64,000 nt of DNA from Phycisphaerae bacterium (GCA_050115495.1 JASFQK010000028.1:1-64000); one strand, 5' to 3'. Positions 1 to 64,000 are shown, counted from the stretch's first letter. A program made the numbers and translations. The notes: a model not told the origin generated them from the letters alone.

Positions 1-117
1 ACGATACGTCTGTGTTCATCCGTGAACATCGGCGAGTCCTCCTGACTAAGTCTTGCTCAATAACCAACTTAGATCAGCGAGGACTCTATTCTGTCAAGAC
101 CAAGGTTAGTACCATTG
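1..117 (-). mobile_element. Left end of a probable IS (IS4-like); partial ORF MFTDEHRRIV... starts at 29 and runs off the window
   Basis: The minus strand reads CAATGGTACTAACCTTGG (IS4-like terminus), then TTGACA, then RBS AGGAGG and ATG at 29. An imperfect hairpin at 34-86 covers the RBS. Only about 10 codons are visible. Confidence 0.45.
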
Positions 118-134
118 GGCACGGCCCACCCTAC
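116..134 (-). repeat. GTAG-type REP-like palindrome, apparently truncated by the IS end
   Basis: Minus strand GTAGGGTGGGCCGTGCCCA; similar GTAGGGCGGGC units occur at 46624 and 46701. Confidence 0.45.
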
Positions 135-565
135 TTGTTTTCTCCGGCGGGGGCGGAGGAGGGACTTGAGGGCGGCGAGACGGATCTGCGGCCCTCTGCG
201 GCGCCGCACGGCATTGTCCTTCGACCCAATGTCTCACGCTGCCACACCTCAAGCCCCCAGGCCTCACGCTGGCCAGCCCGTCGCCGCAACGCTCCCCCGC
301 CCTGCCGGTCGGCGGGAAACCGCCAAGACACCCAGGGGGCTGGCGTGAGAACGGGCGGGAGGATGCCGCTTCTCCGCCCCCGCCGGCTCGAGCGCCTTTC
401 CTTGCCCCCTCGTGTCTTCGCGTCCTGGTGGTGAACACTCATGGCTACACCATCAGCGTGGCAGCCCATTGCGGATCACGGCCCCGCCCGGACCTCGGAT
501 CGTCCGGTTGGGGGCCGGGCGGCGGGCTCCACGCCGCGCCGGCCTTCCCAATCCGACATCCGAAA

Positions 566-1210
566 TCAGGCTCGGCGCCGCAACGCGGCCGCGGCGCCGA
601 GTGTCAGTAGCGCCAAGCTGCCTGGCTCGGGCACGCCGGCTAGGATCGGCGTCTCGACCTCCGTCTCGTAGCCCCACGCGAAGGCATCCAACTTGCGCAT
701 TTCGTCGGCAGGATCGACAAACATCTCAACGCCGATCCACCCGTAGTGCAGGCCATCGGACGATGTGAAGTTCAAGGACAGGTACGTTGGAAGGCCCGCG
801 GGAAGCAATGTACCGTGATAGTCGGAATAGATGCTTCCATCATTTTTCCAGTCTATCCAGTTCCCGCTGACTGGGATCGACGTGCCTTCGTCCACCCCGA
901 AGAGAAGCGAAGTCACATCGTCCACCTGCAAACGACCAGGATAGCCTGTCCAAGCCGCCGGTGCCCGAACCACCTGCCTAGCTTGTTCAATGTTGTCCTG
1001 TCGAAACTGCCCAACATCACCGTACGCGCCTGTCTGGCTGGCTGCATCGACCGTGAGATCCAGGCCGATAAGCGAATGGTCGCCATACCAGAGGAAGTGA
1101 TTCGGGCCCTCTGGGTTCTCGAAGTACACGGGCGACGCCAGCGCCGGCGACGCCAGCAGCACGGCGGCCAGACCCGCCACGATCGCAAGACTACGTTTCG
1201 ACATGCTCAT
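566..1210 (-). CDS. PEP-CTERM sorting-domain surface protein
   Basis: Signal peptide; C-terminal VPEPGSLALLTLGAAAALRRRA; RBS AGGAGGAG upstream. Confidence 0.92.
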   Translation of the reverse strand: MSMSKRSLAIVAGLAAVLLASPALASPVYFENPEGPNHFLWYGDHSLIGLDLTVDAASQTGAYGDVGQFRQDNIEQARQVVRAPAAWTGYPGRLQVDDVTSLLFGVDEGTSIPVSGNWIDWKNDGSIYSDYHGTLLPAGLPTYLSLNFTSSDGLHYGWIGVEMFVDPADEMRKLDAFAWGYETEVETPILAGVPEPGSLALLTLGAAAALRRRA

Positions 1211-2177
1211 TCGAATCTCCTCCTAAGAAGGGAGCTATCAGCCGTCAGCTTTCAGCCATCAGCCAACAGCGAGGAAAGAAACGCTCGCCACGCGGGAACG
1301 CCCCGCATGGCCATCGCAGAATGGGCACTGGGCATTAGCCGAAAGCCCGTGCGCCGCTGCTCGTCCGAACGTCGCTGCCGCCATCCAAGATCGCCGGCAC
1401 TCGCAGCCTCGCCGGCTTGCCCCGCAGTGCGCGGGTGAGAGCGGCCCGGTAGAAGGTGAAGTCGTGCAGCGCGCGAACTGCGCCGGCGGACAACAGAAGA
1501 CAACGGCCAACAAACCCCGCCTGCCAGCGCCCGGTGCATCTCCATTGGACACGTCTCGACCTTCAAACCTCTTCACCTCCGCCAGACCCTTACCCGCTTT
1601 CGCCGGCCAGCGACCGCCCTTCGCCGCGCGCAGCACCGTCACGGGCCCAGCGCTGGTGCTGGGCATCCCGCGGGAGCACCGCGGAGCGGACGCCGAACGG
1701 CCGCCTCTACACCCCGGCCTCGTCACCGGTTCTCCGTTCCCTCTTCCGGAAACCGCCGCCCCACCCACAGGGCTGTCTCACGGCAGCGCCGCAATACGCA
1801 GGTGCGCCGGAGCCGAGTGGATATACGCCGACCGATCGCCGAACCTTAATGAGTCGCGAAAATTCCCTGCCCGAAGTGCGAAAAAGTGACCCACGAGGGC
1901 CGGCTCAATCCGGCTGCACTCGATTATGGGCCGTCCCGACAGCGCCCGAACGCTCTCTCGCCACGCCGATCCGTGTCGGGGCGCACCGGCCGGACACGAG
2001 TTAACGACTGACCGCCGCGCCGCTCCGGCGGACGCCGGCGCGGTTTTTCCGGGAAATCCGGTGGCCGTGATTAAGGTCGGCCCGCGGCGAGCGTATAGCC
2101 TCCCTAGGTACGTGCGCCCGGCACGGGCGGCCGGGCCTGAGAGCCGCGAAGGAAAACTGGATCCGAGTGTGACCGAC

Positions 2178-2870
2178 ATGGTAGAATCGGGTGACACGCG
2201 GCACGATCCGCTGGCCACATCCTCACTTCGGCGGCAAGCGTCGGGCCGCGAGAGGAGGTCGGTTGTGCTGCGCCCCCGCGAGTTCCCCGAAACCCGTGCA
2301 TCCATGCTGTCGGCCATGCGTGAGGCCGGCCAGGACTCGGCCTGGCGGACCTTCTTCGCCTGCTACGCCCCGCCCGTCTTCCGCATGGCCCGCACGCGAG
2401 GCCTCTCGCACGAGGACGCCGACGACGTGGTCCAGCAGGTGATGGTCGCCGTCGCGCGGCACATCACCGACTTCCGCTACGACCGCGATCGGGGGCGTTT
2501 TCGTAGCTGGGTTCGCACCATCACGCGCAGCAAGGTCAACGACCGCCTGCGGGCGGCCCTGCGCCGCCGTGAGCACGCGGCGGTGCCCTTCGACGAAGAA
2601 CGCGACGGCGAGATCAAAGCCGTGGACGAAGAGAGGCAATGGGGCCAGGAGTGGCTGCTCCAGGACCTTAACTGGTGCATCGAACGGGTGCGCGACGAGG
2701 TTGCCCCGCACCGCTTCGAGGCCTTCTGGCTCTACGCGATCGAGGGCCGCCCCGCCGAAGAGGTCGCCCAGCAGACCGGCATCACGGTCGGCAACGTCTA
2801 CGTCACGCGCTCGCTGATCGCCAAGCGCGTGCGGGAGCTGATGGCGGAGTTGGGAGAGGAGGAGGCTTGA
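2178..2870 (+). CDS. ECF sigma-70 factor (planctomycete STK-associated type)
   Basis: AWRTFFACYAPPVF, DADDVVQQV, GRFRSWVRTI region 2; region 4 EEVAQQTGITVGNVYVTRS. Start chosen at the internal ATG. Confidence 0.9.
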   Translation: MVESGDTRHDPLATSSLRRQASGRERRSVVLRPREFPETRASMLSAMREAGQDSAWRTFFACYAPPVFRMARTRGLSHEDADDVVQQVMVAVARHITDFRYDRDRGRFRSWVRTITRSKVNDRLRAALRRREHAAVPFDEERDGEIKAVDEERQWGQEWLLQDLNWCIERVRDEVAPHRFEAFWLYAIEGRPAEEVAQQTGITVGNVYVTRSLIAKRVRELMAELGEEEA

Positions 2871-2927
2871 GGCTTGGGGTGCGAGACCTGAAGGAAGAAC
2901 AGCGCAGCACGACACGGCGGTGGTGAA

Positions 2928-5900
2928 ATGAACGGTCGTGAGACGAAAGCCGATCCGCAATCCGAAGCCCGCAATCCGAAATCGGCATGCCCGGACGCGG
3001 CGACACTGGCGGCGTTCATTCGCGGTGAGGCGCCGGCCGAGCAGCTCGACGCGCTCGCGGCTCACCTCGACGAATGCCGCGTCTGCCGCGAGCGCTGCGA
3101 GCGTGACCCCGAACAACTCGCCTTCGACGACAACCTGCGTTGGGCCGATCAGGCTGGGCGCGAAGTGCAGACCGACGTCTCGATTCCGTTGCGGCAGTTC
3201 CGCGAAGCACTGCCCGAGTACGAAGTCATCCGCGAGATCGGCCGCGGCGGCATGGGCATCGTTTTCGAGGCTCGCCACGTGACGCTGAACCGGCCGGTCG
3301 CGCTCAAGGTGCTGCCGGCCCTGCTGCGGGCCGTTCGCGAGGGGGCCGCCGACCGGTTCAAACGCGAGGCCGAGCTGACCGGCCGGCTCAAGCACAACAA
3401 CATCATCAGCGTCTACGATTACGGCGAGCTCGACGGCACCTGCTACTACACCATGGACCTGGTCACCGGCCGCACGCTCAAGGACGTGTTGGAGGAGATC
3501 GAGCAGACCGGCGCCATCGACGTGGTGATCGGGAACGGCTCCGGCAGCGGGAGCAAGGCAACCCTTGACTCGCCGCCGTCTCGCGAAGCGAGCCCCGTCG
3601 CAACGCGACGGCCGGCTTCGCCGGAGGCGGCGTCTCAAGAGCAACAAGGCAACGTGATAACGAGTGATTCCGGAATCGCTGACCTCAAGCCGCAAGCCGC
3701 AAGCCTTCCTCTGACCCGTCTGGGTTCTTCGTCCGCCGCCGACAAGGCCTACTATCGCCGCGTGGCCGAGTGGATGGCCGAGATCGCCGAAGCCGTGCAG
3801 TACGCGCACGAGCAGGGCGTCATTCACCGCGACATCAAGCCGTCCAACCTGATGCTGACCGACGGCGGCCGGATCATGATCACCGACTTCGGCCTGGCGC
3901 GGGCGGTCGATCACAGCGGCGTGACCGCCAGCCGGGCGCTGCTGGGCACGGCCCGCTACATGAGCCCCGAGCAGGCCGACTCGCGGCTGGGACCGATCGA
4001 CGCCAAGACCGACATCTACGCGTTGGGCGCTACGATGTACGAGTTGCTGGCCTTTCGACCGCTCTTCACCGGCCGCGATGACCCCGAGGTCATCCAACGG
4101 CTCCTGCACAGCGAACCCGCGCCGCCGCGGCGGTTCGTGCGGCAGGTGCCGCGTGAGCTGGAGACGATCTGTTTGAAGTCGGTCGAGAAGCAGCGCGGCA
4201 ACCGCTACGATTCCGCCCAGGCCCTGGCCGACGACTTGCGCCGCTGGTTGCTGGATTTGCCTATTCACGCTCGGAGGCCATCGCTGCCGGCGCGCGTCGG
4301 CAAGTTCGTGCGGCGCCGGAGGCTCCCGATGTCGCTGGGGGCGGCGCTGTTGCTCACCCTGGTGGTCACCGCAATCCTGTTCACCAGGTATCGCAGCGCA
4401 TCGCAAGAGAAGATGGCCATCCAGACACAGGCTGACTCACGCGCGGTCCAGGTGTTGCTGTACGAGGCCAAGGCCGACCTGTTCCACAAGGGCCGCTACG
4501 CGGAGGCGCTGGCCAAGTTTGACGAGGCCCTGGCGATCGAACCGGACTCGGTGACGCTGCTCATGAACCGCGCCGAGGCTTTGCGCCATCTGAAACGCCA
4601 CGCGGAGGCGGTCGCCTGCATGGAAGAGGCGTTGCATCTGGAGCCGGGCAACTGGAAAATCCACTTCCACGTGGGCCGTGCCTATGAGGACCTGCCTGAC
4701 GAGAAGAAGTCCGCCGACCACTACCGGCAGGCCGAGCGGCTCAACCCCGACCCAGCCGAAGCGCTCTGCGTTCGCGCCAAGCTCGCGGATGATCCGCAGC
4801 AGGCCGTCGAGTTGCTCACGCAGGCCCTCGATCTCAAACCCAGTGACACGGCTTTCCTGACGGACCGCGCGTGGCGCTACTACGCGCTCGGTGAGCACGA
4901 CGCCATGTTAATGGACGTTCAGCAGTTGGCCGGGGCGCACCCGAACTGGGCGTTCGTGCAGGCGCTGCGCGGCCTTGCACTGTTCAACCTCGGCCGCTAC
5001 GCCGAAGCCGAGCGAGCTTACAGCCGAGCGATCGAGTTGGACCCGGAGTGGCCGACCGTGTGGACCAACCGCAGCGCCTGCCGCGCAATGACCGGCCGCT
5101 TCGCCGAGGCGCTGGCCGACGCCGGCGAGGAGCTCCGCCGCGACCCACAGTACGCCCCGGCGTATTTCAACCGGTGCCGGGCGCGCCGCGGGCTGGGCGA
5201 TCTCGACGAAGCGCTCGCGGATTGCGAGCGGGCGATCCGGCTGGACCCGACCAACGTCCGCTTTCACAGCGAGCGCGGCTACCTGTTCGGCCAGATGGGC
5301 CGTTGGCAGGATTCCGCCGACGCCTACGGCTGCGCGATCCAGCTCGATTCCAACAGCGTTTCCGACTACGGCAGCCGCGGCGTCGCGTTTCTGGAGAGCA
5401 AGCAGTACGATCGGGCCGTCGCGGACTTCACGCGTTGCATCGAGCTCTCCCCCGACGACGTGCGTCCCTATCAGAGCCGAGCGTTCGCGTATCACTTCTC
5501 GCAGCGGTTCGAGCAGGCCATCGCCGACTACACCCGCGCCGTGCAAATGGATCCGGATTACGCCGAAGGCTACAACAACCGCTCGGATTGCCTGATGCGG
5601 CTGGGGCGCTACGCGGAGGCGGCCGCCGATCTGACGCAGCTGATGACCATGCGCTCGAGTCCTAGCGATCGCATGCAACGCGGCTGCGCATATGAGCTGG
5701 CCGGCGATGCGGACGCGGCTCTGGCCGATTACGCCGCGGCGCTCGGGGAACCCGGCCCGGTCGGACAGTACGCTCGGCTGTGGCAATACCTGCTGCTGCA
5801 ACAGACCGGCCGGACGCAGGCCGCGGCGGAGGTGCTTGCGACACACGTCGCCGGCGCGGCGGACAACGCCTGGACCGACCGCGTGTTCGAGTTGCTCGCG

Positions 5901-6137
5901 GGCGACCTGATGCCCGAGGGCTTCCTGGCCGCGGTCGCGACCGAAGAGGAGCGGGCCGAGGCGTATTACTACGTCGGCCGCCGGGCACTGCTCAACGGCG
6001 ACCAGGCCGCCGCCCACACCGCGTTTGAAGCGTGCCTAGCCCTCAACCGCGACGGCGTCACTGAAGTCGACTTCGCCCGGGCGTTACTGGACCGGCTGCG
6101 TCTCAGCGGTCACGGCATCGATGAGGAGCGCCCGTAG
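2928..6137 (+). CDS. Membrane Ser/Thr protein kinase with N-terminal HxxxCxxC zinc motif and C-terminal TPR array
   Basis: GRGGMGIV, VALK, HRDIKPSN, DFGLA, YMSPEQ; HLDECRVC; one TM helix followed by many TPRs. Confidence 0.95.
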   Translation: MNGRETKADPQSEARNPKSACPDAATLAAFIRGEAPAEQLDALAAHLDECRVCRERCERDPEQLAFDDNLRWADQAGREVQTDVSIPLRQFREALPEYEVIREIGRGGMGIVFEARHVTLNRPVALKVLPALLRAVREGAADRFKREAELTGRLKHNNIISVYDYGELDGTCYYTMDLVTGRTLKDVLEEIEQTGAIDVVIGNGSGSGSKATLDSPPSREASPVATRRPASPEAASQEQQGNVITSDSGIADLKPQAASLPLTRLGSSSAADKAYYRRVAEWMAEIAEAVQYAHEQGVIHRDIKPSNLMLTDGGRIMITDFGLARAVDHSGVTASRALLGTARYMSPEQADSRLGPIDAKTDIYALGATMYELLAFRPLFTGRDDPEVIQRLLHSEPAPPRRFVRQVPRELETICLKSVEKQRGNRYDSAQALADDLRRWLLDLPIHARRPSLPARVGKFVRRRRLPMSLGAALLLTLVVTAILFTRYRSASQEKMAIQTQADSRAVQVLLYEAKADLFHKGRYAEALAKFDEALAIEPDSVTLLMNRAEALRHLKRHAEAVACMEEALHLEPGNWKIHFHVGRAYEDLPDEKKSADHYRQAERLNPDPAEALCVRAKLADDPQQAVELLTQALDLKPSDTAFLTDRAWRYYALGEHDAMLMDVQQLAGAHPNWAFVQALRGLALFNLGRYAEAERAYSRAIELDPEWPTVWTNRSACRAMTGRFAEALADAGEELRRDPQYAPAYFNRCRARRGLGDLDEALADCERAIRLDPTNVRFHSERGYLFGQMGRWQDSADAYGCAIQLDSNSVSDYGSRGVAFLESKQYDRAVADFTRCIELSPDDVRPYQSRAFAYHFSQRFEQAIADYTRAVQMDPDYAEGYNNRSDCLMRLGRYAEAAADLTQLMTMRSSPSDRMQRGCAYELAGDADAALADYAAALGEPGPVGQYARLWQYLLLQQTGRTQAAAEVLATHVAGAADNAWTDRVFELLAGDLMPEGFLAAVATEEERAEAYYYVGRRALLNGDQAAAHTAFEACLALNRDGVTEVDFARALLDRLRLSGHGIDEERP

Positions 6138-6140
6138 GTA

Positions 6141-7594
6141 GTCGTTCCTGAAGGAGTATAAAAACGCGTTGGCTGTTGGCTGAAGAGGCACATGGTGGCG
6201 TGTAAACTTTGCCGGGAAATCAGGGACAAACCCCCGAAACCTTGCAAAGTTGAACGGACTCATGAAGCCCAAACCACAGCCCACAGACGCCTTTCAGCTC
6301 TTCCAGGCCCACTTCAAGCAGATCCTCAACCGCGAGCATCCGCTCATCCAGTTGGCGGACCGGATCGACTGGCCGCGTTTTGACGCCGCCTTCGCCGACT
6401 GCTACAGCGAAGACCTCGGCGCGCCGGCCAAGGCGACGCGGCTGATGGTCGGGCTGGCGTACCTCAAGTACACCTTCGACGAATCGGACGAGTCGGTCGT
6501 CGCACGCTGGGTCGAGAACCTCTACTGGCAGTACTTCTGCGGCTTCACGCACATGCAGCATGAAGCCCCCATCGATCCCAGCAGCCTGAGCCGCTGGCGC
6601 AAACGCGTCGGCGCCGAACGACTGGCGTTGCTGCTCAAAGAGACGGTCGAACTGGCCGTGCGTGAGAAGCACCTGCCGAAGCAGGACTTGCGGCAGGTGA
6701 CCGTGGACATCACCTACCCCACCGACTCGAAGCTGCTCTACACGGCGATCGGCAAGCTGGGCCGAGCGGCCCGGGCGTACGGCGTCACGCTGCGTCAGTC
6801 GTACATTCGGGTGGGCAAACACGCCGCGACGAAGGTCAGCCGTTACGCCCACGCCAAGCAGTTCCGCCGCATGCGGCGGGAGTTGCGACGGCTGCGGACC
6901 TGGGTGGGCCGGTTGATCCGGGACATTCGGCGAAAAGCGGGCGAGGTGCCGGAGGATCTGGAGGAGATCCTGGCCAGGGCGGAGTGGATTCGACAGCAGC
7001 AGCCGTCGGATTCGCACAGGCTGTACAGTTGGCACGAGCCGCAGGTGCAGTGCCTCAGCAAGGGCCAAGGCCCGCCAGCGGTACGAGTTCGGCCAGAAGG
7101 TGGCGGTGGCGACGACGAACCGCAGCAACTGGATCGTGGCGGCCAAGTTGCTGGAGAACAATCCGTACGACGGGCACACGCTGGCCGAGACCCTGGCGGC
7201 AGCCGAGTCGATCACCGGCGTGGAGATTGCCGACGCGTACGTGGACAAGGGGTACCGTGGCCACGGCTGTCGCGGTTCGACGGCGGTCCATATTGCCGGG
7301 ACGCGTTCAAAGCACCTTCCCCGCAGTGAGCGGCGACGCCGGCGGCGTCGCAGTGCGATCGAGCCGAAGATCGGGCATCTCAAGAGTGGTCATCGGGTAC
7401 GGCGGTGCTTCCTGAGCGGGCTGGCCAGCGACGCAATCAACATTGTCCTGGCCGCGGCGGCGGCCAATCTCCGCAAGTTGCTCCGGCAGCTTTGCCACGT
7501 GCTGCTCGACTGGCTCCTCCACCAGTTCAACCTGACCCACCCCGCCCGCTCCCAGCGGGTCCACGCCACCTGAGCCGACTTCTTCAGGGACGAC
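6141..7594 (+). mobile_element. IS5-family insertion sequence with terminal inverted repeats
   Basis: GTCGTTCCTGAAGGAGT (6141-6157) versus ACTTCTTCAGGGACGAC (7578-7594), 2 mismatches; TA on both flanks; encloses a transposase. Confidence 0.88.
6250..7573 (+). pseudogene. IS5-family transposase, frameshifted
   Basis: RLMVGLAYLKY...RWVENLYWQYFCG in the first frame. An extra C at about 7065 breaks CLSKG|KARQRYEFGQKV. The second frame carries YVDKGYRG and RRSAIEPKIGHLK. Confidence 0.88.
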
Positions 7595-7596
7595 TA

Positions 7597-7890
7597 GCGA
7601 GATGGAATTGCGGCGAGGAGGACGAGTACATCTACTTCCACGACGCCCAGGGCAATGTGGGGCAGGTGGTCGGCTGGACCGACGACTTCGGCGAGGCCAG
7701 CGGCTCGGCGTGGGACGCCAACCGGCTGGTGGCGACCTACGAATACGCCCCGTACGGCGAGATCCTGGCCTCTTCCGGCGACTTCGCCGCCGTGAACCCG
7801 TTCCGCTTCAGCACCAAGTACTGGGACGACGAGACGGGATTCGGGTACTGGGGCTTCCGGTACTATGACCCGAGAACCGGACGGTGGACG
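7597..7890 (+). pseudogene. Orphan Rhs repeat-associated core fragment
   Basis: YFHDAQGNVGQV...YEYAPYGE...NPFRFSTKYWDDETGFGYWGFRYYDPRTGRW. No start codon, and similarity ends before the DPxG motif. Confidence 0.82.
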
Positions 7891-8069
7891 AGGCTTAACG
7901 GTGGACCGGGCATCACACACCGACAGGCAAGTAGGTTGCATAGACTGTGACTGTGCAACCTGAATCGATCACGGTCGCCGACGGCGTTCCTGGAGCCTCT
8001 GGAGCGCCCCGGCTGCAGCCATAAAATGCACGCACTCGGGGCGGCGGCCCCGTTTATGGATGGTGCGAA

Positions 8070-9380
8070 ATGCCGCGTGACGACACCCCCGAGCAAGCCC
8101 TGCGCGCCGCATCCTGGCAACGCGTACGCGATGACTTCGAACGGCTCGCATCGAAGCCGTTTGTCTCGCTTGTTGCGCTGGTCACGGACGGCGATGCCGA
8201 CCCTTCGGCGTTCCTTCGCGAGCTAGCCGCCCGCGAGAATCGGGTACACTGGCAAGGCACGGTGATTCGACCCGTGGACGGCCAACCCGACGAATACGAG
8301 CCGGTGCCGGATTCGCACCGCCTGTTCGGCTTTGGCGAGCCGGAAGCGTGGGGAGCGTTTCGCGCGGCAGCCATGCGGGCGGGCGTGTTGGCGAAGGCGG
8401 TCCCCGAGCACTTGTTGTCGGCGAGCGTGCGCAACCGCATAGACGACCCGGACCGGTGGGCGTGGGCGCTGGTCGAAATCGGCTGGCGGAAGCTCGATTC
8501 CGTCCCGTTCCGCGCCGAACGGTGGGTTCACGATGACGGCGGCGCGGTTCAGCTCGAATTGGCCCGCGCGACGGGGCTGTACCGGGGCTGGTACTACTCG
8601 GAAATCGGCGACGCCGTCTCGGCGTCTATCGACGTCGTGGACGTACTGCGGACGATGGAGCGCGCCGCGAATCAGACGCCGGCGGATAGCCCCGCGGTGC
8701 GACTCGGCGCGGGCGCGGCGTTCATGCGGGCAGTGGAGGATGATCCGCAAGCACAAGCGGCGTTGAAGTGGGCACAAGCTCGGCTTCGCGCTTTTGCCGA
8801 AGCGCTGAAGGACGCTGAAGTCCAGCGCGAGCTTGAGCGCTCGCGACGCGAACAGGAACAGGCGTTTGAGGCGCTGGCCAACGCGATCCGGGAATCAGTG
8901 CGGGCCGCGCAACAGGACCTTGGGGACTTGGGCTTCATGCCCCCGGAGACACTCGACGATTGGGAGCACCTGGCACGTGTGGTGGAAATTCCCTTCGAGA
9001 CGATTAAGGCCGGGGACTTCTCCTCGCGCGACGTATACGTTATGGCGCTGGCGTGGATGGACCGGCAACGAATGCTGTCACAGCTCAAGCGCAACGGAGA
9101 CACCCCACAGCCGCAAGCTGCAAGCGCGCGCACGGCTGCGGGCCGCCGCGCGTACACCGTAGCCGCGCTGCGCGATATGACGGGGTTGGGAAACAACGCA
9201 CTCAACCGCTATGCGAAGACGGCGAACGTGACGACGCCGCGGCGGGGCGAACGGGACTTCAAGTACACGCTCGCCGACGTACGCGCGATCCTGGGGACAA
9301 TCATCGCGAGCACGGCGGAAGACGGGCTGCGCAACAGGTGCAAAACCGCGCTGCTAAATCTACCGGAAATCGCCGAATAA
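8070..9380 (+). CDS. Hypothetical protein with probable C-terminal MerR-like HTH
   Basis: 436-aa ORF; C-terminal YTVAALRDMTGLGNNALNRYA...KYTLADVRAIL. Confidence 0.6.
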   Translation: MPRDDTPEQALRAASWQRVRDDFERLASKPFVSLVALVTDGDADPSAFLRELAARENRVHWQGTVIRPVDGQPDEYEPVPDSHRLFGFGEPEAWGAFRAAAMRAGVLAKAVPEHLLSASVRNRIDDPDRWAWALVEIGWRKLDSVPFRAERWVHDDGGAVQLELARATGLYRGWYYSEIGDAVSASIDVVDVLRTMERAANQTPADSPAVRLGAGAAFMRAVEDDPQAQAALKWAQARLRAFAEALKDAEVQRELERSRREQEQAFEALANAIRESVRAAQQDLGDLGFMPPETLDDWEHLARVVEIPFETIKAGDFSSRDVYVMALAWMDRQRMLSQLKRNGDTPQPQAASARTAAGRRAYTVAALRDMTGLGNNALNRYAKTANVTTPRRGERDFKYTLADVRAILGTIIASTAEDGLRNRCKTALLNLPEIAE

Positions 9381-9455
9381 TCGGCTAATCGGCATCATAT
9401 CCCCCGGGGCCGGAACGCCCTTTCTCCCGCTCTTTTCCCTTGCAAATACAAGGGT

Positions 9456-9674
9456 ATGAGCAACACACAAACACCCGAACTGTTCCTTCCCCTGCGTCGC
9501 GCGGCGGCGCGGCTCGGCGTGCCCGCGGCATGGTTGCGCGCCGAAGCACACGCCGGCCGCGTGCCGCACCTGCGCGTCGGAAGGCGACTGCTGTTCAACC
9601 CCGCCGCGGTCGAAACCGTCCTATTGGACCGCGCCGCACAGGAGGCGAAAGGAAGCGCTGATGCCCACGAGTAA
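9456..9674 (+). CDS. Excisionase-like HTH protein
   Basis: LRRAAARLGVPAAWLRAEAHAGRVPHLRVGRRLLFNPAAV. Confidence 0.8.
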   Translation: MSNTQTPELFLPLRRAAARLGVPAAWLRAEAHAGRVPHLRVGRRLLFNPAAVETVLLDRAAQEAKGSADAHE

Positions 9675-9906
9675 TGGCGAACTGGACCTGAACACAAAGC
9701 CGGACGACGCGAGCGCGGCGCCCCGGCCGGCGCTGCGGCCGAAGGATGCGACGAAGGCGCTGGGCATCGGCCCGCGGCTGCTGTGGTCGATGACGAACCG
9801 CGGCGAAATCCCGCACGTGCGCTTGGGGCGGGCGGTGGTCTACCCCGTCGATGAACTGCGCCGCTGGCTGGCGGAACAGGCGCAGAAGAAAGGGGGCCGC
9901 CGTTGA
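9661..9906 (+). CDS. Excisionase/AlpA-like HTH protein
   Basis: LRPKDATKALGIGPRLLWSMTNRGEIPHVRLGRAVVYPVDELRRWL; overlaps both neighbours. Confidence 0.85.
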   Translation: MPTSNGELDLNTKPDDASAAPRPALRPKDATKALGIGPRLLWSMTNRGEIPHVRLGRAVVYPVDELRRWLAEQAQKKGGRR

Positions 9907-12380
9907 GCGACTTGAAACGCGCGGCAATTCTGTACGCAGCGCACGGCTGGCCCGTGGTCCCGCTGCACTTCGTGAAGGACGGCCGGTGCTCGTGCGGTCG
10001 CGTCGGTTGCGGCAGCCCGGGCAAGCACCCGACGACAAGGCACGGGCTGAAAGATGCGAGCTGGAGCAATGCCCAGCTCGAAGCGTGGTGGGACCGCCAC
10101 CCCGAGGCGAACATCGGCATTCAAACCGGAGCCAGCGCCGGGATTGTCGTTATCGACATAGACCCGCGGCACGGCGGCGATGAAGCGCTTGCCGAGCTGG
10201 TGCGGGAACATGGCGACCTGCCCGCCACGGTCGAAGCGCTGACGGGCGGCGGCGGCCGACACCTGATCTTCAAGCATCCCGGCGGCGCGGTCCGTAACCG
10301 TTCGAACATGCGACCCGGAATCGACGTCCGCGGCGACGGCGGGTACATCGTCGCCCCACCGTCGAATCACGCGAGCGGCGGGCGTTACCGCTGGCGCGAA
10401 GGACACGGCCCGCAGGAAATAACGCCGGCGGAAATGCCCGCGTGGCTGTTGGCGTTGGTCACACGCGGAAACCTGGAAGATGCGAACGCTGACGTGGCCC
10501 CCGTGGCGAAGGGCGCTGCGACCCCGCCGGCGGTGCTCGCAAATGAACGTGCGACGCGTGCGCTGGCGGCGATGCGCGGGCTGCGCGTTGACGACCACAA
10601 GGACGGAAGCCGACGTCTCTTCGCCGCGGCGTCCATCGCGGTGCGCCACGACCTGGCCGACGCTGACGCACTGGCGACGATTCGCGAGTACCTGAACGGT
10701 GCGCCGACGCCGCGGGAATACGGCGACGCGGATATCCTCAAGCGGTTGCAGGATGCCGAATGCACGGGGGCCCGCGGCGAGGCCCTAAATGACAGGCAAG
10801 CCCAACGCACCACCACGGGGGACGCCCCGACGCCGAACTCGCTCCCTCGCGAGCCGTTCCAGCCCTTCCCGGTCGATGCGCTTCCCGACCGCATGCGCGC
10901 CTTCGTCGAAAGCGTGGCCGCGGCGACGGGCACGGACCCGGCCTTCGCCGCAATGGCGGCGCTGGTCGTGGTCGCAGGCTGCATCGGGAATCGCGTCGCG
11001 GTGATCGTGAAATCCGGCTGGATGGAACCGGCGGTGCTATGGGGCGTGCTGGTCGGACGCTCGGGCGCCACGAAGAGCCCTGTGCTCAAGCTCGTGACGC
11101 GCGCACTCATCGACTTGTTCAAGGCCGAGCGCCGCGCCTTCACTGACGCCATGAAGGAATACGTTCGCGAAGTAGAACGGCACAACGTCCGGCTGGCCGA
11201 ATGGAAGAAATCGCAACGCGACGGCCCGCCGACCGATCCGCCCGACCAACCCGAGCCCCCAACGGAACACCGGCTGCTCGTGTCGGATATCACCGTCGAG
11301 AAGCTCGGCGAACTGCTGGAACAGAACCCGCTCGGGCTTCTGCTCGTGCGCGACGAGCTAGCCGCTTGGGTCGGCGCTTTCGACCGCTACGCATCCGGCG
11401 GGAAAGGAAGCGATCAACCGGCGTGGTTGTCCATGTATGATGCGGCCCCCGTCACCATCGACCGCAAGAGCGGCAAGGGAAACTACTTCGTGGAGCGGGC
11501 CGCGGTGAGTGTGCTCGGCAGCATCCAGCCGGGCATCCTGTCACGCATCTTCGGGACGGCCGAGCGCGAAGCGGGGTTGCTCGCGCGCGTGCTCCTGGCG
11601 TATCCGCCCGACAAGACAGCGTTCTGGACCGAAGCGGCCCTGCCCGATGACGTGGCCGCTGATTGGCGGAAGCTGCTCGAAGCGCTGGTGGCCCTGCCCG
11701 CCGCCGTCGATGAGCAAGGCGACCCCCGGCCGCAATTCATCCCGATCGGACAGGAAGCGAAGGCGCTGTGGATTGAATGGCACGACCGCCACGCGCGCGA
11801 GCTGGTGGATATCAGCGATGACGACCTGGCCGCGCACTATGCGAAGCTGAAAGGCGCGTGCGCTCGTATCGCGCTACTGTTCGCGTGCATGGAAGTGGCG
11901 GCCGGCGGCGATGCCGTCGCGCACATCAACGCGGACGCGATGCGGCGGGCTATCGCCGTGGTCGAGTGGTTCAAGAGCGAAGGCCGGCGCGTGTACGCCG
12001 TGCTGGGCGAGAACGAGGAAGAGCGGGTACGTCGCCAGCTCATCGAGTGGATTGAACGCCGGGGCGGCACGGTGACGGTCCGCGAGCTGACTCACAGCTT
12101 GCAGCAATACCGCGGCCGGGCGGATGCAGCGAAGGCCGACCTAGACGCACTGGCGAAGGCGGGCTGCGGCGCGTGGGAACACCCGGCCCCGGGGCCGAAG
12201 GGTGGGCGTCCCTCGCCGCGATTCGTGCTCGCGACCGGCGACACCAACACCGAAACCCCCGCTGACGCGGGCGCGAGCGAAGGTATCGGTAGTGGTGACG
12301 CCCCGAGCGAAGCGGACAAGGCCGGGGCCGCTGACGGAAGCGGGAACGCTGGCGACAACGAAGACTGGGGGGAAGTATGA
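9903..12380 (+). CDS. Bifunctional primase/polymerase (Prim-Pol) fused to a DUF3987/YfjI-like helicase-like domain
   Basis: CSCGRVGCGSPGKHP, ANIGIQTG, VIDIDPRHGG, GGGRHLIF, DVRGDGGYIVAPPS; C-terminal GRSGATKS, DITVEKL, RDEL, GLLARVL. Confidence 0.88.
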   Translation: MSDLKRAAILYAAHGWPVVPLHFVKDGRCSCGRVGCGSPGKHPTTRHGLKDASWSNAQLEAWWDRHPEANIGIQTGASAGIVVIDIDPRHGGDEALAELVREHGDLPATVEALTGGGGRHLIFKHPGGAVRNRSNMRPGIDVRGDGGYIVAPPSNHASGGRYRWREGHGPQEITPAEMPAWLLALVTRGNLEDANADVAPVAKGAATPPAVLANERATRALAAMRGLRVDDHKDGSRRLFAAASIAVRHDLADADALATIREYLNGAPTPREYGDADILKRLQDAECTGARGEALNDRQAQRTTTGDAPTPNSLPREPFQPFPVDALPDRMRAFVESVAAATGTDPAFAAMAALVVVAGCIGNRVAVIVKSGWMEPAVLWGVLVGRSGATKSPVLKLVTRALIDLFKAERRAFTDAMKEYVREVERHNVRLAEWKKSQRDGPPTDPPDQPEPPTEHRLLVSDITVEKLGELLEQNPLGLLLVRDELAAWVGAFDRYASGGKGSDQPAWLSMYDAAPVTIDRKSGKGNYFVERAAVSVLGSIQPGILSRIFGTAEREAGLLARVLLAYPPDKTAFWTEAALPDDVAADWRKLLEALVALPAAVDEQGDPRPQFIPIGQEAKALWIEWHDRHARELVDISDDDLAAHYAKLKGACARIALLFACMEVAAGGDAVAHINADAMRRAIAVVEWFKSEGRRVYAVLGENEEERVRRQLIEWIERRGGTVTVRELTHSLQQYRGRADAAKADLDALAKAGCGAWEHPAPGPKGGRPSPRFVLATGDTNTETPADAGASEGIGSGDAPSEADKAGAADGSGNAGDNEDWGEV

Positions 12381-12739
12381 CGGCAACCCTGGACACGCCG
12401 GCGACCCTGCTCGCCGAGTTGACCGCGTTGGGCATCGAATTGCAGGCCCGCGGGGACCGGCTGCGTTTCCGGCCGCAATCGGCGATGACGGCCGAGCTGG
12501 TCGCGCGCGTTAACACCCACAAGCCCGGGCTGCTGGCGCTGCTCACCGACACCAGAACTCCCGCTGACGACACCGCTACGCCGGGTTTCGGTGGCGGTGT
12601 CGGCGACGTGCTCACGGCCACGAGCTACACCGCGGACGAAGCCCGGATGCTCGCCGACGCCCCGGCCGACCTGCGGGCCGGTGCGAAGCGATGCACCCGG
12701 ACACGGCAGCGCAGTACAGAACGTGGGCGGCGAACGTGA
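12377..12739 (+). CDS. Small hypothetical protein (TubC-N-like docking fold at the N-terminus)
   Basis: LLAELTALGIELQARGDRLRFRPQSAMTAELVARVNTHKPGLLALL; ATGA overlap with the primase gene. Confidence 0.6.
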   Translation: MTATLDTPATLLAELTALGIELQARGDRLRFRPQSAMTAELVARVNTHKPGLLALLTDTRTPADDTATPGFGGGVGDVLTATSYTADEARMLADAPADLRAGAKRCTRTRQRSTERGRRT

Positions 12740-12757
12740 CGAAAGGCGAAGGCAGAC

Positions 12758-12786
12758 TTGCTTAGCGCATGTATCAGCGCTATACT
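12758..12786 (+). promoter_or_regulatory. sigma70-like promoter with overlapping palindromic operator
   Basis: TTGCTT-N17-TATACT; TAGCGC-N8-GCGCTA at 12763-12782. Confidence 0.65.
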
Positions 12787-12801
12787 GTAGATGGGTGTGA
12801 T

Positions 12802-13011
12802 ATGTCATTCAGAGAGACCATCCTTCGAGAAGTCGACCGGCAGGGCTTGAGCGGGTACCGGATCGCCAAGCTGGCAAACATGCCCGCGCGGACGGTGCAG
12901 GCTTACCTGGCCGGGCAATGTGACCTGATGGGCGAGCGCGTGGCCCTAATCGCCGCGGCGCTGGACCTCGAGCTACGGCTGAAACACCGCGGGCGCTCCA
13001 GGAAGGGGTGA
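12802..13011 (+). CDS. XRE/Cro-like HTH regulator
   Basis: GLSGYRIAKLANMPARTVQAYLAG...ERVALIAAALDLEL; ends 3 nt before the integrase start. Confidence 0.8.
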   Translation: MSFRETILREVDRQGLSGYRIAKLANMPARTVQAYLAGQCDLMGERVALIAAALDLELRLKHRGRSRKG

Positions 13012-13014
13012 CGC

Positions 13015-14433
13015 ATGGCCAAGCGGACACGATCAAAGGGCGCCGGAAGCCTGTTCCGGCGTAATGGGCGGGGGCCGTGGCTGGCGTCCTGGTACGACGT
13101 CGCCGGCAAACGGCACGAGCATAGCATGCGGACCACAGACCGGGCCGCGGCCGAGCGGATCCTGAACAAGATCGTCGCCGACGACGCCCTGAGGCGCGCA
13201 GGGGTGATCGACGCGGACGCGGATCGGTACGCAGCCGCCGAGCGCGTACCCCTCGTGGAGCACTTGAACGCGTACAAGAGCAGCCTGTCGGCCAGAAAGT
13301 GCTCGTCGGACTACGTGGCCGAGCGGTACACAAAAGCCGAGCGTATCCTGGAACTCGCCAGCATCGACCGCACATCGGCGCTGACGGCGTCGGCGGTACT
13401 GGTCGCCATACAGAAGATCCGCGAGGACCGCCGGGACGAGAACGATCCTGGGCCATCCCACCGGACGCTGAACAAGTACATCGCCGCGGTCAAGGGTCTC
13501 TCCAAGTGGCTTCGGCAAGAGCGTCTGACGCGGGAACACCAACTCGAAACGCTCGGGCTGTTCAACGAAGAGGCAGACCAGCGCCATGAGCGGCGGGACC
13601 TGTCCGACGCCGAGTTGCGGCTGCTGATCACCACGACGGCTACACGCGACATCTCGGGCAGCATGACTGGTCTCGATCGTTCGACGCTCTACCTGTTGGC
13701 CGCCTCGACGGGCTACCGTCGCGACGAACTGGCCAGCTTGACTCCCGAATCGTTCGACTTGAACGTAAACCCACCAGCAATCGAATGTGCCGCGTCAGCC
13801 ACGAAGTCCCGCCGCGCCGACCGGCAGCCGATCCGGCGCGACCTCATGCCGCGCCTGCGGGATTGGCTGAAGTCGAAGCCCGCAGGTCGACCGGTCTTCG
13901 GAGACATCCCGCAGAACACGGCCCGGACACTCCGCTGGGACCTGAAGGCGGCCGGGATCCCGTACGAAATGGACGGGCGGGTTTTCGATTTCCACGCGCT
14001 CCGGGGAGCGTACATCTCGCGCGTCGAGCGTTCCGGCGCGAGCGTCGAGACCCTGCAGCAGCTTGCCCGACATACGGACGCCCGAATCACTCTGAAGCGG
14101 TACTCCCGCCTGCGCGTCTGCGACGAGACCAAGGCGGTGGAAGTGACCCCCAGTCTCGTGACGCACACGCCCCCTGAGGCGGTGCCTGCTGCCGCTACCG
14201 GTACCTACGACGCCGCCCCCCCGCTATATCCCCGGCAGTTGGGGCGCGAAAACGAGCGACTGGGTGCGACCGGAGGCGACGCAACCGGCCTTGCGAGCGA
14301 AGTGACCGAATCGTGCAGACCCCTGCAAAACGACGTAAAAAACGGCGTCGTGCGCTTGGGTGCGACCTCGCGCGACGAACGCCCCCAACGAGATTCGAAC
14401 TCGTGTCGCCGGCTTGAAAAGCCGGTGTCCTAG
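13015..14433 (+). CDS. Tyrosine recombinase/integrase
   Basis: TGYRRDEL, TKSRR, DFHALR, LARH...TLKRY catalytic residues. The ORF ends inside the antisense tRNA. Confidence 0.93.
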   Translation: MAKRTRSKGAGSLFRRNGRGPWLASWYDVAGKRHEHSMRTTDRAAAERILNKIVADDALRRAGVIDADADRYAAAERVPLVEHLNAYKSSLSARKCSSDYVAERYTKAERILELASIDRTSALTASAVLVAIQKIREDRRDENDPGPSHRTLNKYIAAVKGLSKWLRQERLTREHQLETLGLFNEEADQRHERRDLSDAELRLLITTTATRDISGSMTGLDRSTLYLLAASTGYRRDELASLTPESFDLNVNPPAIECAASATKSRRADRQPIRRDLMPRLRDWLKSKPAGRPVFGDIPQNTARTLRWDLKAAGIPYEMDGRVFDFHALRGAYISRVERSGASVETLQQLARHTDARITLKRYSRLRVCDETKAVEVTPSLVTHTPPEAVPAAATGTYDAAPPLYPRQLGRENERLGATGGDATGLASEVTESCRPLQNDVKNGVVRLGATSRDERPQRDSNSCRRLEKPVS

Positions 14434-14452
14434 GCCTCTAGACGATGGGGGC
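14380..14452 (-). tRNA. tRNA-Glu (anticodon TTC); CCA not encoded
   Basis: GCCCCCATCGTCTAGAGGCCTAGGACA-CCGGC TTTTCAA GCCGG-CGACACGAGTTCGAATCTCGTTGGGGGCG folds as a cloverleaf. Confidence 0.96.
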
Positions 14453-14772
14453 CACGCGGCCTCATGCCGCAGACCCGTCATTGAACGCCACGGCGGCCTC
14501 CGCGTCAACCCCACCTTTGAACGGCTCGCCGCCTGTTCGGCCCAATCCGCCCGGCCCGCGGGCCGCGCGCACCTTCACCCACGGCCGCCCGGCTGTACCG
14601 CCGCCTCCCCCCAGTCCAGCCGCCGAAATGCCCCGGTCCGACCGCCACACCAACCCGTTCCCGCCGCCACCGCCCCTCCGACCTTGCAGTTCGCTCCTGT
14701 CGCCGTATCCTCCCGGAACGCACGCCGTCCGCGAGCGGCGGCCTGCGCGTCCCCTGCCTATGGAGTACAACC

Positions 14773-16131
14773 TTGATCCGCACAACCGCCCGCCTCGCCA
14801 TCGTCGCCGCCCTGCTTTGCCTCACCGCCTGCCAGCAGCCGCACGCCGCCACGCTTGACCGCCTCGTCATCGGCGAGGTCATGACAAGCAGCGAACTGCC
14901 CGAGAACCTCCGCGCCCTCTGCCTCCCCGGCGGACGGCTCAGCGGCACACCCAACGCCCAAACCGCCGTCGAGTTCGTCGCTGACAAGGCCCGCGAATAC
15001 GGCCTGAAAAACGTGCATTGCGAACCATTCACCATGCCCGGTTGGCAGGTCAACCGCACCGTCGTGACCGTTCCTGGCGAGCCCGATCGCGTTCTGGCGG
15101 ATGCTGTCGCCCTTTGGCTCTCGCGTAGCACGCCCGAAGGCGGCTTAACCGCTGAACTCATCGACGTCGGCGACGGCACGCCCGACGACTTCGCCAGCGT
15201 CGGCGACGCCATGCGTGGCCGCTTCGCCCTCGTCCGCGACGGCCACGGCCGCCGATCCGCCAAGATGCTCCTCGCCCGCGAGCACGGCGCCGTCGGCATG
15301 ATCGTCGCCGAACGCCCCGGCCGCGCCCCGATTATCAGCACCTGCCACCGTGAGCCCCGCCCGGAGCCCGCCGTCGTCATCCGCCGTGAGGACGCCGACC
15401 AATTCGCCGAAACCCTCGCCGCCGGCGGGACGGTCCAGCTGAACGTCCAGGTCGACGCCGACTTCTGGGACGGTCACCCAAACAACGTCGTCGCCGAGAT
15501 CCCCGGCCACGGCCCGCTCGCCCACGAGGTCGTCATCCTCAGCGCCCACCTCGACAGCTGGCACCTCGCCGAGGGCGCCATGGACAACGGCGCCGGCTCG
15601 ACCGCGATCCTCGAAGCCGCCCGTGCCCTCGCCGCTGTCGGCTGGCAGCCCCGCCGCACCGTGCGCTTCGCCTGGTTCCAGGGCGAGGAGCAGGGACTTT
15701 GGGGGAGTAAGGCGTACGTTGCTGCCCACGAGCGCGAAATGGCGGATATTGTCGTCGCCGTCAACTCCGACATGCCCGGCTCGCCGCGGCAGTGGCACAC
15801 CTCCGGCGGCCCGTCGGCGAAGACGTTCCTCCAGGCCCTGCGCGGCCGGCTGGCCGGGTACGAGCTCAGCAACGAGGTCGCCACCCTCGGCGGCCAGTGG
15901 AGCGATCACGCCCCCTTCTGCGACGCCGGTGTCTGCACCATGACGCTTGGCGGTGAACTCGGCGAAGGCGTGATTCACTACCACACCGCCGGCGACAAGT
16001 ACGACGTCGTGGACCGCCGCGCCACAGCGGAAGCCGCCGCCGTCCTCGCCGTCCTGATCCGCAACCTGGCCGACGCCCCGGCATCGACGCTGGCCGACTT
16101 CAAGCCGTCGCCGACGACGCAGCCGGAGTAA
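14773..16131 (+). CDS. M28-family aminopeptidase / carboxypeptidase Q-like with PA domain, probable lipoprotein
   Basis: SAHLDSW, GAMDNGAG, GEEQGLWGS, SDHAPF, HYHTAGD; LTAC lipobox-like signal. Confidence 0.9.
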   Translation: MIRTTARLAIVAALLCLTACQQPHAATLDRLVIGEVMTSSELPENLRALCLPGGRLSGTPNAQTAVEFVADKAREYGLKNVHCEPFTMPGWQVNRTVVTVPGEPDRVLADAVALWLSRSTPEGGLTAELIDVGDGTPDDFASVGDAMRGRFALVRDGHGRRSAKMLLAREHGAVGMIVAERPGRAPIISTCHREPRPEPAVVIRREDADQFAETLAAGGTVQLNVQVDADFWDGHPNNVVAEIPGHGPLAHEVVILSAHLDSWHLAEGAMDNGAGSTAILEAARALAAVGWQPRRTVRFAWFQGEEQGLWGSKAYVAAHEREMADIVVAVNSDMPGSPRQWHTSGGPSAKTFLQALRGRLAGYELSNEVATLGGQWSDHAPFCDAGVCTMTLGGELGEGVIHYHTAGDKYDVVDRRATAEAAAVLAVLIRNLADAPASTLADFKPSPTTQPE

Positions 16132-16168
16132 CGCCCCGCTCGCATCGTGCCCCGACTAAGCCGGCGTG

Positions 16169-16984
16169 CTACGCGCAAGCCGGCAACTGAATGAGCTGCC
16201 GCGGACCCTGACGGTCCTGTGCCTCGTCGCCGGGACCGCGGAACTCGACCTCCGCGAAGTAGTACGGCAACAGCAGATCCGGTCCGCCGCAGAACTCGCC
16301 GGCGAAGTAAGCTAACCGCATGCTGACCATCCGCCACGGCTTCCGGGCGCTCCCGCGAGTGTTCAGGCGGTCCGCCAGCCTGCGGTAGACTTCATCCTCG
16401 GCAAACAGCGGCCGCGACTCGAACACGTCCAGCCGCTCCCACACGCCGCGGTGCACCCACATCGGTCCCTTGGCATTCTTGAAGGCCAGTCGCACCCTGG
16501 CACGCGGTCCGGTGACGTGGTACTCGTTCACGCGCACATCGAAGACGATCTCCGTCGCCAGCGGCACCCGCCGGATCTTCCTGGCCTCCTGACCCTCTTC
16601 TACCACGGACTCCCTGCGGATCACGCGGCAATCGAACGACGCCCGGATCTGCTTGTCGGCCGTCGGGCGCGGCAGAAGCTGGAAACGCTTCAGCATCTGC
16701 GTGGTCCAGTCTTCGACGACCTTGTCGCCGGGCACACGGCCTACCGGCGTCACTATGCCCTGCGCGGTGTCGGTGAAGAACAGCAGACCGCCAAACCGTG
16801 AACCGGGCATCGCGTAAGCCAGCGCCCGCTGCTTGTCCTGCACAAACAGCGCCTCGTCGGTCACCACCGGGTCGCCGCGCAGACCGAGCTGCCTGGCAAG
16901 CGCGACAAACTTGTCCTTCTTCATCCGTTCGATGTGCATTCGCAGCACGGGTATTTCGGTCATGGTCGTCCGCTCCGTCATCAA
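16169..16984 (-). CDS. Hypothetical protein, coupled partner of the DUF6345-like gene
   Basis: 271-aa ORF with a 4-nt overlap with the upstream gene's stop. Confidence 0.7.
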   Translation of the reverse strand: MMTERTTMTEIPVLRMHIERMKKDKFVALARQLGLRGDPVVTDEALFVQDKQRALAYAMPGSRFGGLLFFTDTAQGIVTPVGRVPGDKVVEDWTTQMLKRFQLLPRPTADKQIRASFDCRVIRRESVVEEGQEARKIRRVPLATEIVFDVRVNEYHVTGPRARVRLAFKNAKGPMWVHRGVWERLDVFESRPLFAEDEVYRRLADRLNTRGSARKPWRMVSMRLAYFAGEFCGGPDLLLPYYFAEVEFRGPGDEAQDRQGPRQLIQLPACA

Positions 16985-17754
16985 CAGCCGTGGGGAATCC
17001 AGACCCGGTACGTGTGTGGATACGGATCAGCGCTCACGGATCCGCAGCCGTGGATGTAGTCGCCGCCGGGGTACGCGCCGGACTTGCCCGCGTACAACAC
17101 GGCCGCCTCGGCCCAATCCGGCTGAACCATGCTGGTCATCTCGAACCAAGCGTCGATGACCTTCGAGGAAAGTTGCGGCACCATGAAGCCGAACGGCAGT
17201 CCGAAGATCACAGTAGGCCAGCGCCCGTCCAGAAAAGCCGCGAAGTACCGTCCCGGCGTGGTCCGGTCCAGACTCGTGGTCGTGAAGCTGCACATGATGT
17301 GCAGGCCCTCAAACGCCGCTCGCCAGCGGTCGAAGACGTTGTACGTGCTCCCGCCCCTCGCGGCCTCCCATTGCAGCGTGTTGCACACCTCCAGCGCCAA
17401 CCACTCCAGGTTGTTCTTCCCCAGTCGCAGGTCGCCGTTCAGCGCGCCGCTGACGTGATCAGATTCGGCGGTGTCGTCGTCCGGCACGTCGGATCGGAAA
17501 TAGAAGCCCCACGGACTACCATGGCCCGTGAAGTAGCAGATGTCGACCGCGTCGGCCCAGTCGGGAGCATGCCCACCCTTGTCCGTCCGCTTGAAGTCGT
17601 CCTCCCACGCGTTCCCGTCACCCCAGTTGAACGCGCCGATCCAACCCGCGTGCTGGACCAACTCGTCGAAAAAGCCGCCGGCATCCTCATGTTCGTGCGA
17701 TAGCTGCGGCAGCCAGTCGTAGTTGTTCACCCACTCGACGCCAACCGAGGGCAT
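16981..17754 (-). CDS. DUF6345-like protein with a caspase/gingipain-like His-Cys pattern
   Basis: VGVEWVNNY, AWEDDFK, DAVDICYFTGHG, LEWLALEVCNTL, AFEGLHIMCSF; RBS AGGAGG. Confidence 0.7.
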   Translation of the reverse strand: MPSVGVEWVNNYDWLPQLSHEHEDAGGFFDELVQHAGWIGAFNWGDGNAWEDDFKRTDKGGHAPDWADAVDICYFTGHGSPWGFYFRSDVPDDDTAESDHVSGALNGDLRLGKNNLEWLALEVCNTLQWEAARGGSTYNVFDRWRAAFEGLHIMCSFTTTSLDRTTPGRYFAAFLDGRWPTVIFGLPFGFMVPQLSSKVIDAWFEMTSMVQPDWAEAAVLYAGKSGAYPGGDYIHGCGSVSADPYPHTYRVWIPHGC

Positions 17755-18110
17755 GTCTACACCTCCTGGGACAAACAGTCAGAGACAGACCGGCGTGTTT
17801 CGGCCCTTTCCGTCAACTACAACAAAGACGCGCCAACAGATGTGATACAGAATTGCAGTTCGTGATAGTATAGGACCATCCCCAGCCCAAAGGCAACATG
17901 CGCTCGCCCGAAACGCGCGAAACGCTGGCGCAGCGTAACGACTACAGCGACATGACGCGCTGCAAGAGGGCGAGAGCGCCGCCGGCCACCGGGTGATCGT
18001 CGGTTCGGTAGGCTACGCCTCTGCAATAAAGGAGTGGTCCGCGCGCCGCCACGGCCGACAGCCGGCCGGCTGATAGCCACCGTTGCCAGAAGCCGGCGCG
18101 CTGGGAGACG

Positions 18111-20372
18111 CTACGCGCCAGCGTCCTCGCTGTCTTCCGCGTCGCCGGATTCCTCGGTGTCTTCCGCCGGCTGGGTCGTGGATTTCGCCTCTTCGTCCGT
18201 CTTCGCCGGCGCGGGGGCGATCTTGACGACGCGCGAGCGGGCCATGCGTTTGACGTTCAGCCGCAGCTCTTCCGTCGCCGACGAGATCAGCTTGCCGAAC
18301 GTCGCTGCGTCTGTCGCCGGTTCGTTGTTTACCTGCGTGACGATCTCAAACGGCTTCAGACCGGCGACCGACGCCCGCGAGCCGGGCTCGATCTTGCACA
18401 CGATCACACCCGGGTCGCCCTCCTCCAGCCGGAAGTACCGCCGTACCTCATACGTCAGGTCCTTCACCGTCAGGCCCAGCTCTTCCGACTTGAACCGCGG
18501 CGCGGTCCCGTAGTACGGCGGACTCTGCACGACGGTGAAATCGCGCGTCTCCTTCTTGCCGTCGTGGAAGAACTCCGCCTGAAACGCCCGCCCGAACCCC
18601 ATCTCCGTCAGCGCCTGCGTCAGCGTATTGTCGACCGACGGCCACGGCGCAGGGATTTCGTTGTAGTATTCCTCGGGCAGTTCATCCAGCCGATCCCATG
18701 GGAACGCCATCCCGTAGTAGTCTTCATCCGCCCGGACCGGTACCGGCTTCGGGTGGTCCGCCGGATGCAGTCGCACGAACACCCATCCCGGCTGCACACC
18801 CTTCTCTTCAGCGGGCGAGCCGGGATAGACGTACGAGACGATCGCCCCGGTGCTGCCGTTCTGCGTCAGGTCGGACACGCCGTGGGCCCGGGCCAGGTCG
18901 GCGTCGAGATTCTGCAACTCCACGCCGAGCCAGGCGATCCGGCTCTCTTCCTCTTCCGTCAGCGGCACATTGCTCGGGTCGGCGTTGGCGACCATATCCG
19001 CCAGCAGCGCGACCACCGGCGTCAACGGCGTGCACATCGGCCCGGTCCGCCCATACCAACGTGATTCCGTATTGGCGGGGGCGCGGACCTCGAGCGGAGC
19101 GGCGACCAACTTACCGGCGAGCGTAAACAGGTACAGGTTGTCCTCCCGTTGCGGCAACTCGGGGTAGATGTTGTGCTTGTGGGCAACGCGGAAGCTGGGA
19201 ATGCGCCCGGGGAGAAAACGCATGATGCACTCCTCGCCGTACACGTTGACCTCCACCGCCACCAACAGCCTGTTCCGCAGTTCGCGTAGATCGCCCTGCG
19301 CGATCTCCAGATTGGCCGACAGTGGCTCCTCAAGCTCGGCAACGAAACAACCATACTCGCGCAACGTATGCCCAAAGTGCGCGGCGACCTCTTCGCCGTC
19401 AGCCAAACGCACCTGGATGCGCTCCAGCCGGGCCGTGACCGCGGGCTTCAGTGTACCCAGGATGAGCAGTGTGCGTTCATCGCGGAGGATGCCGACCGTC
19501 TGCATCTCGGTGGCGGCCTCCTCATCGTCGTAGTTGCGGTAGTAGTCGCGCTGGGAGTCCTTCCTGGGGCTGCGGAACTTCAGCGTGACGTGCAGGATGT
19601 TCTGCTTGGCGATTCCCTCAACGTGCTTCAGGTGCTTCTCCATTTCCTCGGCGCTGCACGCCGGCCAGTCCGCCGGCGAGCCACGCCAGGCATCGGTCAA
19701 CGGCAGCTCGCCCGAAAGCGTCACGGCGACGGGCTGACCGGAGGCATCGACGATGACAGTGCTGCTGTCCACCTGGCGGAACTGGAGACCCGTGTCGCAG
19801 GTCACCACGACCCCGCTGAGCGACTTCATGCCGGCCCCCCAGGTCGCGTTGCTGAACTGGTAGCTGGCCACGAAGTAAGGCCCCTCCCGGCTGGCGTCGA
19901 ACGCAAACGGCTTCGCCGCCGACAGCGGGGCAGCAAGCTCCAGGACCAGACCGGGCTCTCGCTCGGTATAGGCGGCGGGCTTGGCGGAAACGACTTGGTC
20001 ACCCGCCCGCACCTCGATCTTCTCGATGAAACGCGGATGCAGCCCCGGGTCACGTACGAGGACCCGGTCCGGGCCGATCAGGTAGCCAGGGGCCTCGAGC
20101 GGACGCTGCTCGCGAATGACTTCCTCCGCGTCGAAGTAGCTGCGATGGAAGCCGAAGTTCGGCATGTGCTCCATCCAGCCGCCGCTGCCGGGCGCCTCGC
20201 CCTGGTCATACTTCAGTGTGAACTCGACGCGGACGAAGCCCGGCAGCAGGCCTTCCAGAACCTGCACCTGCTGGGCGGGGGTAAGGTCCGGCCCATCGGC
20301 GCGGACCGTCAGACTGGCGACGCCGACCACACAGGCGGCGACGGCCAGAAGCGATGCGGACATCTTGAACAT
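18111..20372 (-). CDS. Secreted PDZ-domain protein with degenerate trypsin-like domains
   Basis: Signal peptide; WLGVELQ...VYPGSPA and LGLTVKDL...IEPGSRASVAGL PDZ motifs; no GNSGG. Confidence 0.75.
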   Translation of the reverse strand: MFKMSASLLAVAACVVGVASLTVRADGPDLTPAQQVQVLEGLLPGFVRVEFTLKYDQGEAPGSGGWMEHMPNFGFHRSYFDAEEVIREQRPLEAPGYLIGPDRVLVRDPGLHPRFIEKIEVRAGDQVVSAKPAAYTEREPGLVLELAAPLSAAKPFAFDASREGPYFVASYQFSNATWGAGMKSLSGVVVTCDTGLQFRQVDSSTVIVDASGQPVAVTLSGELPLTDAWRGSPADWPACSAEEMEKHLKHVEGIAKQNILHVTLKFRSPRKDSQRDYYRNYDDEEAATEMQTVGILRDERTLLILGTLKPAVTARLERIQVRLADGEEVAAHFGHTLREYGCFVAELEEPLSANLEIAQGDLRELRNRLLVAVEVNVYGEECIMRFLPGRIPSFRVAHKHNIYPELPQREDNLYLFTLAGKLVAAPLEVRAPANTESRWYGRTGPMCTPLTPVVALLADMVANADPSNVPLTEEEESRIAWLGVELQNLDADLARAHGVSDLTQNGSTGAIVSYVYPGSPAEEKGVQPGWVFVRLHPADHPKPVPVRADEDYYGMAFPWDRLDELPEEYYNEIPAPWPSVDNTLTQALTEMGFGRAFQAEFFHDGKKETRDFTVVQSPPYYGTAPRFKSEELGLTVKDLTYEVRRYFRLEEGDPGVIVCKIEPGSRASVAGLKPFEIVTQVNNEPATDAATFGKLISSATEELRLNVKRMARSRVVKIAPAPAKTDEEAKSTTQPAEDTEESGDAEDSEDAGA

Positions 20373-20391
20373 ACTCGACTTCCTCCCTTTG

Positions 20392-21834
20392 TTACTCACG
20401 TTCGTAATCGCGCGCAAAATCCAGTACTACCTGACGTTGCAGTCCGTTTCGCATGACCGTCAGCACGACGCGGTGGTTCGTGGCGATGTCAGCCAACGCC
20501 GCCTCGTGCCGTTCCTGCACATCCGCCAGGGTGACCACGTCGTGGCCATCGATCGCCAACAGAATGTCGTTCTCGGCCAGCCGGGCCGACGAGGCGTTGC
20601 CGGGGTGCTTCAACCCGAAGATGAACACGCCCTCTTTTCGGTAGAAGTACTGCGCCGGCGTGTCGAACTGGTTGATCGCCTTGACCGTCATGTCCCAGCG
20701 CTTGCAGTCGTACTCCTCGCCCTCGACCTTGCCCTTCGCCCGCGGCGTAACGCTGATCTCCAGCCGCTCGTCGCCGCGCTGCACCTCGAGCTTCACCGGC
20801 TCGTCCTTCGGCAGCAGGCCCAGCCAGCTCCGCACCGCCGGCAGATCCTCTTCCGTCATGGCGGTGAGCGGCTTGCCATTGGCGCTGAGGATGCGGTCGC
20901 GCGGTAACAGGCCCGCGTGCCGCGCCGGGCTCTCCGGATCGGTGCCGGAGACGATGACGCCGGCATCGCCCTCGAAGTACGTGTTGCGGTTGAAGTCACG
21001 CAGCGGCTGGAGTTGAAGCCCGTACCAGGTCCAGTTCACGAAGCCGTGCTCGCGGATGCTGTCGATGATGATCCGCACCGTCTCCGCGGGAATCGCGAAC
21101 CCCAGGTCCCCGCCGACGGTGTAGCCGCGGGCCGTGATGCCCACGACCTCGCCGACCGTGTTCACCAACGGCCCACCCGAGTTACCCGGGCTGATCGCGC
21201 AGTCGCTTTGCAGCCACAGACTGTACTCGCTGTTTTCCGGCAGGTAGCGCCGCGTGCACGACACGATGCCGATGGACACGCTCCGGCTCAGCCCCCACGG
21301 CGCCCCCATGGCCATGACAAAATCGCCCTCGACCAGCGCCGTCGAATCGCCCAGCACCGCGTGCGGCAGCGACGTGCCGGGCGGCAGCTTCAGCCGTAGC
21401 AGGGCCAGGTCGGTGTCCTTGTCCGTACCGATCAGGTCGGCTTCGGTCGCCCGCCCGTCATACAGGAGGCAACGAATCTCGATTGCCTTGTCTACCACGT
21501 GCCAGTTCGTGATCAGCTCCCCGTCCGCGGAGATGAGCACGCCGCTGCCCGACACTTCGTTGGATTCCTTCCGCCCCCCTTCCAGGTTCTCCCGAATGCA
21601 CTTGACGAACACCACCGCCGGGAAGACCCGGTCCTTGGCGGCCCGCACAACTCGGCGGAAATCGACGTCCGGCAGGCCTTTGGCGCCGCCACGGGTCCCC
21701 TGTTCAGCCCTCGCCGACGCTGCCGCGCCACCGCCTGGGCTCGTTGGTGGCGTCCCGGTTGACTGCGCCACCGCCAGTGCCGTCGCAATCGGCAACGCCA
21801 GTGCGATCCATAGGTATTGAACTCGCTGTCTCAC
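20392..21834 (-). CDS. HtrA/DegP-like serine protease with two PDZ domains
   Basis: GSGVLI, TNWHV, DTDLAL, ISPGNSGGPL triad motifs. Confidence 0.92.
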   Translation of the reverse strand: MRQRVQYLWIALALPIATALAVAQSTGTPPTSPGGGAAASARAEQGTRGGAKGLPDVDFRRVVRAAKDRVFPAVVFVKCIRENLEGGRKESNEVSGSGVLISADGELITNWHVVDKAIEIRCLLYDGRATEADLIGTDKDTDLALLRLKLPPGTSLPHAVLGDSTALVEGDFVMAMGAPWGLSRSVSIGIVSCTRRYLPENSEYSLWLQSDCAISPGNSGGPLVNTVGEVVGITARGYTVGGDLGFAIPAETVRIIIDSIREHGFVNWTWYGLQLQPLRDFNRNTYFEGDAGVIVSGTDPESPARHAGLLPRDRILSANGKPLTAMTEEDLPAVRSWLGLLPKDEPVKLEVQRGDERLEISVTPRAKGKVEGEEYDCKRWDMTVKAINQFDTPAQYFYRKEGVFIFGLKHPGNASSARLAENDILLAIDGHDVVTLADVQERHEAALADIATNHRVVLTVMRNGLQRQVVLDFARDYERE

Positions 21835-22602
21835 TAATGAACCTCCCACCACTAGAACCCCGCTCACGCCCCCGGTACATCACCGGCCGGCTGCCAACAC
21901 GCAGCGGACATCGTCCGGCTCGGGCATCCCCGCCCGCCGGCGGGCAGCATGATACCCAGCCGCCGCCATTCCGTCGACTGCCAACAGGCCGTCCGCACGC
22001 CGTTACACTCCCGAGACACCCTTCACCACCAAACGTCGCGCGTCAGCATTCGAGCCGATAGTCGTGCACCGCACTCTTGTGAAGCAGACCAAGACACGCC
22101 CAACGACAACGATTCTCAACCACATTGGAAAGAAGCTCATGACCACCGTGTCCGATGGTCGTCTCGCTCGTTTATACGCCGTGTTACGCTCCGCGGTGCG
22201 TGATTCGCCGGAGTTCTTCACGACGCCCCGTGTCCTGGTCGTCCCCCCGACTACCCCAAGACCATGGCCCCGGCGGCCGCCTCCCCCCCAACATCCGCCA
22301 CCCCCGCCGGACGAAGCCGCGAACCGCGCGCAGCTGAACCCTCGCCCGCGGCGGCTTCGCACAGCAACGCGACGAAGTCCGTCGTTCGTGGCGAAATGGC
22401 CCGCATTCTGTTACCGCGTCACGTGCGCCGTGATGCAACAACCCACGACGCACGGCAATTCACCTTCCTGAGTAACGCAGCCGATCTCTGGAGTGCTCGT
22501 TGTGCACTCTTGAGGGACCCGGGTGGATGCAATGTGTTCTGGGGCGCAAGCCACACCACCATACGTACACCAATTCCTGTGTTTGATTACGGGAGACGCG
22601 TG

Positions 22603-24585
22603 ATGAGTACGAACCGCCAGTGGACGATTGGACGCAAACTGCTCGCCACCTTCCTCTTTGTTAGCGCGATCACCGCCACGCTGGGAACTGTGGGCTACTA
22701 CGCGGTCTACACTGGTAACAACGCCATCCAGGAGATCGGCAGCGTCCGCCTGCCGAGCATTGACGCCCTGCTCACCATCAAGGAAGGTGCCGAGAACCTG
22801 CGCGGCTCGTTGCGCACGCTGGGTATCTCCAGCCTGGGGGCCGACTCACGCCAGCGCCAATACAACAACCTCGCCGTCGCCAACACCGAGTGTGAGGAGG
22901 CCCGGAAAGTCTACGAGTCGCTGCCCCACTCCGCCGAGGAGACGCAGCGCTGGAGCCAGTTCGTCGCCGCCTGGGACGCCTGGCACGTCGAGGCCAACAA
23001 GGCCCTCGATCTAGCCAAAGCCTTTGACAAGATCAACATCAAGAGCCCGGCAATCCTCCAGGAGGAGCTCCAGGATGTGCGCGGTAGCGTGTGGAAATCC
23101 ATCGCCACCTTCACCAAGCTGGCCAAGGTCGGCGAGGAGCCGACCGAGAGCGAGACTGTGCGCACGATCCTCGCCAAGGACGCCACCAATCCCTTCGACG
23201 GCATCCAGACGACCAACACCGAGATGCAACAGGAACTCCGCGACCTGCGCAGTTCCTATGAAGCTCTCGCCGGCACCGCCAAGCACATCCGCTCCCTGCT
23301 GGCCGCCGGCAACCGAGACGAGGCTGTCCGCGAGTTCGACGAGAAGTTCCACCCGTCAGCCATGGCTATCGTCGAGGCCATGCGCCCCATGCGTGCCGAG
23401 GCCGACAAAGCCCTCGTCCTCCTCCAGCAGATCGAGCAACAGCTCCTCGGCCCGGTGACGGATCAGCAGCGCGTCACCGAGAGCCTGCTCGAAGAGGTCG
23501 CCCAGATCAACCGCCGCGACGCCCAGCAGATTGCCGCCGACACCCAGAAGCAATCCGCCACGCTGAAGCTCGTCTCGCTCGTCGCCGCCATCGTCGGCGT
23601 GCTCGCTTCGCTCGTCCTCGGCGTGATCATCACCCGCGGCATCAATCGCAACCTGACGCAGGTCGCCACCCAGTTGGGCGAGGGGGCCAGCCAGGTGAAC
23701 GACGCGGCGTCGCAGGTGTCCTCGGCGTCTCAGCAGCTCGCCGAGGGAGCCAGCGAACAGGCTTCATCCCTTGAAGAGACCTCCAGCGCCCTCGAGGAAA
23801 TGGCGGCCATGACCCGCACCAACGCCGAGAACTGCCGCCAGGCCAACGACCTCGCCGACCGCAGCCGCGAGGCCGCCACCGAGGGCGACCAGAGCATGGT
23901 CAAGCTCAACGAGGCCATGACCGGCATCAACGAATCCTCCGACAAGATCAGCAAGATCATCAAGGTCATCGAGGAGATCGCCTTCCAGACCAACCTGCTC
24001 GCCCTCAACGCCGCCGTCGAAGCGGCCCGTGCCGGCGAGCAGGGCAAGGGCTTCGCCGTCGTCGCCGACGAGGTGCGCAACCTGGCCATGCGCGCCGCCA
24101 CGGCCGCCAAGGAGACCACCGAACTCATCGAAGACGCCGTCCAGCGGGCCCAGCAGGGTACCAGCGTCGCCGAGGAAGTCGGCCGCTCTCTGAGCGTCAT
24201 CACCGATCAGACGGGCAAGGTTTCCGTCCTGATCAACGGCATCTCCCGCGCCAGCGAGGAGCAGGCCCAGGGCGTCGAGCAGGTCAACATCGCCGTTTCC
24301 CAGATGGACAAGGTAACCCAGCAGAACGCCGCCGGCGCCGAGGAATCCGCCAGCGCCGCCGAGCAGCTCAGCGCCCAGTCGCAGACGCTCAACGGCATCG
24401 TGCACAGCCTGCTGGCCCTGGTCGGCGGTGCCGCCCAGCAATCCGGCCTCGGAACCGGCGGCTCTCCGCGCACTCACCGTCGCTCATCGCCCAACGTAGC
24501 CGCGTCGTCGGCACCGGTCGGGAACCACGCCTCGCGTAAGGCGGATTCGACGTCGGCCGAAATGAACAATCTCGATCAGTTCTGA
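22603..24585 (+). CDS. Methyl-accepting chemotaxis protein with helical-bundle sensor
   Basis: Two TM helices; [37 protein letters not shown]. Confidence 0.95.
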
Positions 24586-25198
24586 TTCCTCAAGACGCCA
24601 AGCCTCGTTGTCGTTGAGGCCGGCATCGAGCCCGAGCTGTGCAGGACACCGGTCCTTCCAGCTCGGGCTCTTGCCCGTCGCCTCCGCCAGCCCGCCGCGA
24701 GCAGCAGGCGTGGTGCACGCTTGATCCCGGTCGCCCCGAACACCGCGATAACAGGAAATCCAGGCACTTCAATGCCCCCATAGTGCCATCGCGGCCCCCA
24801 GCCCGCGCTCGACATGCGTGCTTGCGTACACAGCGTATGACAGCTGCGCGATGTCTAGTTCTCCATATCAGGGCAGACGCCCTCGCGTAGCGCAGTCGAG
24901 ACGCTAATTGTGCCCTGTTCTACTCACGACACGGCGTGTCCGAACCGATGTGTCGCCCAGGGTAGCGTGGCCTGCGCGAGCGATCCAACCAGCTTCGGCC
25001 TACACGACGGAGGCCACCCTCCCAGACCAGGCTGAGTATCGCATCGCCCGTTCTCGTCCGCTCACCTGACGATACTGCGTTCAGGTATCGCGATGTGAAC
25101 CGGCAACCACAACAAGGGGCACCAGTGGGAGTCTGTTGCCGCGCCAGGGGACATCGGTGGGCATCTGCACATGGGGTCAGTAACACGGGAGAACACCA

Positions 25199-28100
25199 AT
25201 GAAGTCGTTGTCCAGGCTCAGCTTGAAGATGAAGCTCGTTTCCGTCTTCCTCATCTGCGGTTTGACGCCGCTGGGCGTCATGGCGATCTTCAGCTACCGC
25301 ACCGCCAGCAAGGGCATGGACACCCTGGCAATCGAGGGGGAGACCGGCCTCACCGAGCGGGCCACCGAGCAGCTTGTGGCTCTGCGGGATGTGAAGAAAG
25401 CGCAAATCGAGAGGTACTTCGCGGAACGCCGAGGTGACATGACCGCTCTGGTGGAGACGGTCAGCACGCTCCGGCAGGAGGCCTTCGAGAAGCTGCGAGC
25501 CAACCGTGACGTCAAGCGGGCCGCCGTCGAACGCTACTTCCAGTCCATCCATGACCAGATCCTCACGTTCTCCGAGGACCAGATGGTCATCGACACCATG
25601 CGCGGCTTGAGCCAGGCGTTCGGCAACTACCGAACGGAAACGCAGATCGGCGAGCAGGCCGCCGGCCAGCAGCGCGACGAGCTGCGCACGTACTACACCG
25701 GGGACTTCGCCGCCGAATACCGCGAGCAGAACGAAGGCCAATCGCCGCCGGTCGAACAGTACCTCACGCGGCTCGACGACGACTCGGTCGCCCTGCAACA
25801 CGCCTACATTCGCACCAACCCGAACCCGCTCGGCTCAAAGCACCTGATGGATCGGGCCCCGGACGAGTCGAGCTACAGCAAAGTGCACGGCCACGTACAT
25901 CCGATCGTGCGCAACTACCTGGAGAAGTTCGGGTATTACGACATCTTCCTGGTCGATTCCGAGACGGGCCACGTTGTCTACTCAGTCTTCAAGGAACTGG
26001 ATTTCGGCACGTCGCTGATCGACGGACCTTATGCCAACACGAACTTCGGCGAGGCCTTCCGGGCCGCCAACGCGGCGACGGATGGCAGCACCGTGATCCT
26101 GGCGGACTACGCCCAGTACGCACCGTCGTACGAAGCCCCGGCGAGCTTCATCGCCTCACCGATCTACGACGGCCAGGAGAAGGTCGGCGTAGCCGTGTTC
26201 CAGATGCCCATCGACCGCCTGAACGCCATCATGGGTGAGCGTTCCGGCCTGGGCGAAACGGGCGAAACGTACCTCGTGGGCCCCGACCAGCTCATGCGGT
26301 CGGACTCTTTCCTCGATCCCGACCGCCACAGCGTGGTCAACTCATTCCGCAAACCGGACCAGGGCAAGGTGGACACGACCGCCACCCGCGCCTGCCTAAC
26401 GGGACAGTCGGGCGCCGAGGTCGTCATCGACTACAACGGCAATCCCGTGCTCAGCGCCTACTGTCCAATACAGGTTGGCAACCGAACCTGGGGGCTGCTG
26501 GCGGAAATCGACGTCGCCGAGGCTTTCTGTCCCAAGGACGCCAGCGGCGAGTACTTCTTCAAGAAGTACGTCGAGACGTACGGCTACTATGACCTGTTCC
26601 TGCTGAATCCCGACGGCTACTGCTTCTACACCGTCTGTCACGAAGCGGACTACCAGACCAACCTCGTCAGCGGCAAGTACGCCGACTCCGGCCTCGGCTC
26701 GGTCGTCCACCAGGCGCTTCAGAACGGGCAGTTCGGCTTCGCCGACTTCCAGCCGTACGCCCCCAGCAACGGCACGCCGGCGGCCTTCATCGCCCAGCCG
26801 GTCATCGACCACGGCACCACGCAGGTCGTCGTTGCCCTGCAACTGCCACTCGAGGGCATCAATGACATTATGTCGCTGCGCAGCGGCATGGGCGAAACAG
26901 GTGAGACGTACCTCGTCGGACCCGACAAGCTGATGCGGTCGGATTCGTACCTCGATCCGACGCACCATTCCGTCGTGGCCTCGTTCCAGAACCCCGGCCG
27001 CGGCGCCGTGGATACGGAGAGCACGCAGGCGGCGCTGGCCGGCGACGCGGCGGCCAGAATCATCATTGACTACAACGGCAACCCCGTGCTCAGTGCGTTT
27101 GCCCCGGTGGACGTCCTTGGCGTTCGCTGGGCGCTTATCGCCGAGATCGACGAGGCCGAGGCCCTCGCCGCTGTGAAGAGCATGCGTGCCACCGCCGCAG
27201 CGGTCGGCACCAGCCTGATGACCTGGGTCGCCGCGATCGCCGGCATCGCCGGCGTCCTGGTGACCATCGTCAGCCTCATCGTCGCCCGGGGCATCACCCG
27301 CCCGTTTCAGGCCATCTTCCGCGGCCTGAAGAGCTTCAGCACGCATGAGCTGCGCGCGACGTCGCGCGCGTTCAACGAGATCATCGACGGCATGGGCGAC
27401 AGCGTCGAGCAGGTCAGCGATGCGGCGGGGCAGGTCTCCTCGGCATCACAACAGCTCGCCGAAGGCGCCAGCGAACAGGCCTCGTCGCTCGAAGAGACGT
27501 CGAGCGCCCTGGAGGAAATGGCGGCCATGACCCGCACGAACGCGTCCAACGCCATGCAGGCCGCCGACCTGGCCAACGATGCCAGCGGTGCCGCCAACCA
27601 CGGCGAGCAGACCATGGGCGCCATCAACGAGTCGTCCGATCAGATCAGCCGGATCATCAAGGTGATCGAGGAAATCGCCTTCCAGACCAACCTGCTGGCT
27701 CTCAATGCCGCGGTAGAGGCCGCCCGCGCCGGCGAACACGGCAAGGGCTTCGCCGTCGTCGCGGAGGAGGTCCGCCACCTGGCGCAGCGCTCCTCGCAGG
27801 CGGCCCGCGAGACCACCGACCTCATCAGCAGTTCCGTCGGCCGAGCACGCGAAGGCACGGAAGCCATCGAGACGATTGTCGGCGCCGTCTCCAAGGTCAA
27901 TGATCTGCTCAGCGGCATCGCCCAGGCCTCGCAGGAGCAGGCCCAGGGTGTCGAGCAGATCAACACCGCCGTGAACCAGATGGACAAGGTGACCCAGCAG
28001 AACGCCGCCGGCGCGGAGGAGTCGGCGTCGGCCGCCGAGGAACTCAGCGCCCAGGCCACGGCCACCGCCGGCCTGGTTGGCAAACTGGTCGTGATGATCC

Positions 28101-28297
28101 GCGGCGAGGGCGCGCAGACCACTGCCAGCCGTTCCGAGCGTCGGCCCGCCGCCGCAGCTCCGCGCACGCCTCCGGCGGCGTCTCGGTCCGCCGGTCCCCC
28201 GCGATGCCGCAGCAACGATGCCGAACCGGCCACCGCTGCGACCCGCCCCGTCGACGGTGCGCCGGCAAACGACAACGGCGGCCCACACGACTTCTAA
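25199..28297 (+). CDS. Methyl-accepting chemotaxis protein with duplicated Cache-type sensor
   Basis: [18 protein letters not shown] and [10 protein letters not shown] occur twice; MCP hairpin tip motif. Confidence 0.95.
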
Positions 28298-28409
28298 TCC
28301 GCCGGCGGCCGGCGAACGCACCGCTGCCGCCGGTTCCACGGACGATCGCTGCCCAGCGGGGCGGCACGGCACTCCGAGCCGTCGCCGCCCCGCTCGGCGT
28401 CCCGGCAGC

Positions 28410-31400
28410 CTACTCCCCGCTCAGCAGGTCGATGAACGGCCCAATGTCGAAGTTGTTCACCAGCCCGTCGCCGGTCAGATCCCCGAGCATGATATCGCAG
28501 TCGGGGTACTGCACCGCGTAGCCATCCGGGTTCAGGACGGCCAGGATGAACGCCCGGATGTCGAAGTTGTTGACGATGCCGTCGCAGTTCAGATCGCCCG
28601 GACCGGGTGCACCAAACTCATCCGCGCCCATGTCCACCACCGCGACACCGTCCCCATCCCCGTCCCAGACCCGAGACTGCCCGTCGATGTCCGTCTCACC
28701 CTCCCCCGGCACAAACCCCGGATCCCCGGCGTCGATGCACGGCGAATCCCCGGACAGGTGAAAATCGCCATTCGCCGGATCAACGAACAGCGGATCCTCG
28801 TCAATGTTCCCCTCACCCGCCCAGCCGCCGGCAACGGCGCTGTACGTGATGTCGAACGTCGAACCGTCGTCGCTCCAGACAGCGTCCTCGTCGCTCCACA
28901 AGATGCAGTTGGCAACGATGCACGTGCTCGGCAGCGGGTTCATCGCCGAGTAGCAGGCCAGTGACCGGCCGTGTGGGGCGGAGTTTCCGCTGACCGTACA
29001 GCCGGTCAGGACCGTTTCACTCTCCATCCGGCAGCACACGCCACCGCCCGCTTCGGTCGCGCTGTTCTGCACGATACAACAGTCGGCCAGGACCGGGGTG
29101 GCAGCCCACATGTAGCAGACGCCGCCGCCGATCGCCGCCTCGTTTCGTGCAATGGCGCAGGCATTCAGCGTGGGAGCACAAGAGTAGACAGTGACGCCAC
29201 CGCCAGACTGTGTCGCCGTATTATCGGTGACGATACAGTCCGTCATTCCCCCGTCAGCGATGTTGTAGTGGATGCCTCCGCCGGACTGGGCCGTGTTCTC
29301 CGAGAGCGTGCAGTTGGTCAGCGTCAGCCCACCGCCCTCAGCACGGAAGCCGTAGACACCCCCGCCGGATACCGTTGCCGTGTTCTCCGAGATTGTGCAG
29401 CCCGTCAGCGTGGCCGCACCCTGTTGGCAGAAGAGACCGCCGCCGCTGTCGTTCGCGGTGTTCTCCGCAATCGTGCAATCGATCAGCGTCGGGCTGCCAC
29501 CGTTACAGCACACACCACCACCCTTGCCGACAGCCGTGTTCTGCGCAACCGTGCAGTCAACCAGCGCTGCGCTGCTACTGTCGCAGAAGACTCCCCCACC
29601 GTCACCGTACGCCGCCGTGGCCGCATTGCCAGTGATCGTGCAGGCCGTCAGCGTTGGACTGGTGCTGTCGCAGTAGATGCCTCCACCCTCGCCGGCCGTG
29701 TTCTGTGCGATCGTGCAGCCGGCTAGGCTCGACGTGCTCCCGGGCCGGCAATAGATGCCGCCACCCCCGTAGTCTGCTCTGTTATTCGTGACTTCACAGT
29801 CGATCAGCGTGACGTCGCAGCGCTGCCATTCGATCCCGCCGCCGTCTTTCTCTGCCGCGTTCTGCGTTATCGTGCAGTCGGTGAGCGTCAGGAGCGTGTC
29901 GATGTCGCAGCTGATACCGCCGCCATCGAACACGGCTGTGTTCCCGGAGATCGTGCAGTCAGTCAACATCACGTTACTCGAGAACATACCACAGAGGCCA
30001 CCGCCACTGCCGCCCGCCGTGTTGTCCGAGATCGTGCAGCCCGTCAACGTCGGGCTATCATAGTTGAAGAAAAGGCCCCCACCGCCGGACCCCGCCGTGT
30101 TATGCGTAATCGCGCACTCGGTCATGACCGCGCTGCCGCCCGAGACGCCGCCGCCGGCATCGTCTGCCTCGTTGCTCGCGATCGAGCATTGCGTCAGCGT
30201 CGGGCTGCTCTCTGAACAGCAGATACCGGCGCCGGCTCCATCAGCCGTGTTCTCCGAGATCACGCAGTTCTCCAACGCCGGATTGCTGTTGTCGGCGCAG
30301 TAGACGCCGCCGCCGTCATTGGTCGCCGCGTTCCCAGACAGCTCACAGTCCGTCACCTGCGGACTGCTATTCTCGTCGCAGAACAGCCCACCGCCGTCCT
30401 CCGCCGCGTTCCGCGAAATCGTGCAGCCGATCAGCATCGGTTCGCTCGCCCCGTCACAGGCGACGCCGCCACCCCCATGCGTCGCGCTGTTCTGCCGAAT
30501 TGTGCAGTTCCGGAGCGTCGGGCTGCTGCCATCGGCGCACCAGACGCCACCGCCGGGGCTGCTCCGCCCACCGGTGATCGTCAACCCGGCGACGACGCTG
30601 TCCGGCCCCTCATCCACGTGGAAGTAGAACCCACGGCCGGAGCCTGCGCAGTCGATGATCGTCGCCGCCACGACGCCGGCGTCGTCCGGATCGCTGCTGC
30701 GAACCGTGATCGCCCTACCAGCAAAATCGAGGTTCTTGTTGCCCGCTCCCGTGTACGCACCTTGGGCGATGACCACCTCGTCACCTTCGTATGCGTCGCA
30801 TACGTCGATCGCGGCCTGGATCGTCGCCTTCGGACCGTGCTCGCCATCCCACGCCGGCGACAGACCATCCCACGTGTCGCTGCCATCTACCGCAGCATAG
30901 AAGGTCCGAGATGCCGTAAACGGATCGCTCCCGTGCGCGTATTCCTCCAGATTGTTTCGCGAGTCGCCGTCCTCGTTGCCGTACGGGTCAGCCACGAGCG
31001 GGTCCTCGAAATAGCGATCTTCCCACCAGTCCGGCAAACCGTCGGCGTCGCTGTCCAGCCACTCGTCGGCGCCGATGTCCACGCACCCGCCAAGCACGCG
31101 CGCTTCGCCGTCGATATCATTCTGGCCTGAGTACTCGCCATTCGGATCGCCGGCGTTGAAGCATGGAGAACCGGCCTGCACGTGCCCGTCCGGCGTTATG
31201 AGCGGGTCGGCATCTATGTTGCCCTCCCCCTCCCAGCCGCCCTCGATGGCGCTGTACGTCACGGCCGGCGCCGAGCTGCCCATGGTGTAGACCGCTCGGA
31301 AGTTGTTGCCCCAGACGATGCAATTCTTCAGCACTGGGCTGCTCGATCCACAGAACACGCCACCGCAGTCGTGTGAGGTCAAGTTGTCTGCAATCGTGCA

Positions 31401-32039
31401 GTTCGTAAGCGTGGCGTTGCCGGAGTTCAGGCAACGCACACCAGCGCCGAGACTCCACGTGTTGCAGGAGATCATGCAGTTGAGCAGAGCCGGTGTGCTC
31501 TGAGTGCAGCAGAAACCGCCACCGGCGTTCTCGGTAATCGTGCAGCCCACGAGTACGGGGTTGGCAGCATTGGCGCAGTAGACGCCGGCACCCTCCGTGG
31601 CTTGGTTCTGCGCGATCCAACATGCGGAGATAGTCGGGCTCGCCCCCAGGCAACGAACGCCGCCGCCATAGCTGCCGCCGCTCCCACGCACGATCGTCAG
31701 ACCGGCGAGAACGCTGTCCGGCCCTTCGCCACTGTGGAAGTAGAACCCCCGACCACTGCCCTCGCAGTCGATGACCGTCCCCGCCACGACCTCCGGATCT
31801 TCCGGGGCCGTGCTGCGCACCGTGATCGCCTTCCCGCCGAAATCAAGGTCCTTATTGCCCGCTCCCGTGTACGTCCCCAGGGCGATAACGACCTCATCCC
31901 CCGGCTGGGCGGCGTCGATCGCCGCCTGGATCGTCCCATATGTACCCGGTACATGCAGTTCTTCCCCCCACACCGGCGACAGAATCAGCCATCCGACAAC
32001 AACCGCCGCCAGAATCCGCGTGTTCAGCACGTTCAACAT
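28410..32039 (-). CDS. Secreted right-handed beta-helix repeat protein with dockerin-like C-terminus
   Basis: TIQAAID occurs twice; many N.A..GGG..C...P.L..C.I repeats; GDLNCDGIVNNFDI...GDLTGDGLVNNFDI. Confidence 0.9.
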   Translation of the reverse strand: MLNVLNTRILAAVVVGWLILSPVWGEELHVPGTYGTIQAAIDAAQPGDEVVIALGTYTGAGNKDLDFGGKAITVRSTAPEDPEVVAGTVIDCEGSGRGFYFHSGEGPDSVLAGLTIVRGSGGSYGGGVRCLGASPTISACWIAQNQATEGAGVYCANAANPVLVGCTITENAGGGFCCTQSTPALLNCMISCNTWSLGAGVRCLNSGNATLTNCTIADNLTSHDCGGVFCGSSSPVLKNCIVWGNNFRAVYTMGSSAPAVTYSAIEGGWEGEGNIDADPLITPDGHVQAGSPCFNAGDPNGEYSGQNDIDGEARVLGGCVDIGADEWLDSDADGLPDWWEDRYFEDPLVADPYGNEDGDSRNNLEEYAHGSDPFTASRTFYAAVDGSDTWDGLSPAWDGEHGPKATIQAAIDVCDAYEGDEVVIAQGAYTGAGNKNLDFAGRAITVRSSDPDDAGVVAATIIDCAGSGRGFYFHVDEGPDSVVAGLTITGGRSSPGGGVWCADGSSPTLRNCTIRQNSATHGGGGVACDGASEPMLIGCTISRNAAEDGGGLFCDENSSPQVTDCELSGNAATNDGGGVYCADNSNPALENCVISENTADGAGAGICCSESSPTLTQCSIASNEADDAGGGVSGGSAVMTECAITHNTAGSGGGGLFFNYDSPTLTGCTISDNTAGGSGGGLCGMFSSNVMLTDCTISGNTAVFDGGGISCDIDTLLTLTDCTITQNAAEKDGGGIEWQRCDVTLIDCEVTNNRADYGGGGIYCRPGSTSSLAGCTIAQNTAGEGGGIYCDSTSPTLTACTITGNAATAAYGDGGGVFCDSSSAALVDCTVAQNTAVGKGGGVCCNGGSPTLIDCTIAENTANDSGGGLFCQQGAATLTGCTISENTATVSGGGVYGFRAEGGGLTLTNCTLSENTAQSGGGIHYNIADGGMTDCIVTDNTATQSGGGVTVYSCAPTLNACAIARNEAAIGGGVCYMWAATPVLADCCIVQNSATEAGGGVCCRMESETVLTGCTVSGNSAPHGRSLACYSAMNPLPSTCIVANCILWSDEDAVWSDDGSTFDITYSAVAGGWAGEGNIDEDPLFVDPANGDFHLSGDSPCIDAGDPGFVPGEGETDIDGQSRVWDGDGDGVAVVDMGADEFGAPGPGDLNCDGIVNNFDIRAFILAVLNPDGYAVQYPDCDIMLGDLTGDGLVNNFDIGPFIDLLSGE

Positions 32040-32360
32040 GTACGCTCCCCTATAAAGAAGGTAACGAGGCAGGCAGACGTGGCCCGATCGGCCCGCGGCA
32101 CACCTCTCTCTAACAGCCTTTGACAACTCTGAATCCCCATCTTCCCTTACCCCGCCCCTTACCGGCGGACGCCGGTCCCAGTGCCCGCCGCCGTTGATTC
32201 GGCAGTCGAGACGACACTCGCCGCCACCCCATTCACACAGTATAGTCTATCGGCGACAGCCACCCCAGGCAATGCCAGACGAACGCCAAACGGCGAAAAG
32301 ACATGCACGAGGAGAGAGAGGCTCAGGGCCCAGGGCTCAGGGCTCACGGCTCCCCCCCCT

Positions 32361-33350
32361 TCAACTCGCCCCCTCATACCCCCGCGCCGCGTGGTAGCCG
32401 GCCTTGTCGAAGAACACCGCCGTCAGCCGGTTCAGCTCCAGCACGCGGTACACATCGATCGGCCGCTCCCACACGCCCTGCTTCCGCGCAAACGTCCACA
32501 CGTGCTTCTTCAGCAGCGCCAGCGAACTCAACACTTCGTGCAACGCCAGACCCTGCTCCCGCCTTTGTTTCCCCACGCCCGCGTAGAACGCCGCCACCTC
32601 TTCCGTCGCCTCGTCGCCCTTGAGCCACCGCCCGAACTGCGAGACCGCTCCCGCCGCCCGCTCCAGCAGCGCCTGCCCGTCCATCGCGTGATACGCCGGC
32701 GTCGTCACGTTCGTCTGCACGTCGGCCAGCCACAACCGGGCCACCTCGCCGGCGTGCTCCTCGATCACCGCCAGCAGCGCATCGGACAGCATCGCCTTGT
32801 CTTCGTCCGCCGCCAGCGTCACGAACGAATCGTGGATCGACCAACCCTCCATGTGCGCCGCCGCACAAGCCCGCAGCGCCTTCTCGTTCGACCGGAACGC
32901 CAGCGGCGGATGCCGCCCGATCGGGAAATACTGCACCACGTCCGCGTCGTCGCCGGCCTGCTCCTCCCCACCGATCTTCTGCATCTCGAACGACACGATC
33001 AGCAGATCGCCATAATGCCCGCTCGTGTACGAATCCGCATCGAGCAGCCGCAGCACCCGCGCCTCGATCCCCGCCTCTTCCTTCAGCTCGCGCAGCGCCG
33101 CCTCGGCGATCGTCTCGCCCAGCTCGGCGAAGCCCATCGGCAAACACCACTTGCCCCGATGCGGCTCATGCCGCCGCCGCACCAACAGCACTTCCCGCCG
33201 GCTGTTCAGCACCAGCGCCGCCGCCACCGGCAGCGGGTTCTCGTAGAAGATCGTCTCGCACGCCGGGCAAACCAGCCGCGGCCGGTCGTTGACGATGCGG
33301 CTCTCCACCGGCTTGCCGCACTGCGAGCAGTATTTCGGTGTCAGGGGCAT
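32361..33350 (-). CDS. Zn-ribbon Nudix hydrolase fused to an RsbRD_N/globin-like helical domain
   Basis: CSQCG...CPAC; Nudix box GFAELGETIAEAALRELKEEAG; C-terminal IEEHAGEVARLW...GKQRREQGLALHEV. Confidence 0.85.
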   Translation of the reverse strand: MPLTPKYCSQCGKPVESRIVNDRPRLVCPACETIFYENPLPVAAALVLNSRREVLLVRRRHEPHRGKWCLPMGFAELGETIAEAALRELKEEAGIEARVLRLLDADSYTSGHYGDLLIVSFEMQKIGGEEQAGDDADVVQYFPIGRHPPLAFRSNEKALRACAAAHMEGWSIHDSFVTLAADEDKAMLSDALLAVIEEHAGEVARLWLADVQTNVTTPAYHAMDGQALLERAAGAVSQFGRWLKGDEATEEVAAFYAGVGKQRREQGLALHEVLSSLALLKKHVWTFARKQGVWERPIDVYRVLELNRLTAVFFDKAGYHAARGYEGAS

Positions 33351-34144
33351 CTCGGCCTCCGGCAACGGAAGATGGCATCGCTCTTGTCCACAACGATCCG
33401 CCCGCCCCCGGCCAGCACCGTCGCTATGGCGCCCCGCATTGCTTCGGGCAGCTCATCGCCGAACGCCGCCCCGGAAACGAACACCGGCAGCTTGAACCGC
33501 AGGTACGTCACCAGATCACTGACGTCGGCCGCGGCGAAGGCCAGCGAATTGCCGTAGTCGATGCGCTCCACATCCGCAAAATGCTCCTCCAGAGCGGCCC
33601 CGCCGCGCTCCGCACTGAACGCATCAACTTGTGCCACCCCGCCCCCGTCGGCCGCCGCACAGCCGAAGAACCGCGCCAGGTCCTGCCGCGATCGCACCGT
33701 GTGCGTGAGGACGACGAACAGCCCTTCCGGCCTCAGTATCCGCGCCACCTCCGCCAGAATCTCCGGAAAGAAGTACAGCGAGTACGACGCCACCACCAGG
33801 TCCACGCTCCGGTCCGGCCAGTCCAAAACGCGCTCGACAGCGCGACAGACAAACCGCCCCTCTCGCCCGGCGGCGGTCACGCGGCCCAGGTACGCCGCTT
33901 CGTTCTCCGGACACGCGTCCACGCCCACGACCTGCGCATCCGCCGCCACACGCGGCACGACTGCCTCGGTCATGAACCCGAATCCGCAGCCCAGGTCCAG
34001 CACGCTCCGCCGATCGCCCAGCTCGAACCCCGCCAGCGCCACCACCCGCACATCCGCCCGATTCGTCGACCGCCGGCGGATCAACGCCGACACTGCCTCG
34101 TGCACCGACGGATCGCGGTAGCAGGACAGACACGCTTGGGACAT
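33341..34144 (-). CDS. Class I SAM-dependent methyltransferase
   Basis: VLDLGCGFG, VGVDA, EVARILRPEG. Confidence 0.88.
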   Translation of the reverse strand: MSQACLSCYRDPSVHEAVSALIRRRSTNRADVRVVALAGFELGDRRSVLDLGCGFGFMTEAVVPRVAADAQVVGVDACPENEAAYLGRVTAAGREGRFVCRAVERVLDWPDRSVDLVVASYSLYFFPEILAEVARILRPEGLFVVLTHTVRSRQDLARFFGCAAADGGGVAQVDAFSAERGGAALEEHFADVERIDYGNSLAFAAADVSDLVTYLRFKLPVFVSGAAFGDELPEAMRGAIATVLAGGGRIVVDKSDAIFRCRRPRCP

Positions 34145-34207
34145 GGCCCGGCCATTATCGGCCCATTTGCCCCAACGGGCAAAGCAACCCGCCCCCACAA
34201 TCCCCCG

Positions 34208-35749
34208 CTACCCCCCGCCAAACTGCCCCTCCGCCATCCGAATCGCCGCCAGCAGCCCCTGCGCCTTGTTGATCGTCTCCTGGTATTCGTTCGCCGGCAC
34301 CGAGTCGGCGACGATCCCCGCCCCCACCTGCGCATGCGCCCGCCAGCCACCGCCCTCCACCGGCTGAATCACCAGCGTTCGCAGGGCGATGCACGTGTCC
34401 ATGTTCCCTGCGAAGTCGATGTAGCCCACCGCCCCCGCGTACGGACCACGACGCGTCGGCTCGCATTCGTCGATGATCTCCATCGCCCGCACCTTCGGCG
34501 CACCGCTCACCGTCCCGACCGGCAGCGCCGCCCGCAGCGCATCGAACGCCGTCCGCTCCGGCGAGAGTTCGCCGGTGACCGTGCTCGAGATGTGCATCAC
34601 GTGGCTGTAGCGTTCGACGGCCATCACGTCGCGCACCTGCACCGTATTCGTCTTCGCCACACGCCCGACGTCGTTCCGCCCCAGGTCCACGAGCATGATG
34701 TGCTCGGCCCGCTCCTTCGGATCAGCCAGCAATTCCGCCTCCAGCCGCCGATCCTCTTCGTCCGTCTGCCCGCGAGGCCGCGTCCCCGCCAGCGGCCGGT
34801 TCGTCACCAGCCCGTCCTCGACCCGGCACATCACCTCCGGACTCGCCCCCACCAGCGTCACGTCCGGCGATTTCACGTAGAACATGAACGGCGACGGATT
34901 GATCACCCGCAGCGCCCGGTATACATCGAACGGCGCCGCCGGCGTCTCCGTCGTCAGCCGCTGCGAGACCACCACCTGAAAGATGTCGCCCGCCCGGATG
35001 TACTCCTGGCACCGCCCCACCATCGCCTCGAAATCCCCGCGAGCGAAGTTGCTCTGGTACTGCGTCAGCGGCGGCGCCGGCAGCGACACCCGCACCGGCC
35101 GCAGTCCCGCCGGCTCGCTCAATCGCGCGATCACCCGCTCCAGCCGCGCCTCGCCCGCCGCGTATGCCGTCCGCAACGCCGCCTCGTCGCTCCCCGCCGC
35201 GATCGGCACATGCGACACGACCAGCACCATCTTCCGCACATGGTCGAAGATCACCAGCGTCTCGTACACGTCAAACCGCAGATCCGGCAACCCGCGATCA
35301 TCCGCCGGCGCGTTCGGCAGTCGCTCGCAGTAGCGCACCGTGTCGTAGCCGGCGTACCCCACGGCCCCACCCAGAAACCGCGGCAACCCCGCCAGCGGCG
35401 CCGCCCGGTACTTCGCCAGGTGCTCTTCGAGCGTCCCCAGCGGATCGTCACTGGCGAACTCGGCCAGCGCCCCGCTACCGTGCTCCCGGATGCGCACCTG
35501 CCGCCGCGTCGCTTCCAACGTCACCGTCGGTCCCGCCCCCAGGAACGAATAGCGGGCGACGCGCTCGCCGCCCACCACGCTTTCCAGCAGAAACGCCCGC
35601 TCCGCCCCGGCCTGCATCCGGGCGAACGCACTCACCGGCGTCAATTCATCGCCGATCAGCGTCGCCACCAGCGGCACCCGGTTGTACCGGCGGGCCAACT
35701 CGCCGAACTGCTCGAACGCCGGCTGAACCATCGCGCTGCTCGACATCAT
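34208..35749 (-). CDS. trpE: Anthranilate synthase component I
   Basis: [67 protein letters not shown]. Confidence 0.93.
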
Positions 35750-35774
35750 TGCTCCTGCCCGCGACCGCCGCCGA

Positions 35775-36815
35775 TCACGCGTTGCCGGCCTCCCGCGAGT
35801 ACGCCAGCTTCCGCACCTTCGCCAGTTGCTCCTGCGTACCCAGCACCACGGCGATATCCCCGGCGTGCAGCACGGTGTCCGCCGACGGCGAGACCACCAT
35901 TTTCCCGTCGCGTTTGCGCAGAGCCAGCACGGTCGCCCCGGTGTCGCCGCGAATCCGCGCCGCCCCGATCGCACAATCCTGGAGCGGCGAACCGATCGCC
36001 ACGATCACCTCTTCGAGCAGCAGCTCCAGCTCCTCGTCGTGCATGACCAGTTCGAGGAACTCGACGACGTGCGGCCGCAGCGCCATCTGCGCCAGCCGCC
36101 GCCCGCTGATGCCGTACGGCCACAGCACGCGGTTCGCGCCTGCCGTCGCCAGCTTGCTCTCCGTGCCCTCGTGATTGGCCCGGGCCACAATGAACAGCTT
36201 GTCGTTGAGCGCCCGCGCCGACAGCACGACCATCACGTTCATCGCGTCGTCGTCGATCGCCGTCACCAGCGCCCGCGCCCGCTCGATACCCGCCTGCCGC
36301 AGCACGTCATCCTCGCCGGCGTCACCGACCAGGGCCAGATCGCCGTTGCTGCGGGCCAGGTCAATCGCCGCCTCCGATCGGTCGACGACCACGTAAGGCT
36401 TCTTCTCCCGCCGCAGATCGTCAGCCACCTGCTGGCCCATGCGCCCGTAGCCGCAGACGATGAAGTGCTCGCTCAGTTGCTCGATGTTCTTTTCCATGCG
36501 ACGCTGCCCCAGGTACCCCTTTAACTCCCCCGCGATAAGGTAATTGCCCACCGACGTAATCGTGTACGTGAACGACCCGACCCCGCACAGAATCAGGAAG
36601 ACCGCAAACACGCGTCCCCCCTGCCCGAGGTCGTGCACTTCCCCGTACCCGACCGTCGTCACGGTGATCACGGACATGTACAGCGCGTCGATCGGCGTCC
36701 ACTTCGCGCCGCCGCCGATGATGTAGAAGCCCAGCGCCCCACCCAGCATGACGGTCACCAGGGCCGTCAGGCTCCACGTCAAACGTCGCGTGATGCTGAT
36801 CTGCGGATCCACCAT
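35775..36815 (-). CDS. Two-TM potassium channel with RCK (TrkA-N/C) domains
   Basis: TTVGYGE selectivity filter; VCGYGRMG Rossmann motif. Confidence 0.93.
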
Positions 36816-36857
36816 GCCGGGCGCTCGCCTCGCGTCGCCGCCTCGTCGGCGGGGAAA

Positions 36858-38015
36858 CTAGTGCCAGCCCTCCAGACGCTCCTCGGCCTCGCGGGCCTGC
36901 CGCGTACCCGGATACTCCCGCAGGATCTTCTCCAGGAGTTCCTTGGCCTTCGTCTTCAATCCCGTCCGCAGATATGTCCGCGCCTGCCGCAGCAGCGCCT
37001 CCGCCTCGTCGTTGCTCGGCAGATCGCCCTTGCCGACGCGCGGCTCCGTTGCTCCGCCACCACCCGCCGCCGCCGTCGCGCCACCGCCGCCCTTCGCGCC
37101 GGCGGCGAACTTCTCCTGCGCCTCCCGCGCCACCGCCCGTACCGCGTACAGAAACGCCGGATCCGTCACCGCGCCCACCGCCCGCACCTTGCCCACCCCG
37201 TCGACCAGCACCGTCCACGGCGGCGCCCCCGCGCCGAACGCCTCATGCGTGATCGGCGGCCGCGAGGCCTTCTCCTCATAGCACTGCGGCCACGTATAGC
37301 CGGCCTTCTCCGCGAACGCCTCCGCCTCTGCCTTACGCCGCTCGCCGTCCGCGTTCACACCCACGAACTGCACGCACAACACCGACTTCATCTCGTCGCG
37401 CAGTGCCCGCAGTGCTTCCGCGTACGCCTCCGTCGTGTCGTACATGTTCCACAGATCGACGACCAGCACGATGCCGTTCCGCTCGCGCACATCGACTCGC
37501 GTCCCGTCCTCGGCGACGATCTTCACGTCCGGCGCCGGCCCGCCCACCTTTCGCACCCACCGCCGTCGCTGCGACACGATCTTCCGCTGCTCGTCCGAAA
37601 CCAGCCCCGCCAGCTTCCTCAGCGCCCCCTCCTGCGCCTCGGCATCCCCCTGCGCCGCGCTCACCAACACGGCCAGCTCCCACGTCTCCGCCGCCTCTGG
37701 CGCGAGCGGTTGCAGCGCCGCCAGCTTCTCCGCCGCCGTCACCACGTCCCCCACGGCCAGCGCCACGTGCGCCTCTGTCTCCAGCAGGATCGCTCGTTTC
37801 GCTTCGGTCAGCCGATCCGGCGAAAGCGCCCACTGCTTCAGCTTCGCCTGTGCCGCCTCCGCCTCTTTCACCGTGGCCACGTGCTGCGGCGCACAGAACG
37901 TATCGTGCAGCTCCTTCAGCTCGGACGTGACATCCGCCGCCGCTGGCACGCCGCTCAGCAGCACCGCCGCTACGCTGCCCAACCCCGCCAACCAGAATGC
38001 TCTCGTCGCGCTCAT
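36858..38015 (-). CDS. Exported redoxin/TlpA-like fold protein (no CxxC) with helical repeats
   Basis: Signal peptide; VGGPAPDV...VLVVDLW...FVGVNAD...PWTVLVDGVGKVR. Confidence 0.65.
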   Translation of the reverse strand: MSATRAFWLAGLGSVAAVLLSGVPAAADVTSELKELHDTFCAPQHVATVKEAEAAQAKLKQWALSPDRLTEAKRAILLETEAHVALAVGDVVTAAEKLAALQPLAPEAAETWELAVLVSAAQGDAEAQEGALRKLAGLVSDEQRKIVSQRRRWVRKVGGPAPDVKIVAEDGTRVDVRERNGIVLVVDLWNMYDTTEAYAEALRALRDEMKSVLCVQFVGVNADGERRKAEAEAFAEKAGYTWPQCYEEKASRPPITHEAFGAGAPPWTVLVDGVGKVRAVGAVTDPAFLYAVRAVAREAQEKFAAGAKGGGGATAAAGGGGATEPRVGKGDLPSNDEAEALLRQARTYLRTGLKTKAKELLEKILREYPGTRQAREAEERLEGWH

Positions 38016-38084
38016 CGTCTTGCTCCATCTCCAGCCCGGGGCACGATCGTGCCCATCTGCCCTTCTATCGGCGGCGGCACCGCT

Positions 38085-38852
38085 CTACGCCTCATCCACC
38101 GGCTCGACCCGCTGCGGATGGTGCCGCACGTACCATTGGATCTGGCGAGCCATGCCGATCAGGATGTCCGCCTCGTTCACGCTCATCGACACCCGCCCAA
38201 GCAGGTGCCGCAACGCATACTTGAGATGATCCGGGTTCGGCTCCAGCAGAAAGCCGACCTCTGCCAACGCCTCGAACAGCTTCTCGAACAGGCGTTCCTT
38301 GCGCTCCTGCGTCGCCCAGCCCGAGTGCAGGGCCCGCGGCAGGGCCGGTTTCTCCTCCGCCGCCAGCCACGCCTTGCGCACCTCGTAACATACGATCGTA
38401 GCCGCCGCCGCCAGGTTGAACACCGGGTACGACTCGTCCGCCGGTATCGTGATGATCCGGTCGAAATGCAGCAGCTCACGCGTCCGCAGGCCGAAGTCCT
38501 CGCGGCCGAAGACCAGGGCCACCGGCCCGGCCTGCGCTGCCGTCACCACTTCCTCGCCCGCCACCGCCGGCGTGATCGCCACCTGCCGCCGGTACATCCC
38601 CAGTTTCGACGACGTCGCGTACGTGCTCACGCAGCCGACCAGCGCCGCCGGGATATCCTCGACCACCCGGGCTGCGGCCAGCACCTCGTCGCCGTGCGAC
38701 GCGTACGCCACCGCCTGTTCGTCGCGCACGTCACACCGTGGCGACACGATCACCAGATCCGTCAGGCCGAGGTTAGCCATCATCCGGGCCACGGCCCCGA
38801 TGTTCGCCGGCCCGCTCGGCGAAACCAGCACCACGCGTATCCGCTCCAGCAT
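38085..38852 (-). CDS. TrmJ/LasT-family SPOUT RNA methyltransferase
   Basis: VLVSPSGPANIGAVARMMANLG, LVFGREDFGL, YPVFNLAAA. Confidence 0.9.
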   Translation of the reverse strand: MLERIRVVLVSPSGPANIGAVARMMANLGLTDLVIVSPRCDVRDEQAVAYASHGDEVLAAARVVEDIPAALVGCVSTYATSSKLGMYRRQVAITPAVAGEEVVTAAQAGPVALVFGREDFGLRTRELLHFDRIITIPADESYPVFNLAAAATIVCYEVRKAWLAAEEKPALPRALHSGWATQERKERLFEKLFEALAEVGFLLEPNPDHLKYALRHLLGRVSMSVNEADILIGMARQIQWYVRHHPQRVEPVDEA

Positions 38853-38903
38853 GCGGCTATTCTAAATGCCCCCGCCCCCGCAGCCCACCCTTTGACCGCC
38901 GGT

Positions 38904-39611
38904 TCACAGCGGCCGTTTCCCCGTCCGCCACGGCGGTCGCGGCAATCCCGCCCGCAGCCGCCGCTCCTTCTCGTACACCACGATCACCCGTTCGTGCTCG
39001 ACTTCCGGCGTGGCGTACGCCCGCGTCTCCCGATGCCGCATCCCGCACAGCCGGGCCGCCTGCTCCGCCGCCCCGATCTCCTCCTCACACGCCGGCCGCG
39101 TCTTGAACAGCCAGCACACCCCGCCCGGCCGCACGAACCCCGCCGACCATTCCACCAGCAGCGACAGCGCCCCCACCGCCCGGCACGTCACCGCGTCGTA
39201 CACCTCGCGATGTCCCGGCTCGTGCGCCAGCGTCTCCGCCCGCCCCCAGGCCAGCCGCACGTTCTCCAACCCCACGCCCCGCACGATCCGCTCCACCGCC
39301 GTCACTTTCTTCCGCGTGGCGTCGACCAGCGTCACCTCCACATCGCCACACACACACGCGATCGGCACCCCCGGCAGTCCCCCACCCGAACCCAGGTCCA
39401 GCAGCCGCCCCGGCTTGCTCTCGGCGATCAGCGGCAGCAGCGCCAGGCTGTCGCAGACGTGCTTGCGCCACACGCCCGCTTCGTCACGCACCGATGTCAG
39501 GTTGATGCCCCCCTGCGTCTCCTCGACGAGCAGCGTTACGAACCGCGCCAATCGCGCGTACGCCCCCTCGTCCACCACCAGACCCGCCGCCGCCAGCTCC
39601 GCGTGCGTCAT
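38904..39611 (-). CDS. rsmG: 16S rRNA m7G527 methyltransferase
   Basis: INLTSVR, KHVCDSL, LDLGSGGGLPG, GRAETL, TCRAV. Confidence 0.92.
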   Translation of the reverse strand: MTHAELAAAGLVVDEGAYARLARFVTLLVEETQGGINLTSVRDEAGVWRKHVCDSLALLPLIAESKPGRLLDLGSGGGLPGVPIACVCGDVEVTLVDATRKKVTAVERIVRGVGLENVRLAWGRAETLAHEPGHREVYDAVTCRAVGALSLLVEWSAGFVRPGGVCWLFKTRPACEEEIGAAEQAARLCGMRHRETRAYATPEVEHERVIVVYEKERRLRAGLPRPPWRTGKRPL

Positions 39612-40663
39612 CGCTCGCCCGACCGCACGCCCACCACTTTCGGCGCCGCGTGCCGCACCCGCCCCCGATCCAGCAGAAACGTCGGCAGGCTCATCAGCAC
39701 GCCCCACGGATGGTACAACGCCTCGATCTCCCCCCGGCAGTTGTACCAGCACGCCCGGCACGTCTCCCGCGCCTTGTCCCGCCGCAGACGTCGCACGATC
39801 TCCTGCGCCGAATGCTCGAACAGGTTCGCCACCGGCTGACCACGTTCCTCGACGCACGCCGCAATGCCGCCGGTCGAGTCGATATTGAAGAACCCGCGTC
39901 CCGCCTGGCAGCCCGGCACGCCGCCGTCCAGCGCCTTGTCAAACTGTGACAAGAAGTGCGGGTTGCTGAGAAAGTTCGGGTACTTCCGCCGCAACGCCAG
40001 CAGGTGGCTCGCCACCGTCCCGCCGTACGCCTGCGTGAACCGCCGTGAGCCCGTCTTCCGCACGCCGTACGGCTGCACCATGAAGTACGCCCCGCGGTCG
40101 GCGGCCATCTGGATCATGGGCTCGATCTGATCGAGGTTGTCCTCCATCAGCACGGCCATCCAATTCACGCGTTGCCACGATTCCCGCCGTACACCGGCGA
40201 AGTGCTCGATCGCCCGCAGCGCCCGGGCATGCGCCCCCGGCATCCCACGCCGCTGGTCGTGCCGCTCCGCGTCCGCATAATCGATGCTGATCGACACCCC
40301 CCACAGACCGGCGGCGTACAGGTCTTCCGCCAGCCCCTGGTTCACGAACCACCCGTTCGTCGTCACGAACGGCAGGTGCCACTCCGCCACCGCCTCGACG
40401 ATCTCCACGATGTCCGGGCGAATCAGCGGCTCGCCCCCCGCCAGGCTCACCAGAATCGCGCCGAGCTCGCTCAGTTTCCGCGAACCGGCGCGAAAATCCG
40501 CCACGCTCAGTTCCGGCTCGTCCCCCATCGGGTCGCACCAGTAGTGACAGAATGAGCACCGGAAGTTGCACCGATAATTCACCTGCCACGCGCACCACAC
40601 CGGATGCCCGCTGATCCACGCCCGCGCCAGTTGAGCCTTCTTCCGAAACGTCGACCGCGCCAC
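39608..40663 (-). CDS. Radical SAM protein with SPASM/twitch-like C-terminus
   Basis: CNFRCSFC, GGEPLIR, TTNGW, CQAGRGFFNIDSTG..AAC, CRACWYNC. Confidence 0.9.
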   Translation of the reverse strand: MARSTFRKKAQLARAWISGHPVWCAWQVNYRCNFRCSFCHYWCDPMGDEPELSVADFRAGSRKLSELGAILVSLAGGEPLIRPDIVEIVEAVAEWHLPFVTTNGWFVNQGLAEDLYAAGLWGVSISIDYADAERHDQRRGMPGAHARALRAIEHFAGVRRESWQRVNWMAVLMEDNLDQIEPMIQMAADRGAYFMVQPYGVRKTGSRRFTQAYGGTVASHLLALRRKYPNFLSNPHFLSQFDKALDGGVPGCQAGRGFFNIDSTGGIAACVEERGQPVANLFEHSAQEIVRRLRRDKARETCRACWYNCRGEIEALYHPWGVLMSLPTFLLDRGRVRHAAPKVVGVRSGER

Positions 40664-40934
40664 TACCCCAACTCCTGTCGGCCGTCGCCCTCGCTCTCGG
40701 CGGCGGCAATCTCGCGAATCGTACACGTCTGATATCGTTTAAGACAGCCAGTGCGGCCCGAGGCGACTCGTAATGTCGCCAAAACCGCTCCCAAGCACAA
40801 TGCCCCCGCCGGCCGTCTCCCGCGATCGCGGATTTTCTAAAGCCCCACCCCGCCCACACCGATGGAATCAGTGCTGACTACCCTCCTTACTCTCCTACAC
40901 GGGGAAGCGTGAACAACGCTTCCCCGTGTAGTTT

Positions 40935-41882
40935 TTACACAACGCCGCGACCCGCTTGCCGCACGTCGCGCCACGCCGGCGCCGGCAGCTTCTCCACTCG
41001 CTGCCGAAACGCCTCGAATTCCTCGTCGCTGCCCGGCACGTTCACGCCGTCCAGCAGCCACCAGTGTTCGACGTGCTCGATGCTCGCCCCCGGCTCCAAT
41101 CGAACGAGCGGACCCAGACTTTCAAGCTCCAGCATGTCTGCGTTTGTGAACGCCTCGATCACGCTGCCGCGATCCGGGTACGTCTTCCCCTCCTCCACCG
41201 TGACCCGCTTCACAAACGCCCGCCCGCGATTCACATACGCCGCCCACCCCGGCGGACCGGCCAACCCGATCTTCTGCGGCCTGCTCGCCGACGCCTCCTG
41301 CCACAGCAGCGCGTGCCGCCGACCCCAGCTCCACCGGGCATCCGCCGGCTCCGTGTACGCCCAGATCACCAGCGCATTCGTCGGCAGCAGCTCCGCCGGA
41401 TGACATCCCGCCGGCGGCAACGGCAGTATCGCCACGCCACCCGGAGCCATCACCGACAGCGCCCACGGGGCCAACTCCGGCGTGTCCTGCCCCGCGTTGG
41501 TCAGCCGATGCGTCACCGTCGCAGCCGGCTGATCGGGCGCCAGCCGTACCTCGACCTCCTTGCGGATACCGGTCAGACTCTCGACCGGCTGTACAGCGCG
41601 CAACCCACCCGGGCAGGCGCTGATCTCGACCGGCGCGTTGTCCGCGACGTACGTGCGGACCGGATGCTCCGGAGCGTGCCACAGGCGATGGCCGCCGTAC
41701 GCTCGCCAGATTCCGTCGCCGGTGTGCCCGGCCTGATTGTCGAAGACCTTGAATTCGTTATCGCCGCCGACGCGTCCGAACCGGATGATCCGCGGGCCGA
41801 CGTCGCCGGTGACGACCGCCTCGACCAAACCGTTCGACAATCGGCAGCAATTCTCCCAACCATGACAGGATACGCGTTCCAT
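40935..41882 (-). CDS. Galactose-mutarotase-like / DUF4380-like protein
   Basis: VGPRIIRF, YGGHRLWHAPE, MLELESLGPL; adjacent to xylB. Confidence 0.65.
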   Translation of the reverse strand: MERVSCHGWENCCRLSNGLVEAVVTGDVGPRIIRFGRVGGDNEFKVFDNQAGHTGDGIWRAYGGHRLWHAPEHPVRTYVADNAPVEISACPGGLRAVQPVESLTGIRKEVEVRLAPDQPAATVTHRLTNAGQDTPELAPWALSVMAPGGVAILPLPPAGCHPAELLPTNALVIWAYTEPADARWSWGRRHALLWQEASASRPQKIGLAGPPGWAAYVNRGRAFVKRVTVEEGKTYPDRGSVIEAFTNADMLELESLGPLVRLEPGASIEHVEHWWLLDGVNVPGSDEEFEAFRQRVEKLPAPAWRDVRQAGRGVV

Positions 41883-41919
41883 GTCCGCCCTCGCCTCGCA
41901 GGACAATGGGATGTCGGAT

Positions 41920-43473
41920 CTATGCTTGCGGCGACAGCGTTGTCGCCGTGTGGGTGATCGCTGCAAACTGCATGGCCAGCGCCGGATACAGCGCCCGATA
42001 GTGCGGGTAGTAGCTCGCGTACACGCCGACCGCCGGCCCGGGGGCGCAGCGCTGCGTCACGCGCACGGCTCGCTCACAGGCCTGGCCAACGCTGGTATAC
42101 ACGCCGAGGCCGACGCCCGCCAGCAGCGCCGCCCCGTACGCCGCCCCCTGCGTCACGTTCACCGTGACGATCTCGGCGTCGAACACGTCGGCGAGCATCT
42201 GCCGCCAGAGCGGGCTGCGCGCGCCACCGCCCGAGGCCCGCACCTGCCGGATCGACAGCCCCAGTCCGCGCATCAGTTCGAGCGAATCGCGCAGGCCGTA
42301 CGTGATGCCCTCCATCACCGCCCGCGTCATGTGGGCCCGCGTGTGCCGCAACGTCAGACCGCAGAAAACGCCGCGGGCGTTCGGATCCGGATGGGGCGTC
42401 CGCTCGCCGCTGAGATACGGCAGGAACAGCAGCCCCTCGCAACCCGCCGGCGCTTCCGCCGCCGACTCCGTCAGCAGCTCGTACGGATCGCGGCCGGCCT
42501 GCTCCGCGGCGGCACATTCACTCCGGCCGACCTGATCGCGATACCACCGGAAGCTCCCGCCGGCAGCCAGCATCACGCCCATCAGGTGCCACATCCCCGG
42601 CACCGCATGGCAGAACGCGTGCAGCCGGCCCTCCGGCTCCGGCCGATACGCCCCGCAGCCGGCGAACACCACCCCCGACGTCCCCAGCGTCACCGAAACG
42701 ACGCCTTCCGCCGCGATACCCGTCCCCACGGCCTGGGCCGCCTGGTCGCCGCCGCCGCCCACCACCGGCGTACCGGCCACGAGCCCCGTCTCCGCCGCCG
42801 CCTGGGCGCTGATTTTCGCACTGGCCACCGGCGATTCGGTCACCTCCGGCAACCACGCTCGCGGAATGTCCAGCGCCGCCAACATCTCGTCTGACCAGCA
42901 GCGCCGCCCCACGTCAAACAGCGACGTGCCCGACGCATCGGACACTTCGCCGAAATGCTCGCCGGTCAGGCGGTAGCGCAGGTAGTCCTTCGGCAGCAGC
43001 ACGTGTGCCGCCCGGTCGTAGACACCCCGCTCGTTCTCCCGCACCCAGACGATCTTCGGCGCCGTGAATCCCGGCAGCACCGGGTTACCCGTTAGCTCGA
43101 TCAGCCGGCGGGCCCCCACCCGCTCGGTAATCGCTGCACACTGCGCCGCCGTGCGCTGATCGTTCCACATGATGCACGGCCGCAGCACGCGCCCCTGCCC
43201 GTCCAGCAGCACCAGCCCGTGCATCTGCCCGGTCAGCCCGACGCCGACCACCTGTCGCCCCTCGACGCCGGCCTGTTCGAGCACTGCCCGAATGCTCGTC
43301 ACCGTCGCCGACCACCACGTCTCCGGGTCCTGCTCGGCCCACAGCGGCCGCGGCGTGGACAGCGGATACTCCGTCGTCGCTTCCCCACGAACCTCCCCGC
43401 CGGCGTCGATCAGCAGCGCCTTGCTGCCCGTCGTGCCAACGTCAATACCAAGCAGATACCCATCGTGGGACAT
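41920..43473 (-). CDS. xylB: Xylulokinase
   Basis: LGIDVGTTGSK, GLTGQMHG, WNDQR, GGGDQAA, LPYLSGERTP, GGGARS. Confidence 0.93.
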   Translation of the reverse strand: MSHDGYLLGIDVGTTGSKALLIDAGGEVRGEATTEYPLSTPRPLWAEQDPETWWSATVTSIRAVLEQAGVEGRQVVGVGLTGQMHGLVLLDGQGRVLRPCIMWNDQRTAAQCAAITERVGARRLIELTGNPVLPGFTAPKIVWVRENERGVYDRAAHVLLPKDYLRYRLTGEHFGEVSDASGTSLFDVGRRCWSDEMLAALDIPRAWLPEVTESPVASAKISAQAAAETGLVAGTPVVGGGGDQAAQAVGTGIAAEGVVSVTLGTSGVVFAGCGAYRPEPEGRLHAFCHAVPGMWHLMGVMLAAGGSFRWYRDQVGRSECAAAEQAGRDPYELLTESAAEAPAGCEGLLFLPYLSGERTPHPDPNARGVFCGLTLRHTRAHMTRAVMEGITYGLRDSLELMRGLGLSIRQVRASGGGARSPLWRQMLADVFDAEIVTVNVTQGAAYGAALLAGVGLGVYTSVGQACERAVRVTQRCAPGPAVGVYASYYPHYRALYPALAMQFAAITHTATTLSPQA

Positions 43474-43644
43474 AACCCTTCAGCCTCCCACCACCCGCGC
43501 ACCTTCACCACCGTTGGTGGCCTGCCATCAGCCGTCAGCCGTCAGCAACCGCACGGTGTGCCACTGCTCTTGAGCAGTGCTCTTCATCCGCGCGACCAAG
43601 GCAACGCGCGCCAGAAACCACCAGCCGACGCAGAAGATCAGCCC

Positions 43645-44691
43645 CTACGGCTCCTTCTTCTCCGCCTCCGGAACCTTCATCGCGTCCTTCACCTTCACAA
43701 ACGGCCACTGCTCATGCCGATACGCTTCAAAGTCCTTGATGTCCTCCCACTGTCCGAAGATCCGCGTGCCCGGCGTCGGATAGTTATCGAGCACCCAACG
43801 TTCCCCCCGCAGCAGCAGCGACGCGTTCGGCTCGGACACGCCGAGCTGCGTCAGCTCCTCCCCGGTCAACGACGTCCGTTGCAGCTTGCGCACCGCCTGG
43901 GCGTGCCCGTCGGCGTACGCCGCGTTCGACATCAGGGCATCGCCGTGCCAGCCCTTCAACTGTCTCGCTTCCTTCGCATCGACGGACGTCTGCCGCGCCA
44001 TCTCGAACAGCAGTGGCTCGGCGAAGACGACCAGCCTCGCCGGGTTCGCCAGCCACGACGCATGCTGCCCCCACGGACCCAGCGACAGCGCCTCGCCGTT
44101 CTCGCGATACAGCGCGTGCATGTTCGCCGGGTAGCTGCTGCCCAGAATGTTGTAGCATGGGCGCTTGGCGTTTGCCCGCGGCACACCGTCGATCAGCTTG
44201 CTCTTCGGATAGCCCGTATCCGCCGGGCAATGGAAGATTGCCAGGTCCGTTCCCTCCTCGAACCCCTTCTCAGGGCGGTACAGGTAGTTGTTGAGCGGCC
44301 GGGTATTGACGGCGTAGGCCGCCCCCGGCGTGCCCCGTCCCCACCCGGGCACGTTGTTGAGCTGCACCGCCTCGTTCGGCCCGATGCGCAACGTATGCGT
44401 CGCCGACCGCCCGCCGTAGCTGTACGCGTGCACTGTCTGCCAGTACGGCTTGGTGCTCGGCTCGATCATCTTCGGGTGAATCGGGATGATGAGCTCGTTC
44501 CGGTCGTCGGCGGCGTACGAGTGCACTGCCACGGCGATCGAGCGAAGGTTGCTGAGACACTTGGCCTCGGCGTCGTCACTCTTCGTCTGCTGCAGAATGG
44601 GCAGCAGCACGACCGCCAGCACGCCCACCGCCGACACCGACACGAGCAACTCCACCACGCTCGCCCCGACCCGTCCGTTTCGCTGCAACAT
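43645..44691 (-). CDS. Prepilin-like N-terminus / H-X9-DG-type (DUF1559-like) protein
   Basis: GASVVELLVSVSAVGVL...CLSNLRSI; FHCPAD; WHG...NAAYADGH. Confidence 0.8.
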   Translation of the reverse strand: MLQRNGRVGASVVELLVSVSAVGVLAVVLLPILQQTKSDDAEAKCLSNLRSIAVAVHSYAADDRNELIIPIHPKMIEPSTKPYWQTVHAYSYGGRSATHTLRIGPNEAVQLNNVPGWGRGTPGAAYAVNTRPLNNYLYRPEKGFEEGTDLAIFHCPADTGYPKSKLIDGVPRANAKRPCYNILGSSYPANMHALYRENGEALSLGPWGQHASWLANPARLVVFAEPLLFEMARQTSVDAKEARQLKGWHGDALMSNAAYADGHAQAVRKLQRTSLTGEELTQLGVSEPNASLLLRGERWVLDNYPTPGTRIFGQWEDIKDFEAYRHEQWPFVKVKDAMKVPEAEKKEP

Positions 44692-44717
44692 CGCTTCGTC
44701 TCCTGTCTCGCTCCGTA

Positions 44718-45452
44718 TCAGACCTTCAGCAACACCGCCACGTACCCCGGGCCGCCGGACTCGTACACCCGCCCGAGCCGCCAACCGGTCCCATCGATCA
44801 GTGTCGTGAGCTCGCTCTGCGAAAGAAAGAGGTAGTTGAACCAGGGCGTGGCATATGTCCGATAACGCACACGAATCCGGATCTGCCCAGACATTCTGCC
44901 GGCCCGCCGATTCCGCCGCTGATACGCGAGGTGCACCGGCTCGCTTGTCTGGTACGGATCGATCGTCTCCCCGACGATCCGCCCGCCCTCGCGGGTCAGG
45001 CCGTGCAGGCGTTTCAGCAGCCGCCGCCCGCCCGTCGGCGAGCCCAGCAGCGCCAGGTTGTTCCCGTACATCACAATACTGTCGAACGCGCCCAACCGCC
45101 GATCAACCTGCGTGATGGATAGTTCGCGGACCTGCTTCACGCCCCGCTCCCGGCAGACCCGCACCGCCAGTGGCGACGTGTCCACGCCAACGACGTCGTG
45201 CCCCTTCTGCTGGAGGTGCAGCGCCACGCGGCCCGCCCCGCAGCCCACGTCCAGCACACGGCCCCGCACCTGCGACAGGCCGCGCCGCTGAAACGCCGGC
45301 CACCGCTTCGGCTCAGCCCAGTACATCTCGGCCAGGCCGTCCGCGTCGACGTTACCGTCGTCACGCTCCACGACCGGGATGGCCTGCTGCCCGCGGAGGC
45401 GGTCCAGCAAGGCCTGCCCGAACGCATCCTGGCTTCGCCGCATTCTGCTCAT
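44718..45452 (-). CDS. Class I SAM-dependent methyltransferase
   Basis: DAFGQAL, VERDDG, VLDVGCGAGR, GNNLALLG. Confidence 0.88.
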   Translation of the reverse strand: MSRMRRSQDAFGQALLDRLRGQQAIPVVERDDGNVDADGLAEMYWAEPKRWPAFQRRGLSQVRGRVLDVGCGAGRVALHLQQKGHDVVGVDTSPLAVRVCRERGVKQVRELSITQVDRRLGAFDSIVMYGNNLALLGSPTGGRRLLKRLHGLTREGGRIVGETIDPYQTSEPVHLAYQRRNRRAGRMSGQIRIRVRYRTYATPWFNYLFLSQSELTTLIDGTGWRLGRVYESGGPGYVAVLLKV

Positions 45453-45544
45453 TGACGCGATCTCCGACGACTGGACTCGCATCGTCCTCGGTTCATCGGG
45501 GCAATGCAAGCGTCGCCGGCGGCGCCCCCGAAAGGGCCAAGGCC

Positions 45545-45573
45545 TTGATCAACGGCATGTGCACCGCTAACGT
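45545..45573 (+). promoter_or_regulatory. sigma70-like promoter
   Basis: TTGATC-N17-TAACGT. Confidence 0.4.
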
Positions 45574-45579
45574 ATACGT

Positions 45580-45880
45580 AGAGCGGGAGAGGTACGGAAC
45601 AGGGAGCCTCACGGCCTCTCCGGCCCGGAACGGTGGTGCGCTGGGTCCACTGTCCGCTCTCGACGGGGATCGGAGGGAAACTGGCAGCCACCGCTCACCC
45701 AGCAGCCGCCCGCGCCGCCGCTACCGCGGCCGCGGGCGGCTGTGCATTTGTAGGGGGCCGGCGTTCGCTCTCCACAACATTTTGGCGCCGCGCAAAAGAA
45801 GTCTGAATGTCCCCTCGATAGCCTACCCGCCATGACGAAGTGGCCTGGGGCCTCAGGCTCCCTGGCACCGCCCTCTCGTC
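45580..45880 (+). ncRNA. Candidate structured ncRNA A (about 300 nt)
   Basis: 5' and 3' ends pair (CAGGGAGCCT 45600-45609 with AGGCTCCCTG 45855-45864; GAGAGG with CCTCTC); 12-bp perfect internal stem; no convincing ORF. Confidence 0.35.
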
Positions 45881-46003
45881 ATGACCTCCTCCGCGGGCGG
45901 CCCGGCGCGCATGCGGGTCGCCCGTGCTCCTTTCCACGCCGAACCTGCCCTGCCGACATTTCGGACCAGAAACAGTAGTCGTCACGCGCGCAGGTTATCG
46001 ACC

Positions 46004-46033
46004 TTGAACCCCCGTGCGCGCTCTCGTTATACT
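46004..46033 (+). promoter_or_regulatory. sigma70-like promoter
   Basis: TTGAAC-N18-TATACT. Confidence 0.55.
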
Positions 46034-46039
46034 GCCATG

Positions 46040-46376
46040 GTCGAGTATTGACCTGTGCGACGCCGTTAGCTGCAAATGGCTTCCTCTGTTTCCTCTGTCG
46101 CACGGGACCACCTCGATCTATCCCTCTGGCGGCGCCCGCGGTCGTAATCCGATCGCGGGCGTCCGCTATTTGGGACTGCGCCCGCCGCTCCAAATCATTT
46201 TGTGTCCAAGATTAGGTAATTCTCCCGATAGGCGCCGGCCCTCCTGACTTGCTAGGCTGGTTCCACTGTTGAACCGGCTGCTCTCGGGTTGGGGGGCCCG
46301 TGTGGGGGACCAAGCGGGGGCGCGCGGGGGAACGAGCCGCCTGCGTGCCCCCGCCGGGGTCGCAGGCGGCATTTTT
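46040..46376 (+). ncRNA. Candidate structured ncRNA B (about 340 nt)
   Basis: Lies between a promoter and an intrinsic terminator; consecutive hairpins; no credible ORF. Confidence 0.5.
46336..46376 (+). terminator. Intrinsic terminator
   Basis: GCCGCCTGCG...CGCAGGCGGC 10-bp stem followed by ATTTTT. Confidence 0.7.
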
Positions 46377-46623
46377 CTTCCGCCCTTTCTGCCACGTTGC
46401 CGGCGACTCGAACTGGCCCGCGCTCTCGCGGCGCGTCGCCTGTAGCCGAGGTCCACGGTCGGGTAGCATCTCTGCCGCCGGCGTTGCTCAGCCAGGCAGG
46501 GCGGGTTCCACCCGCCGCGGCGTCCTGCGTCGGGGCGCACACGTCGAGTCGGCGGCGTCCTGGCCTGTGAACGCTCGGCGGGCAGAGCCTGTCCTAGAAT
46601 CTGTGAACGCTGCTGGTGAAGTC

Positions 46624-46711
46624 GTAGGGCGGGCTTCGCTCGCCGTTTGTGGCGGAGGCGGAAAGACGCGGGATCCGCGCGGCCACGTGCAGCCGGCGTG
46701 GCCCGCCCTAC
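46624..46711. repeat. Inverted pair of GTAG-type REP-like units
   Basis: GTAGGGCGGGC (46624-46634) and GCCCGCCCTAC (46701-46711). Confidence 0.55.
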
Positions 46712-46721
46712 CATCTGCTCT

Positions 46722-46994
46722 CTATGTCCTGGCCGCCCGACCTTCTCTCAGCAGGTCGGCGACGAAGTCGGAGACAATCTCCGCGCCGAGCGAAGCCAGA
46801 CGCTCCTCCACGTCATCGGCGAAGCATTCGAGTATTCCCTTGTCGGCCAGCAAGTCCACGACGCGATGGTGCAGACGGCGCATCAAGTTGCGATCTCGCC
46901 GGACCTCGTCGGGCAGTACGACATTGATACGGCCCCGGTCGTCCTCCTCGGCGTGCTCGGCCATGACTTGAAGGAGCCTCGATTTTCTAGCCAC
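46722..46994 (-). CDS. Small D/E-rich hypothetical protein (90 aa) coupled to the HNH gene
   Basis: GTG at 46994 behind AAGGAGGAGG; overlaps the HNH stop. Confidence 0.65.
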   Translation of the reverse strand: MARKSRLLQVMAEHAEEDDRGRINVVLPDEVRRDRNLMRRLHHRVVDLLADKGILECFADDVEERLASLGAEIVSDFVADLLREGRAART

Positions 46995-47334
46995 GGGCCA
47001 CCTCCTCCTTTGGCCCACGGATGGCGTGGGGGAGAATACTGAAGTGGCCTTCGGCGACGCAGACCTCGATCGTTCGAAATATCGGCTTGTGGACCAGCAG
47101 GTGGCACGATTTACACAGGAAAACGAAGCGATCGGGGCGAATGGGCGGGACGTGATGGATGGTCAGGTTCTCCGTCGAGCCGCAGGCGATGCACGGCGTG
47201 ATCTCGACGCGGCCGGTCCTGACCAGCCGAACGGACTTCCGCCGCAAGCGGTTGCGTTTCCGCTGACGGTGTTTGGCGCCCTTCCCCCGGCGTTTTAATT
47301 GGATGGGATCCCCGGTACTATTGACGGCAACCAT
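46987..47334 (-). CDS. Small Zn-binding HNH-like endonuclease with Arg/Lys-rich N-terminus
   Basis: CIACGSTENLTIHH...FLCKSCHLLVH; RBS AAGGAGG. Confidence 0.72.
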   Translation of the reverse strand: MVAVNSTGDPIQLKRRGKGAKHRQRKRNRLRRKSVRLVRTGRVEITPCIACGSTENLTIHHVPPIRPDRFVFLCKSCHLLVHKPIFRTIEVCVAEGHFSILPHAIRGPKEEVARG

Positions 47335-47544
47335 CTGCACCTCCTTGGGGTGTAGCTTGGCCAGAGCCGGGTCGGTGTTCCACCACCTTCTCGGCTCGCC
47401 TTGCGCATAGGCGGAGCCACCGTGTGACTAAGTAGCACAGGCCGCAGCGCCGCTAGGGCGCACTGGACAGGCTCACGATGACTCCGCACGCTCCGATTGT
47501 CTTAAGAAAGGCATAACGCAACCTGTTCTACTTAGTCGTAGGTA

Positions 47545-47573
47545 AGTATGCCCGATAAACGCGTACAAGTCAA
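47545..47573 (-). promoter_or_regulatory. sigma70-like promoter of the HNH operon
   Basis: TTGACT-N17-CATACT on the minus strand. Confidence 0.65.
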
Positions 47574-47661
47574 GAAAAACCACCCAAAAATGTTCCTAAC
47601 GAAATACAGCGCGGGCTATACCCGCCGGATTTCCTGGCGGACATAGCCCGCCCTGCATCGC

Positions 47662-47960
47662 TACCGCAACGCCCACATCGACATGTGCTGGGCGTGGATG
47701 CCTCGACGCAGTTCCTGAAGGGCTACCTGCTGGCCGCCACGTCGAACAGAGTCTTCATCTTCGGCGGCGATTACATCCCCGTGGAGTGCGTCCTCGGCCA
47801 CGCCCGCCAGAGCGTCGCCCGCGCCCTCGGCGCACTCGTCGACGAAGGCTACCTCACCCGCAGCGACGCCCCCGCCCCGGTCGCCCCCCTCCTCCACACC
47901 AACGCCCACCGCCTCTACCACCTCCCGGCCAAAACGGACAACCTCAAGCACGCCCCGTAG
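47662..47960 (+). pseudogene. C-terminal remnant of an amidohydrolase-family gene
   Basis: YRNAHIDMCWAW, then a frame change to FLKGYLLAATSNRVFIFGGDYIPVE...NAHRLY; no 5' part. Confidence 0.6.
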
Positions 47961-48104
47961 GCGTGAGCTGACGGGTCTTCCACCCGAATTGCCCAGCGGC
48001 CCCGGTCAGGAATCCTTGCTCTTCACGGAAACACTTCTGACGGACACGCCTGCTCTCGTTGCAGTGTCGCCGTCCTCACCTTTCTGGAGTGAAGTAGATT
48101 ACCA

Positions 48105-49508
48105 TTACTGCGACTCGTATTCATAAGCTTGGTACTCGTACGGCTTGCCCTTGAACTGCAGCGTCACGACAGGCACGTTCCGCTCGGCCCCTACCGCAGT
48201 CCATGCTGGCCGGCTAAGGAGAATCGGTGCTCGCGTCCGCCCAAGCCGGCTATCGAAGCGGTGCGCTTCTGCCTCCAAACGTTGCGCGAAATTCACATGA
48301 TCTCCCAGCGGAGCGTACACGCGGCTGCCGCGCGCACCGAAATAGTCAAAGATCACTGGCCCGTAGTTAATCCCGACGCCGAGCCTCATCTCGAGCGGCT
48401 CGTACTCCTTCTCGAAAAACTGGCGCAGCTCCCGCCTTCCAAAAAACTCCGCCTTTAGATCGTCGAACGCCCTACACATTCCTCGTGCCGCCCGCAGCGC
48501 CGGCTCCACCCGGCTGTGCGCGTCCAACGCGGACTCACCAAACAGAGCCATGATGCCGTCCCCAGCCAAACCATGCACTCGCCCGCCAGTCTTTTGTATG
48601 ATCTGTCCCATGCGCTCGTGATACTCCAGCATGAACGTTCTGAGTGCATCGCTCAGGTTGAAATTCCGGAGAATCTCGGTCGCCGGCGTGAAACCGCGAA
48701 TGTCGGCAAACATCACCGCGACCCAGCGCTCCGCCGATGGTACCCGGTGGCTGGGCAAGTAAGTATGTTCTGTTACCCCGTGGTGGTTCTTCAGAAACTG
48801 CGCTGCGCGCGTTCCCATGGTACTAGCTGCCGCTTTCAACTGGCCGATCCGCTCTTCCGGCATCTCCTTGCCAATGCCCCTTTCGCCTCGCCACAGTAAG
48901 ACAACTCCTAGAGCGCCCATGGCCAGTTGGCGTGTACACGCTGACAGCGGCAGCACCAGTAGTTCTGGTGCCCGCAAAGCAATTGCGTCCACCCCATGCA
49001 ATCCAGCACTAGCACGGCGCCGCACTGTCTCATTCACCCAGTCGATCAGAACACTCCAACGGGACGTCTGCATCACAGTCGGCCAGAACGGCACAAACTG
49101 GGATGACAGTCGCAGCAGCCCCTGCTGAAGGCAATTCGCACTCTCGCGTCGCTCCTCCGTCACTCGCACGTATTGCGGCAACGCATCCTCGGCCACATCA
49201 GGCCGACCCGCCAGCCTGTTCCGCGCTCGCAACGCGCCCGAAAGATACGCGCGTGTCCGCTCATCAACGTGCAGCCACGACATCTCCAGGCCCCGCACAG
49301 TGCCGGCGCTATCTCTGCAGTCGGCTTTGGCAAGGAGGTGCATACCGTGCGTACACTCCGCGAAGAAGAGCAACTTGCCGGTAATCTCAGTGAAGATGCG
49401 CCTCAACGAGTAATCCACGCGCTCATCATGCTCTAGCGACATGAAGAGATTGTTTACAAACTGAAGGCATTCGAACTCTAGCCACTCCCGATTCCAATTA
49501 TTCGGCAT
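48105..49508 (-). CDS. Class III nucleotide cyclase with an uncharacterised (possibly GAF-like) N-terminal region
   Basis: VMFADIRGFT, AGDGIMALFG, RLGVGINYG, GDHVNFAQRLE. Confidence 0.9.
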   Translation of the reverse strand: MPNNWNREWLEFECLQFVNNLFMSLEHDERVDYSLRRIFTEITGKLLFFAECTHGMHLLAKADCRDSAGTVRGLEMSWLHVDERTRAYLSGALRARNRLAGRPDVAEDALPQYVRVTEERRESANCLQQGLLRLSSQFVPFWPTVMQTSRWSVLIDWVNETVRRRASAGLHGVDAIALRAPELLVLPLSACTRQLAMGALGVVLLWRGERGIGKEMPEERIGQLKAAASTMGTRAAQFLKNHHGVTEHTYLPSHRVPSAERWVAVMFADIRGFTPATEILRNFNLSDALRTFMLEYHERMGQIIQKTGGRVHGLAGDGIMALFGESALDAHSRVEPALRAARGMCRAFDDLKAEFFGRRELRQFFEKEYEPLEMRLGVGINYGPVIFDYFGARGSRVYAPLGDHVNFAQRLEAEAHRFDSRLGRTRAPILLSRPAWTAVGAERNVPVVTLQFKGKPYEYQAYEYESQ

Positions 49509-49899
49509 CTGGGCTCTCCTCGCTCAGAATGTCCCGCACGTGTTCGAGGAGAAGTTCGAGTTCACAGGGCTTCTGAATCCACTCGTACCGGACCTGCAGG
49601 TCATCCAGCTTGCGTAGATTCCCCGCAGCAAAGGATGCCTCAAGCACAGAAATGAAGATAACTGGGTACCTCGGTACCTGCTTCCTGCTTTTCACGAGGT
49701 CGTAGACAGCCAGAATACCCTCCTGCTGCCCTGTCGGAAGCCGGACGTCAACGAACCAAATGTCGCACTTCGGCGCCTCTTCCATGACTCCATTCCGGTC
49801 AACGGCTTCAAGCACTTCGTAACCGTAGTCCCTGAATAGGTTTACGACGGGGAATCGGAATCCGTCATCATCGTCGGCGACCAGAATCCGGTATGGCAT
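49498..49899 (-). CDS. Single-domain response regulator (receiver)
   Basis: ILVADDDD, FVDVRLP, IFIS, IQKP. Confidence 0.88.
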   Translation of the reverse strand: MPYRILVADDDDGFRFPVVNLFRDYGYEVLEAVDRNGVMEEAPKCDIWFVDVRLPTGQQEGILAVYDLVKSRKQVPRYPVIFISVLEASFAAGNLRKLDDLQVRYEWIQKPCELELLLEHVRDILSEESPDAE

Positions 49900-49909
49900 C
49901 ACGCCACTC

Positions 49910-51730
49910 CTACTGTACAGGGATGTGTACTGAAAACGCCGTGCCTCGACCCACTGCACTCTCTACATGACGCTCCCAGCCGAATCGGTCGAGAATCTGC
50001 TTAACTGCGGTCAAGCCCATCCCGATGCCTCCAGGGTGTCCGCTTGCGCGCCGCGAAAAGCCCGCGTCCCAAATCCGCAGCAGGTCGTCCGGAGGGATTC
50101 CGTGGCCCGTGTCTTTGACGGTCAAGATCGCCGCCTGCCCGTCGCGCCGAAGGCGAATGCGCACGGCGCCGCCCGCACGCGAGTACTTGATGGCATTGTG
50201 CAGGATGTTGTCGACGACGATCCCGAAGTCGGTCCGGTCGACTACGTCGAGCATGACGACTGCCTCGTCAATGTCGGCGGCGAAATCACGTTCGATTCGA
50301 ACGTCGCTGTGAAGCAGGGGCTCTGCTTCCTTCAGTCGGCTGTTCACCAACTCTGCCAGCGGTGTGGCCTCGGGCCGTCGGCGCACCGCGGGATCGCTTG
50401 CATGCTGCGCGACCGCCACCAGAGCCCGCGTCGGCATCATGGCTGCCATCAGGGCCTGCTTGATGAAGTCAATGTGCCGATGGATGCGGTCGTACCTTGG
50501 CGGGTGACCTTCCTGGGCGAAGCGAAGCTCTCGCTCCAGTCCCGACAGGTTCATCGGGACCTGCCCAATCGGCGAACGGATCAGGTGGGCGAGATCCGAG
50601 AGCAACGACGTACGTACACGCTGTCCCACCTCTAGCGTCAGCACGATGAGGCTGGCCATGATACGGCACAGCGCGCGATCAGTTTCCGTGAAGAACGGCT
50701 CGCCTTGGCGGTTCTCGACTTTCAGCACGCCCACGACGGCATCGCGCTCGCCTAACAGCGGCACCGCGTACAGACACTTGAACGTCTTCTGTTGGCTAAG
50801 CCACATGGCCTCGTCCCAACGTCCGCGCCAAGATGCATGGTGTTTCAATTCATCCCACGACTTAGCCCAGAACGGCTGCTTGTGGGCAGCCACCCATGCG
50901 GTAATGCCCTCGATCTCGCCGTTCGGTACGCTTGGATCGCGGAGGTGATACACATGATAAGACTGGGCCTCGATTCGAAAGCCAACTCCATCGGCGAGGT
51001 GGAGTTCTTTCCCGCTGGGATCAACTAGCCACAATGAGCAAATCTCGGCGTGCAGATTCTCGGCAACCGCCTTGACAATCTCGTTGATTAGACGCCGTGG
51101 TTCGAATGGTTGCAGCAGAGCGGCGACCATCTTCGCCGGAACCCGAATGAGTCGCTGTTCGTGCGGTTCCAGCAAGCTGAATGAATGCACCGCCATCGCC
51201 ACATCCGGGACCATCTCCCGAACGGTGCGCCGGTCTTGCTCAGGAAAGCCGGCGGCTGATCCCCTCTTGTTCTCCAACTTGAAAACACCGATTACGCTCT
51301 CGCCAAGCACAACTGGAAAGGCACTCAGGGAGCGGAAATACTGTTCTGGTGCCCCGGCCCACTGCATCGAGTCCCAGCGTCCCCTCCAACAGAATCCGTA
51401 TTCCCGTTTCAATTGCTCAAGCGACGTGATGTGGACTTCCCGACCAGTCTGCGCCACATAACCGGTCACCCCGTCCGCCCTCCGGCCTTCCGGGTCATTG
51501 CGGCGGATTTCGTACTGAATCTCCTGAGCGATCGTCTGAGGTTCCTTGGCTGATGCGGCGAGCAGACGCAGGCGATCAACGCCTGCTTCGTCCTTGTATC
51601 TGCGCCAGAGCGTGCACACTTCAGCATCGAAGACTTCGGCGCACGTCTCGACTATCCTCCGGCCCATCTCGTCGAACGAGTTCGTCTTCGAGATCGCAGC
51701 GAGAATTGACTCGCGGGCACTTGTGGCCAT
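49910..51730 (-). CDS. Cytoplasmic tandem-GAF sensor histidine kinase
   Basis: Two GAF repeats; H-box LAHLIRSP; NAIKYS, DTGHGI, GIGMGL. Confidence 0.9.
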   Translation of the reverse strand: MATSARESILAAISKTNSFDEMGRRIVETCAEVFDAEVCTLWRRYKDEAGVDRLRLLAASAKEPQTIAQEIQYEIRRNDPEGRRADGVTGYVAQTGREVHITSLEQLKREYGFCWRGRWDSMQWAGAPEQYFRSLSAFPVVLGESVIGVFKLENKRGSAAGFPEQDRRTVREMVPDVAMAVHSFSLLEPHEQRLIRVPAKMVAALLQPFEPRRLINEIVKAVAENLHAEICSLWLVDPSGKELHLADGVGFRIEAQSYHVYHLRDPSVPNGEIEGITAWVAAHKQPFWAKSWDELKHHASWRGRWDEAMWLSQQKTFKCLYAVPLLGERDAVVGVLKVENRQGEPFFTETDRALCRIMASLIVLTLEVGQRVRTSLLSDLAHLIRSPIGQVPMNLSGLERELRFAQEGHPPRYDRIHRHIDFIKQALMAAMMPTRALVAVAQHASDPAVRRRPEATPLAELVNSRLKEAEPLLHSDVRIERDFAADIDEAVVMLDVVDRTDFGIVVDNILHNAIKYSRAGGAVRIRLRRDGQAAILTVKDTGHGIPPDDLLRIWDAGFSRRASGHPGGIGMGLTAVKQILDRFGWERHVESAVGRGTAFSVHIPVQ

Positions 51731-52533
51731 GCGGCACGATTCCTTTCTAAGCGCACTTGGCAAGTATACCGCAATCTCAAGCCGCTTGATTCGTCTTCTG
51801 TCGGGACGAACACGCCCTACCGCCAAGTCTATTCTAGTGCTCCAGGTCCCGCGATAGCGGCTGCCCTACCGGCAATCGAAACCGCTCACGGTGCGGACCT
51901 CTGCCGGTTCCGCCCATGAGACCGCGGCGTTTGGGCCGGGACTCGCGCATCCGGTTCAGTCCTGGGCGTGCTTCAGGAGGCTTGGGTCGTGCTCAGGCTG
52001 CGCCGGCGTCTAGTCCCGTGCGTAGCTCGTTTGCATGAGAGCGAATACGTGAGCTGGTTGGAACACCGACCGAGCAGAGAAGGACGTTGTTCATGTCCGA
52101 GTCCCCTCTCGCCGCGTCGCCCGACTGCACAAACGCCCGTGCGAAATGATGAGGATCCTGACCGCCAAGCCAACTCACTCGCCGAACACCGAGCGCGGCC
52201 GACACGCGTTACTGAAGCCGCTGCTCGTTCGCAGCGTGCGGCGTCGCGTCAGCGGCCCGGGGACGGGAAGTGATTCATCGACAAGGCTCTACCGCTCAAG
52301 CTGTTGGCGCCCGTCAGGGCAGGCACCTGATCGAACGCCGGGCGTTGTCATGCCTCGAACGATGCTGCAAGAAGTTCGGCCTCGACGCGGTGCCGTTGCC
52401 CGTGTTTGTCGAAGACTGGGGCGAGCATCCGTCGCGCATTCTAGATCTTGCCCGTGGACTTGCACGCTCCAGGATTCGCGACACGACTGCAGCGTCGTCG
52501 GGGAGCGTACATTGACGGGTTCTGTGCGCATAA

Positions 52534-52560
52534 GAAACCCCCGCACGTCGCGGGGGTTTC
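52534..52560 (-). terminator. Terminator hairpin downstream of tRNA-Glu(CTC)
   Basis: GAAACCCCCGC-5nt-GCGGGGGTTTC perfect stem. Confidence 0.75.
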
Positions 52561-52568
52561 GCGTGAAT

Positions 52569-52641
52569 CGCCCCCACGGGGACTCGAACCCCGGTCTCCA
52601 GGATGAGAACCTGATATCCTAGGCCGCTAGACGATGGGGGC
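52569..52641 (-). tRNA. tRNA-Glu (anticodon CTC); CCA not encoded
   Basis: GCCCCCATCGTCTAGCGGCCTAGGATA-TCAGG TTCTCAT CCTGG-AGACCGGGGTTCGAGTCCCCGTGGGGGCG. Confidence 0.96.
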
Positions 52642-52792
52642 TATGACTCGCCGAAACGAGTGTTTTGACTAACCTTAGCGGCTCGCCCCGCCACAGTCAA
52701 CGGGGCCGCCACGAACCGCCGCTATCGGACGGCCTCCGACCCCCTGCCGACGCGGCCGTCCCGGTGCAGCACCGCCGATTCAGCCCGGCCTA

Positions 52793-53842
52793 TCACGGGC
52801 TCGCGCCGGCGGCGATCAGCTCGTCAGGGCCCGTCACGTGCCGGCCCGGCGGCCAGGCGCGGGTCGGGTCGTACCATTCCCGCCACGCCGACTCCCACTC
52901 TTCCCGGCTCTTCACGTTGATGAACGCCGCCCGCACGCGGGCCGGGAACGGGTGCCGCTTCGCGTAGCGAATGCCAAACTTCCGCATCACCTTCGGCCCG
53001 ATCTTCGGACCGTGAAGCTGCTCGACCAGGTCGAAATGCTCCCGGATCACCCGCCCCTGCTCCGCCACGGTCGGCGGCTCCGGCAGCGGCTGACCCGCCA
53101 GCACCGCCCGGGCCTCGCGAAAGATCCACGGATTGCCGATGCAGCCGCGCGCCACCGACACGCCGTCCACGCCCGTCTGCGACAGCATGCGGGCGATATC
53201 GTCCGCCGTGAACAAATCGCCGCTGCCCAGCACTACCCCCGCGCCGGCGTGCCGCTTCACGCGAGCCAGGAAGCCCCAATCCGCCGCCCCCATGTACCGC
53301 TGCCGGACGGTCCGCCCGTGCACGGTCACCGCCGCCAGACCCAGCTCGAAAGCGGCGTCGAAGATGCGGAAGAAATCCCGCTCGCTCTCCGCCGAGTCGT
53401 CCATCCCCCGCCGCATCTTCACCGTCACCGGCACCGCCGGCGGGACGGCCTCTCGCACCCGCCTCAGGATCTCCAGCGCCTGCGGCACGTCGGACAGCAG
53501 GTACCCGCCCCGGCACCGCCCCAGCACCTTCTTCACCGGACAGCCGAAGTTGATGTCCACCACATCGAACCCGCTCTCGGCCAGCAGCGCCGCCGCCTCG
53601 GCGAACTCCGCCGGCGTCGCCCCGATGACCTGCCCGCCGACCGGGTGGTCCTCGGCACAGAGCGTCAGCACCTTCCGCTGAAACTTGCCGGCGTGCGTCA
53701 GCGACCGGTCCAGAACGACCTCGTGCAGGGCGTACGGCGCCCCCAGCCGCCGGGCGATCAGCCGCATCGGCAGATCGCTGTAGCCAGCCAGGGCCGCCTG
53801 CGACAGTGGAACATCGAGCTGTACGGGGCCGATTTTGAGCAT
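52793..53842 (-). CDS. tRNA-dihydrouridine synthase (DusB-like)
   Basis: AALAGYSD, DINFGCP, VTVKMR, TVHGRT, ARGCIGNPWIF. Confidence 0.92.
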   Translation of the reverse strand: MLKIGPVQLDVPLSQAALAGYSDLPMRLIARRLGAPYALHEVVLDRSLTHAGKFQRKVLTLCAEDHPVGGQVIGATPAEFAEAAALLAESGFDVVDINFGCPVKKVLGRCRGGYLLSDVPQALEILRRVREAVPPAVPVTVKMRRGMDDSAESERDFFRIFDAAFELGLAAVTVHGRTVRQRYMGAADWGFLARVKRHAGAGVVLGSGDLFTADDIARMLSQTGVDGVSVARGCIGNPWIFREARAVLAGQPLPEPPTVAEQGRVIREHFDLVEQLHGPKIGPKVMRKFGIRYAKRHPFPARVRAAFINVKSREEWESAWREWYDPTRAWPPGRHVTGPDELIAAGASP

Positions 53843-53888
53843 CCGGCCGATTATACTCGGCGATCTGTCCGGGGTTACGAGGGTATCC

Positions 53889-54887
53889 ATGCGTCGCGAA
53901 GTCGGCCCGGCCAACCGCGTTCACGTGATCGCCCACGCCAACCCGCCGCGGAACGACATCCGCCGGCTGGGCCTCGACTCCGTGGGCGACTATCTCAGCT
54001 TCATCCGCGCCCACACGCCGGCGCCGCTGCACGTCACCGCCGCTCCCGAGCTCTTCCGCGTCGAGGAAGATGAGTGGCACAGTGGTCGGCGGGATGACGC
54101 CGCCCGCGTCCGCGACCTGCAAGACGCCCTCAGCGACCCGCAGACGCTCGCCATCGTGGCCACCAACGGCGGAGCGTACTTCTCCCGCATCCTGCCGCAC
54201 GTCGATTTCTCGGTCCTGACTCGCCGTCGGCGGCCGATCTGGGCCCTCGGCTTCAGCGAGATCACGCCACTGGTGAACCTGATCGCCAGCTTCCGCTGTG
54301 GACGCGGGTTGTACTGGCTCTGCCCGAACTACGTGGCGTACAAGGTTCGGCGATCGGCGATATTGGCGGCGTTTGGCGAGTTCTGGCGGCTATTGCCGCA
54401 GATTCTCGCCGGCTGCGCTCCGACGGGGGCGGAGCACCTTTCCTTCGGCCCGCTTCACGGCGAACTGACCAGCGGGCGCGCCGTCGCCGGGCCGGTGAAG
54501 CTGGTGGGCGGCTGTCTCGCCGTCCTGGCGGCGGTGGTCTCGGGACCGCTGGGAGCCCGCATGCGGCCACGCGGCCACTGGCTCTTCCTCGAAGACATCC
54601 AGGAGGTCCCCTACCGCATCGACCGACACCTCGCCGCGCTCAAGTTCGCCGGCTGGTTCGAGCGCATCGCCGGCGTGCTGGTCGGCGACTTCCACGCCGC
54701 CGAGGGCGACACGCAGGACGCCGTCCTTGATCTGCTGCGGTTCCACCTGCCGGCGGGGCGATCGCTGCCGGTCGTGAAGACACGTGATTTCGGCCACGTC
54801 TGGCCGCTGCTACCCGTCGCCGTCAACCGCCCCCTGCAACTCGACGTCCGTCGGCGGAAGGTGACGTTTTCGGGCACGCTGGAGTAA
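53889..54887 (+). CDS. S66 LD-carboxypeptidase-family protein
   Basis: ATNGGAY, LGFSEIT, VGGCL, LFLEDIQE.PYRIDR, FGH. Confidence 0.88.
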   Translation: MRREVGPANRVHVIAHANPPRNDIRRLGLDSVGDYLSFIRAHTPAPLHVTAAPELFRVEEDEWHSGRRDDAARVRDLQDALSDPQTLAIVATNGGAYFSRILPHVDFSVLTRRRRPIWALGFSEITPLVNLIASFRCGRGLYWLCPNYVAYKVRRSAILAAFGEFWRLLPQILAGCAPTGAEHLSFGPLHGELTSGRAVAGPVKLVGGCLAVLAAVVSGPLGARMRPRGHWLFLEDIQEVPYRIDRHLAALKFAGWFERIAGVLVGDFHAAEGDTQDAVLDLLRFHLPAGRSLPVVKTRDFGHVWPLLPVAVNRPLQLDVRRRKVTFSGTLE

Positions 54888-54905
54888 GCGGAGGGAGGGA
54901 CTGGG

Positions 54906-55409
54906 GTGAGTACACGCCAAGAGCGTCGAACCCAGCGGCTGGCCCGCCAGCGTGCCCGCAGGGCCCGCCTCTATCCGGAGCTCGCCCTCTTCCCGATTGA
55001 CGAATACCAACGGGCCGTGAAGAGCGCCCAGTCCCTGCCGCTGCGTCAACCGCTCCTGTGGATCGCGCTGGCACTGATCGTGGCCGCCGTCGTTGTCGTC
55101 GGCCCAACACTCCGCAGAGAACTGCGGGGTCTGGGCATGCCCGATGTCGTTGCCGAAATTCTGGTTGTGGTCGGCACAGGCGCGATCACGGGCGTGTCGC
55201 TGCTTGCGATCGTCCGCACGCCGGTGCGGCGTGCCCTGCGGCGGCGGCTGGTCGAGCTTGGCACAGCAATCTGCGTCAACTGCGGCTACGACCTCCGCGG
55301 ACAAACGCAGCCGCGCTGCCCGGAATGCGGCAAAGCCTTCGACCCGGCATTGCTCACGCCGGCCGACCGGGCCGATCCGGACGCCGCGCCCCGCCATGAC
55401 ACGGACTGA
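54906..55409 (+). CDS. Two-TM membrane protein with C-terminal zinc ribbon
   Basis: CVNCGYDLRG...CPECG. Confidence 0.8.
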   Translation: MSTRQERRTQRLARQRARRARLYPELALFPIDEYQRAVKSAQSLPLRQPLLWIALALIVAAVVVVGPTLRRELRGLGMPDVVAEILVVVGTGAITGVSLLAIVRTPVRRALRRRLVELGTAICVNCGYDLRGQTQPRCPECGKAFDPALLTPADRADPDAAPRHDTD

Positions 55410-55423
55410 CTGGGGACACAGGG

Positions 55424-55957
55424 ATGAGCAGTGCCGAAGAACGGAAAGCGAAGCGACTGGCCAAACGACGCAGCCGACTCGCTCGGTTCTGCCCGGAATT
55501 CGCCCTCTTCCCGACCGCCGAGGACGCGAAGCGAGCTCAACGGGAACTGACATTCGCGATGCTGCGCTGGCCCTCCACGTGGGTCACGACGGCTATCGCG
55601 GCACTCATCGTGATTCCCCTCGCGATAATCCTCACGCGGGTCCTTGCCCACCTGGGGGTACCCGATTTCTTCTACAGTGTCATTACCGGCGGTCTCGCCG
55701 GCTGCGCCGGCGCACTGGGCCTGAGACTGCCAGTCCGCAAACGGTCGCGGCGATTCCTGCGACAATGCCTGATCGAACGCGGCGTGCCGGTCTGCCTGCA
55801 CTGCGGCTACGACCTCCGCGGGCAAACGGCCCCGCGCTGCCCCGAATGCGGCCAGCCGTTCGACCCGATGCTGCTCCGCCCCACCGATCACCCCACTCCC
55901 AACGCCGCCGCGGGCGAAACGTCGCCGAGCGACCAGCCGCCGCCCGAAGCGCCGTAG
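55424..55957 (+). CDS. Two-TM membrane protein with C-terminal zinc ribbon (paralog of the previous gene)
   Basis: CLHCGYDLRG...CPECG; shared PE.ALFP motif. Confidence 0.8.
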   Translation: MSSAEERKAKRLAKRRSRLARFCPEFALFPTAEDAKRAQRELTFAMLRWPSTWVTTAIAALIVIPLAIILTRVLAHLGVPDFFYSVITGGLAGCAGALGLRLPVRKRSRRFLRQCLIERGVPVCLHCGYDLRGQTAPRCPECGQPFDPMLLRPTDHPTPNAAAGETSPSDQPPPEAP

Positions 55958-56107
55958 CGTCCGGCACGGGGCCCAAACGCTGCCCCGAGCAGCAGCACAG
56001 AGCCCGGACGGTGTGTGTCATGCCCAGGCTGTGAGCGAGGGAATGCCTTCCCATGCACGAGACGAAGACATGCCGGCGCCTTAGAGCTTCGGCATGCCAC
56101 ACTCCAC

Positions 56108-56161
56108 CTCAAGGCTCACGGCTCACAGCTCAAGGCTGAAAGCTGACGACTGACGGCTCAA
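56108..56161. repeat. Degenerate heptamer tandem repeat
   Basis: CTCAAGG CTCACGG CTCACAG CTCAAGG CTGAAAG CTGACGA CTGACGG. Confidence 0.75.
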
Positions 56162-56163
56162 CC

Positions 56164-57144
56164 CTACCGAAGCTGCTTCACTTCCTCCGTCAGCAGCGGC
56201 ACGACCTTGAACAGATCCGCTACGATCCCGTAATCCGCCACTTTCAGAATCGGCGCTTCCGGATCGGTGTTGATCGCCACGATCGTCTTGCTGCCGCGCA
56301 TGCCGGCCAGGTGCTGAATCGCCCCGCTGATGCCGGCGGCGATGTACAGCTTCGGCGTGACCGTCTTGCCGGTCAGGCCCACCTGCCGGCTGTGCGGCTG
56401 GTAGCCGGCGTCGCACGCGGCACGCGAGGCCCCGACCGCCCCATCGAGCAGCTTGGCCAGCTCGTACAGCATGCCGAAGTTCTCTTCGTTCTTCAGGGCT
56501 CGCCCGCCGGCGACGATGATGTCAGCCTCGGTGACGTCCTTGACCTCACCGCCGGCCCGCACGACCTCTTTCACCGTGATGCGGTCATCGCCGGCCGCGG
56601 CCTGATACGCCACCGATTCCCGAGCCGCCCCACTGCCGCCGGTCGGAGCCGCGTACGTGTTCGGCCGAATCGAGATAATCGCCGGCCGGTCGGCGGCGAA
56701 GGCGACATGGCAACTCGCCTTCCCGTTATACAGCGGCCGCTTGGCATCGACCGCGCCGCCGTCACCAATCTGCACCTCGATGGCATCCGGCACGACGCCC
56801 GCCCCACACCGTACGGCGACGCGCGGGGCCAGGTCGCGTCCGAGGAAAGTGGTGGCCATCAGGACCACGCGCGGCTGCACCTGCTCCATGACCGCGGCGA
56901 GCGCGGTGCGGTAGCGCAGCGCCGAGTACGTGGCCAGAGCCGGATCGCTGACACAGATGATGCGGTCGACGCCCGTCGCAGCGACGGTGTCGGCGGCGTT
57001 GTTGATGGCGTTGCCAATCACGCAGGCGACGACCTTGCCGCCGGTCTTGCCGGCCAGCTCCCGGGCGGGCGTGACGCACTGCAGCGCCGCCGGATGGGCC
57101 ACGTCGTCGCGTTGTTCCACGAAAACCAGAATGTCGTTCGTCAT
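56164..57144 (-). CDS. etfA: Electron transfer flavoprotein alpha subunit
   Basis: VAGGRAL, VGASRAACDAG, QVGLTGK, GISGAIQHLAGM. Confidence 0.95.
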   Translation of the reverse strand: MTNDILVFVEQRDDVAHPAALQCVTPARELAGKTGGKVVACVIGNAINNAADTVAATGVDRIICVSDPALATYSALRYRTALAAVMEQVQPRVVLMATTFLGRDLAPRVAVRCGAGVVPDAIEVQIGDGGAVDAKRPLYNGKASCHVAFAADRPAIISIRPNTYAAPTGGSGAARESVAYQAAAGDDRITVKEVVRAGGEVKDVTEADIIVAGGRALKNEENFGMLYELAKLLDGAVGASRAACDAGYQPHSRQVGLTGKTVTPKLYIAAGISGAIQHLAGMRGSKTIVAINTDPEAPILKVADYGIVADLFKVVPLLTEEVKQLR

Positions 57145-57211
57145 GTCTTCGCCTTGCTTAGCTCTGCGGCGCCGGTTGACGACGCCGGGGTGTACGTTTC
57201 GTCCCGAATGC

Positions 57212-58006
57212 CTAGAGGGCCTTGGCTTCCTCACGCAGCAACCGCACCAGCTCCTTGACGGCCTGCTCGGGCTCGCCGTCGAGCAGCTTCCCCGGCGGTC
57301 GCGCCGGCGGCGGCTCGAAGCCGCGCAGCTTCATGCCGCCGACACCGCCCGTCGCTTCGGCGAAACCAGCCACATCCTTGGCCGCCAGCACCTGCACGGG
57401 TTTCTTCTTGGCCTTCATCAGGTTGGGCAGCGAGGGGTAGCGCATCTCGCACAGCCCCTTCTCCGCGGTGAGCAGCGCCGGCAGCAGAACGTTAACCACT
57501 TCTTCGGCACCCTCGATCCGCCGATTCGCGACGAACGACTTGCCGTCCGCGGCGACTTCGAGCTTCACGGCCGCCCCGACGTGCGGAATGTCGAGCAGCT
57601 CGGCGAGCGCCGGTCCGACCTGACCGGCATCGAGGTCGATCTCCTGCTTGCCGGTGATAATCAGGTCATAGCCGCCATCCTTGACAACGGTGGCGATCAG
57701 GGCCGCCGTTTGCAGGTCGTCCAGCGCCGCGAAGGCGTCATCCTGCAAGTGGATACCCTGATCCGCCCCGACGGCCAGCGCCGTCCGCAGGGCCTCGGCC
57801 GCCGTGGCCGGCCCGACGATCAGGGCCGTGACGCCTTCGACGTCCGACCGCTTCTCCTTGAGCAGAACGGCCTGCTCGATGGCGAATTCGTCGAACGGGT
57901 TGACGACCATCTTCACGCCGGCCCGCTCGATATCGCCGCCGTCCGCCCGGATTTTGACGGTCGTGGTCGAATCGGGAACCTGCTTGAGCACTACGAGAAC
58001 CTTCAT
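57212..58006 (-). CDS. etfB: Electron transfer flavoprotein beta subunit
   Basis: VLKQVPD, NPFDEFAIE, GKQEID.DAGQVG, RYPSL. Confidence 0.95.
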   Translation of the reverse strand: MKVLVVLKQVPDSTTTVKIRADGGDIERAGVKMVVNPFDEFAIEQAVLLKEKRSDVEGVTALIVGPATAAEALRTALAVGADQGIHLQDDAFAALDDLQTAALIATVVKDGGYDLIITGKQEIDLDAGQVGPALAELLDIPHVGAAVKLEVAADGKSFVANRRIEGAEEVVNVLLPALLTAEKGLCEMRYPSLPNLMKAKKKPVQVLAAKDVAGFAEATGGVGGMKLRGFEPPPARPPGKLLDGEPEQAVKELVRLLREEAKAL

Positions 58007-58231
58007 CGTTGCCTCCGTCAGCCTGGTTGGGAAGGGCCGGAGATCTGCACGCCGGCCACGGCAATCTTAGCGTTGCCGCCCCTCCGCGCAAAGAACCCCG
58101 ATTGACGACCCGCCCCGTTTTGCGGCAAACTGCGCCCCGCTCGCGGCGACGGTGTGGCGCTGTGAGCCGTCGGGCCTCGCCAGTGTCTCCCGGCCAAACA
58201 GATTCCGGCTGCCAGCAGCCAACGGAGCATC

Positions 58232-59128
58232 ATGCGGATTCGCGAACTGCTATCGTGCGGACGACTGAGTATTTCCTTCGAGTTCTTCCCCCCGAAGAGC
58301 GCCACCGGCTTCGCCCAGCTTCGCCAGGCCCTGGCCTCTCTGCACGAGCTGCGGCCCACGTACGTCTCGGTCACCTACGGCACCGGCGGCAGCACCCGCC
58401 GCCAGACGATCGACCTGGTCACGCACCTGCGCGAGGAATACGGCCTCGAGGCCATGGCCCACCTCACCTGCGCCGGGGCCTCACGGCAGAGCCTGCTGGC
58501 CATCCTCCAGCGCCTCTCCGACGGCGGTGTGGACAACCTGCTCGCCCTGCGCGGCGACCCGCCCGTGGGCAGCGGCCCCTTCACCCCGCACCCCCGCGGT
58601 TTCTCCCACGCCAGCGAACTCGTCGCCCTGGCCCGCGACCGTTTCGAGTTCTGCATCGGCGGGGCCTGCTACCCCGAAGGGCACGTCGAGGCCGCCAGCC
58701 CCGAGACCGACATCGACAACCTGCGGCGCAAGGTCGACGCCGGCTGCGAGTTTCTCATCACGCAGCTTTTCTTCGACAACCACAAGTATTTCGATTTTGT
58801 CGGGAAGGTGCGGGCGGCGGGCATCGGCGTGCCCGTCATCCCCGGCATCATGCCCATCACCAACGTCGACCAGATCGAGCGCTTCACCCGCTACTGCGGC
58901 GCCACCATTCCCGAGCCGCTCTATAGCGAATTGCGCAAGTTGCAGGATGACCGCCACGCCGTCCTCTCGCTCGGCGTCGCCCACGCCACGGCGCAGTGCG
59001 TCGAGCTGTTGCAGCGCGGCGCCCCCGGCCTGCACTTCTACACGTTGAACAAGTCCCCCGCCACGCGGACGATTCTCACCGCCATCCGCACGGTGTATCC
59101 GCCGGCGGCTCGTCCCGCCGGCTGGTGA
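58232..59128 (+). CDS. metF: 5,10-methylenetetrahydrofolate reductase
   Basis: SFEFFPPK, SVTYG.GG, HLTC, LALRGDPP, YPEGH, ITQLFFD, HFYTLN. Confidence 0.95.
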   Translation: MRIRELLSCGRLSISFEFFPPKSATGFAQLRQALASLHELRPTYVSVTYGTGGSTRRQTIDLVTHLREEYGLEAMAHLTCAGASRQSLLAILQRLSDGGVDNLLALRGDPPVGSGPFTPHPRGFSHASELVALARDRFEFCIGGACYPEGHVEAASPETDIDNLRRKVDAGCEFLITQLFFDNHKYFDFVGKVRAAGIGVPVIPGIMPITNVDQIERFTRYCGATIPEPLYSELRKLQDDRHAVLSLGVAHATAQCVELLQRGAPGLHFYTLNKSPATRTILTAIRTVYPPAARPAGW

Positions 59129-60134
59129 CCGCCGCATTCCGCAGCAATGCCACTTTCCGCCACGTCGAGCACAACGTCGCCAGACTCAGCGCCCCGACTA
59201 GCAGCGCGACTGCCGTCGGCACCGTCCGGCCACCCAGCGCAGTAGACGCCGGCGAGAGCTGGGCCACCGTCGCCGACGCCGGCGCCCATCGCCCGGCGAC
59301 GTTCATTCCGTCGACGAGCTGCAGCAGGTCCGCCTCAGGCAGCTTGCCGCACACGGCGAAGCCGCACGCCTGGCCTTCCCACTTCACGACGGTTACGTCG
59401 TGCGGCGCGTGGGCCACGTTGTACTGCCGCTCGCGGTGCTGCTGGCAGCCGCCCGCCGCGCCGCACTGCGTACAGCCCGGCATGCGGCAGCGAGGTCGCA
59501 TAGTGAAGACGGAGACGACCTGCTCCGGCTCGTCGGGCGTCTGCCCGGCGCGCTTGTAGTACGCGTGCAGCGTGCCGAACTCGTGCCGCTCGGGACAGTC
59601 ACACACACCGGCGAATTGGTACCCCGCCGCGGACAGGTCCGGCAAATGCACGCCCAGGTCGCACGAGCCACGCTGCTTCAGCGCGGCGACGACGTCGGTC
59701 CGTGTTCGGCCGGCCAGGTGATACGGATCGTGGTGGTGCTGAATGGCGCAATGCTCGTGAATCGCGGCCACGAGCTCCGGCTCCACAACCGGAGCGGCCA
59801 CCGCGCTGCGGCCGGTCAGCGGGCCCCACGACACCATGAGCACCGCCGCGGCGGCCACCGCCGTGGTGAGGCCGATGATGCGTCGCCTCCACCGCCGCGA
59901 CGCGGCCGGCCGCTGCGTGGACAGTGCGCCGAGAATGCGGTCGCGCAGGCCGTCGGGCACCACCTCCGCTTCGAGAACCCGCCGCGTGGTCCGGCGCAGC
60001 GCCTGCCAGCGTTGCACGATCGCCCGGCTGTCGGGGTCGCCGGCGAGATGACCGGCGATTTCCGCCCGCAGCTCGACCGCGAGCTCCCCGTCGGCGTAGG
60101 CCGCCAGACTCCGCTGCAACTCTGCGGGCGTCAT
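59076..60134 (-). CDS. Membrane anti-sigma factor with Cys/His-rich sensor domain
   Basis: LAAYADGEL...HLA anti-sigma N-terminus, TM helix; ATGA-coupled to the ECF sigma gene. Confidence 0.8.
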   Translation of the reverse strand: MTPAELQRSLAAYADGELAVELRAEIAGHLAGDPDSRAIVQRWQALRRTTRRVLEAEVVPDGLRDRILGALSTQRPAASRRWRRRIIGLTTAVAAAAVLMVSWGPLTGRSAVAAPVVEPELVAAIHEHCAIQHHHDPYHLAGRTRTDVVAALKQRGSCDLGVHLPDLSAAGYQFAGVCDCPERHEFGTLHAYYKRAGQTPDEPEQVVSVFTMRPRCRMPGCTQCGAAGGCQQHRERQYNVAHAPHDVTVVKWEGQACGFAVCGKLPEADLLQLVDGMNVAGRWAPASATVAQLSPASTALGGRTVPTAVALLVGALSLATLCSTWRKVALLRNAAVTSRRDEPPADTPCGWR

Positions 60135-60688
60135 GACGTCTGCTCGCCCCCCGTCAGTCGCTGCTCGCGAGCGAAGTCGCCCAGCGAGCGCGTAAGCTGC
60201 TGTCGCGCCCGGTGCAGGCGACTCATCACCGTGCCAATCGGCACGTTCAGAATCCCGGCGATGTCCTGGTAACTCACTTCCATGGTGGCCCAAAGCAATA
60301 GCACTTCGCGAAACTCAGCCGGCAACTGGTCGATGGCTCGTTTCACTTCCTCATCCAGGCGCTCGTAGTCGAGGTCGGGTGGCGCGGACGAAGACCCGTC
60401 AGCATGCACCTGCTCAAGCGTCTGCTGGTCGACCGCCCGGGGGGCCCGCCTCATTCTTGCCTGGCGGTTGAGGAATGTGTTGTGCAGGATCTTCAGTAGC
60501 CACGGCTTTATGCCGAACTCGCGTATCTCGAACCGCTCGAAGGCGGCGTGCGCCTTCAGGTACGTCTCCTGGACCAAGTCCTCCGCCTCGTGCACGTCAC
60601 GGCAGAGCCGCCGCGCCACGCGGAAAACCGTATCCAGGTGAGGTACAGCCAGCGCTTCGAACGAATGCTCGTGCTCGCCTGGCATCAT
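60131..60688 (-). CDS. ECF sigma-70 factor
   Basis: EAEDLVQETYLKA, WLLKILHN, SYQDIAGILNVPIGTVMSRLHRAR. Confidence 0.95.
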   Translation of the reverse strand: MMPGEHEHSFEALAVPHLDTVFRVARRLCRDVHEAEDLVQETYLKAHAAFERFEIREFGIKPWLLKILHNTFLNRQARMRRAPRAVDQQTLEQVHADGSSSAPPDLDYERLDEEVKRAIDQLPAEFREVLLLWATMEVSYQDIAGILNVPIGTVMSRLHRARQQLTRSLGDFAREQRLTGGEQTS

Positions 60689-60863
60689 CTGACCGTCGGT
60701 TCAGGCCGACGTTCCATGGTTTCTAACCCTGCAGCCCGGGATGTAATTCCCGACGATGCCGCCGATTATGCGGGAACGGCTGGCCCCCCGCCACCCCGAC
60801 GTGCTACAATCCGGCTAATAGGGGCGCCAATCGCGTCAATCGGCGATACCGGGAAGGACCACC

Positions 60864-61793
60864 ATGATCGTACCACGTCTCGCCGTCGGTCTGGGCTTGG
60901 TGTGCTTCTGCGTGGCCGCGCCGCCGGCGGAACCTGCCGACGACGACGGGCCGCAGACCGTGCAGTTCAACGCCGCGGACGGCTTCTGGATCTACGCCGA
61001 CTACCAGGCACCGACGTCGAGCTACGTGGAGGCGCCGATCGTGATCCTGCTGCACGCAGAGCAGGCCGACCGGCGTGCATGGGCTCCGCTGATACCGGCG
61101 TTGCGTGAGGCCGGCTTCGCCGTGCTGGCCATGGACCTGCGCGGCCATGGCGAAAGCAGCGACAGCGGCACGCGTCGTCAGGCCACCGAGCTCGACGCCC
61201 GGCTGTTCCGAGACATGCAGGCCGATCTGCGCGGGGCATACGACTGGCTGGCGGCACAGAAGGGGCTCGATCGGGCGCGGTTCACCTTGGTAGCCGCCGG
61301 TCGAACCGTGGGCGTCGCCACGAGCTACGCGGCTGCCGATTGCAGCGTTGATGCCGTGGTCTGCCTGTCGCCACAGCTCGGGCAGGAAGGACTCGACCCG
61401 GTGGCAGATCTCAGCCAGATTCACGGCCGGCAATTGCTGTTCCTCGGGGCCCGCGACGAACGGCAGGTTTGTGAGACGCTGGCCAAGCGGACGAAGGGCG
61501 CCCGCACCTGGTTCTGCGACAGCGACAAGCACGGCACCGACCTGCTCGGCAACGCCCCCGACATCGAGAAGCAAATCGTGCGTTTCCTCGGCGACGCCGT
61601 CGGCCGGCCGTCCTCACTGACCGTGTACGGCAGCATCCGCAGCAACATCTACCACCAGCCCGGCTCCGGCTGGATCGCCGAGATTAGCCCAACGAACCTG
61701 CGCCACTACTCCTCGCCGCGCGAAGCCGAATCGCGTGGCCTCCGCGCCGCCCGCAGCGACGGCCCCCGCCGCCGCCGTTCGCCCTCGCCATAG
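60864..61793 (+). CDS. Exported alpha/beta-hydrolase-fold protein with Ada-like C-terminal domain
   Basis: ILLH, AMDLRGHGES, HGTDL; C-terminal SNIYHQPG...EAESRGLRA. Confidence 0.75.
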   Translation: MIVPRLAVGLGLVCFCVAAPPAEPADDDGPQTVQFNAADGFWIYADYQAPTSSYVEAPIVILLHAEQADRRAWAPLIPALREAGFAVLAMDLRGHGESSDSGTRRQATELDARLFRDMQADLRGAYDWLAAQKGLDRARFTLVAAGRTVGVATSYAAADCSVDAVVCLSPQLGQEGLDPVADLSQIHGRQLLFLGARDERQVCETLAKRTKGARTWFCDSDKHGTDLLGNAPDIEKQIVRFLGDAVGRPSSLTVYGSIRSNIYHQPGSGWIAEISPTNLRHYSSPREAESRGLRAARSDGPRRRRSPSP

Positions 61794-61953
61794 CCCGTCC
61801 GCGCGGAATCCGCCGGCGTGCAGGAACTTGTAACCGCCGCCGCTTTGCCTTGGCGCCGGCGCTTGACCCGGGCATAGTGCCCGCAACGATCGGGTCGGCG
61901 TGCCGTCCGCGCTCGAAGCGGACATCCGGCCTCGGACAAGCGGAGCGTGTGCG

Positions 61954-63408
61954 ATGCATGTACAGATCAGGTGGGCGGCCGTGGCCATGTTTCTGATTCC
62001 AACCGGGGCCCGGGCCGATAACCCGTGGACCGACGAAGTCGCCCCCGCCATTGCCAAGGCCACCGACGCCGGCACGGTCGAAGCCTACGCCGAGGCGCTC
62101 GACGTCACCTGGCGTGCCGACGACTGGCTCGCCGCACTCCCCCTCGCCCGCGAGGCGATCGCCAAGCATCCGGAGGCGGCTGAGCTCCAGGCCCGCGCCG
62201 CCCGCACCTTCTGGCGAGCCGGGAACATCGCCGAAGCGGAGGCCACTCTGAAGCGCGTTCCCGGCCGAACGACCGACCGCGTCGCCCTCGGCATGATGAT
62301 CGTCGTCAACCTGGCCCACGGCGACCGATCGGCCGCCCTCCGAGCCGCTAGCCACCTGGAGTCGCTCGACGACCTTACCGCCGAAGACGTCTTCGCCATC
62401 GTCACCGCCCGCTCGACGACCGGCCACCTCGACGGCATGACCGACCTGCTGCGGCGAGTCCAGGAGCTCACCGACCCGGCCCACGGCTACCCGGAACTCC
62501 ACTTCGCCGAGCAACTGGAGGGCATGCCCGAGTTCTTCGCGGCCATCGGCACCGAACCGGTCAACCGCGTCTCCAAGTGCGGCTCCGCCCGCATGCCCGT
62601 CCTGCCGCTGTTCAACCTGCCCAGTTGCCAGGCTACCATCAACGGACACGGCCCCTACCGCCTGATCGTCGACACCGGCGGCAGCATCACCCTGTCGCTC
62701 GATTCCGCGGTCGCCGAGGAGATCGGCCTCGAATCGATCACGCAATCCAGCGTCCACGGCGTCGCCGGCAAGACCGAAGCCGGTCAAGCACTGGTGGACG
62801 AGCTTTGCATCGGCGATATCACCTGCCGCCGCGTCCTCACCCGCACGTTCGGCGTGCGGCAAGCCGTGGCCAACAGCGCCGACGGCATCCTCGGCACAGG
62901 CATCTTCAGCGACAACCGCATGGTGCTCGACTTCTTCGACGGCCGCCTGGTGGTGCAGCCCTCGACGGCCCGCCCCGCCGCCGGCCAGGAGCTCGACGCC
63001 CGCATCATCGGCGACGGCAAGCTGATCGCCTTGGCCACGCTGCACGACGAGCCGGTCGCGGCGTTGCTGGACAGCGGCGCGGACCTGCTCGCCGCCGCCC
63101 CTTCACGCCTGCAACGGCTCTACCCCGGACGCGAGTTCCGCACCGCGTCGGCGGCGCTCCCCATGGGCGTCGGCAGCGAGCAGAACCCCGAGATCAGCCT
63201 GACCCCCGGCCTGGACTTCGCCATCGGCGGGCGTTTGTACGAAAACTACGGCGGGCTCGGGCTGGACGTGCTCGACCGGCTGCTCGGCCCGCTGCTGGGC
63301 ATGCAGACGGACGTCCTCGTGGGCATGCCGGTCATGCGTGAGATGAAGACGCTGAGCGTCGACTTCGCCCGCTGCCGCATGTGGGTGGACTGGCTCGATG
63401 AGCAGTAG
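61954..63408 (+). CDS. Exported two-domain retropepsin-like aspartyl protease with helical/TPR N-terminus
   Basis: LIVDTGG...DGILG and LLDSGA...VLVG. Confidence 0.85.
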   Translation: MHVQIRWAAVAMFLIPTGARADNPWTDEVAPAIAKATDAGTVEAYAEALDVTWRADDWLAALPLAREAIAKHPEAAELQARAARTFWRAGNIAEAEATLKRVPGRTTDRVALGMMIVVNLAHGDRSAALRAASHLESLDDLTAEDVFAIVTARSTTGHLDGMTDLLRRVQELTDPAHGYPELHFAEQLEGMPEFFAAIGTEPVNRVSKCGSARMPVLPLFNLPSCQATINGHGPYRLIVDTGGSITLSLDSAVAEEIGLESITQSSVHGVAGKTEAGQALVDELCIGDITCRRVLTRTFGVRQAVANSADGILGTGIFSDNRMVLDFFDGRLVVQPSTARPAAGQELDARIIGDGKLIALATLHDEPVAALLDSGADLLAAAPSRLQRLYPGREFRTASAALPMGVGSEQNPEISLTPGLDFAIGGRLYENYGGLGLDVLDRLLGPLLGMQTDVLVGMPVMREMKTLSVDFARCRMWVDWLDEQ

Positions 63409-63427
63409 CAGACGACGAGCGCGCGTG

Positions 63428-63820
63428 CTATCCGCCGCCGCCCGCCGGCTCCGTGGCTTTGCCGTCGAGATACGCCGGCCGGAGCAGCACCTGAACATCG
63501 ACCGACTTGACACTGGGGGCGGCGCGGACAATCTCGGCCAGTCGCTCGGCGGTGACGCCCTCCGGCACGAGCCCGTACACGAGTACGGCCCCGTCGTCGT
63601 AATGCACATGCAAATAACTAGTCGCCCCCAACCCGAACGTGGTCACCAGCCGGGCGCGGATCAACCCCGCCGCCCCCTGGTCCACGACCGTGTCGCCGAC
63701 GTGTGCCGCCGCCGCCTTCGCCCGGTCGGCGTTGGATTGCTCCGCCGGCTCCTGGACGAAGAAGTACCCGAAAAGCCCGAGCAGTCCCAGCGCCAGCAAC
63801 GCAAGGGCCGTACGAATCAT
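63428..63820 (-). CDS. BON-like domain membrane protein
   Basis: N-terminal TM helix; IRARL...LHVHYDDGAVLVYG...APSVKSV. Confidence 0.6.
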   Translation of the reverse strand: MIRTALALLALGLLGLFGYFFVQEPAEQSNADRAKAAAAHVGDTVVDQGAAGLIRARLVTTFGLGATSYLHVHYDDGAVLVYGLVPEGVTAERLAEIVRAAPSVKSVDVQVLLRPAYLDGKATEPAGGGG

Positions 63821-63952
63821 GACTACCGTCCTCCGCGTCCTCGCCCCGGCACACATGCTGATTGTACCGCCGACGGCGGGGGATTCCTCTGTATGGCAAC
63901 GCTCTAAGCGGCCGATAATATATGGTTAGGAGCCGGACCGGGAGAACCGCCC

Positions 63953-64000
63953 ATGCCGCCCAGCCTGAAGTGGACCGACACCGAAGACATCGCCTTGCTC
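63953..64000 (+). CDS. iscX: Fe-S cluster assembly protein IscX (partial, 5' end)
   Basis: MPPSLKWTDTEDIALL matches the IscX N-terminal LKW.D..I pattern; only 16 codons are visible. Confidence 0.7.
   Translation, partial: MPPSLKWTDTEDIALL

Follow-up and report, generated by a model that had tools for sequence, protein, structure and literature searches.

A class III nucleotidyl cyclase without the canonical adenine-reading residues in a kinase–receiver–cyclase cassette of a Phycisphaerae bacterium

Among described class III cyclases, CyaB of Pseudomonas aeruginosa (3R5G) and CyaC of Arthrospira (Spirulina; 1WC1) come closest, both in fold and in sequence, to the protein analyzed here. CyaC has a hybrid kinase–receiver architecture and is under receiver control; receiver control of CyaB is reportedly exerted through the Pil-Chp system. 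According to the accessible part of PMC7384201, N1 and N6 of adenine are read by a Lys and an Asp or Thr, and in guanylyl cyclases the Glu that reads N1 and N2 is the main determinant, the second residue being loosely conserved. In the Pycsar systems (PycC cyclase plus PycTM effector), pyrimidines are selected by bulky or polar residues, which the available portion of PMC11224242 gives as F100/R142/Q144 in EaPycC, F60/K104/F109 in AnPycC and Y50/D94/R97 in BcPycC. According to the available text of the Pucsar preprint (bioRxiv 10.64898/2026.08.12.744502), the pocket of BcPycC is too tight to accommodate guanine. In the same text the signal of Pucsar (PucC plus PucTM or PucTIR) is cGMP, a PycTM-family effector works with a cGMP-making cyclase, and the cyclase PfPucC belongs to the Pycsar clade.

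The window, a stretch of 64,000 nucleotides from a Phycisphaerae bacterium (positions are counted from its first letter), carries on its minus strand an intact ORF (48105–49508) encoding a 467-aa GAF-class III nucleotidyl cyclase, P0001. The assignment rests on the ORF call, on Pfam (Guanylate_cyc, PF00211, residues 262–416, E 1e-8), on alignments and on an AlphaFold2 model with a mean pLDDT of 92. Structure comparison and alignments place the catalytic domain at residues 255–467 (48108–48746, minus strand). Its nearest solved fold is CyaB (Z 20.7, rmsd 2.0, 189 residues aligned), followed by CyaC (20.4), Cya2 (19.5), BcPycC (19.3) and EaPycC (16.9); as Cya2 and BcPycC score just 1.2–1.4 lower than CyaB, the fold alone separates these cyclases poorly. 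Residues 1–245 (48774–49508, minus strand), when folded alone, appear as a divergent GAF-fold domain: the best VIA-align match has a Z of 10.4 (rmsd 3.6, 150 aligned), and nearly every row of the top 50 is a GAF-containing protein. For the same residues Foldseek returned zero matches at E ≤ 0.001 and Pfam no match to the domain; NCBIfam assigned P0001 to no family.

P0001 shares with CyaB and CyaC the metal, Asn/Arg and pyrophosphate residues. The two metal-binding Asp and the transition-state Asn/Arg, which had been recognized in the sequence-only reading of this DNA, align with CyaC, CyaB and Cya2: D269 (FADIRGF, 48702–48704), D317 (AGDG, 48558–48560), and N406 (48291–48293) and R410 (48279–48281) of VNFAQR; K455 is also among the catalytic residues. 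From these intact residues, P0001 is very likely to be catalytically active. The loss of the adenine readers claimed in that reading was borne out as well. G313, within the beta2 motif HGLAGD (48558–48575, minus strand) that stands for DK(F)(L/M/V)GD, aligns with the Lys of DKFVGD in CyaC and CyaB, and A399 aligns with the Thr of FTAIG/YTIIG in the same enzymes. Two further differences from CyaB and CyaC had escaped it: two positions ahead of the second Asp, A315 takes the place of a Val, Leu or Met, and in the canonical VVG strand, beta4, D388 takes that of the Gly. D388 and A399 bound the beta4–beta5 hairpin (48312–48347, minus strand), delimited by conservation and by the model strands 375–390 and 397–401.

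P0001 does not have the Glu that canonical guanylyl cyclases carry at the Lys position, nor does any of 36 rows of its clade. It does have a small residue at the second position, A399 (Ser, Ala or Gly in 26 of 30 rows), a guanylyl-cyclase-type trait that is weakly diagnostic. By homology, fold and motif, P0001 is thus a class III cyclase but neither a canonical adenylyl nor a canonical guanylyl cyclase. The small residue at the Thr position recalls Cya2 (2W01), where it is Gly. If D388 serves, P0001 would also share with Cya2 and RhGC an acid as main guanine reader; unlike their Glu, which stands at the Lys position, this only candidate acid would lie on the neighbouring strand.

Non-canonical base residues in a class III cyclase are also what PycC offers, and the analogy had been drawn in the sequence-only reading; here it does not hold. 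In a profile search with the P0001 family, CyaC (E 1e-20) and CyaB (2e-18) are much nearer than the PycC structures 6YII (1.3e-6), 8JSF (EaPycC, 1e-3) and 7R65 (BcPycC, 4.5e-3), and the PADLOC PycC scores (15–46 bits) are similar to those of sister cyclases that keep Lys and Thr. Around the second Asp, the bulky or polar pyrimidine-restricting residues are missing: P0001 has G313, A315, G318 and M320, against R142/Q144 in EaPycC, K104/F109 in AnPycC and D94/R97 in BcPycC, and its pocket positions are small. The offsets for EaPycC and AnPycC were taken from published residue numbers; those for BcPycC use metal Asp numbers that we presume to be correct. Membership in PycC was accordingly rejected, by sequence and by pocket. 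PfPucC has a Glu four residues before the second Asp in the available preprint text (E118/D122, although one legend gives Gly118), whereas P0001 has Gly; PfPucC also belongs to the Pycsar clade (bioRxiv 10.64898/2026.08.12.744502), whose PycC enzymes P0001 does not resemble in sequence.

A protein search with P0001 gave 28 close matches including the query (39–57% identity) and, as the next 10, proteins of 31–45% identity over shorter stretches. The Lys is present in none of the 28 best matches and in all 10 of the next (DKF(L/M)GDG), nine of which keep the Thr as well; this split is not a matter of chance. Both sets have the GxVxF(D/E)YxG strand and GDHVNFAQRLE. The bulky strand GPVIFDYFG, which the sequence-only reading had pointed out, was indeed found (residues 383–391), but, as Lys/Thr-bearing relatives have it too, it is a family trait, and we rejected it as a specificity switch. 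A quick IQ-TREE catalytic-domain tree (107 rows, SH-aLRT support only, rooted at the midpoint, with 13 ordinary cyclases for outgroup and without rows that scored below 128 bits or had at least 70 gaps) joins the Lys-less proteins in one clade of 36 rows, with an SH-aLRT of 95 (80 when P0130 is included), nested in a larger family in which Lys and Thr are mostly retained. All 36 rows lack the Lys, and since loss of the ATP-reading residues spans the whole clade, a changed or relaxed product was a fair suggestion. The Gly and Ala themselves are not fixed: the Lys is lost clade-wide, but the exact letters that replace it and the Thr vary.

Conservation was counted in 30 non-redundant clade rows, three catalytically broken rows being excluded. 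The Lys position holds Gly in 12, Ser in 7, Ala in 6, Arg in 2, and Asn, Gln and Thr in one each; position 315 is Ala in 19, Ser in 7, Thr in 3 and Met in one; and the Thr position is Ser in 16, Ala in 5, Gly in 5, Asn in 2, and Thr and Cys in one each. Position 388 is Asp in 28 rows and Glu in 2, with Asp or Glu in 24 of 27 sister rows (these were partly picked for having Lys, so that their Lys count is no result). R396 is present in 30/30 clade rows versus 15/27 sister rows, and position 397, a Glu in 24 of the 27 sisters, is Val, Thr or Ile in the clade (V397 in P0001). Six positions that are near-fixed in the sisters (312, 313, 314, 397, 400 and 315) are altered together, and R396, R433, P434 and W436 are invariant residues new to the clade. 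The catalytic D/D/N/R set is intact in 30 of the 33 clade rows that span all four sites, the exceptions being P0008, P0010 and P0011, and the pyrophosphate Lys is kept in 31 of 32 covered rows, at catalytic-domain identities of about 45–60%.

Loss of catalytic residues also affects at least two further side branches of the family that are without the Lys; together with the broken clade rows, these indicate that the family does give rise to pseudo-enzymes. Metal-binding residues are largely lost in three separate branches: that of P0008, P0010 and P0011; that of P0175, P0190, P0200, P0203, P0233 and the cyclase of locus L172; and that of P0133, P0137, P0144, P0154, P0164, P0183 and P0208. L172 still keeps a kinase–receiver cassette beside its degenerate cyclase, which suggests a pseudo-cyclase output. 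No longer, effector-fused form of the cyclase was found at E ≤ 1e-25 among 8000 candidates, which is weak evidence.

The cyclase is the last gene of a closely spaced cassette, all on the minus strand. A soluble GAF-GAF histidine kinase (49910–51730, likely ATG at 51730, ORF to 51826; two GAF and a HATPase_c match in Pfam) is followed by a single-domain response regulator (49498–49899, likely ATG at 49899, ORF to 49959; Pfam Response_reg 2.3e-8, and alignment), whose final 11 nt overlap the start of the cyclase gene. The acidic pocket, phospho-acceptor Asp and Lys of the receiver are all intact, and the H-box His of the kinase (HLIRSP/HVIRAP) is invariant in 6/6 aligned homologues; the locus thus holds the kinase His and ATPase domain and the receiver Asp and Lys of a two-component system. 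The kinase is 53–56% identical to kinases from other cassettes. Profile comparison showed no likeness between the kinase GAFs and the GAF of the cyclase family. A WxGxWD-like motif is conserved in both kinase GAFs and occurs also in GAF-fused cyclases such as P0139.

A kinase and a receiver lie directly upstream of the cyclase at all eight distinct clade loci with upstream DNA (the window, L001, L081, L083, L086, L087, L088 and L163); L084 and L085, which are cut off, and L167, a GAF-fused fragment, stand outside this count. At L087 a PAS kinase replaces the GAF-GAF kinase, and at L163 the kinase and receiver genes are both frameshifted, perhaps by assembly error. P0018 carries a homologous receiver and the cyclase in one polypeptide. 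The same gene order is found at the Lys/Thr sister loci L002 and L090–L093, and at L099 and L172; the L096 cyclase stands alone, and L094, L095, L097, L178 and L186 encode longer GAF-cyclase fusions.

We modelled the receiver together with the cyclase. The complex scored 0.72, the best of three controls scoring 0.00; this mark is reached by 116 of 157 solved complexes and by 2 of 215 mismatched pairs, a calibration that is rough for alignments of our making. Between runs, at least 89% of the contacts are the same, and partner pLDDT is 88 or more. Receiver residues 13–24 and 108–119 are predicted to dock on helices in the cyclase GAF, at residues 7–20, 45, 48 and 90–99. This receiver surface is the one that normally binds kinases, and the model's pass may therefore partly reflect likeness to solved complexes. 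With gene order and model taken together, it is likely that the cassette is one unit in which the receiver controls the cyclase. Direct binding of a separately encoded receiver by a divergent N-terminal GAF, as predicted here, would set P0001 apart from CyaB and CyaC.

The cassette lies in a low-GC insert (47670–52568; delimited by GC, GC3 and the contig) that abuts the 3′ end of a tRNA-Glu(CTC) gene (52569–52641, minus strand), the probable insertion site. GC is 0.56–0.64 in the insert versus 0.65–0.71 in the flanks, and GC3 is 0.65–0.70 in the cassette versus 0.85–0.90 in five host genes. From this composition and context, the cassette is horizontally acquired and foreign to its host. No att-like repeat of the tRNA 3′ end was found in the window. 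A single contig of run X1 covers 47670–52604; its depth over the insert, 16.3 versus 21–23, is not to be read as a share of cells. Another contig of the same run links 52658 to 46538 across six intervening letters, and yet another skips 46519–53741 with only 24 letters on its short side; either could stem from DNA in which the insert is excised or absent, or from a repeat artefact. In RNA run X2 (10% of words), four short contigs, of 7 contigs in all, fall on the cyclase, receiver and kinase genes; as an RNA library can hold DNA, these are not taken as evidence of expression.

Downstream of the cassette there are just a gene fragment and a small repeated element. The fragment (47600–47960, plus strand) is likely a gene remnant at the insert edge, with only weak HTH matches in Pfam and no second copy in the genome; we take its frame to resemble the C-terminal end of an amidohydrolase-like protein. 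The repeated element (46540–47740), probably mobile, includes an HNH-like ORF (46987–47340, minus strand) and a 98-aa ORF (46722–47018, minus strand); copies with 83–97% identity lie on contigs C66, C16, C11, C61 and C4, and its depth is raised in run X1.

Among 401 genomes of the phylum, the cassette cyclase occurs in one, the host itself (G000), and in 0/400 others at E ≤ 1e-40. Across 185,579 species genomes we found at least three other clade loci, in two Acidobacteriota MAGs and a Methylococcales fragment. IMG/VR holds no relative of P0001, and PLSDB plasmids none over 80% of its length. In contrast to CyaB and CyaC, P0001 is thus rare and horizontally acquired, not housekeeping. Elsewhere in the host genome there is a CHASE2 cyclase of the canonical Lys/Thr type. 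Two cNMP-binding proteins, one a CRP-type regulator and the other a lone protein, are encoded on other contigs, and neither shows a TIR match. Contig C37 of the same genome carries a 966-aa protein (L190, 1515–4415, minus strand) that combines a Ser/Thr kinase domain and TPRs with a weak cyclase domain at its N terminus.

Four of the 11 distinct clade loci carry a PycTM gene immediately beside the cassette, against none of 15 loci outside the clade. The PADLOC E-values are 5.5e-28 (L083), 1.7e-27 (L163), 6.2e-21 (L088) and 6.8e-11 (L086), and Pfam agrees for three. At L083 and L163 the gene is downstream on the same strand (gap of 41 nt at L083), at L088 it is upstream, again on the same strand, with a gap of about 20 nt to the kinase gene, and at L086 it is downstream and convergent. 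The enrichment is weak, with a Fisher p of 0.022, of 0.052 with L083 and L163 merged and of 0.070 in the strictest table, kin not being independent: the catalytic domains of L083 and L163 are 78% identical, those of the other pairs 45–53%. Among clade negatives, three have 3 kb on both sides (the window, L081 and L087) and four have incomplete flanks (L001, L084, L085 and L167); of the 15 negatives outside the clade, seven have near-full flanks. In genome G401 the cassette-adjacent PycTM is the sole PycTM match, and genome G402, which holds L001, has no Pfam PycTM match. Genome G404, which holds a locus outside the clade, has a PycTM match, though none was seen within that locus. A search for further cyclase contigs through the PycTM neighbours gave 6 matches, 4 of them the seeds.

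Other defence genes lie near three of these loci (QatC-like and primase genes at L083, a DpdB/DndB-like gene at L163, Cas9 at L086), so that PycTM may share no more than a defence island with the cassette; its position right next to the cassette in three layouts speaks for a closer link. PycTM is probably a functional partner within the clade, to judge by adjacency and by analogy with Pycsar. L083 carries QatC-like, PIN and TOTE primase genes at 3006–4942 and 13225–14910, and L163 has, within 4248–9077, a radical SAM gene, a DGQHR/DpdB-like gene and what we presume, from a motif, to be an HSP90-like ATPase. At L087 a DACNV sensor-domain protein (13923–15419), possibly another nucleotide-signalling module, is encoded 2.5 kb downstream of the cassette, near a Mu-type transposase and a recombinase.

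The PycTM neighbours also match CBASS 2TM profiles, and in the available parts of the sources PycTM-family proteins serve cCMP, cUMP and cGMP systems (PMC11224242; bioRxiv 10.64898/2026.08.12.744502); the neighbours therefore indicate a dedicated signal but not its base. Among solved structures they had no match from which a ligand class could be read. In gene content, the Lys-less clade is partly Pycsar/Pucsar-like, with small pocket positions and a kinase and receiver in the unit as differences from Pycsar. The window copy has neither PycTM nor CNBD-TIR adjacent, and Pfam, PADLOC and a custom profile gave 0 PycTM matches in the host genome (92% complete); the copy is then either the orphan of an effector-linked system or a plain signalling unit. 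The view taken in the sequence-only reading, signalling and not defence, thus stands for this copy but not for the clade. In the open-access literature we found no description of a kinase–receiver–cyclase–PycTM unit. The Pucsar main text, as available, does not contain the terms "histidine kinase" or "response regulator", its immune-cyclase survey text names no kinase-linked clade (bioRxiv 10.64898/2026.08.12.744502), and in the accessible part of Kaur et al. (PMC7159879) cNMP cyclases appear only in other conflict systems.

As regards the product, the trend of the P0001 pocket seems opposite to that of PycC: Gly313, Ala315 and Ala399 would empty and widen it. Judging by the strand ranges of the model and by what we take to be the usual cyclase topology, D388 would face A399 across the hairpin and, with the Lys gone, may present a free acid to the edge of the base; we infer D388 and R396 to be candidate replacement base readers. 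A compensating Lys or Asp in the pocket had been named in the sequence-only reading as a point against a new specificity, and D388, Asp or Glu in 30/30 rows, may be one. Its presence as Asp or Glu in most of the Lys-bearing sisters means that it may instead be structural, and a Lys position that varies, with no single new residue, fits relaxation as well as re-specification. On the model, an acid in a roomy pocket fits guanine or a purine mix better than a pyrimidine and is also compatible with continued adenine binding via N6. A product other than cAMP alone is probable from the residues lost. cGMP or a purine mix may well be the main product, cAMP is a lesser possibility, a pyrimidine cNMP is improbable, and a protein without product more improbable still. 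On the whole, the residues seen in the sequence-only reading were confirmed and its interpretation is partly supported.

The reading that we tentatively prefer is that of a two-component-gated cyclase whose purine signal is not cAMP only, and which has been partly recruited to Pycsar-like defence, the window copy being without effector. The three genes would travel as a mobile signalling cassette. The GAF-GAF kinase would sense a cytoplasmic cue and phosphorylate the receiver, which, by docking on the N-terminal GAF as modelled, would shift the helix leading into the catalytic domain and switch the cyclase homodimer; the dimer, which has the residues for two metals, would then make a cNMP. The clade would derive from CyaC/CyaB-like adenylyl cyclases by loss of the Lys/Thr readers and widening of the pocket, with D388 and R396 fixed on the hairpin, and the product would most likely be a purine cyclic nucleotide, cGMP or a cGMP/cAMP mix. 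A purine signal, a PycTM-family 3TM effector and a more permissive pocket would be shared with Pucsar as its preprint describes it in the available text (bioRxiv 10.64898/2026.08.12.744502). Where PycTM is present, adjacency and analogy suggest that the signal opens this membrane effector; the window copy would be an orphan, or would signal to host cNMP receptors.

P0001 might, rather, still be an adenylyl cyclase, in which D388 contacts N6 in place of the lost Thr/Asp, catalysis can do without the Lys and the host CRP receives the cAMP, the PycTM neighbours being island passengers or cAMP readers. We consider this rather unlikely. It agrees with descent from Lys/Thr cyclases, with CyaB and CyaC as nearest solved folds, with a Ser or Thr at the Thr position in 17/30 rows and with a host that encodes, besides a CRP-type regulator, one more protein that binds cNMP, and no PycTM; moreover, the Lys-less mycobacterial Rv1900c and Rv0386 reportedly make cAMP. 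It leaves aside, however, that six near-fixed positions change together, that the host already has a canonical cyclase, and that gating a toxic effector by housekeeping cAMP would be costly. A pyrimidine cyclase making cCMP or cUMP, with PycC chemistry converged on through different residues, would suit PycTM, the commonest partner of pyrimidine-favouring Pycsar subclades in the available preprint text (bioRxiv 10.64898/2026.08.12.744502). The PycTM-linked L083 and L163 cyclases have an Arg at 313, four positions ahead of the second Asp, as does EaPycC, a cCMP enzyme, with its R142; this is a pointer against a purine. At the same position, however, the window protein has Gly, L086 Ala and L088 Ser; all lack a bulky or polar residue two before the Asp (Q144 in EaPycC, K104 in AnPycC, D94 in BcPycC), and the pocket would grow, not shrink, so that we hold this reading improbable. 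That the two-component system has as its output a cyclase in decay, or one that binds nucleotides without catalysis, with a drifting pocket and no product that matters, is very unlikely: the variable Lys and Thr positions, the 3 broken rows out of 33 and the side branches that lost Lys and metal Asp together would agree with it, but it is opposed by the D/D/N/R set and pyrophosphate Lys kept in nearly all clade rows and by the four new invariant residues.

A bolder possibility, which we find doubtful, is that the clade is an undescribed immune system independent of PycC: the kinase would sense infection or stress, the receiver would switch the rebuilt cyclase, and a private signal, be it cGMP, a pyrimidine or a modified-purine cNMP, would open a PycTM pore. 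If true, this would be a system of the Pycsar type whose sensor is explicit, with the Lys/Thr sister cassettes as its pre-immune ancestor. The activation of Pycsar-type cyclases is poorly understood; the kinase–receiver wiring would give one of them a defined input, testable by phospho-mimic without phage. The occurrence of the same cassette with Lys/Thr and with Lys-less cyclases forms a natural series on the base-choice residues of class III enzymes, which bears on whether an acid on beta4 can stand in for the canonical readers. If only cAMP were made, the value would lie in a new two-component cyclase cassette and in the warning that Lys loss does not predict product. The family offers a link between two-component signalling and immunity of the Pycsar type that can be put to the test.
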